33,548 nucleotides of DNA, taken from NCBI GenBank assembly GCA_034722955.1, contig JAYEOM010000103.1, positions 1-33,548 of the forward strand, in the 5' to 3' direction. Source of the stretch: Campylobacterota bacterium (GTDB lineage: Bacteria; Campylobacterota; Campylobacteria; Campylobacterales; Sulfurovaceae). This document shows positions 1 through 33,548 of this stretch, in pieces; position 1 is the first letter of the stretch, and each line of letters starts with the position of its first letter. A program made the position numbers and the translations under genes. The notes under the pieces were generated by a model. The model did not search any database, was not told the DNA's origin, and was given only the letters and a program-made list of their open reading frames with translations.

Positions 1-250
1 TAAACACACAAATAGCTTTATGAGGTTTTTCATAGACAAGGCAATCGTTTGAAGGACTAGCCTTAGCTAATGCGAAAACGATTAACGCCGTATATGGGAA
101 ACCTCATAAAGCCCGCAGGGAAGCCACTAAGAGGGCAATCTTCACAAAATATAATTCTCCAATTAGCTATGGCTAGCCCTATGAATTATATTTTGCAAAT
201 CTTACCCTCTTGGTGGCTTCTATTTGTGTGTTTATCTCCTTGGGGTAGCC
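1..250. mobile_element. MITE-like structured repeat: truncated left end (1-15), hairpin module A (15-112), hairpin module B (120-220, opposite orientation), complete 31-bp right end (220-250)
   Basis: 1-15 is the reverse complement of 220-234. 127-250 matches the reverse complement of 33425-33548 with 4 substitutions. Flanked by TTA at 251-253. Mobility is inferred from dispersed copies; no transposase seen. Confidence 0.75.
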
Positions 251-2062
251 TTACTCCCCAAACAGATAGACCACATCAGGCCAAAACAGCACAATCATAA
301 GGGCTGTAACTTGCAGAAGTATAAAAGGGATAACCCCTCTATATATCTCTCCTGTAGTTACCTTGTCACCAGCTGCTCCCTTAAGATAGAAGAGAGCAAA
401 ACCAAAGGGGGGCGTGAGAAAAGATGCTTGTAGATTCATCGCGATCAATACTGCGAACCAGATAGGATCGATCCCCAAAGTATGAACTATAGGTACCAAT
501 ATAGGCACCACTACAAATGCTATCTCGATAAAATCAATAAAAAATCCAAGCAGAAAGATAACTAGCATACTTATGATGATAAAAGTCCACTGACTGCTCA
601 TATCACCAGAGAAAAACTCCAGTGCCATATCTCCACCGCCTAACTCGTTGAATACCAGTGAGAATGCTGTAGCACCTATCAATATCATAAATATCATAGC
701 TGTAAGTTTCACCGTCTCTATAGCGGCATATCGTATCAAGTCAAAGGATAGAGTCCCATTGCTCCATGCCAAAAGTGATGCACCTATGGCACCTATGGCT
801 GCTGACTCTGTAGGAGAGGCGATACCTGCAAAGATAGACCCCAGTACTATAGCTATCAAAATCAGAGGTGGGACGATAGCTTTTAGTGCCTCTTTTGCTG
901 TTTGCGAATATGGCTGATCACTCTTGATAGATGGTGCCACCTCTCTATCTGCTAGTGCTCGTATAAAGATATATAGGATATATAGTATGATCAGAAGCAG
1001 ACCCGGTACTACTGCTGCTCTAAAGAGATCTCCTACACTCAAATGCATCTGATCACCTAGTACGATAAGTACAATCGAAGGAGGAATGATCTGCCCAAGA
1101 GTACCACTCGCTGCGATAGAACCACTAGCCAATGATGGCGAATAGCCATGCTTTAGCATCAGTGGCAGTGCTATCAGACTCATCATCACCACTGATGCCC
1201 CTACGATACCGGTACTAGCTGCCAATACAGCACCGACTAGAACTACAGAGATCGCCAATCCACCGCGAATAGATCCAAATAGTCTACCCATAGAGATCAA
1301 TAGCCCCTCTGCCATTTTGGATCTCTCAAGGATCAGTCCCATAAGTATAAAGAGTGGTATAGCCATCAGTGTTATGTTACCCATAATGCCATAGATGCGA
1401 TAGGGCAGCATCTCAAAGACCACAAGCCCAACTTCATCAGAGATCAATGCAAACAGCAGTGCCACACCTGCAAAAACAAAAGCAACCTGAAAGCCGGAGA
1501 GCAGCAGTACCAGAGAGAGTACAAACATGAGATAGACAGGATCGATCCAGAAAACTACATCAAAGTAGACCCCATAAAAAGCAAACAGAGATAGCAGTAG
1601 AGAGAGTATAAGCGGCAGAACAACCGCACGAGGGGACTCCAGAGAGTGATATGATTTTAGTATCTCACTAACTGCCTGCATAACAAGCAATCCAAATGAT
1701 ACAAAAATCATCCCTTTGATCAGGTATCTATGGGTCAAACCACCCGGATCACTGGAGATCTCCTGCTGTAGATAACTCTGCATCATCAGATCATAAGCAT
1801 CACTCATTAGCAATGCAGAGAAAGGTATCACCAAAAAGAGCATAGAGAAGATTTGGATGATAGCACGAGTCTGATTGGAGTATCTCTCATAAAAGATATC
1901 AACACGCACATGTTTGTTGTGTTTCAATGCATAAGTGATACCTAGCAAAAATACCATATCATACAGATGCCACTCCACCTCCTGAAGTCCTATAGAACCT
2001 GCCGAAAAGAGATAACGCATAATAGCATCATAAGTGACCAAAAGAGCCAAAACTACTACCAA
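251..2062 (-). CDS. TRAP transporter fused small+large permease (DctQ-DctM); true 5' end probably further upstream (~2116)
   Basis: N-terminal DctQ motifs (QEVEWHL, HVRVDIFY, SSDPGGL) followed by DctM motifs (GTLGQIIPPS, ASPTESAA, QASFLTPPFGFALFYL). The frame is open upstream to 2128. Confidence 0.9.
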   Translation of the reverse strand: MVVVLALLVTYDAIMRYLFSAGSIGLQEVEWHLYDMVFLLGITYALKHNKHVRVDIFYERYSNQTRAIIQIFSMLFLVIPFSALLMSDAYDLMMQSYLQQEISSDPGGLTHRYLIKGMIFVSFGLLVMQAVSEILKSYHSLESPRAVVLPLILSLLLSLFAFYGVYFDVVFWIDPVYLMFVLSLVLLLSGFQVAFVFAGVALLFALISDEVGLVVFEMLPYRIYGIMGNITLMAIPLFILMGLILERSKMAEGLLISMGRLFGSIRGGLAISVVLVGAVLAASTGIVGASVVMMSLIALPLMLKHGYSPSLASGSIAASGTLGQIIPPSIVLIVLGDQMHLSVGDLFRAAVVPGLLLIILYILYIFIRALADREVAPSIKSDQPYSQTAKEALKAIVPPLILIAIVLGSIFAGIASPTESAAIGAIGASLLAWSNGTLSFDLIRYAAIETVKLTAMIFMILIGATAFSLVFNELGGGDMALEFFSGDMSSQWTFIIISMLVIFLLGFFIDFIEIAFVVVPILVPIVHTLGIDPIWFAVLIAMNLQASFLTPPFGFALFYLKGAAGDKVTTGEIYRGVIPFILLQVTALMIVLFWPDVVYLFGE

Positions 2063-2128
2063 TAGAGATGCTAAAAACCCTGCATATTTCGATACTCTAT
2101 CTAAATAATAACTGATACTGTACTCTCC

Positions 2129-2620
2129 TTACCAATCCTCTAGCCAGCTAACTTCATATCTCCAAGGAAACATTCTCTTTTCACTGACTATTTTCGGTGG
2201 TGTACCTGTAACTGTCACCTCCATACCGGTTCTAGCCCATGCCCACATCTTTTGTGCAAAACCTCTCTGCATCCGTATACAACCATGTGATGCCGGATAG
2301 TTGGGAACCGGACCCAAGTGCATAGCGATCCCGTCCCAAGTCAAACGCAGCAGATAATCCATCTTGGCACCGCCATCAGGTTTGGGCCAGAGGTTAGATG
2401 CATGTCTCTTCTTTTTCTCAAGAATATAAAATGTACCTGTAGGTGTACGGCGACCATATGTTCCAGTAGAGATACGACCACTAAATACAACTTTTCCATC
2501 TTCATAAGCGTAGGCTATCTGCTCATCCAGATCTACAGCTATACTCTTTTTGGCTTCTATCTGTGTAGATACTAAAAGGAGCATTAAAAATACAAATATT
2601 ACTCTAACTCTATTTTTCAT
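2129..2620 (-). CDS. L,D-transpeptidase (YkuD/ErfK family)
   Basis: Signal peptide after ATG at 2620; ISTG..TP.G.F, GIAMH and catalytic ASHGCIRM motifs. Confidence 0.88.
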   Translation of the reverse strand: MKNRVRVIFVFLMLLLVSTQIEAKKSIAVDLDEQIAYAYEDGKVVFSGRISTGTYGRRTPTGTFYILEKKKRHASNLWPKPDGGAKMDYLLRLTWDGIAMHLGPVPNYPASHGCIRMQRGFAQKMWAWARTGMEVTVTGTPPKIVSEKRMFPWRYEVSWLEDW

Positions 2621-2660
2621 GCTATTATTATAACTAAAAATAGAGTGAAAAAGATAATAA

Positions 2661-3632
2661 ATGAAAAAATTTATAAATGAAACTATGTGGGATATTCTCA
2701 TCTGGCTTGAAGCAGAGGTAGAGGATATAGATCCATCTGACAAAATCCTCTTTCAGATACCAAATCCTGATTTGGATACTACCAAAAGATATCATAGCTG
2801 GAGATCCTGGAGTGATCTAGCCACCCTGCTCTATTGTCGTATGATGACTCCACATATCATCAACGATAGAGAGGTCATAGTATCGTTTCAAAAACTTGAT
2901 CACTCTGACTCTTTTCACACAGCAGAAACATCTGACCATAGAGAAAAATATGGTACTCTATCCTCTTTCTCCCTGATAGAGAAAAACGAAGAGCCTGCTT
3001 TTATCTTTGCATTTGTCAAAGCACTAAAACAGGTCAAGATAGAAGAGAGGCAAACCATCTTAGATCTAGGGGTCAACAGCGGTGATGAGTTTGAGGTGAT
3101 CACAAGTATCCTGCCCAAAAAGAGCTATAAGAGTATGAGCCTGATCGGTATCGACCACAGCAGATCAGCCATAGAGAGAGCCAAAATGCGTTTCCCTCAA
3201 GCCAATATCTCTCTCTACTGTCATGACATCAACCATCTCAAAACTCTGTCACTCCCAAAAGCAGACCTCATCATATCTATAGGCACTCTCCAAAGCCCCA
3301 GCATCGAGTTTAAGCCTCTCTTTATGTCACTCATCCAAGATCACCTCACCCCTAGTGGAGCCATCATTCTGGGCTTCCCCAACTGTCGATGGATAGATGG
3401 AGAGATGATATATGGAGCCAAAGCCCCCAACTACAACTTCTCTGAAATGTCACTGGTGATAAAAGATATCTATTTTTGCAAAAAATATCTACAGCAACAC
3501 AGGTTTAGGGTGACAATCACGGGGAAAGAGTATCTATTTTTGACTGCTACAAAGATTAGGATAAGGCTACCCCAAGGAAATAATTACTGTCACACAACAC
3601 CCTCTTTCAGCAAACTCTATTGCATAATTTGA
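2661..3632 (+). CDS. Class I SAM-dependent methyltransferase, substrate unknown
   Basis: ILDLGVNSG motif I and IGIDHS motif II. The last ~23 codons start inside a repeat remnant. Confidence 0.75.
   Translation: MKKFINETMWDILIWLEAEVEDIDPSDKILFQIPNPDLDTTKRYHSWRSWSDLATLLYCRMMTPHIINDREVIVSFQKLDHSDSFHTAETSDHREKYGTLSSFSLIEKNEEPAFIFAFVKALKQVKIEERQTILDLGVNSGDEFEVITSILPKKSYKSMSLIGIDHSRSAIERAKMRFPQANISLYCHDINHLKTLSLPKADLIISIGTLQSPSIEFKPLFMSLIQDHLTPSGAIILGFPNCRWIDGEMIYGAKAPNYNFSEMSLVIKDIYFCKKYLQQHRFRVTITGKEYLFLTATKIRIRLPQGNNYCHTTPSFSKLYCII
3565..3597 (+). repeat. Degenerate solo end of the TWA-GGCTACCCCAAGG repeat
   Basis: TAA then GGCTACCCCAAGGAAATAA (18/19 match to consensus), a short insertion, then CACACAA. 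Confidence 0.8.
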
Positions 3633-3657
3633 GATAATACGGCTAAAAAAGATCTAT

Positions 3658-4182
3658 ATGAAGATAGTAGTGGCGATTACGGGTGCTAGTGGGGTTGGAT
3701 TGGCACAGAAGTTTATTGATCTCCTTCCTGGCGGTATAAGTGTACATGTTGTGGCATCTGACCATGCCAATATCGTAGCTATATATGAAGAGAAGAGCCA
3801 TATAACCATCCACCACAATGATGATATAGCAGCCTCTATCGCATCAGGTTCGTTTCAGGTAGATGCTACAGTAGTTGTCCCTTGCAGTATGAATACACTA
3901 GCCAAGATAGCACATGGTATCGCTGACAACCTAGCATCTCGTGTTGCGGCAGTAGCACTCAAGGAGCAGAAGAGACTTCTGTTGGCGCCTAGAGAGATGC
4001 CCTTTTCTGCTATAGCTTTGGAAAATATGCATAAACTATCTATGCTAGGTGTAGTTATCGCACCACCGGTGATGGGGTACTACTCGGATAGTGACTCCCT
4101 AGAGGATATGGAGTCTTTTATCATCGGTAAATGGTATGATACTTTGGGCATAGAGCATAGCTTATATAGAAGATGGAATTGA
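3658..4182 (+). CDS. ubiX: Flavin prenyltransferase UbiX
   Basis: VAITGASG, ASIASGS, PCSMNTLAKIA.G.ADNL and PREMP motifs. Confidence 0.93.
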   Translation: MKIVVAITGASGVGLAQKFIDLLPGGISVHVVASDHANIVAIYEEKSHITIHHNDDIAASIASGSFQVDATVVVPCSMNTLAKIAHGIADNLASRVAAVALKEQKRLLLAPREMPFSAIALENMHKLSMLGVVIAPPVMGYYSDSDSLEDMESFIIGKWYDTLGIEHSLYRRWN

Positions 4183-4185
4183 CAA

Positions 4186-4686
4186 ATGAGAACAGAGACA
4201 ATTAGTAAAAATATCAAACGAGCAATATATCCCGGAACCTTTGACCCTATCACCAATGGACATCTCGATGTAATCAATCGTGCTTGTAAAATATTTGATG
4301 AGATTATCGTAGCAGTAGCTAGGAGTGAAGCTAAAAAACCGATGTTTTCACTGCAAAAGCGTATCGCAATGATAGAGGCATCTACACGAAAACATCCCAA
4401 GATCAGAGTAGTTGGGTTTGATAACCTACTAGTAAACCTCTCAGACGAACTAGAGGCAGATATCATCATAAGAGGATTGAGAGCTGTCAGTGACTTCGAG
4501 TATGAGTTGCAGATGGGATATGCCAACGCTTCACTCAAAAAGGAGTTGGAGACGATCTACCTTATGCCGAGTCTCAAACATGCCTTTGTGAGCTCCTCTG
4601 TTGTCCGATCTATACTTCACTTTAGTGGCAAAATCGATCATCTTATCCCTAAAGAGGTATATGATATGATCATAGAAGATCAATAA
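4186..4686 (+). CDS. coaD: Phosphopantetheine adenylyltransferase
   Basis: AIYPGTFDPITNGHLD, RGLRAVSDFEYE and SSS.VR motifs. Confidence 0.97.
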   Translation: MRTETISKNIKRAIYPGTFDPITNGHLDVINRACKIFDEIIVAVARSEAKKPMFSLQKRIAMIEASTRKHPKIRVVGFDNLLVNLSDELEADIIIRGLRAVSDFEYELQMGYANASLKKELETIYLMPSLKHAFVSSSVVRSILHFSGKIDHLIPKEVYDMIIEDQ

Positions 4687-4705
4687 TAAATAGGAAACGA
4701 TAATT

Positions 4706-5287
4706 ATGTATATACTTTTTGAAGGCATAGATACATGCGGCAAGAGTACGCAGATAGAGTTGATGAAACAGAAACATACTGAAGTGATCATCACAAAAGA
4801 GCCAGGCGGCACAATATTTGGCAAAAAAGCCAGAGAGATTTTACTAGATGGTCAGCTTCGATCCAAAAGAGCAGAACTTCTACTCTTTTTGGCAGATCGT
4901 GCAGAGCACTACGAAGAGGTGATCAAGCCAAACCGAAACAGAGTTATCCTCTCGGATAGAGGCTTCATCTCAGGGATCGCTTATGCCCTTGCCAATGGAG
5001 ATTTTGATATCAAAACACTGGTAGATTTGAACTACTTTGCACTAGAGGAGCACTTCCCGGATAAGATCATCCTCTTTCTTACAGATCTAAAGACACTTCA
5101 GGAGAGAACATCTCAAAAAGAGCTTGACGGCATCGAGCTTCGAGGGCTGGAGTATCTCTTGGATGTTCAAAACTATATGAGAGAGACTATTCAAACCCTT
5201 GAGATTCCACATCTCTTTATAGATGCGACAGAGGATATAGATACTATCCACCATACCATTACAGACTATTTAAGGAAAACACTATGA
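4706..5287 (+). CDS. tmk: Thymidylate kinase
   Basis: FEGIDTCGKSTQ P-loop, EPGGT, ELLLFLADRAEH and SDRGFIS..AY motifs. Confidence 0.95.
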   Translation: MYILFEGIDTCGKSTQIELMKQKHTEVIITKEPGGTIFGKKAREILLDGQLRSKRAELLLFLADRAEHYEEVIKPNRNRVILSDRGFISGIAYALANGDFDIKTLVDLNYFALEEHFPDKIILFLTDLKTLQERTSQKELDGIELRGLEYLLDVQNYMRETIQTLEIPHLFIDATEDIDTIHHTITDYLRKTL

Positions 5288-6495
5288 TCAATCCCTTGCG
5301 AGGAATGAAAGATTTGACTTTTGATGAGAGTCAACGCTTTGTCTATATCATCACTACAGCGATAGATATTGCCAAAAAGTATGGCTATAGCTATATAGAG
5401 ACACCTATACTAGAGGAGACTATACTATTCAGGCGATCAGTAGGAGAGAGTAGTGATATAGTCGGCAAAGAGATGTATCAGTTTGTGGATAAAGGGGGCA
5501 ATGATGTCTGTATGCGTCCAGAGGGTACAGCTGGTATTGTGCGTGCTTTTGTCTCTGCCAAGCTAGATCGTCAGCCACAAAAGTACAAATTCTACTACTA
5601 TGGACCGATGTTTCGTTATGAGAGACCGCAAAAGGGACGACTCAGAGAGTTTCATCAGTTTGGCTGTGAGAGTTTTGGTGAAGCATCTGTCTATGAGGAC
5701 TTCACTGTCATCTCCATGATCAAAGATATATTTGATAGACTTGGGATCGGATATACACTCCAGATCAACTCCTTGGGATGCCCTGAGTGTATGCCTCTCT
5801 ATCGAGGAGATCTGATCAGCTACCTCACCAATATCAAGGAGGAGCTATGTATAGATTGCAATCGCCGTATAGATACAAACCCTATCCGTGTACTTGACTG
5901 CAAAAATGGAACTTGCCAATCACATCTTGCTACCTCCCCAAAACTCATCAGCAATCTCTGTAGAACTTGCGATACGGATTTCAGTAAACTCAAAAAACTT
6001 TTGGATGATGCAGAGATCTCCTATGAAGTAGATACCAATCTTGTACGCGGTCTAGACTACTACTCCAAAACCGCTTTTGAGTTTGCCAGCAGCCAAATAG
6101 GTGCCCAAAGTGCCATTGCCGGTGGCGGTCGCTATGATAAATTAGTCGAATACCTCGATGGACGATCCACACCTGCAGTAGGCTATGCCATAGGTATAGA
6201 ACGGATCATGGAGTTGGTGCAGATGCCCCAAAGCAAAAGAGAGGGTATCTACCTTGGTGCCATGTCAGAGGAGGCTGTAGATACCCTTTTTCCTCTAGCT
6301 GCGAAGAGAAGATCTGAAGAGAGAGTGACCATAGAGTACAACAAAAAAGGACTCAAAGCCCACCTAAAGGGTGCAGATAGAGCAGGAGCCAAGATAGCAG
6401 CCATCATCGGAGAGGATGAGCTGAGTCAGGGTGCTATATGGGTAAAAGATCTAGAGAGCAAAGAGGAAAAAACTATCCCATTGGATGAGTTTTAA
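5284..6495 (+). CDS. hisS: Histidine--tRNA ligase
   Basis: RGMKD, RPEGTA, FRYERPQKGR.REFHQ, LVRGLDYY and GGGRYD motifs. Confidence 0.98.
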   Translation: MINPLRGMKDLTFDESQRFVYIITTAIDIAKKYGYSYIETPILEETILFRRSVGESSDIVGKEMYQFVDKGGNDVCMRPEGTAGIVRAFVSAKLDRQPQKYKFYYYGPMFRYERPQKGRLREFHQFGCESFGEASVYEDFTVISMIKDIFDRLGIGYTLQINSLGCPECMPLYRGDLISYLTNIKEELCIDCNRRIDTNPIRVLDCKNGTCQSHLATSPKLISNLCRTCDTDFSKLKKLLDDAEISYEVDTNLVRGLDYYSKTAFEFASSQIGAQSAIAGGGRYDKLVEYLDGRSTPAVGYAIGIERIMELVQMPQSKREGIYLGAMSEEAVDTLFPLAAKRRSEERVTIEYNKKGLKAHLKGADRAGAKIAAIIGEDELSQGAIWVKDLESKEEKTIPLDEF

Positions 6496-6503
6496 CTCCC
6501 AAA

Positions 6504-6779
6504 ATGCCATACAGCACAGCAGATCAATCATATAGTGTCTACATCCTAGAGTGTGCTGATCATACACTATATACGGGTATTACCAATATGCTTGAGCGGC
6601 GTATAGATGAGCATAACTTATCAGATAAAGGTGCAAAATATACGAGAGCTAGACGACCCGTAACACTAGTCTATCAAGAGAATCATCCTGATCGAAGCAG
6701 TGCCTCAAAAAGAGAGCATAGTATCAAAAAGATGTCAAGAGCAGAGAAAATAGAGTTAATATCTAAAACTTTTGGCTAA
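6504..6779 (+). CDS. GIY-YIG nuclease family protein (UPF0213, YhbQ/YazA-like)
   Basis: VYILEC.D.TLYTGIT..LERR..EHN and GAKYTR.RRPV motifs. Confidence 0.88.
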   Translation: MPYSTADQSYSVYILECADHTLYTGITNMLERRIDEHNLSDKGAKYTRARRPVTLVYQENHPDRSSASKREHSIKKMSRAEKIELISKTFG

Positions 6780-6826
6780 TATATGATAAAATATATACAT
6801 AATACCGGATCTGAGAGGAATAAGTA

Positions 6827-7252
6827 ATGGCTGATGAATTTTATGATGATGATCCCTTCCATCAAGGCTCTACTTCACCCGAACAAGTAAAAATAATAAA
6901 GAAGAAGAAGAAAAAGAGTGAAGAGGAGAGTGAAGATAGAGGGTTTATGAAGAGAGAAGTAAACTTGATGGACTCTGTCTTCTTTCCTGATGGATTTGAA
7001 CATATTATGCTAGCAATCTATTTTTTGACTATACCTTATATCGCTGGTCTACTTTTTATCTTTTTCTATATTGGAAAGGGTGACTATACTATCTTTCTGA
7101 CTCTAAATGATGAAAACTCTTTTATTATTACTTGGGCAATAGGCTATGAGGTGGTTGCATTTTTTCTTCTATTGTGGATTACAAAACTGGGAATCTCTTC
7201 ACTATTAGTAAAAGAAGAAGATACAAGAAGTAGAAAATTCAGAATCCCATAG
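6827..7252 (+). CDS. Hypothetical membrane protein with two predicted TM helices
   Basis: 141-aa ORF with a GAGGA SD, charged N-terminus and two hydrophobic segments. Confidence 0.7.
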   Translation: MADEFYDDDPFHQGSTSPEQVKIIKKKKKKSEEESEDRGFMKREVNLMDSVFFPDGFEHIMLAIYFLTIPYIAGLLFIFFYIGKGDYTIFLTLNDENSFIITWAIGYEVVAFFLLLWITKLGISSLLVKEEDTRSRKFRIP

Positions 7253-7305
7253 GGATGATTTAAACTAGATTGATCAATTAACATAAAACCATATTTGGAA
7301 TAAAA

Positions 7306-10300
7306 ATGAAAAAACAGAAACAAGAAAAAGTTAATAAAGTAGAATCAAAATATATAGATTCTGACTCTATGGATCTTGAACAAGAGAAGAGTATCATAAA
7401 ACCTTTTTTTGATGAGAGTTGGTATAAAAAAACTTTCAATGTTTATGATATGTGTCCGATAGAGCATTTTTGTAAATATGGTGTATATGAATTTAAAAAT
7501 CCAAATCAAGTATTTGATATTAAGTGGTATTTAAATGAGTATGAGGATGTCAGAAATGCAGGTGGAAATGCTTTTTATCACTATATTTTATTTGGAAAAT
7601 CAGAAAAAAGATTTCAAAATAAAAATGAAAAAAACCTTAGTACTTTAAAGTTGAATACAAAACCGTATTTTAACAAAAAAGAGTATGATTATATGAGTTT
7701 ATACTCATTTAATACAGATAAAAAAAACACTCTATTTCTTGACTATATCAAAGGAGATAGGAGAGGAGATTTGAAGAGTCTCTCCATCGGTGAAGATATT
7801 AAACTCTTGTCACTAGATATATGGGATACTGTTTTAAGAAGAAAATGTCATCCTGATGAGATTAAATTATCCTCTGCTAGATATCTATATTTAAATTATT
7901 TCAAGTATTTAAAACCTGCTTACAGAGATATGATCACTCTATACAAGAGTAGAAAAAAATCTGAAAACTTAGTGAGATTAACCGACGACTTCGAGTTTAG
8001 GTATGCTGATGCTGTTGAAATATGGCTTCCTATGATATTTGAGACAGGGACAACAACTGAAAAATTTCAAGAGCTAAAAGATAGATTGCTAAAGCATGAA
8101 TTCGATGCAGAATCAAGAAGTACCCAGAGAGACAGTGCAATGGACAGATTCTTATCCAATGCAAATTTCCCACAAACAATATTTGCTTCAGACTTCTATA
8201 TGCCTAGAAGTTTTATAGAAAAATTATTGATAAAAAACAGTCTAGATCATCACTTTACATCTGGTTATGCATCATGTGACTCAGTTAAAAACAAGCGTTC
8301 TGGCATGCTGTTTGATCACCTGATAGAAGAGTTTGATATCAAACCAGATGAGATCCTTCACATAGGGGACAATAAAAACAGTGATGTTGAGACTCCTTCT
8401 AGGAAAAATATCTTCTCTTATCATTATCACAACAGAGAAGAGGAGAAGCTTACTAAATGGTTTAAGGGAGGTTTGGATGATAGCTTAAATGGCTCCTCTT
8501 CTGTCCATTCTGAGAGAGTACTATCCATTTTGGAGGATTTGGCAAACCAACAGAGTAGTCAATTGGAAGCTTTAGGAGTGAGATTTGCGCCTGTTGCTGT
8601 TGGCTATATACTGCACATTATAGAAGATGCTAAAAAATTAGGTGTTGATAAAATTTTCTTTTTTACCAGAGAGGGTATTTTTCTGAAGGAGATTTATGAC
8701 TTGATTGTCCAGTTAGATCCTTATCATACAGACTATCCCAAAAGTATACTTTTGGATGTGAGCAGGATCGCTACTTTTGCTCCATCTCTGGAAAAAATAG
8801 ATACCACTAACTTAATGCGAATGTGGAATCAATATAGCACTCAAACCCCAAGGGCATTTTGTAAAACGATAAACATTGATAGTGACAGATCCAAAAGTCT
8901 ATTTGAGGAGTATAAATTTGATTATGATAAAGAGATTGTTCATCCATGGGAAAAGAGAGATTTTATCAGCCTGCTTGAATCAGATGAGTTCAAAAAGATC
9001 ATAGATAGTAGAGTAGCAGTACAAAAAAAGCTTCTTTTAAAGTACCTGTCCGACAAGGGATTGAGGGATAGTCAATCTCTATCTATAGTAGTTGATCTTG
9101 GCTGGAGAGGAACAATACAAGACAATATATCACATCTAATAGATGAGCGTATCCATGGTTGCTACCTTGGACTATTCACATATCTCAATCAACAGAGAGA
9201 TGAAGTGAGTAAATCGGGATGGCTTTTTGATAAAAATATAGTAGATGAAGATTGCTCCATAGAAGAGATAGGACCTATTGAGATGCTCTTTAATGGGCTA
9301 GGTGGGTCGGTGATCGGATATAGAGAGGTTAGTGGTACAGTTACTCCTATTACAAAAGAGGAGGAGAGTGAAGATCAAGTCTACAGAGACTATACTGTAC
9401 ATTTTCAAAATGGAATAAAAACAGCACTGGAGGGCTTGATAGAGTATATCTCCATTCATGCCATGACATCCAATGATCTAAAAGCCATCTCAAAATCACT
9501 ATTAGCCGGTTTGATCAATAATCCACCACACGAAATAGCAGAAGCTTTTTTCAAATTAACACATAACGAGACTTTTGGTGCAGGTTTATACCAAAAAATG
9601 GATAGCAAAGATCAATTTTTATCACAAATAAAAGATAAAAAAGGCTCTGATTTACATTTTGAAATTAGCTCTTTTTTAAAAAACAATAGATGGCCCGATG
9701 GTATTATCAATCTAAAGGAGATACAAAACTTAAAGAGCCTGAAGAGTCAAAATTTTACGCACTCTCCTATAGAGTTTTATAAAAAATTATTTCTAAATAA
9801 TCAAAAAACTGATTATAGAGTAGCCCTCTATGCTCCTAGCCCTCTCGTAGGTTCCGGGGGTCACAAAACACTCTACAACCTTGCTAGTAAATTTGTACAG
9901 GCAGGTTGTGAAGTATACTGCTTCATAGAGACTTTAGGGGAAGGTATTGATGCTGTCTATCACTATCTAGGTGAAAACAGAGCATTTGTATATGTAGGGT
10001 GGCCGGATGACTTAAAATTTGATTTAGCTATTGCTACGATTGCACACTCGGCCAAATTTGTATCCGATCTTAAAAATGTCAAATATAAAGCCTACTTAGT
10101 TCAAGATTTTGAAGCATGGTTTAACCCTGTAGGAGATACTTATACCATGGCAGAAAACAGTTACTCTCATGGACTGCTTCATTTTACTGTTGGCAACTTC
10201 TTGACACATATGCTTACAAATCAATATGGTGCCAAAGCCATACCTTCGGGTTTGGGAATAGATACAAATATCTATTTTGATAAAGGGGAGGAGAGAGAAG

Positions 10301-10944
10301 ATGCGATCAGTTTTCTATATCAACCAGAAAAAGATAGAAGAAATCCAAAATTAGCTATAGAAGCACTGAGAATAGTCAAAGAGAAAAATCCCGATATAAA
10401 GATCTATATATATGGTTCTGATCTACCGTTAACATTAGATTTTGAAGTGGTAAACTTAGGCTTTATAAATGATCTTACGGAGTTAAACAATCTATACAAT
10501 AAGTGTCAGATAGGGTTGTGTATCAGTATGTCAAATCCATCTCGTATTCCTTTTGAATTTATGGCAGCAGGTGTTGTACCGGTTGATCTATATAGATATA
10601 ATAATCTTCTTGATTATCCATCCAATACACTTAAACTAGCATATCAATCATCCCAATCAATAGCCGATGCTATCATTGAATTGACTGAAAATAGAGAAGA
10701 GCTTGAGGAGAGACAGAGATTAGGAAAATCATTTGCCCATACTAAAACTTTAGAGTGGGAGATGGATGTCTTTGTCAACAGTGCCTTAAGCCTTTTAAAT
10801 GGACAGAAGCTAGATACTACTGAAGTAAAATCCAACTATCACGAAGAGCCATATATCGCCAAACAAGATATGAGCAGAGAGGTTATAGCTTTTTGCAATT
10901 GGCAAAAGAGATTGGCAACAAATAACATAGTAATGGATAATTGA
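7306..10944 (+). CDS. Multidomain glycan biosynthesis protein: FDxxWY repeats + HAD phosphatase + PRT-like domain + GT-B glycosyltransferase (WsaF-like)
   Basis: SLDIWDT and HIGDN..SD (HAD); FFTREG and VDLGWRGTIQ; GSGGHKT, IAT..HSA, YLVQDFE.WF and SRIPFEFMAAG (GT-B). Confidence 0.75.
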   Translation: MKKQKQEKVNKVESKYIDSDSMDLEQEKSIIKPFFDESWYKKTFNVYDMCPIEHFCKYGVYEFKNPNQVFDIKWYLNEYEDVRNAGGNAFYHYILFGKSEKRFQNKNEKNLSTLKLNTKPYFNKKEYDYMSLYSFNTDKKNTLFLDYIKGDRRGDLKSLSIGEDIKLLSLDIWDTVLRRKCHPDEIKLSSARYLYLNYFKYLKPAYRDMITLYKSRKKSENLVRLTDDFEFRYADAVEIWLPMIFETGTTTEKFQELKDRLLKHEFDAESRSTQRDSAMDRFLSNANFPQTIFASDFYMPRSFIEKLLIKNSLDHHFTSGYASCDSVKNKRSGMLFDHLIEEFDIKPDEILHIGDNKNSDVETPSRKNIFSYHYHNREEEKLTKWFKGGLDDSLNGSSSVHSERVLSILEDLANQQSSQLEALGVRFAPVAVGYILHIIEDAKKLGVDKIFFFTREGIFLKEIYDLIVQLDPYHTDYPKSILLDVSRIATFAPSLEKIDTTNLMRMWNQYSTQTPRAFCKTINIDSDRSKSLFEEYKFDYDKEIVHPWEKRDFISLLESDEFKKIIDSRVAVQKKLLLKYLSDKGLRDSQSLSIVVDLGWRGTIQDNISHLIDERIHGCYLGLFTYLNQQRDEVSKSGWLFDKNIVDEDCSIEEIGPIEMLFNGLGGSVIGYREVSGTVTPITKEEESEDQVYRDYTVHFQNGIKTALEGLIEYISIHAMTSNDLKAISKSLLAGLINNPPHEIAEAFFKLTHNETFGAGLYQKMDSKDQFLSQIKDKKGSDLHFEISSFLKNNRWPDGIINLKEIQNLKSLKSQNFTHSPIEFYKKLFLNNQKTDYRVALYAPSPLVGSGGHKTLYNLASKFVQAGCEVYCFIETLGEGIDAVYHYLGENRAFVYVGWPDDLKFDLAIATIAHSAKFVSDLKNVKYKAYLVQDFEAWFNPVGDTYTMAENSYSHGLLHFTVGNFLTHMLTNQYGAKAIPSGLGIDTNIYFDKGEEREDAISFLYQPEKDRRNPKLAIEALRIVKEKNPDIKIYIYGSDLPLTLDFEVVNLGFINDLTELNNLYNKCQIGLCISMSNPSRIPFEFMAAGVVPVDLYRYNNLLDYPSNTLKLAYQSSQSIADAIIELTENREELEERQRLGKSFAHTKTLEWEMDVFVNSALSLLNGQKLDTTEVKSNYHEEPYIAKQDMSREVIAFCNWQKRLATNNIVMDN

Positions 10945-11816
10945 TGAAGAGACTATTTTTGCATATTGGTTTTCACAAAACAGGTACATCAGCACTACAA
11001 GAGTATCTGGATGAAAATAGAGAAAAGTTGATAAAAAATGGGATTTTTTACCCCAAAAGCCACAGTAGTTTATTCCCTGGAAATGTTGATCTATCTTGGG
11101 CATTTGACAAAACACCTCCTAGCTGGTCTTCTGTTGATAAAACGAATAAAAATGATATTATCAAATACTATAAAGATCAGATTGATGAGACAAGTTGTGA
11201 AACTATTATCATCTCAAGTGAAGATTTTGTACTGCTTGATGGACAGAGTGATTCAATTGAAAAAATAAGAAAATTTTTTATTGATTATGATACAAAAATT
11301 ATAGCTTATGTAAGGGAGCCGATAGAGTTTATCCTATCACTCTATAGCCATGCGGTAAGATCCAGATCTATCAACTGCTCCTTCAAAAAATATATTGCTG
11401 AAAAATATAGTTTCAGGGCTGCAGACTATCCTACCAGACTCCAACCGTGGATAAAAATATTTGGAAGAGAAAATTTGATTGTCAAAAAATATTTAACAGC
11501 AGAATTTGTAAACAGCAATCTAGTTGATGATTTTTTTGCAGCGACAGGTATAGAGGTAGAGGTAGATAAAACCATGAATAGATCAAATATAGGTATTCAT
11601 CCATGGCTCATTCAACCATATATCGAAATCTCCTCTGCCAATATCGTTGAAAAGATAAAAGTAAAAAAGCTCAGGGAACTATCACTGTTAGGCTTAGATC
11701 TTCCAAAAGAGGATACATTGCGTTATCTGCTAGAGAAAGAGGATTTAGAGATCATAAGAAACTCTTATCAAGTTAGTAGAAATCGTCTAAAGAGAGATTT
11801 TGGAATAGAGTTTTAA
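10944..11816 (+). CDS. Sulfotransferase-like P-loop protein
   Basis: LHIGFHKTGTSALQ (5'-PSB-like) and YVREP....LS.Y (3'-PB-like) motifs. Coupled to the upstream gene by TGATG. Confidence 0.72.
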   Translation: MKRLFLHIGFHKTGTSALQEYLDENREKLIKNGIFYPKSHSSLFPGNVDLSWAFDKTPPSWSSVDKTNKNDIIKYYKDQIDETSCETIIISSEDFVLLDGQSDSIEKIRKFFIDYDTKIIAYVREPIEFILSLYSHAVRSRSINCSFKKYIAEKYSFRAADYPTRLQPWIKIFGRENLIVKKYLTAEFVNSNLVDDFFAATGIEVEVDKTMNRSNIGIHPWLIQPYIEISSANIVEKIKVKKLRELSLLGLDLPKEDTLRYLLEKEDLEIIRNSYQVSRNRLKRDFGIEF

Positions 11817-12130
11817 CTATTCATAATCTCATAGGGTCTCTCTAGCTGTGTTACTAGTTGATGCAGACTTACAGTTCGACCCTCTCTAGTAAACTCTCGC
11901 CCATCCAAAAAGATGATCACTGTAGGGACCGTAAAGACTTGAAAATATGCTGATATTTCGGCATTGTCATGAGCATCGAGATAGATCTGTTTGAGCAGAG
12001 GAAAATGTGTATCAAATGCCTCTTTGAACTTGGGACGCAGAGCATGGCAAACATTGCAATTTTCTCCGGAAAAATAGAGCATAATCCCTACTTCGGAGCT
12101 AATCTCCTCTTGTAACTCTTTGATTGTCAT
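11813..12130 (-). CDS. Thioredoxin-family protein (CNVC)
   Basis: YFSGENCNVC and VFTVPTV.IF.DG.E motifs; ATG at 12130 follows an AAGG SD. Confidence 0.82.
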   Translation of the reverse strand: MTIKELQEEISSEVGIMLYFSGENCNVCHALRPKFKEAFDTHFPLLKQIYLDAHDNAEISAYFQVFTVPTVIIFLDGREFTREGRTVSLHQLVTQLERPYEIMNS

Positions 12131-12239
12131 TGTGTACCTTTCTATAATTTTACGAACTATACCCATCAAGACTTTGACATAACTTAAGCCCATTAGAGTT
12201 ATAATGCGAGAAATATTTTACTTTTCACAAGGATCAAAA

Positions 12240-12977
12240 ATGGGTAGAGCGTTTGAGTATCGTAAAGCAGCCAAAATGAAACGATGGGGAACGATGTCCA
12301 GAGTCTTTCCAAAACTAGGCAAAATCATAACGATGGCAGCCAAAGATGGCGGTACTGACCCAGAGATGAATCCCAAGCTGCGTACAGCTATCCTCAATGC
12401 CAAAGCACAAAATATGCCAAAAGACAATATCGAAGCAGCGATCAAGAGAGCTAGTGGCAAGGATGCTGCCGACATCAAAGAGATCAGTTATGAAGCCAAG
12501 GGACATCATGGGGTACTTCTGTTTATAGATTGTGCAACAGATAATAATACACGAACAGTGGCCAATATAAAAGCAATACTTACTCGTAATGGTGGAGATG
12601 CACTTCAAAATGGATCATTGGACTTTATGTTTACACGCAAATCACTCTTTACATTTGACAAAACTGATGATATGGATCTCGAAGAGCTTGAGCTTGATCT
12701 TATAGATTTTGGTCTAGAGGAGATAGAGGAGGATCTGGAGCCTCAGGAGAATGATGACGATAAAGAGATCATTAGAATCTTTGGAGAATTTTCATCTTTT
12801 GGAGATCTATCACATGCTCTCGAAGAGAGAGGGATTCAAGTGACAAAAGCTGAGTTGCAACGAATCGCAAATACCCCTATAGAGCTCACAGAAAAACAGA
12901 TGGATGAGATCGACAAACTCATCGACAAACTCGAAGATGATGAGGATGTGCAGGCAGTCTATACCAACATCGCATAA
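12240..12977 (+). CDS. yebC: YebC/PmpR family protein
   Basis: MGRAFEYRK start, [29 protein letters not shown] and EDDEDVQ.VY.N motifs. Confidence 0.93.
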
Positions 12978-12984
12978 TAAAATT

Positions 12985-13003
12985 GGGTATGAAAATCATA
13001 CCC
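12985..13003. terminator. Hairpin between convergent yebC and ABC-F genes
   Basis: GGGTATGA-AAA-TCATACCC, a perfect 8-bp stem between two stop codons. Confidence 0.65.
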
Positions 13004-13010
13004 TCCAAAA

Positions 13011-14606
13011 TCAGTGTCCATACTGCTCTACAAATGATTCATAATCTCCCTCGAAATCTATCACTGTTCCATCTTCATCTATCTTGATGATGCGATTGGC
13101 AAAAGCATCGATCAGCTCTCTATCATGAGAGACGCAGATGATGCCGCCCTGATAGTTATGCAACGCTTCACCCAATGCAACAATCGCTTCAAGATCCAAG
13201 TGGTTGTTGGGCTCATCAAGGATAAGGAAGTTGGCACTATCCATCATCATTTTAGAGAGCATTACACGATGTTTCTCCCCACCAGAGCAGGCTGAGACCA
13301 TCTTCTCTTGCTCTTCACCCGAAAATAGCATCCTGCCAAGTACCTTGCGGAGTTCATCAATATGCCACTTTGGGTCATGACCCTGAAGCCAATCATAGAG
13401 TTTCAAATCTCCGGTTACTATGTCTGTTGCATTTTGCGGAAAGTAACTACTTGTGATAGTCTGTCCCCATTTGAAACTTCCTGCATCTGGAGTGATCTTC
13501 TCCATTAGTATCTCGAGGAGAGTTGTTTTACCTACGCCATTGGTACCGATCAGAGCGATCTTGTCACCCCTCTCTACTTTGAGTGATAGATCTTTGAAAA
13601 CCTCCTCTCCATCATAACTCTTGCTCAGAGCTGTAATCTCAAGTACTTCATTTCCTATATCTCTATGTGGTCTAAACATAATAGATGGATCTCTACGGCT
13701 AGAGAGCTCTATATCTGCTACATCTAGCTTATCTAGTTGTTTTTGACGACTTGTTGCCTGTTTTGCCTTGGAAGCATTGGCAGAAAATCGTGCGATAAAC
13801 TTCTCCAACTCATCCTTCTCTTTGAGTGCTTTGTTTCGATCTGTCTCTGCCTGCTTGGCAACAAGATTTGCTGCAATATACCAATCATCATAATTGCCAG
13901 TAAACCCTCTGATCTTTGAAAAGTCAAGATCGAGGATATGTGTTACGACACCATTGAGAAAGTGTCTATCATGAGATATGACTACCATCACACCATCATG
14001 TCGCTTGAGTTCATTCTCCAACCATCCGATAGTCTCTATATCCAAGTTGTTGGTAGGCTCATCCAAAAGAAGTATATCTGGCTTTAGGAAAAGTACCTGT
14101 GCGAGTAAAATCTTGAATTTGTCTCCGCCTGTGAGTGAACTCATCAGCTCATCATGCCCTGCAGCCGGAAACCCTAATGCTTCGAGAAGTTTCTCGATCT
14201 TAACTTCACTCTCATAAGTAGGATCTTCATCTGCACAGATCATCTCTAGCTCAGCTAGTCTATTGTTGACAGCATCATCTTCAAAATCACCCTCCAAGTA
14301 GAGTTTCTCCTTCTCCTTCTGGGCATCATAGAGTCTCCTGTTACCATAAAGTACAGCATCCTTGAGTGTAAACTCTTCAAATGCATACTGGTTCTGTCCC
14401 AACATTCCCAGCTTGCTTCCAGGCTGGATCTGGATCTCTCCGTCAGTAGGCTCCATCTCACCAGAGAGTATCTTCATCAATGTAGATTTACCGGCGCCAT
14501 TGGCACCGATCAAGCCATATCGTTTTCCCTGGTCAAGTGTGATAGAGATCTTATCAAAGAGTACTCTCTTACCATATCGTTGTGTTAGATTGACTGTAGT
14601 TAACAA
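13011..14606 (-). CDS. ABC-F family ATPase (YbiT-like)
   Basis: Two NBDs (GANGAGKST, GTNGVGKTT; LLLDEPTN.LD, SHDR), a GNYDDW linker and no TM segments. TTG start. Confidence 0.92.
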   Translation of the reverse strand: MLTTVNLTQRYGKRVLFDKISITLDQGKRYGLIGANGAGKSTLMKILSGEMEPTDGEIQIQPGSKLGMLGQNQYAFEEFTLKDAVLYGNRRLYDAQKEKEKLYLEGDFEDDAVNNRLAELEMICADEDPTYESEVKIEKLLEALGFPAAGHDELMSSLTGGDKFKILLAQVLFLKPDILLLDEPTNNLDIETIGWLENELKRHDGVMVVISHDRHFLNGVVTHILDLDFSKIRGFTGNYDDWYIAANLVAKQAETDRNKALKEKDELEKFIARFSANASKAKQATSRQKQLDKLDVADIELSSRRDPSIMFRPHRDIGNEVLEITALSKSYDGEEVFKDLSLKVERGDKIALIGTNGVGKTTLLEILMEKITPDAGSFKWGQTITSSYFPQNATDIVTGDLKLYDWLQGHDPKWHIDELRKVLGRMLFSGEEQEKMVSACSGGEKHRVMLSKMMMDSANFLILDEPNNHLDLEAIVALGEALHNYQGGIICVSHDRELIDAFANRIIKIDEDGTVIDFEGDYESFVEQYGH

Positions 14607-14750
14607 GTTGTTTCCTTCTGGTTGATATCCTATATAATATCAACATAATATTTGCTTGCTATTTTATCCAAATGAGCTGAAAAGTGAAATAGATTGGAGG
14701 AGGTAGCCTAATAGTAAAGTAATGAATAGAGAACAGATGAGGGAGAATTT

Positions 14751-14771
14751 CCAAAGCCTTGAAGGCTCTGG
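14751..14771 (-). terminator. Hairpin downstream of cytochrome c553
   Basis: Minus strand CCAGAGCC-TTCAA-GGCTTTGG (one G-U pair), 7 nt after the stop codon. Confidence 0.55.
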
Positions 14772-14778
14772 TAAAGAG

Positions 14779-15075
14779 TTACTTCATTGCAGCGATATGA
14801 TCAGCTACAGCCTTCATAGCAGCATCATCCATAGAAGCTACTTGACCTTTCATAACACCACCCATACCGTTTACATTGAGTGTGCCAGCCTTGTAACCTT
14901 GAAGTTGCTCTACAGTTTTAGCAGCATCTTGACCTGCAATAATAGCAGATTTACCAAGTGCAGCTTTTTCACCGTTAGTTCCGTGACACCCTGCACATTT
15001 AGCGTATGCAGCAGCACCGTCTGCCATCAAAAGAGTAGATCCTGCGAATAACATTGCAATTGCGATTTTTTTCAT
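14779..15075 (-). CDS. Periplasmic monohaem cytochrome c553
   Basis: Signal peptide MKKIAIAML, CAGCH, and GMGGVMKGQ with a distal Met ligand; AAGGA SD. Confidence 0.93.
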   Translation of the reverse strand: MKKIAIAMLFAGSTLLMADGAAAYAKCAGCHGTNGEKAALGKSAIIAGQDAAKTVEQLQGYKAGTLNVNGMGGVMKGQVASMDDAAMKAVADHIAAMK

Positions 15076-15173
15076 ATATTTTCCTTGTGGTTGTAGTAGT
15101 TTATCATTCCGTTGCAAGCAACGGAAAAAGCTTTAAGTATATAGATAATTTTGTACAGTTAAGTAGGGATTAC

Positions 15174-15491
15174 TTAACAGCTTGGAACATTACCTGAATC
15201 AGATGCATACTCATAAATGAAGTCATAAACATGAGTATCCCACTTATCTTTATAACTCTTTAGCTTAGGACAAAGAGTCTTGATCTCATCACCAAGTTTA
15301 CCGGCATCTTTGATCTCTTGCCACTCATCTTGTGTATGTTTTGCAGCAAATTTAGCACCTGTAAAACCACACGCACCCTTCAACTTCTTAGAGTAGAGCT
15401 TTTGTCCTTTAGTAACATCCGCAGATGCAGTTGTAGATACTACAGCAAGTGCGAAGATCGCAGCGAGTGCCAATTTTGTAAATTTAGTCAT
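15174..15491 (-). CDS. Secreted cytochrome-c-like protein lacking CXXCH (paralog 1)
   Basis: Signal peptide, ADVTKGQKLY helix, C-x10-H, CP and terminal VPSC. Confidence 0.7.
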   Translation of the reverse strand: MTKFTKLALAAIFALAVVSTTASADVTKGQKLYSKKLKGACGFTGAKFAAKHTQDEWQEIKDAGKLGDEIKTLCPKLKSYKDKWDTHVYDFIYEYASDSGNVPSC

Positions 15492-15541
15492 ATAGATCCT
15501 TTTTGTTATGTTAAGTTACAATAAAAAGAATAGTGAAAAAT

Positions 15542-15559
15542 TGTGAAGTGATTGTGAAA
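15542..15559 (-). promoter_or_regulatory. OmpR-family direct-repeat box (DccR-type WTTCAC-N6-TTCACW)
   Basis: Minus strand TTTCAC-AATCAC-TTCACA, with a third half-site TTCACT at 15537-15532, about 50 nt upstream of the ATG at 15491. Confidence 0.65.
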
Positions 15560-15591
15560 TATAGATAGCAGATAGAGCAAAGTCTATCAAC

Positions 15592-15915
15592 TCAACAATT
15601 TGGAACATGAGAGCTATCTGCGGCATATTTATAAGCAAAATCATAAATATCCGGCCACCAATCTTTTTTGATTTGATCAAGTTTCACTCTAGGGCATATC
15701 TTTTTGATTTCATCTGGAAACTTACCACTATCATAGATCTCTCTCCACTCATCCTGAGAGTGGGAACGAGCAAGTCTTACACCAGAGAAACCACAGGATT
15801 TTCGTAATTTCTTCTTGTATAGCTTCTGACCTTTGTCTGCATCTGCATTTAGTACCGTAGTTGTACCTACTATTGATATAGCAGCTATAGTTATAATTAA
15901 AAGTAATTTTTTCAT
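15592..15915 (-). CDS. Secreted cytochrome-c-like protein lacking CXXCH (paralog 2)
   Basis: Same pattern as 15174-15491: ADADKGQKLY, CGFSG..LA..HSQDEW, CP and terminal VPNC. Confidence 0.7.
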   Translation of the reverse strand: MKKLLLIITIAAISIVGTTTVLNADADKGQKLYKKKLRKSCGFSGVRLARSHSQDEWREIYDSGKFPDEIKKICPRVKLDQIKKDWWPDIYDFAYKYAADSSHVPNC

Positions 15916-15976
15916 CTACCGTACTCCCGAATAATATTAATAATAATAATGATTCATCAATTGGCTATATTATAGT

Positions 15977-16309
15977 CTACTTAAGCTTATTTAATACTTT
16001 ATATTTATCCCAATAGATCTCTATCGCTTCATCTAATGCTTTGTCACTTATCTTTAGAGGCTTTTTGATGGTAAAATTTTTCAAAAAAAGCTCAGACATC
16101 ACTGAAGTATCTCGTCTGGGATAACGCATAAAATGCTTTAGTGCTGCTTTGGTATTTATCTCTCCGCTATATACAGAGAGATAATTCATAAACATTCTCT
16201 GAAGTGACATAGGCAGATCCTTGTGGCACTCAATGCAGTGTTGTTGATAAGCATCTTGGCTTGAGAGTGATATAGTTATACCTACTATTACTATTGTGAT
16301 CCTTACCAT
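15977..16309 (-). CDS. Putative monohaem c-type cytochrome
   Basis: Hydrophobic N-terminus and CIECH; start overlaps the kinase stop (ATGGTAA). Confidence 0.7.
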   Translation of the reverse strand: MVRITIVIVGITISLSSQDAYQQHCIECHKDLPMSLQRMFMNYLSVYSGEINTKAALKHFMRYPRRDTSVMSELFLKNFTIKKPLKISDKALDEAIEIYWDKYKVLNKLK

Positions 16310-17490
16310 GTTAGCACCATTCTAGTTCCTATCCCCAACTTGGAGTCAACCTCTATATTCATGTTGTACTCATCTACAATCTTTTTGACAATACTCAATC
16401 CCACCCCAAATCCACCCTCACTACTGTTAAATCGCATATAGCGATCAAATATAAATGGTATCTTCTCTTCATCAATCCCTATACCACTATCTTCAATCTC
16501 CAACACTCCGCTGGAGAGAGCAATTTTTATGAAACCGCCTCGTCTATTATATTTGATCGCATTAGAGATGAGATTGTCTATGATTCTGATAAACTTCTTT
16601 CTATCCATAAGAAACTGCTCCCCTTTCAATCTATAACTCATGTTGATCTGTTTTGATTTTGAGAGTGCCTTGAAGTACTCTATACGCTCCTCTATGATCT
16701 TTTTGAGATCAAGCAACTCATCATCATTTTCTCTCTCATGTTCTAGTGTCAGATAGGTTAAATCTTCATATAGAACAGAGACTGTCTTAGCTGCGATTGT
16801 AATACGATCAAGTTTTTTACGATTTTTTTCAACCATAACACTCCTATCCATCATCTCTATATTGGCAAGAATGGTACTGAGTGGTGTATTGAGTTCATGT
16901 GTTGTATCTTTAATAAAGCGATCCAAGAGCACAATAGAGTCACGCATAGGTTTCAAAAATAGTTTTGCAAGAAGCAGACTAAACATAAAGAGGATTATAA
17001 ATGCACCAAAACTATAGATAATGATAGTTTTGAGTGTCTCTCTATACCATTGATGACTATCCTCTACCTCTATGATCAGATATTTTGCACCTAGATAGTA
17101 GTTGTCCAATATTTTTACATAGTATATCTTCTCCCCATGCTGATAGATCTCCTCATCAAATCTGATATATGCATTATCAATCAGAGAGAATATCTCTACC
17201 TCTTCCATATCATAGATAGCACTTTTAAAACGGTGGTCTCTAGGGTAAGTACGCCTCTCATCAAAGTAGTGGTGTAGTGTTTTGAGACGCTTTATCTGTT
17301 CATAAGCATAGGTGGACAAGAGTGTTCTCTGATTTGAAAACATCAGTTTCTCCTGACTCTGATAGTAGAAGAGTGACAAGAGTGTCAAGAGGAGAGTAAC
17401 CAACAATAGATAGAGTGTCAAAAAGCGTAAAAGTGACTTCTTTTCACTCCTCAGTAATGAATTTGTATCCCTGTTTTTTAATACTAACAA
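16303..17490 (-). CDS. Sensor histidine kinase (DccS-like)
   Basis: Two TM helices, FIKDTTHELNTP H-box, NLISNAIKY, DSGIGI and GFGVGL motifs. Exact start uncertain. Confidence 0.92.
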   Translation of the reverse strand: MLVLKNRDTNSLLRSEKKSLLRFLTLYLLLVTLLLTLLSLFYYQSQEKLMFSNQRTLLSTYAYEQIKRLKTLHHYFDERRTYPRDHRFKSAIYDMEEVEIFSLIDNAYIRFDEEIYQHGEKIYYVKILDNYYLGAKYLIIEVEDSHQWYRETLKTIIIYSFGAFIILFMFSLLLAKLFLKPMRDSIVLLDRFIKDTTHELNTPLSTILANIEMMDRSVMVEKNRKKLDRITIAAKTVSVLYEDLTYLTLEHERENDDELLDLKKIIEERIEYFKALSKSKQINMSYRLKGEQFLMDRKKFIRIIDNLISNAIKYNRRGGFIKIALSSGVLEIEDSGIGIDEEKIPFIFDRYMRFNSSEGGFGVGLSIVKKIVDEYNMNIEVDSKLGIGTRMVLTW

Positions 17491-18121
17491 TTCTCTCCTT
17501 GCCTATAATCTTACGCAGATTTTTTATGTAAGTACGCAGTGCTGTATCACTAGGATCTTCATCATAATCCCAGAGATGTCTATATATATGTTCATGCGAG
17601 AGTACCTCATCGGATGATTTCATAAAGAGCTTTATCAGCTTAGACTCTTTATTTCCCAAAGATACCGGTTTGCTATCGATAAGTAGCAGATTGGTATGAA
17701 TATCATATTTGATGGTACTGTTTATCTCAATATACTCTTTTTGTTCATGAAAAAAACTGCGTTTGAGCAGAGTCTCCATCCTGATGAGAAGCTCTCTGAG
17801 AATAAATGGTTTGCGAATGTAATCATCACAGCCACTCTCATACCCTTTTTCCAAATCCTCAACACTGCTCAGAGAAGTTATGAAGATTGCAGGAGCCATA
17901 ACACCACTCTCTCTGGCACCTTTAAGTACTTCAAATCCATTGAGACCTGGGGTATTTACATCTAGAAGCAGTAGATCAAATTTGCTCTCATATAGTCTCT
18001 CTTCTGCCTCTATACCATCAAATGCACACTCTACTTCATAGCCTTCATCTTCGAGAAATTCACTAACTGTCTCATTGAGATTGGCATCATCCTCTAGTAT
18101 TAAAATTTTTGCTTTTGCCAT
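17444..18121 (-). CDS. OmpR-family response regulator (DccR-like)
   Basis: ILILEDD, LLLDV, DDYIRKPF and winged helix LRTYIKNLRK..G. Confidence 0.93.
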   Translation of the reverse strand: MAKAKILILEDDANLNETVSEFLEDEGYEVECAFDGIEAEERLYESKFDLLLLDVNTPGLNGFEVLKGARESGVMAPAIFITSLSSVEDLEKGYESGCDDYIRKPFILRELLIRMETLLKRSFFHEQKEYIEINSTIKYDIHTNLLLIDSKPVSLGNKESKLIKLFMKSSDEVLSHEHIYRHLWDYDEDPSDTALRTYIKNLRKIIGKERIVSIKKQGYKFITEE

Positions 18122-18136
18122 TCTCGCCCTTGACAA

Positions 18137-18568
18137 TCAATCTGCATACTGCTGAACCCAATTTTGAACTCTTTTAGCAGTGAGGGCACCGCTGGTACGA
18201 TCTACCTCCTTGCCATTTTTAAAGATGACTATTGTGGGTATACTTCGGATAGCATACTCTCCGCCAAGCTGTTGATGCTCTTCTGTATTGATCTTAATAA
18301 ACTGTGCTTTTAGTGGCATAGCTATCGCAGCCTCTTCAAATGCCGGAGCCATTGTACGACAAGGACCGCACCAAGGTGCCCAAAAATCCACCACAAGCGG
18401 CAAGTCACTGTTGGCTAGGAACTGCCCAAAACTAGATGCATCAGCACTAAAGGGTCTACTATCAAGCAGTGACTTTTTACATTCGCCACAGTTAGCTCTG
18501 CTGTAGCTATCTTTTTTAGGTATACGATTTACCTTCAAACAGTGAGGGCATACGATATTAATATTCAT
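18137..18568 (-). CDS. trxC: Thioredoxin 2 with zinc-binding N-terminus
   Basis: CPHC...NR...CGEC followed by DFWAPWCGPC. Confidence 0.92.
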   Translation of the reverse strand: MNINIVCPHCLKVNRIPKKDSYSRANCGECKKSLLDSRPFSADASSFGQFLANSDLPLVVDFWAPWCGPCRTMAPAFEEAAIAMPLKAQFIKINTEEHQQLGGEYAIRSIPTIVIFKNGKEVDRTSGALTAKRVQNWVQQYAD

Positions 18569-18656
18569 TTTAAACTCTTTCAATCCTGATTGGTTTATTT
18601 GTGGCATTATCCCAAATTATGCAATAGAGTTTGCTGAAACTCATAAGTTTAAATTA

Positions 18657-19595
18657 TCATCGTAACATCTCCTCTAGAGTCACTTTGACATTTTTGCCTA
18701 GTGCTGTGACATCATACCCACCCTCAAGAGAAAAGATCACAGGGAGATCTGATCGATCCAAAATAGTACGAACTACTTTAGCAATCCCATCTGTGGTCAC
18801 ATTGAGTGATGCTAGCGGATCACTCTCATGCAGATCATAACCTGCTGAAACCAATAATATGTCAGGCTCAAATAGTGCAAAAGCCTTGGGAAGCTCCTCT
18901 TCATATATCTCTAGCAACTCTCTATCACTGCTATCGGGCATCATCAAGTGATTGGAGGTATACCCCTCTCCTCTCCCTTCACCTATATCACTCTCCATGC
19001 CTGTCCCCGGATATGCAAATGCTTGATGAGAACTAAAGTAAAAAACCGTATCATCTTCCCAAAATGTATCTTGTGTACCATTGCCATGGTGGACATCAAA
19101 ATCTACTATCATCACTCTGCTGTATCCTTGAGACTGAGCATAACGAGCAGTGATAGCTATGTTGTTGAAGAGACAAAATCCCATAGGGTTAGTCGGTGCA
19201 GCATGGTGTCCTGGTGGTCGTACAGCACAAAAAGCACGCTCAAAATGGTCTGCCTTAATCCCATCTATCGCTACAATACCTGCACCGACTGCCGTAAGTG
19301 CTGCACTATAAGAGTCTACACTACAGATAGTATCCGGATCTATTGCAGCTTGTGACTGGCTCGCTTCACGCACCCTCTCAATATGCTCTTGCGTATGAAC
19401 CAATCTCACTATAGACTCACTGACAGCTATAGGAGAGACTATCACCAATGAATCTTTCAATATATCTACTGCACTGTCGATTGCTCTCAACCTTTCTGCT
19501 GACTCAGGATGCATAACCCCTGTATCATGTTTCAGATAGATAGGATCACTAATATACGCTACTTTTTTTTCAATACTCTTTTGACTCTCTCTCAT
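18657..19595 (-). CDS. Histone deacetylase-family (Zn-dependent deacetylase) protein
   Basis: [37 protein letters not shown] and LEGGY motifs. ATG at 19595 is 7 nt after AAGGAGG. Confidence 0.93.
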
Positions 19596-19603
19596 CACCA
19601 CAC

Positions 19604-19618
19604 CTCCTTGGGGTAGCC
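19604..19618 (-). repeat. 15-bp solo end of the TWA-GGCTACCCCAAGG repeat
   Basis: Minus strand TTA then GGCTACCCCAAGGAG, an exact match to consensus. Confidence 0.75.
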
Positions 19619-19681
19619 TAAGCTATTCTCTATCAAATTATACTATTATATTGTAATAGATCTAAATAAGGATATAGAGTT

Positions 19682-20209
19682 ATGGCAAAAAGAGAACTGG
19701 TACTTGGTGGTGGGTGTTTTTGGTGTTTGGAAGCAGTGTTTGAACTGCTCAATGGCGTAGAGGATGTTGTGAGTGGTTATGCCAATGGAGCTATGGAGAA
19801 CCCTGATTACCACTCAGTATGCAGTGGTGAGACTGGACATGCCGAAGTTATCAAGATCAGCTATGATGATAAGATCATTAGTAGTGATGATATATTGAGG
19901 ATTTTCTTTGATATTCACAATCCTACGACACTCAACTCCCAAGGTGCAGATATAGGCACACAGTACCGCTCCGTTATACTCTATGAGGATAGTGATACAA
20001 AAGAGAGGGCTATCAGAGCAAAAGATGAGGCACAACTCAACTATAGAGAGAGTATCGTCACACTCATCGAACCTCTGGAGAAGTTTTATCTAGCAGAACC
20101 CTATCATCAGGATTACTATAGACTAAATAGAACACAAGGTTACTGCATGGCAGTCATCACTCCAAAGGTAGAGAGAGTCAAAAAAAGATATGAGACTAAA
20201 ATATTTTGA
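19682..20209 (+). CDS. msrA: Peptide-methionine (S)-S-oxide reductase
   Basis: GGGCFWC, TGHAEV, QG.DIGTQYRS and AE.YHQDYY motifs. Confidence 0.96.
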   Translation: MAKRELVLGGGCFWCLEAVFELLNGVEDVVSGYANGAMENPDYHSVCSGETGHAEVIKISYDDKIISSDDILRIFFDIHNPTTLNSQGADIGTQYRSVILYEDSDTKERAIRAKDEAQLNYRESIVTLIEPLEKFYLAEPYHQDYYRLNRTQGYCMAVITPKVERVKKRYETKIF

Positions 20210-20216
20210 TTTTTTC

Positions 20217-22268
20217 CTAAGATTTAAAATATTTTTTTTCTATCTCGTCTACAGGTATTGGTTTATCATAATAGTACCCTTGAATGATATCACAACCACT
20301 CTCTACGAGGAGCTCTCTTTGAGCATTTGTCTCAACACCCTCTGCAATAACATCAAGATTGAGTGCTTTTGCGAGATCGATTATCGCTTTGATGATCGCT
20401 GTATCCTCCCTCTCATCAGGTATACCTCTGACAAAAGATTGATCTATTTTCAGCTTATCTATAGGTAATCTCTTCAGATATGCCAAAGATGAGTACCCCG
20501 TACCAAAATCATCAATTGCAATCTCTATACCCATACTGCTGATCTGATTTAGTTTCATGATAGACTCTTCTGGTCTGTTCATCACCTGCCCCTCTGTAAC
20601 TTCTAGCTCTAGCCACTCTGGATGGCAACCATGATCTTCTATGCTTGATTGCAGTTTTAGTACAAAGTCGTCGCTACCTAGCTGTCTTGCAGAGAGGTTT
20701 AGTGCGAGTATGCCAGGGTCATATCCATCTCTACGCCATCTTACAATCTGCTTTATGGCTGTTTTCATTACCCATCTATCGATATCAACAATCAAACCAG
20801 TCTCCTCTGCCAGAGGGATAAATTTCGCAGGCAGTATCAACCCCATAGTAGGATGATTCCATCGGATGAGAGCTTCTACACCTACTAGTTTCTCTGATTT
20901 GGCATCTATCTGTGGCTGACAGTAGAGCATAAACTCATCTCTATTCATAGCTTGGCGTAGACTTGTTACCATCACCACACGCTCCATTGCCAATGCAGTC
21001 ATATCCGATGAGTAGAATTGAAAATTATTTCGTCCCTCTGTTTTGGCTTTATACATAGCTGCATCAGCATATTTGATGAGACTACTAGCATCTGCACCAT
21101 CCTGAGGATAGAAACTAATACCAATACTGCAAGAGGTATAGAGCGTTTGACCCTCTATATGAAGTGGCTGCAGTAGAACTTCATGAATTTTTCTAGCCAA
21201 TAGAGATGCATCTTCTATACTGTGCATATCTTCCATAATAATAGTAAATTCATCACCACTAAGTCTAGCAAGTGTATCCTCTTTATGAATCTTAGCCTTC
21301 AGTCTTTCAGTCACTGTTACAAGAACCCTATCTCCAATATCATGACCCAAGGAGTCATTGATCTGCTTAAAATAGTCTAAGTCCACAAAGAGAAGTGCCA
21401 ACATTGTATTGTGATGCTTTGCCAACTCAATGCCATGCTCCAATCTATCATTGAAAAGGATACGATTGGGCAATCCTGTAAGGGCATCATGATGTGCTTG
21501 ATCATAAAGTGAATCTTTCTGCTTCTCTATCTCAGAGATCTTTTTTGTTATATCTATCTCAAGCTGTTGAGTATACTGCTCATCTTTAAGTCTCATTTTT
21601 CTGATCAAAATATAGATAATAATCAGAAAGATCATATAGAGAGTAATAGCAATCGTAAAACCACTTATAAAGTCTGAGTAGAGTAGAGCAAAAAACCCAC
21701 GCTCTTTGATTTTGATATTTAACAATCCCCGCACATCGCCAAGTTGATAATCATACGCATTCTCGTATTTATCACGGATACTTGGTATAGCATCCTCCCT
21801 CTTGCCATGACATTGAAGACATGACTCTTTGACAAGCAGAGGTTTAGTGTAATAAAAAGCATTCTCTCTCTCTATAAATTTATAACTCTCTTTTGGATTG
21901 TCTCTAAAGTGTTGTATCATCTCTAATTCAAAATCATTGGCTATATTTTCTGGATTTCTTGGACGATCTGAAACAGTTCGTATCACAACATCACCTTGAA
22001 CACTTTCTGAGAAACGATCACTTATCTCTGGCATAGTCTTGATAGGTAGTAGATTGATACTCTTATCATCAACAACAATATGATGACGAAGAAAAACATC
22101 TTGGTAAGTTTGACGAAAAGACGATATAAATTCTGAGATAGATTGGCTCTCATTTTTGATGATGAGTTTTTGAGTATTATGGATCCGTTTATACTGATCA
22201 TAGGTTTCATAAGCTATTATGACAAACAGTAAAAGTGCCAATACGATGAAAAACCGTAAACTTTTCAC
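20217..22268 (-). CDS. Membrane GGDEF-EAL protein with periplasmic c-type haem (DUF3365/Tll0287-like) sensor domain
   Basis: TM, SDRPRNPEN.A..FE, CLQCH, Y.LGDVRG, TM; then SGDEF, EALIRW and DDFGTGYSSL. GTG at 22268 follows GGAGG; alternative TTG start at 22298. Confidence 0.88.
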   Translation of the reverse strand: MKSLRFFIVLALLLFVIIAYETYDQYKRIHNTQKLIIKNESQSISEFISSFRQTYQDVFLRHHIVVDDKSINLLPIKTMPEISDRFSESVQGDVVIRTVSDRPRNPENIANDFELEMIQHFRDNPKESYKFIERENAFYYTKPLLVKESCLQCHGKREDAIPSIRDKYENAYDYQLGDVRGLLNIKIKERGFFALLYSDFISGFTIAITLYMIFLIIIYILIRKMRLKDEQYTQQLEIDITKKISEIEKQKDSLYDQAHHDALTGLPNRILFNDRLEHGIELAKHHNTMLALLFVDLDYFKQINDSLGHDIGDRVLVTVTERLKAKIHKEDTLARLSGDEFTIIMEDMHSIEDASLLARKIHEVLLQPLHIEGQTLYTSCSIGISFYPQDGADASSLIKYADAAMYKAKTEGRNNFQFYSSDMTALAMERVVMVTSLRQAMNRDEFMLYCQPQIDAKSEKLVGVEALIRWNHPTMGLILPAKFIPLAEETGLIVDIDRWVMKTAIKQIVRWRRDGYDPGILALNLSARQLGSDDFVLKLQSSIEDHGCHPEWLELEVTEGQVMNRPEESIMKLNQISSMGIEIAIDDFGTGYSSLAYLKRLPIDKLKIDQSFVRGIPDEREDTAIIKAIIDLAKALNLDVIAEGVETNAQRELLVESGCDIIQGYYYDKPIPVDEIEKKYFKS

Positions 22269-22375
22269 AGCAACATACCTCCCTCCATTGGAGTTCAATC
22301 CTAAAACTTAATCTCTTAAAAACAATTATATCTTAATTGTTATATTCAATGATCCGTAGAGTTAATCTTTTCTTA

Positions 22376-22406
22376 GGCTACCCCAAGGAGATAAACACAC
22401 AAATAG
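22376..22406 (+). repeat. Complete 31-bp solo end of the repeat
   Basis: TTA then GGCTACCCCAAGGAGATAAACACACAAATAG, identical to 33425-33455. Confidence 0.92.
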
Positions 22407-22409
22407 ACT

Positions 22410-22431
22410 CCGGAGAAGAAGAGTTCTCCGG
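22410..22431 (-). terminator. Hairpin downstream of pckA
   Basis: CCGGAGAA-N6-TTCTCCGG, 25 nt past the pckA stop, followed on the minus strand by AGTCTATTTG. Confidence 0.6.
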
Positions 22432-22456
22432 TATAAGAGGTATTAAGAAAAAGGGA

Positions 22457-24049
22457 TTATATCTGTGGACCGGCTCCAGAGAAGTCAAACTCATCACCAT
22501 GTCCATCATAACGACTATAGTTATCAACAAACATTTTAGCAAGTTTTCTAAGAGTAGCATCATAAGCATCTTTATCTTCCCAAGTATTACGAGGGTTAAG
22601 AACGCTATTGTTATAAACACCTTGTAACATTTTTGGTACAGATAGGTTAAAGACATCTATTGTCTCAAACTCAGCATCATTAATAGAGCCATTAAGGATA
22701 CCATCAATACATGCTCTTGTATCTCTAATACTCATGCGTTTGCCAATACCATAAACACCACCAGTCCAACCTGTGTTCACGAGATAAACATTTACACCAT
22801 GCTCATCAATCTTGTCACCCAATAGTTTTGCATACTCTGTTGGATGTAGAGGCAAAAATGCTTCACCAAAACAGGCAGAAAATGCTGCTACAGGCTCAGT
22901 AATGCCTCTCTCTGTACCAGCAACTTTTGCAGTATATCCACAAAGGAAGTAATACATCGCCTGCTCTTTAGTAAGCTTACTAACAGGAGGCAATACCCCA
23001 AAAGCATCAGCAGTCAAAAAGATGATATTGCTTGGATGACCTGCCATCAAGTCCTCTTTGTGATTTTCGATATGTTCGATGGGATAAGAGACTCTAGTAT
23101 TTTCAGTCTTTGATCCATCATCATAATCTACTTTACCATTGGCATCATAGACAACATTTTCGAGCAGAGCATCTTGGCGGATTGCTCCATAAATTTCAGG
23201 TTCACTTTTTGGGTCAAGATTGATAACTTTAGCATAACAACCGCCCTCAAAGTTAAAGACACCATTGTCATCCCAACCATGTTCATCATCACCAATCAAT
23301 GCACGCTTAGGATCTGTAGAAAGAGTTGTTTTTCCTGTACCAGAGAGTCCAAAGAAGAGACAAACATCACCATCAGCACCCACATTGGCTGAACAGTGCA
23401 TTGAGAGTTTATTTTCAAGAGGCAACCAGTAGTTCATCATAGAAAAAATTCCTTTTTTCATCTCACCACCATACCAAGTACCACCAATAATAGAGATGTT
23501 TTCCTCTACATTAAAGACAACAAATACTTCAGAATTGAGTCCTTGCTCTTCATATTTATCATTGGTAGCCTTACAAGCATTATAGACAGTAAAGTCAGGT
23601 ACAAACTCATCAACCTCATCAGCAGGTGGGCGGATAAACATATTTTTAACAAAGTGTGCTTGCCATGCTATCTCTGTTACAAATCGAACTTTTTTACGAC
23701 TCTCCAAGCTTGATCCCGCATAAACATCTATAATATAGATATCTTTACCAGATAGTTGTTCTCTTGTGAGTGCCAAAAGCTCTTCATAAGTCTCCTGCTT
23801 AATAGGTTTGTTAATATCACCCCAAGCGATATGCTTATTAGACGGCTCCTGATCAACAAAATACTTATCTTTTGGACTTCGTCCTGTAAAGATACCAGTA
23901 TCACACATAGTTGCACCACTTGTTGAAAGTTTAGCTTCACCTTTGTTGACTTCATGGGCTTGTACTTCATTGTAGCTTGGATTATGATAAATCTTACCAA
24001 TATTCTCAAGTCCAAGAGCATCAAGCTCTTTGGGTACTCTTGTTGTCAT
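22457..24049 (-). CDS. pckA: Phosphoenolpyruvate carboxykinase (ATP)
   Basis: [34 protein letters not shown] and NFEGGCYAK motifs. Confidence 0.98.
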
Positions 24050-24060
24050 AGTTTCCTCTT

Positions 24061-25389
24061 TTATTTAAATATAGAGAGCAACACACCTGCTGCTACTGCT
24101 GAACCGATAACACCTGCTACATTTGGACCCATAGCGTGCATCAGCAAAATATTACCCGGTTTCTCTTCAGAACCAACCTTGCTCACCACCCGTGCTGACA
24201 TTGGTACTGCCGATACACCGGCTGCACCGATAAGTGGATTGATAGGTTCATCAGAGTATTTGTTCATAATCTTCGCCATGATCACACCAGCTGCTGTACC
24301 TGCTGAAAATGCCAATAGACCAATAAGCATAATACCCAATGTTTCCAATACGAGGAACTTATCCGCTGCCAACTTCGAGCCGACACCTAGACCCAAGAAG
24401 ATAGTAACGATATTGATCAGGGAGTTCTGCATCTCATTAGAGAGACGATCAACCACACCTGACTCTTTGGCAAAGTTACCAAATGTAAATGCACCGATTA
24501 GAGGTGTTGACTCCGGCAAGATCATAATAGCAAGCAATAGTACAAGGATAGGGAAGATCAGCTTCTCAAGTCTATTTACTTTTCTTGTCGTTTTCATAAC
24601 AATCTGACGCTCTTTTTTGTTTGTCAGTGCTCTCATTATCGGAGGCTGGATGACAGGCACCAATGCCATATAGGAGTAAGCAGCAACGGCAATTGCTCCT
24701 AGCATATCTGGTGCCAATCTATTGGCGATAAAGATCGAGGTAGGACCATCTGCACCACCAATGATACTGATCGCTGATGCTTCCTGTAGACCAAAGCCCA
24801 ACATAACTGCTCCAACTAATGCACCAAAAATACCAAACTGTGCAGCACCGCCAAGCAGTGCAGTTTTAGGTCTGGAGAGTAGTGGTCCAAAATCAGTCAT
24901 TGCACCAACACCCATGAAGATAAGCAGAGGGAAAAATTCGTTGGCAATACCCATATTATAGACAATACCAAGCATGCCATCCTCTCCTCCTATACCGGCA
25001 AGTGGAATATTGGCTAATAATCCACCAAATGCGATAGGGATCAGGAGTAGTGGCTCAAAGTTTTTGGCAATTGCCAAATAGAAGAGTATAAATACGATCA
25101 AGATCATAATCAAACGACCCAGAGAGGACTCAAACCAAGACATCTCTTTCTCATAAGCTGGACCTTTTGGTTCAGAAGTAGTCTCTCCATCGTTAAAATC
25201 AAAAAAAGCATTGATCCCTGTCGTTTTCCAAAAACTTACCGCTAACTCTGATATACTTTTTGGGGTATATGTACTCTCTTGGCTAGCTGTATCAGGAGCA
25301 GGCGGTGCAGCATTATCACTTGCATAGAGTACTGAACTAGAAGCAATCAAAGCAAAAAGTAGCGAAATAAAAATCTTTTTAAACATCAT
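24061..25389 (-). CDS. oadB: Na+-translocating decarboxylase beta subunit
   Basis: [37 protein letters not shown] and [14 protein letters not shown] motifs. Confidence 0.93.
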
Positions 25390-25391
25390 TG

Positions 25392-27185
25392 TTACTCCAT
25401 TGTAGCTAGTAGTTGTCCATCACTGACTGCATCATTGACATTGACACTGATCGATTTAACCACACCATCTTGTGGTGCAGTGATATCAATCTCCATTTTC
25501 ATCGCTTCGAGAATCATAATCTTATCACCCTCTTTGACACTATCACCCGGAGAGAGCAAAATCTTCCACACATTTCCTGGTGTTTGTGACTCTATCTTAG
25601 TACTGCCTACTCCACCCTCTACTAGAGTTGCAGTAGGTGCAGGAGCTGCTGCTGCTGCAGCCTCTGTTACTTGGATATCTGCATTACCTTCAGCTACCTG
25701 AACACTAAATTTCTTACCATCAACAACTACTGTATAATTTCCTGCCATATCTACTTCTCCACTATTATTTTCTTCTTCACTCTTTTTTCTTACCATCAAT
25801 GGACCTTCACCCTTGAGGAACGCTATACCCTTCTGATCACAAGAGGCACCGATAAAGATATTTTCATCTGTAGTCTCAAGCCCTTCATCTTCCAGCACTT
25901 TCGTCCAGTGTGCGATAGATTTGTTTTCATCTCTATCTGCGATATCCAGAGGATTTTCTGTAGTTGATTCAAGCTTGAGTTTTTTGCTTGCCAATGCTAC
26001 TATCTCAGGATCTGCTGCTACAGGTGTTTTACCAAAATATCCCAGTACCATTCGACCATATCCAGGTGCGATCTGCTTCCAAGGACCGAACATAACATTG
26101 GCATATGCCTGCTGCCAGTAAAATTGGCTGACAGGTGTAACCGAAGTACCGTAGCCACCTCGCTCCACTACCTCTTTCATCGCCAAGATTACTTCATCGA
26201 ACCTATCAAGATTGCCACTATCTCTCATCATCTGTGTATTGGCAGTCAATGCACCGCCAGGCATAGGTGAGAAAGGAATGAGAGGTGATACTTGAGTCGC
26301 TTCAGGTGGAATCATATAATCCTGAAGAGACTTATGCAGTCTCTCTTCATATTTGAGAATCTTTGGTAGCTCCAAGTCACCTAAGTTATAATCTGTACCT
26401 TTGGTAGCATGAAGCATGGTCAAAATATCTGGTTGGCTTGTTCCGCCACTGACAGGCGATGCCGCCATATCAATACCATCAGCTCCTGCCTCAAGTGCAG
26501 CAAGATAACCTGCGACACTTACACCGGCAGTTTCATGCGTATGGAGTCTGAGATGCGTATCATCACCCAATAGATTTCGTGCCATTTTTATAGTTTCATA
26601 CACTTTATGCGGATTAGATGTACCACTAGCATCTTTGAAGCATACTGAATCAAACTCCAGACCGCTATCTAATATATTTCTGAGTGTCTTTTCATAAAAT
26701 GCAACATCATGAGCTCCCTCACATCCTGGGGGCAGATCCATCATGGTGACGACTACTTCGTGATTGAGACCGTGCTTCTTGATACACTGACCACTATATA
26801 TGAGGTTGTTCACATCATTGAGTGCATCGAAGTTTCTTACTGTAGTAGTACCATGTTTTTTAAACATTTTTGCAAATAGATCGATAGTCTCACGACTACC
26901 GGTATCCAACATTACTGTATTTATACCACGAGAGAGGACTTGTAAGTTTGCTTCGGGACCTACAATATCACGAAACCTATCCATCATATCAAAAGCATTC
27001 TCCTGAAGATAGAAGTAAAGCGTTTGAAATCTAGCTCCACCACCAAACTCAAAATGTTTGATACCTGCCTCTTTCGCTGCCTCTACTGCAGGAAAGAAGT
27101 CATCCATAAGAACCCGTCCCCCAAAGACAGACTGAAAGCCGTCCCTGAAAGTGGTATCCATCACATCTATATATTTTTTTGCCAT
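25392..27185 (-). CDS. oadA: Oxaloacetate decarboxylase alpha / pyruvate carboxylase subunit B (carboxyltransferase + biotin carrier)
   Basis: [28 protein letters not shown] and C-terminal EAMKM biotinylation motif. Confidence 0.88.
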
Positions 27186-27200
27186 GCTACTACCTTCTTG

Positions 27201-27443
27201 TTATGATTTATTTTTTTTGAACTCTGTGATTGCGGCGATGATTGCAGCAGTTTTAGCTGAATCATCTGCTGCAGGTGCTGCAGTTTTTGCTCCTGCAGCA
27301 ACAGCTTTTTTCTCTGGAAAATACTTATTGATGATCTTCGCCTGAACTTTCATCACCTGAACCAATAGTGCCAAGAAGAGGAAAACAACGGTCATCCCCA
27401 GCACCATAAACTTAAGACTTTCACCCACTAGACTTTCTTCCAT
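27201..27443 (-). CDS. oadG: Decarboxylase gamma subunit
   Basis: MVLGMTVVFLFL TM segment, Ala/Pro linker and AAIIAAI motif. Confidence 0.88.
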   Translation of the reverse strand: MEESLVGESLKFMVLGMTVVFLFLALLVQVMKVQAKIINKYFPEKKAVAAGAKTAAPAADDSAKTAAIIAAITEFKKNKS

Positions 27444-27558
27444 CAGATAACCTTCTTATTTAACTTTTATTTCCCAATTTTAAAACATTTTTACTTATTC
27501 CAACTTAAAGCACCATCAAAAGATATGATCACACTTAGGATTGTTCCTATACTTCCAC

Positions 27559-28944
27559 TTATCGTCTTTTTCTTCTTCGATTACTGTTGCGTGCTGATCT
27601 CTTATCCTCTTGATAATTTCCCATCATCTCATCAACCATCTCTTGATCCAAACCGATCCTTGATCCAAGGTTGTTTTGCTCTTGATGCATGATCATAGAT
27701 ATAACCTTTTCTAGCAATAGCGTTTTATCCATATCTGCAATTTCATCTAAGACTTGGTCTATTCCAGGGTGGATTTTACTATTGCGAATCTTATTGGCAA
27801 AGTTATCAACTGATGCTTGATTCAATCCATCACCAGACTCAATAGTAGCGAGTCGCATGTCAGCTCCAACCTCTTTCTGGATGCGCTGCAACTCTCTGAA
27901 CTCTTCAGTAGAGACCAGTGTGATCGCTTGACCGCTTTTGCCTGCACGACCTGTTCTCCCTATACGATGCACATAACTTTGAGGATCAAATGGGATATGA
28001 TAGTTAAAGACATGGCTGACATTTTTGACATCCAATCCCCTGGAAGCTACATCTGTAGCTACCATTATTTTGATCTGCCCTCTTCGATAGCCTCGCATCA
28101 TCTCATCACGCTCTTGCTGCTCCATATCTCCATGCAGACCTTTGGCATTGAATCCCAATGCAGACAGATGCTCACTCAATCTATCAACCTCTCGCTTCAT
28201 TCGACAAAATACGATGCACTTATCAGTATCTTCTGTCTCCAAAAGCTTGACGATCGCTTCATCTCTCTCGTTTTCATTGATAACATAGTATCTCTGCTCT
28301 ATGATATTGTTCACTGTTGCATCCTCTGCACTCACTACAGATATAAACTCTGGATTATATAGAATGCTATCGGCCAACTCTTTGATAGGCTCCGGCATGG
28401 TTGCAGAGAAGAGCAGTGTTTGTCTATTTTGTGGAATATACTCAAATATCTCTTTGATCTCTTCGAGAAATCCCATATCCAGCATCTCATCAGCCTCATC
28501 AAGGATCACAATCTCAGGGTTAAATACATCTATCTTACCTTTTTTATAGAGATCCTTGAGTCTTCCCGGTGTAGCTACAACTATCTGTACACCTTTATGT
28601 ATCAATGCGATCTGTCTCCCATAACCTACACCACCATATACCGTAAGTGTTCGGATACCGGCAAAACGCCCCAGATGATACAACTCATCACTTACTTGTG
28701 TAGCCAACTCTCTTGTAGGTGTGATCACCAAAGCTCTCTCTATTTCACCTTTGGCTATCTTGTCCATCATAGGCAAACCAAAAGCTGCTGTCTTCCCAGT
28801 ACCCGTATGTGCCTGCCCCACCATATCATTACCTGCCGATATGATCGGGATTGCCATCTCTTGGATAGGGCTAGGCTCTTTGAAGCCTGCTATCTTCACC
28901 CCTTTGCGTATATCAGGATGAAAATCAAATTCATTAAATGTCAT
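27559..28944 (-). CDS. DEAD-box RNA helicase (CshA/DeaD-like)
   Basis: Q motif PSPIQ, AHTGTGKT, PTRELA, DEAD, SAT and HRIGRTGRAG. ATG at 28944. Confidence 0.95.
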   Translation of the reverse strand: MTFNEFDFHPDIRKGVKIAGFKEPSPIQEMAIPIISAGNDMVGQAHTGTGKTAAFGLPMMDKIAKGEIERALVITPTRELATQVSDELYHLGRFAGIRTLTVYGGVGYGRQIALIHKGVQIVVATPGRLKDLYKKGKIDVFNPEIVILDEADEMLDMGFLEEIKEIFEYIPQNRQTLLFSATMPEPIKELADSILYNPEFISVVSAEDATVNNIIEQRYYVINENERDEAIVKLLETEDTDKCIVFCRMKREVDRLSEHLSALGFNAKGLHGDMEQQERDEMMRGYRRGQIKIMVATDVASRGLDVKNVSHVFNYHIPFDPQSYVHRIGRTGRAGKSGQAITLVSTEEFRELQRIQKEVGADMRLATIESGDGLNQASVDNFANKIRNSKIHPGIDQVLDEIADMDKTLLLEKVISMIMHQEQNNLGSRIGLDQEMVDEMMGNYQEDKRSARNSNRRRKRR

Positions 28945-29036
28945 TATATACCTTTTATGACGAGAGTCACCTCTCGTGTATGTCCAAAACTGTTTGAACT
29001 TAAGAAAAACCCCCCAAGGAGACTCTATAAACTCAA

Positions 29037-29801
29037 TCAAATCATCAACAGAAGTATAACTCCAAGAACAATCCTATAGATACCAAAAGGGACAAATGTA
29101 AACCTCTGTAAAAAAGCTAAAAATAGCTTAATCGTTAGATAGGCTACTATAAATGCAACAAAAAATCCTGTCAAAAAAGCGATCCAGTTGGCATCTGCAA
29201 AATCCTGATAGTGTTTGAGCAGATCATATCCACTCACGGCAGCCATCACAGGAATAGCCAATAGAAACGAAAACTCTGCACTTGTCTTTCTATCCATACC
29301 TGTCAACAGACCACCGACTATTGTTGCACCTGCCCTACTAGTCCCAGGGATCAGTGAGAAGAGTTGTGCTACTCCTACCCATAGTGCCTGCTTGTAACTC
29401 ACTGACTCTACATCTGTAATATAGCTCTTCTCTTCTCTATAGAAGTACTCTACTATCAAAAAGATAACCCCGCCTATGATAAACATAATCGCTACCACTT
29501 CGACAGAAAATAGTGCTTTGATATGATCTCTGAAGATATATCCAACAGCTCCAAGAGGCAAAAATGCCAATATCAGCTTCTTCCATAGATCAATCTTTGA
29601 TAGTGAAAGTTTATCACGATATATCAGCATGACCGCCAAGATAGCTGCAAACTGGATGATCACCTCATAAGCTTTGATCAGTGCTGTCTCTTCAATCCCC
29701 AAAAATTTACTCGCTACAATCATATGACCTGTAGATGATATGGGCAAAAACTCTGTAAACCCTTCGATGATCCCTATAATTATCGCTTGAAAAATATCCA
29801 A
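29037..29801 (-). CDS. uppP: Undecaprenyl-diphosphatase (BacA)
   Basis: [23 protein letters not shown] and [10 protein letters not shown] motifs. Confidence 0.96.
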
Positions 29802-29821
29802 AACTATCCCTTAAATTCGGA

Positions 29822-31591
29822 CTATACCATACTGCTAAAGTAACTGCTATCTTTGTGCATCAACTCTTGTGGTGAACCACTATCGACAACTTCTCCATTC
29901 TCAAGTACATATATCAACTCTGCACTTTTGATCGTACTGATTCTGTGTGCGATCGTGATCACTGTCTTGGGTGCCAAGAACTGAGACAGAGCATCAAAGA
30001 GCTTTGTCTCAGTATGAATATCTAGTGCTGAAGTCGACTCATCCAGTATCACCACTTTTGGATCACTTAGCACCATCCTTGCTATAGCCACACGCTGTCT
30101 CTGGCCGCCACTCAGCTTGATACCATCTTTACCGACCAAAGTATCCAGCCCCTCATCCAGATACTCTACCACCTCATCTAGCTGTGCGATGTGCAGTGCA
30201 TCCAGTACCTCCTCTTCACTATGCTCTCTGCCTAGTGTCAAGTTAAATAGCATTGTATCATTAAAGAGTTTAGGATGTTGCAAGATGAGATGTACATTTG
30301 CCCTGATCGTTGCCAAATCTATCTCACTCTCTGAAATATCACCATATAGTATCTCTCCATCTGTCACAGGGTAGAAGCCTACCAAAATATTTGCCAATGT
30401 AGTTTTACCACTTCCGCTTGCCCCTACCAGTGCAACTTTAGACTGTTTGGGGATAGTAAGAGATACTGATCTGAGTATGGGCTTATCATGAAAGTAAGCG
30501 AAGTTTAAATCTTTGATATCTATAGATACTGCCTCTTTTCCGATGAAAGGATCTCTGCTATCTATCACTTCCGGCTCCCTCTCCATAGCAAAGATCGTAT
30601 TTATGCGTCCGCATGCTGCTCTGGCATTGGCCAGTGCATACTGAAAATTGATGATATCTTGAGTGGGTGTCATCATGATCCAGAGATACCCAAAGATCGC
30701 CAACATCAATCCTACACTGAGATCTGTATATGCTACAGCTAGTATACTTACAGAACGAAAGATCTCATACCCACCCAAAAAGATCAGAAATGAGAAACGA
30801 ATCGCTCTCTCACTTTTGTACCCAAACTCTATAGATGCATCCCTGAGCCTCTCAGCTTGATCACTGATTTGAGAAAAGAAGAACAGCTCTTTATTGGCAG
30901 CTCTGATCTGCTGAAAAAGCTCCAAAGTCTCATTGAGTGATGATTGGAAGATCTCGATTGCACTATTCTCTTTTCGTTTCAGTTTTCCTACATTTCTAGC
31001 AAACTTTGCCGTAAAAAAGACGACTATAGGGTTGGTAATCAAGATAAAGATAGCCAGTTTCCAATTGATCAGCAGCAGTATCACGGCGGTGAAGGTCAGT
31101 GTCAATATAGATATGATAAATTTACTAACTGTCGTTCCGATAAAACTATCTATAGTATTGATATCTGTTACCAGCTTGGATGTCACTGCTCCGGGAGAGA
31201 CCATCTCATACTCTTTGAGAGATACTTTTTTGAGATGCTCTATTGCACTCTTTCTCAATGTATAAGAGATATCTTTAGATATGCCCAGAAAGGTTTTGAC
31301 TTGGACAATATTGAGCAAAAAACTCACTGTACGCATCAGAAGTGTCAAGATAAGAAAAAAGAGAACATATCCGCTCAGTGTCATAACAAACAGATGATCC
31401 CTCACCCAGCCCGTCATCTTGTCGCCTTGATGAAGCAGTAGTTCATCCACCAATATAGGAATAAAGAGTGGTATAACTACCATGATCAGGGTAGCGAGTA
31501 TCGCCACTATATTACCCTTTACCAGTGCCTTTTTATAGTGCAAAGCCTCCTGAAGAATATTTTTGATTGTACATTTTTGGGAATGATACAT
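29822..31591 (-). CDS. ABC exporter, fused TMD-NBD half transporter
   Basis: N-terminal TM helices, then GASGSGKTT, LSGGQRQR, LDESTSALD and IAHR motifs. Confidence 0.92.
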   Translation of the reverse strand: MYHSQKCTIKNILQEALHYKKALVKGNIVAILATLIMVVIPLFIPILVDELLLHQGDKMTGWVRDHLFVMTLSGYVLFFLILTLLMRTVSFLLNIVQVKTFLGISKDISYTLRKSAIEHLKKVSLKEYEMVSPGAVTSKLVTDINTIDSFIGTTVSKFIISILTLTFTAVILLLINWKLAIFILITNPIVVFFTAKFARNVGKLKRKENSAIEIFQSSLNETLELFQQIRAANKELFFFSQISDQAERLRDASIEFGYKSERAIRFSFLIFLGGYEIFRSVSILAVAYTDLSVGLMLAIFGYLWIMMTPTQDIINFQYALANARAACGRINTIFAMEREPEVIDSRDPFIGKEAVSIDIKDLNFAYFHDKPILRSVSLTIPKQSKVALVGASGSGKTTLANILVGFYPVTDGEILYGDISESEIDLATIRANVHLILQHPKLFNDTMLFNLTLGREHSEEEVLDALHIAQLDEVVEYLDEGLDTLVGKDGIKLSGGQRQRVAIARMVLSDPKVVILDESTSALDIHTETKLFDALSQFLAPKTVITIAHRISTIKSAELIYVLENGEVVDSGSPQELMHKDSSYFSSMV

Positions 31592-31692
31592 TTTAACCTC
31601 TATATGTTTAGAACTAATCTTAATTTATCATTCATTATAGCAGAATTTTTATTTTAGACATACTTACATATAAATAATGATATGATAGGATT

Positions 31693-33420
31693 ATGAATCA
31701 AACAACAGCATTAGATATATTAAGATCAGGAGAGAATGTTTTTATCACAGGGTCAGCCGGGACTGGTAAAACTTATCTCCTCAACCAGTTTATAGAGTAC
31801 CTCAAAGAGAGGAGAGTCACCCCTGCTATTGTAGCTCCTACCGGAATAGCGGCTTCTCACTTGAGAGGTCAGACCATTCACTCCTACTTCTCATTGGGTA
31901 TTCGTGACACTATAGACGATGGCTATATAGAGTTTTTGATGGAGAAGAGATATCTAGCAAAGAGATTTTCCAAATTGAAAATCCTCATCATCGATGAAGT
32001 CTCTATGATCTCTCCAGAGATATTCTCATCTATGGATCAGATCCTCAGAGCATTCAAAGGTACTACCCAGCCATTTGGAGGTATCCAAGTTGTACTCTCA
32101 GGAGATTTTTTCCAACTACCTCCTGTCTCCAAAGTTTACAAAGAGAAACGATTTGCTTGGCAATCCCCTGTATGGAGAGAACTCAATCTAAAAACCTCTT
32201 ATCTTGAGAAAAAGTTTAGACAAGTTGATGATAAACTTATCACTGTTTTAGATGAGATACGAAGCGGTCAAGTCTCAAAGATATCTCATGATATATTCAA
32301 CTCCAGATACCATAAAGTGTTAAATATTGACTTTACGCCCACCAAACTCTATACACACAATATCGATGTCGATAGGATCAACGATCAAGAGTTGGCAAAC
32401 TTACCCGGTAGACCTATCTTCTACACCTACGAGTCAAAAGGGAGTCAAAAAAATATCGCTAAGATTTTCAAATCATCACTGGTTTTGGAAGAGTTGACTC
32501 TCAAAAAAGATGCCGTAGTTCTATTTATCAAGAACAGTCCCGAAAAAGGCTATATAAATGGAACAACGGGTATCGTCACAGGATTCGATCCAAATGACAA
32601 TATGCCCATAGTAAAGATCTCATCAGGGAGGCGTATCAAGCTCGAACAGGAGGATTGGTCTATCGAAAATGATAGTGGAACTATCATCGCCACAATCTCC
32701 CAAGTCCCCTTGAGACTGGCATGGGCTATCACCATCCACAAATCCCAAGGTATGACACTCGATGCAGCAGAGATAGACCTCACCAAGACCTTTGAAGCTG
32801 GACAGGGGTATGTAGCTCTCTCTCGTATCAAAACTATCGAAGGGTTGAGACTCATGGGGTTGAATGATATGGCATTGAGAGTTGACCCACTGATCCTGCA
32901 TATAGATGACCGTATCAAGATGGCTTCCCAGAGAGCTGCTGACGAGATAGTGAAGATGAGCAAAAGATCTCTTGAGATACTATCTACAGATCACATAGAG
33001 AGTTTGGGAGGCATCACCGACAAGATTCAGATCGAAGCTGAGAGAGAGAACTTAAAAAATGGGAAAGTATCAGTAGAGAGCTACCGCACTCCAACACAGA
33101 TAAAAACAAAACATCTCATCGAAAAGTCAAAAGATATTTTAGAGTTGGCAAAGATGAGAGGTTTGAGCAAATCAACGATCATCCAACATTTAGGTATCTT
33201 GAGAGAGGCGGATGAGAGTTTGGATTTGGAAAAGTTCAAGCCAGATGAAGAGATCTTCAGAGCGGTGCGAGATGAGGTAGTGAAGTTAAAGTCAAAGAGT
33301 AGTGCAGAGGATTTCAGTGATGATGGTCGCTTGAGGCTGAAACCTATATTTGACGCTATGGATGGCGAAGTTAGCTATGATGACATACGGATCTCTTTGC
33401 TGTTTCTAAAAGAGGTATAG
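31693..33420 (+). CDS. Pif1/RecD-like SF1B helicase with C-terminal HTH
   Basis: TGSAGTGKT, IIDEVSM, PFGG..V.LSGDFFQLPPV and PLRLAWAITIHKSQG motifs; C-terminal ELAKMRGLSKSTIIQHL and LKPIFD segments. Confidence 0.9.
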   Translation: MNQTTALDILRSGENVFITGSAGTGKTYLLNQFIEYLKERRVTPAIVAPTGIAASHLRGQTIHSYFSLGIRDTIDDGYIEFLMEKRYLAKRFSKLKILIIDEVSMISPEIFSSMDQILRAFKGTTQPFGGIQVVLSGDFFQLPPVSKVYKEKRFAWQSPVWRELNLKTSYLEKKFRQVDDKLITVLDEIRSGQVSKISHDIFNSRYHKVLNIDFTPTKLYTHNIDVDRINDQELANLPGRPIFYTYESKGSQKNIAKIFKSSLVLEELTLKKDAVVLFIKNSPEKGYINGTTGIVTGFDPNDNMPIVKISSGRRIKLEQEDWSIENDSGTIIATISQVPLRLAWAITIHKSQGMTLDAAEIDLTKTFEAGQGYVALSRIKTIEGLRLMGLNDMALRVDPLILHIDDRIKMASQRAADEIVKMSKRSLEILSTDHIESLGGITDKIQIEAERENLKNGKVSVESYRTPTQIKTKHLIEKSKDILELAKMRGLSKSTIIQHLGILREADESLDLEKFKPDEEIFRAVRDEVVKLKSKSSAEDFSDDGRLRLKPIFDAMDGEVSYDDIRISLLFLKEV

Positions 33421-33424
33421 TTAA

Positions 33425-33548
33425 GGCTACCCCAAGGAGATAAACACACAAATAGAAGTCACCAAGAGGGTAAGATTTGCAAAATATAATTCGTAGGACT
33501 AGCCATAGCTAATTGGAGAATTATATTTTGTGAAGATTGCCCTCTTGG
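33425..33548 (+). mobile_element. Second long copy of the structured repeat (31-bp end + hairpin module B), truncated by the window end
   Basis: Follows TAA at 33422-33424; 120/124 nt identical to the reverse complement of 127-250. Confidence 0.8.

Follow-up and report, generated by a model that had tools for sequence, protein, structure and literature searches.

A repeat with two inward-facing hairpins and a shared apex, very probably a non-autonomous transposable element, at both ends of a Campylobacterota contig

A truncated repeat at both ends of the window

We asked what the two hairpins of about 100 nt are that open the window, the whole 33,548-nt stretch of Campylobacterota DNA analysed here, and why their arms are unrelated whereas they share a 25-nt apex. 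A first-pass annotation had read each hairpin as a constant leader, a variable duplex and a constant apex, resembling a protein-recognised scaffold with exchangeable cargo rather than a decayed transposon. Re-reading the sequence confirmed the coordinates and letters of both modules, whose arms start on the final G of a 31-nt end. The repeat finder placed the arms of module A at 15-37/90-112 (23 nt, 87% complementary), a helix that the fold lengthens to 15-50/76-112, and those of module B at 120-157/183-220 (38 nt, 84% complementary, with 25 nt between them). The same program found both modules enclosed by a perfect 15-nt inverted repeat (1-15/220-234), of which 1-15 corresponds to positions 17-31 of the 31-nt end that is complete at 220-250 and 33425-33455. 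Positions 1-250 are a single copy of a repeat of about 265-315 bp (full copies measure 266-316 bp), truncated by the contig start. A third apex at 33493-33517 had been quoted correctly and agrees by eye with apex A at 21 of 25 positions. It had been counted as a further module, but it sits between module B arms and therefore belongs to another copy of the repeat, which the contig end truncates. Positions 33425-33548 are indeed 100% identical over 124 nt to the C29 reference element. The features are as follows.

1..15, + strand: inner 15 nt of the left terminal inverted repeat, its outer 16 nt lost at the contig start
15..112, + strand (sense): hairpin module A (type A), from covariance model R1, fold and alignment
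51..75, + strand: apex of module A, reading GAAGGACTAGCCTTAGCTAATGCGA
112..120, no strand assigned: central mini-hairpin CCCGCAGGG joining both modules, read from the sequence
120..220, - strand (sense): hairpin module B (type B), from its arms, covariance model R1, fold and the type-B alignment
158..182, - strand: apex of module B, reading ATAGGGCTAGCCATAGCTAATTGGA on the minus strand
220..250, - strand: right terminal inverted repeat, complete, 31 nt, reading GGCTACCCCAAGGAGATAAACACACAAATAG on the minus strand
251..253, no strand assigned: TTA flank of the element, which is the TAA stop codon of ORF 251..2062 on the minus strand
22376..22406, + strand: solo 31-nt end preceded by TTA, a 31-mer match in the genome
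33422..33424, no strand assigned: TAA flank of the second copy, 1 nt past the TAG stop codon of ORF 31693..33420
33425..33455, + strand: terminal inverted repeat of the second copy, a 31-mer match in the genome
33455..33548, + strand (sense): module B of the second copy, truncated by the contig end, apex at 33493-33517

The layout of the element is a 31-bp terminal inverted repeat (TIR), hairpin A, the CCCNNNGGG mini-hairpin in the middle, hairpin B on the other strand and a second 31-bp TIR, so that one hairpin of about 100 nt lies beside each end and both face inward. CCCNNNGGG occupies the central position in nearly all subfamilies. Module A carries the internal loops CAAGGCA and TAACGCCG..ATGGG, whereas those of module B are GGTAAGAT / AGATTGCC and include a U·G wobble as well as tandem G·A pairs. 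Apex A consists of a 3-bp helix, a C/A mismatch, a 4-bp helix and the 4-nt loop CTTA (pairs at alignment columns 48-67); it is a short form, and most other A copies of the genome have about 27 nt extra after GCTAAT. Covariance model R1 matches the window at 10-121 (+, E=1.5e-23), 111-225 (-, E=1.8e-6) and 33462-33548 (+, E=4.3e-5). The solo end at 22376..22406 is followed by unrelated sequence with a short CCGGAGAA...TTCTCCGG hairpin.

Both 1-250 and 33425-33548 very probably represent a non-autonomous transposable element (MITE). The repeat is non-coding, stays below the size of about 600 bp usual for MITEs, has TIRs, and is scattered through the genome in numerous copies, some of them deletion derivatives. 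There are 78 genomic matches to the 31-nt end at up to 6 substitutions, and pieces of the element lie dispersed singly at about 75 loci. TAA (65) or TTA (57) precedes 122 of 157 tips, and the six full-length copies all have identical 3-nt flanks. Among end pairs within 420 bp, flanks match in 8 of 17, against a chance expectation of 7.2 and with about 4 of the 17 pairings judged spurious; five end pairs read TTA...TAA, so that a putative target duplication could be 2 or 3 bp long. At locus C4, a full copy is inserted in a 52-bp micro-element with TTA on both sides; C78 shows the left junction of C4, and the micro-element is uninterrupted at C98 and C89. Derivatives are truncated, micro (52-bp) or chimeric, and the apex, which lies symmetrically relative to each end, is a hotspot of DNA-level rearrangement, with the 27-nt insert, truncations and B-left/A-right chimeras. 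In the subfamily of this genome, GGACTAGCC, which makes up the 5' half of the apex, is similar to GGGGTAGCC at the outer tip of the end, and it is exactly there that truncated copies stop. The TIRs, the TTA/TAA flanks, the roughly 75 loci, the nested insertions and the deletion derivatives thus refute the initial preference for something other than a transposon, and the supposed constant leader is the TIR, which differs between subfamilies. No empty site was recovered from relatives, in which just one flank was conserved or synteny was lacking, nor did any metagenome contig skip the element when four DNA runs of one study were compared with a full copy. In these four runs, element words reached about 50-200 times the depth of the flanks, and one opposite-strand joint was seen. 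The repeats also break assemblies, many copies lying at contig ends of this 140-contig genome.

Folding of the hairpins and spread of the apex

The fold of the modules is far from that of shuffled sequence (z from -7.9 to -10.5, none of 200 shuffles being equally good). Module A reaches -43.6 kcal/mol (z=-8.7) against -39.0 on the opposite strand, and module B -53.1 kcal/mol on the minus strand against -44.9 on the plus strand, so that the sense strand folds better by 4.6 and 8.2 kcal/mol. Folded entire as single-stranded DNA, the element forms an end stem with two arms (-83.6 kcal/mol, z=-14). The motif AGGRCTAGCCWTAGCTAAT occurs three times in the window against 0.05 expected, and no shuffle out of 100 contained three or more. 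The organisation first proposed for two modules (end, variable duplex, constant apex) proved to be general, with the hairpin fold seen in 223 of 247 distinct apex-bearing units and 53 arm types. The anticipated covariation was also found. In type A, 25 of 32 pairs show compensatory changes among 26 sequences, and with 120 distinct model matches double changes occur in 32/32 pairs, 94.2% of cells are paired (34-53% with partners slid) and the covariation score is 0.766 against 0.193 shuffled, a value reached in 0 of 500 shuffles. The type B alignment has 41 pairs with compensatory changes in 34, and by eye the apex helix covaries in distant members (CTGGCC..GCCG, CTAGTT..AACTA, CTACCC..GGTA, GGAGCTAC..GTAGCTTC). 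In an inverted repeat, covariation of this kind is also expected from maintenance of a palindrome at the DNA level.

On the strand reading inward from the nearest end, 338 G·U pairs stand against 25 A·C pairs, and 142 against 22 once three conserved wobble pairs are removed, counts to be read knowing that alignment A2 was fitted to the model, which itself prefers G·U to A·C. Because of this excess, we consider it quite probable that selection favours folding of the hairpins as single-stranded nucleic acid, in this inward-reading strand; G·T and G·A pairs cannot separate DNA from RNA. The arms carry two recurrent conserved internal-loop motifs, types A and B, and the wobble and G·A positions are conserved across subfamilies. 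What is kept in the superfamily is therefore the apex stem-loop (GGACTAGCC-NTA-GCTAAT) with two kinds of internal loop, and what varies is the sequence of ends and stems.

The apex motif extends across very different marine bacteria, to metagenome-assembled genomes labelled Campylobacterota, Gammaproteobacteria, Saprospiraceae, Actinomarina and Fibrobacteraceae, with at least 53 arm types. One and the same apex is found on unrelated end families (GGCTACC..., CCGCACC..., GACTTCTTGC..., GTACTCCTTC..., GAGACCTCTG..., ACCTGAGTTCG...), other subfamilies having inverted ends of their own of 20-30 nt, and end sequences are the least conserved part of the element. In genome G118, each of the three 16S rRNA genes is interrupted by a family member as an intervening sequence, an observation relevant to amplicon work.

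No known family accounts for the element. Rfam gave no match in the window at the gathering score, and at E<=5 eight loci from five lineages matched microRNA-precursor and other hairpin models only, all below threshold. BLAST of the window copy gave no match among annotated plasmid and phage records, and viral contigs held a single apex match. The first-pass annotation had suspected an undescribed unit, and where it could have failed we found many arm types and covariation, and no Rfam, plasmid or phage match. The apex strings were absent from the papers of our literature search, and searches of main texts on MITEs and structured RNA, on intervening sequences and Epsilonproteobacteria, and on MITEs and Campylobacterota genera brought up no account of the element. 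Likewise, this hairpin family is not described in the accessible part of the Thiomargarita MITE paper (PMC4853749) or in the reference list of the Nitratiruptor paper (PMC7476070).

A candidate mobilising enzyme and possible roles of the hairpins

We then looked for an enzyme acting together with the element, as the first-pass annotation had advised. No transposase lies beside the element at 138 loci from genomes and metagenomes, and Y1 HUH genes, which are candidates only, are present in the genome. The 138 loci showed no recurrent neighbouring or internal ORF either, and no autonomous partner with the same ends was found at these loci, in the window's genome, in closed genome G039 or in gamma genome G245. 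MITEs are often without an autonomous partner, and therefore its absence does not exclude membership. The window's genome has no DDE_3, DDE_Tnp_4, DUF4096 or rve match, and its DDE_Tnp_1 matches are of the IS1634 type only; among 13 other carriers, DDE_3 exceeds the cut-off in one and DDE_Tnp_1 in three, and among five carriers IS5_3 exceeds its cut-off in none, with one weak match in G000. Several apparent partners were rejected. The end pair C1:100-2802, 2.7 kb apart, encloses MBOAT-like and other genes and no transposase; the solo ends of G039 contain another small repeat; the ends of the IS1634-family element on contig C119 are not related to those of the repeat; and PDDEXK_2, RT, IS66-fragment and Cas1 genes on short contigs have no link to the element.

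The Y1 HUH genes, with eight matches in the window's genome, are of the TIRYT / TnpA_REP subclass 2.1 type; the Y1 protein of contig C67 has 262 aa. Three of the matches are no further than about 100 nt from an element end, as is a Y1 N-terminal stretch read by eye on C14. We regard them as no more than candidates for the enzyme of the element. Against them, they have different ends (GGGGTCAGGTAACAA...) and a repeat family of their own (112 matches), which are the more obvious Y1 substrates. Moreover, they are absent from 6 of 20 carrier genomes, including G065 (15 matches, 100% completeness), and present in 36 of 141 non-carriers, and the association of Y1 with the element is confounded by phylogeny.

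The explanation that we prefer, although we hold it only tentatively, is that of a MITE whose hairpins are selected as a single strand, recognised by shape and handled as single-stranded DNA. From the sequences, fixed tips and inner loops on changing stems and ends suggest that some factor reads the folded shape. In single-stranded form, the two ends would pair into a stem from which the hairpins would protrude as arms, giving a Y shape, and an enzyme reading this shape with the conserved apex and loops might cut at the base of the stem, beside T(W)A, on the model of HUH endonucleases that read hairpinned substrates. Such a shape-reading enzyme would explain why the ends need only pair, whereas the tips must keep their sequence. 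TIRs with a short T(W)A duplication are, however, the textbook signature of DDE transposases, which work on double-stranded DNA (IS630/Tc1, IS5/PIF-Harbinger), and IS200/IS605 makes no target duplication; these features therefore count against a HUH enzyme.

The strand that matters could also be RNA. An ordinary, currently absent transposase would then move the MITE, and the hairpins would be kept for their action in transcripts, where the sense hairpin might serve as a 3'-end stabiliser, a processing site (e.g. for RNase III) or a transcription insulator, and the apex and loops would bind a conserved RNA-binding factor, copies harmless or useful to neighbouring genes being those that survive. 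We consider this the main rival, though a doubtful one. Many copies begin 0-50 nt past a stop codon, both window copies touching one, and incoming mRNA would therefore transcribe the sense hairpin first. Loci are enriched between convergent genes: of 49 that could be classified, 17 (35%) have this position, compared with 12% for intergenic gaps overall, whereas just 6 are flanked by divergent genes and 3 fall within ORFs. An element end points at the 3' end of a gene in 28 cases and at a 5' end in 13. The excess of G·U over A·C, the tandem G·A pairs and the purine-rich conserved internal loops are typical of structured RNAs, and the G118 member must be transcribed with its 16S rRNA and then tolerated or removed. 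Nevertheless, most bacterial MITEs and REPs are found near gene 3' ends, as a result of the TAA/TTA target and purifying selection, and neither the A nor the B end preferentially faces the gene (16:8 versus 12:5). Among the RNA runs listed, none contained window positions 1-4000, a result that speaks neither for nor against transcription. A scan of positions 1-400 found no terminator and one promoter-like site (0.9 expected), and by eye nothing conserved between subfamilies presents the modules as small ORFs, promoters or terminators. It is also hard to see one RNA module being kept by MITEs with unrelated ends, presumably moved by different transposases, in several phyla.

Two further readings were considered. 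According to one, which seems unlikely, this is an ordinary MITE read as double-stranded DNA: the apex and loops would be internal sites for a transposase or a host factor, like IR/DR-type inner repeats or the IHF site of Correia, and the stems would be palindromic for DNA-level reasons. The TIRs, the T(W)A flanks and the symmetric placing of the apex agree with it, as does the likeness of the apex 5' half to the end tip at the point where truncated copies stop. But a double-stranded site gives no reason for G·T to exceed A·C mismatches on one strand, for wobble and G·A positions to be conserved across subfamilies or for compensatory pairing in stems of free sequence, and the ends, expected to be the main binding site, are the least conserved part. 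The other reading, stand-alone small-RNA or guide-like genes with exchangeable cargo arms and no transposon, we judge very improbable. Many arm types on one constant apex and the lack of an Rfam match would suit it, and the scaffold idea of the first-pass annotation survives to the extent that fixed tips and loops on free stems and ends are what shape recognition by a protein would give. The cargo part of that idea fails: the arms pair with each other and hold the conserved loop motifs of types A and B, and are thus not free sequence. Nor does the rest fit, since the element has transposon ends, target-site flanks, nested insertions and deletion derivatives, the promoter signal is at chance, BLAST of the whole C29 reference copy against its own genome returns repeat copies alone, and the window copy has no plasmid or phage match.

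One may speculate further, with rather little confidence, that the hairpin with the tip GGACTAGCC-NTA-GCTAAT and the two loop types, A and B, forms a structured nucleic-acid module that is new, spans phyla and is read as a folded single strand by one conserved factor. In its boldest form, the Y-shaped copies would be the dispersed substrates of a single-strand DNA enzyme, for example the TnpA_REP subclass 2.1 / TIRYT HUH proteins; or else the module would be an RNA motif, an orientation-independent 3'-UTR element. These proteins are widespread and have no known cognate repeats, according to the accessible part of PMC6006769. If the partner is such a HUH enzyme, a large orphan subclass would gain a function, and the single-strand DNA reading would define a class of mobile elements whose ends need only pair and whose identity tag sits at hairpin tips. 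Should its role lie in RNA, the module would be a new cis-regulatory motif, widespread and spread by a transposon. As a rule, bacterial MITEs are classified by their ends and treated as IS debris, and here the pattern is reversed: ends and stems drift, whereas a tip of about 22 nt and two loop motifs are nearly fixed in organisms labelled as five phyla, with strand-specific pairing. This points to a so far unrecognised and very broadly distributed partner, enzyme or RNA-binding factor, for which the element gives a defined, testable ligand of about 100 nt.

Comparison with known systems

Correia (NEMIS/CREE, Neisseria), ERIC, RUP and Nezha are small non-coding repeats with TIRs and a TA-type target duplication, present in tens of copies per genome, mostly adjacent to genes, and able to fold into long hairpins as single strands or in transcripts. 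In the MITE families known so far, it is the end sequence that defines the family, and each is restricted to one genus or family of bacteria. The element described here is likewise a small non-coding TIR repeat with TA-type flanks, found in tens of copies, gene-adjacent and hairpin-forming, but it has two separate inward-facing hairpins, and its internal part is conserved across unrelated ends and several phyla. The properties of these bacterial MITEs are taken in part from the background section of PMC3733652.

A second likeness is to the REP/BIME/REPIN + RAYT and TIRtron + TIRYT systems, dispersed imperfect palindromes on which a Y1 HUH enzyme, encoded elsewhere once or a few times, is believed to act when they form single-stranded hairpins (PMC3733652, PMC6006769, here and below in their accessible parts). 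Like them, our element consists of dispersed imperfect palindromes, mainly after genes, and the genome carries Y1 genes with GGGG[AT][CG]A[CG]-type ends. REPs are 20-40 nt long, carry a GTAG tag and flank the RAYT gene (PMC3733652, PMC6006769); the hairpins here are about 100 nt long and are enclosed by 31-bp inverted repeats that T(W)A flanks, and what flanks the Y1 genes is GGGGTCAGGT... repeats and not these hairpins. Conservation concerns the tip here and the stem base in REPINs, as far as those sources describe them. In TIRtrons, GGGG[AT][CG]A[CG] inverted repeats flank a Y1 gene with a C-terminal HTH (PMC3733652, PMC6006769), a pattern that the end of the hairpin element, with GGGGTAGC on the outward-reading strand, does not fit.

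The GG-initial ends and the TTA/TAA 3-nt flanks of the six full-length copies recall Tourist-like MITEs (PIF/Harbinger) and the IS5 group, whose ends start with GG and which make a 3-bp TTA/TAA target duplication. In contrast, DDE_Tnp_4, IS5-type DDE_Tnp_1, DUF4096 and IS5_3 are lacking in the genome and in most carriers, and we know of no conserved internal structured core in the Tourist, PIF-Harbinger or IS5 families.

Other resemblances concern the mode of recognition. In integron attC sites and the T- or Y-shaped hairpin ends read by HUH Rep proteins (such as parvovirus ITRs), a folded single strand is recognised by its structure and by a few bases that are unpaired or at the tip, and folding is strand-specific. 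The freedom of stem sequence and the strand-specific folding are shared with them, as an analogy of mechanism only; our elements are without cassette arrays, array-like spacing or adjacent replication genes. They differ from CRISPR too, with no direct-repeat family in 1-400 and apex copies that are inverted and dispersed. The CORE-SINEs and V-SINEs of animals are non-autonomous retroposons with differing heads and tails and one conserved central domain of unknown role. The present family shares with them a conserved core within a variable rest, but it consists of bacterial DNA elements with inverted-repeat ends.

Architecture and mobility of the repeat

The hairpins at the edge of the window, which the first-pass annotation had read as a scaffold rather than a decayed transposon, belong to a MITE-like mobile repeat of about 265-315 bp, with inverted ends, TAA or TTA flanks, a nested insertion and deletion derivatives. 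The letters and coordinates given in that annotation for the two modules proved correct on re-reading, and a perfect 15-nt inverted repeat (1-15/220-234) surrounds the pair. The repeat finder returned arms of 38 nt and 84% complementarity for module B (120-157/183-220) and of 23 nt and 87% for module A (15-37/90-112), and both modules folded with z-scores of -7.9 to -10.5 relative to shuffled sequence. The window holds three occurrences of the apex motif (0.05 expected). The third, at 33493-33517, is real but does not mark a third type of module: its arms are those of module B, and it belongs to a second copy of the same repeat.

Copies of the hairpin element in the window, with examples of full copies elsewhere in its genome (G000)
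Window 1-250: element copy 1, lacking its first 16 nt (contig edge)
Window 15-112, + strand: module A, apex at 51-75
Window 120-220, - strand: module B, apex at 158-182, in the same sense as apex A when read on the - strand
Window 22376-22406: solo 31-nt end, matching the end sequence
Window 33425-33548: element copy 2, ended by the contig edge
C29:12995-13286: full copy
C134:2842-3132: full copy

The solo end is preceded by TTA and directly followed by a short GC-rich hairpin (CCGGAGAA...TTCTCCGG), the two together (22376-22440) lying between two minus-strand ORFs.

The window is the entire contig C103 of a 2.5-Mb genome in 140 contigs, in which we counted 43 occurrences of the apex motif at up to 2 mismatches (reversed control, 0) and 78 of the 31-nt end GGCTACCCCAAGGAGATAAACACACAAATAG at up to 6 substitutions. 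Full copies consist of an end, then hairpin A, then CCCGTAGGG, then hairpin B on the opposite strand and finally the inverted end. Merging of BLAST pieces gave 75 loci, of which 11 are no more than 150 nt from a contig end, and in the source metagenome the words of the element reached about 50-200 times the depth of its flanks.

Element tips were preceded by TAA (65) or TTA (57) in 122 of 157 cases. All six full-length copies had an identical triplet on both sides; among 17 end pairs within 420 bp, about 4 of which we judged spurious on our own reading, the triplets matched in 8, against 7.2 expected by chance, and five end pairs read TTA...TAA, the pattern expected from TA duplication in TTAA. 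The putative target duplication would therefore be of either 2 or 3 bp. A 52-bp micro-element, consisting of two ends and a 10-nt loop, is uninterrupted on C98 and C89; on C4 a full copy interrupts it with TTA on both sides, and C78 has the same left junction as this nested insertion. Internal-deletion forms of 105-173 bp are present in G000, and some copies break off precisely at ...GGACTAGCC, with TTA or TAA next. The apex of the G000 subfamily is similar in its 5' half to the outer tip of the end (GGGGTAGCC); truncated copies may therefore have arisen by slippage between these short repeats, or the apex may have served as a pseudo-end. Chimeric modules running from a type B left arm through the apex into a type A right arm (C97:398-561, C100:33151-33317) suggest that modules exchange at the shared apex.

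Strand-specific folding of the modules

The two module types differ in their internal loops. Type A carries 5' CAAGGCA (or CTAGGCG) and 3' TAACGNAG...ATGGG around an inner helix of 7-8 bp, and type B carries 5' GGT(A/G)AGAT and 3' AGATTGCC, two motifs that pair through a conserved U·G and two tandem G·A. A CCCNNNGGG mini-hairpin follows nearly every module. Compensatory changes were found in 25 of 32 predicted pairs of type A (26 sequences) and in 34 of 41 of type B (14 sequences). A covariance model made from the type A alignment matched 38 places in G000 and 129 in 100 collected loci. In an alignment of 120 distinct matches, which had been fitted to the model and contains the model's own source sequences, 94.2% of the cells were standard pairs, against 34-53% when partners were slid by 1-3 columns; double changes occurred in 32 of 32 pairs, and the covariation score was 0.766, compared with 0.193 after shuffling (0 of 500 shuffles as high). 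By eye, the apex helix itself covaries in the more distant members found with the model.

A mere DNA palindrome decaying by mutation would be expected to show G·U and A·C equally. On the strand reading GGACTAGCC, we counted 338 G·U cells and 25 A·C cells, or 142 and 22 when three positions at which G·U is the rule were excluded, a ratio that the G·U preference of the model may somewhat inflate; the type A alignment independent of that fit gave about 77 G·U and 5 A·C by hand count. In the window the sense strands fold better than their complements, by 4.6 kcal/mol for module A and 8.2 kcal/mol for module B. Each sense strand reads inward from the end nearest to its module, so that the two modules lie on opposite strands. 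Folded as single-stranded DNA, a whole copy forms a 31-bp end stem with two hairpin arms (-83.6 kcal/mol, z = -14). Altogether, selection maintains a hairpin fold that is specific to one strand and keeps the bases of the tip and loops fixed.

Some apices are modified. An insert of about 27 nt (TGCCCGYAGGAAATGCCCTTGGGGTRC) follows the GCTAAT of the apex, for example at G000:C29:13082-13108, and also in loci L045 and L057 (genome G003) and in a B module on C56, at the identical point in different arm types and both module types; a different one is found there in locus L171. The insert is an optional extension of the apex or else a very small site-specific insertion. Identical weak model matches with a variant apex (GGACTACTCCCCGTAATTC; E=4.4e-4) at G000:C7:9100-9204 and C75:28060-28164 may represent a further, diverged module type.

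Distribution and candidate enzymes

Of 61 related genomes, 12 have the apex motif at up to 1 mismatch, some of them from other families of the order. Exact-match scans gave at least 121 loci with one genome per species, and a scan of metagenomes at least 120. Among the apex matches listed, the MAG titles of Campylobacterota type were Sulfurovum, Sulfurimonas, Sulfurospirillum, Nitratifractor, Sulfuricurvum and Arcobacteraceae, and the others Gammaproteobacteria (including Thiodiazotropha), Saprospiraceae, Candidatus Actinomarina and Fibrobacteraceae; because lineages are those of the record titles, contamination is possible in single cases. These MAGs often held several copies, each with its own ends and arms. 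We took 247 distinct units that bear the apex and have both flanks in full; 223 of them form hairpins with 20 or more arm pairs, and the variable arms proposed in the first-pass annotation came to 53 types at 75% identity on the shared apex. Subfamily ends are wholly different (GGCTACC..., CCGCACC..., GACTTCTTGC..., GTACTCCTTC..., GAGACCTCTG..., ACCTGAGTTCG...), most being again flanked, by eye, by TA or TTA/TAA. The covariance model was run on 151 genomes sampled evenly over the phylum and matched in 10 of them, none belonging to the two largest families sampled (0/53 and 0/60 genomes). Several closed genomes had matches, up to 17 in G039.

Two further observations come from closed genomes. 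In G118 (loci L192, L201 and L207; C1 at about 1259361, 1533932 and 1941258), a member with its own inverted ends, a type A module and a different apex (GCCTTAGTCATCTAAGGC) forms an intervening sequence inside an apparent 16S rRNA gene (locus positions about 1470-1760), identical in all three copies. In G039, a small repeat at C1:430300-430450 and 2053250-2053400 (L214, L215) has a AGGGCACCTCTAAT end in common with the local hairpin elements; its interior differs from theirs and its centre is CCCGTAGGG.

In the 1.5-3-kb flanks of 138 loci, no ORF family recurred beside the element; the one cluster reaching 6 loci was of response regulators (one member, by eye). In G039 the ends of every pair lie about 270 bp from each other, and at the solo ends inspected there is another small repeat. 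The gamma genome behind locus L097 has 22+22 ends, pairing at 130-350 bp. The transposase profiles DDE_3, DDE_Tnp_4, DUF4096 and rve had no match in G000. IS5_3 was above cut-off in 0 of 5 carriers of the element, DDE_3 in 1 of 13 and DDE_Tnp_1 in 3 of 13. The DDE_Tnp_1 matches of G000 were rejected as partner: they come from an IS1634-family element, whose ends are unrelated, and from a broken copy. At G000:C111:27400-29100 a broken IS1634-like transposase gene holds two copies of an insert of about 16 nt (GAGGTACCCCTTGAGGGT) resembling the CCC..GGG mini-hairpins of the elements. Contig C107 (9608 bp; L061), which carries nif-like genes (NifB-like and homocitrate synthase-like translated sequences), has a 127-bp identical overlap at both ends, within a hairpin module of another arm type; an assembly loop caused by the repeat is a likelier explanation than a plasmid.

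Y1 HUH transposases gave 8 matches in G000, the full ones of about 260 aa with a C-terminal helix-turn-helix.

Y1 loci in G000
C104:2-544
C67:1577-2362
C130:7177-7869
C14:1-105
C1:114491-114769
C132, C111, C68 and C134

The genes of about 260 aa lie between copies of an inverted repeat of their own, GGGGTCAGGTAACAA... (TIRtron/TIRYT type), which fits GGGG[AT][CG]A[CG], given as the motif of 'TIRtrons' in PMC3733652. They are therefore placed in TnpA_REP subclass 2.1, for which PMC6006769 reports no known cognate dispersed repeats. A related repeat of about 75 bp with GGGGTCAGGTGATGCTAA ends has 112 matches in G000 and interrupts one Y1 gene (C68). Three of the 8 Y1 matches are no more than about 100 nt away from an end of the hairpin element, as is a Y1 N-terminal stretch recognised by eye on C14, and on C130 the end of a Y1 unit adjoins a degenerate apex. 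When genomes are compared, Y1 genes and the element are weakly linked: a Y1 match was found in 14 of 20 carriers and in 36 of 141 non-carriers, there are carriers with 15 hits and without any Y1 match, and in the window's family Y1 genes are present with or without the element.

Proposed shape recognition and a possible role in transcripts

Free ends and stems combined with a fixed tip and loops are the opposite of the trace of a sequence-specific DDE transposase, and are the trace that recognition of shape would leave. On these grounds, our preferred reading is that the folded single DNA strand of the element would be handled by a putative structure-reading enzyme. The main rival is a putative role of the sense hairpin in transcripts of neighbouring genes, for which the position of the copies after stop codons speaks, as does the relative inside all three 16S rRNA genes of G118. 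Copies lie mainly downstream of genes, many beginning 0-50 nt past a stop codon; in the window, copy 1 is followed by TTA (251-253), which serves ORF 251..2062 as its stop codon, and copy 2 begins 4 nt past the stop of ORF 31693..33420. Convergent-gene gaps hold 17 of the 49 loci classifiable by a crude ORF call (35%, against 12% of all gaps), with 26 loci in tandem-gene gaps, 6 in divergent-gene gaps and 3 inside ORFs.

The Rfam search suggested in the first-pass annotation found no family for the element, annotated plasmid and phage records gave no match, and no paper describing it was found in a limited collection of main texts. Repeats of the MITE kind are already known; as far as these searches show, what is undescribed is a structured core shared across phyla, with inward-facing, strand-specific modules.
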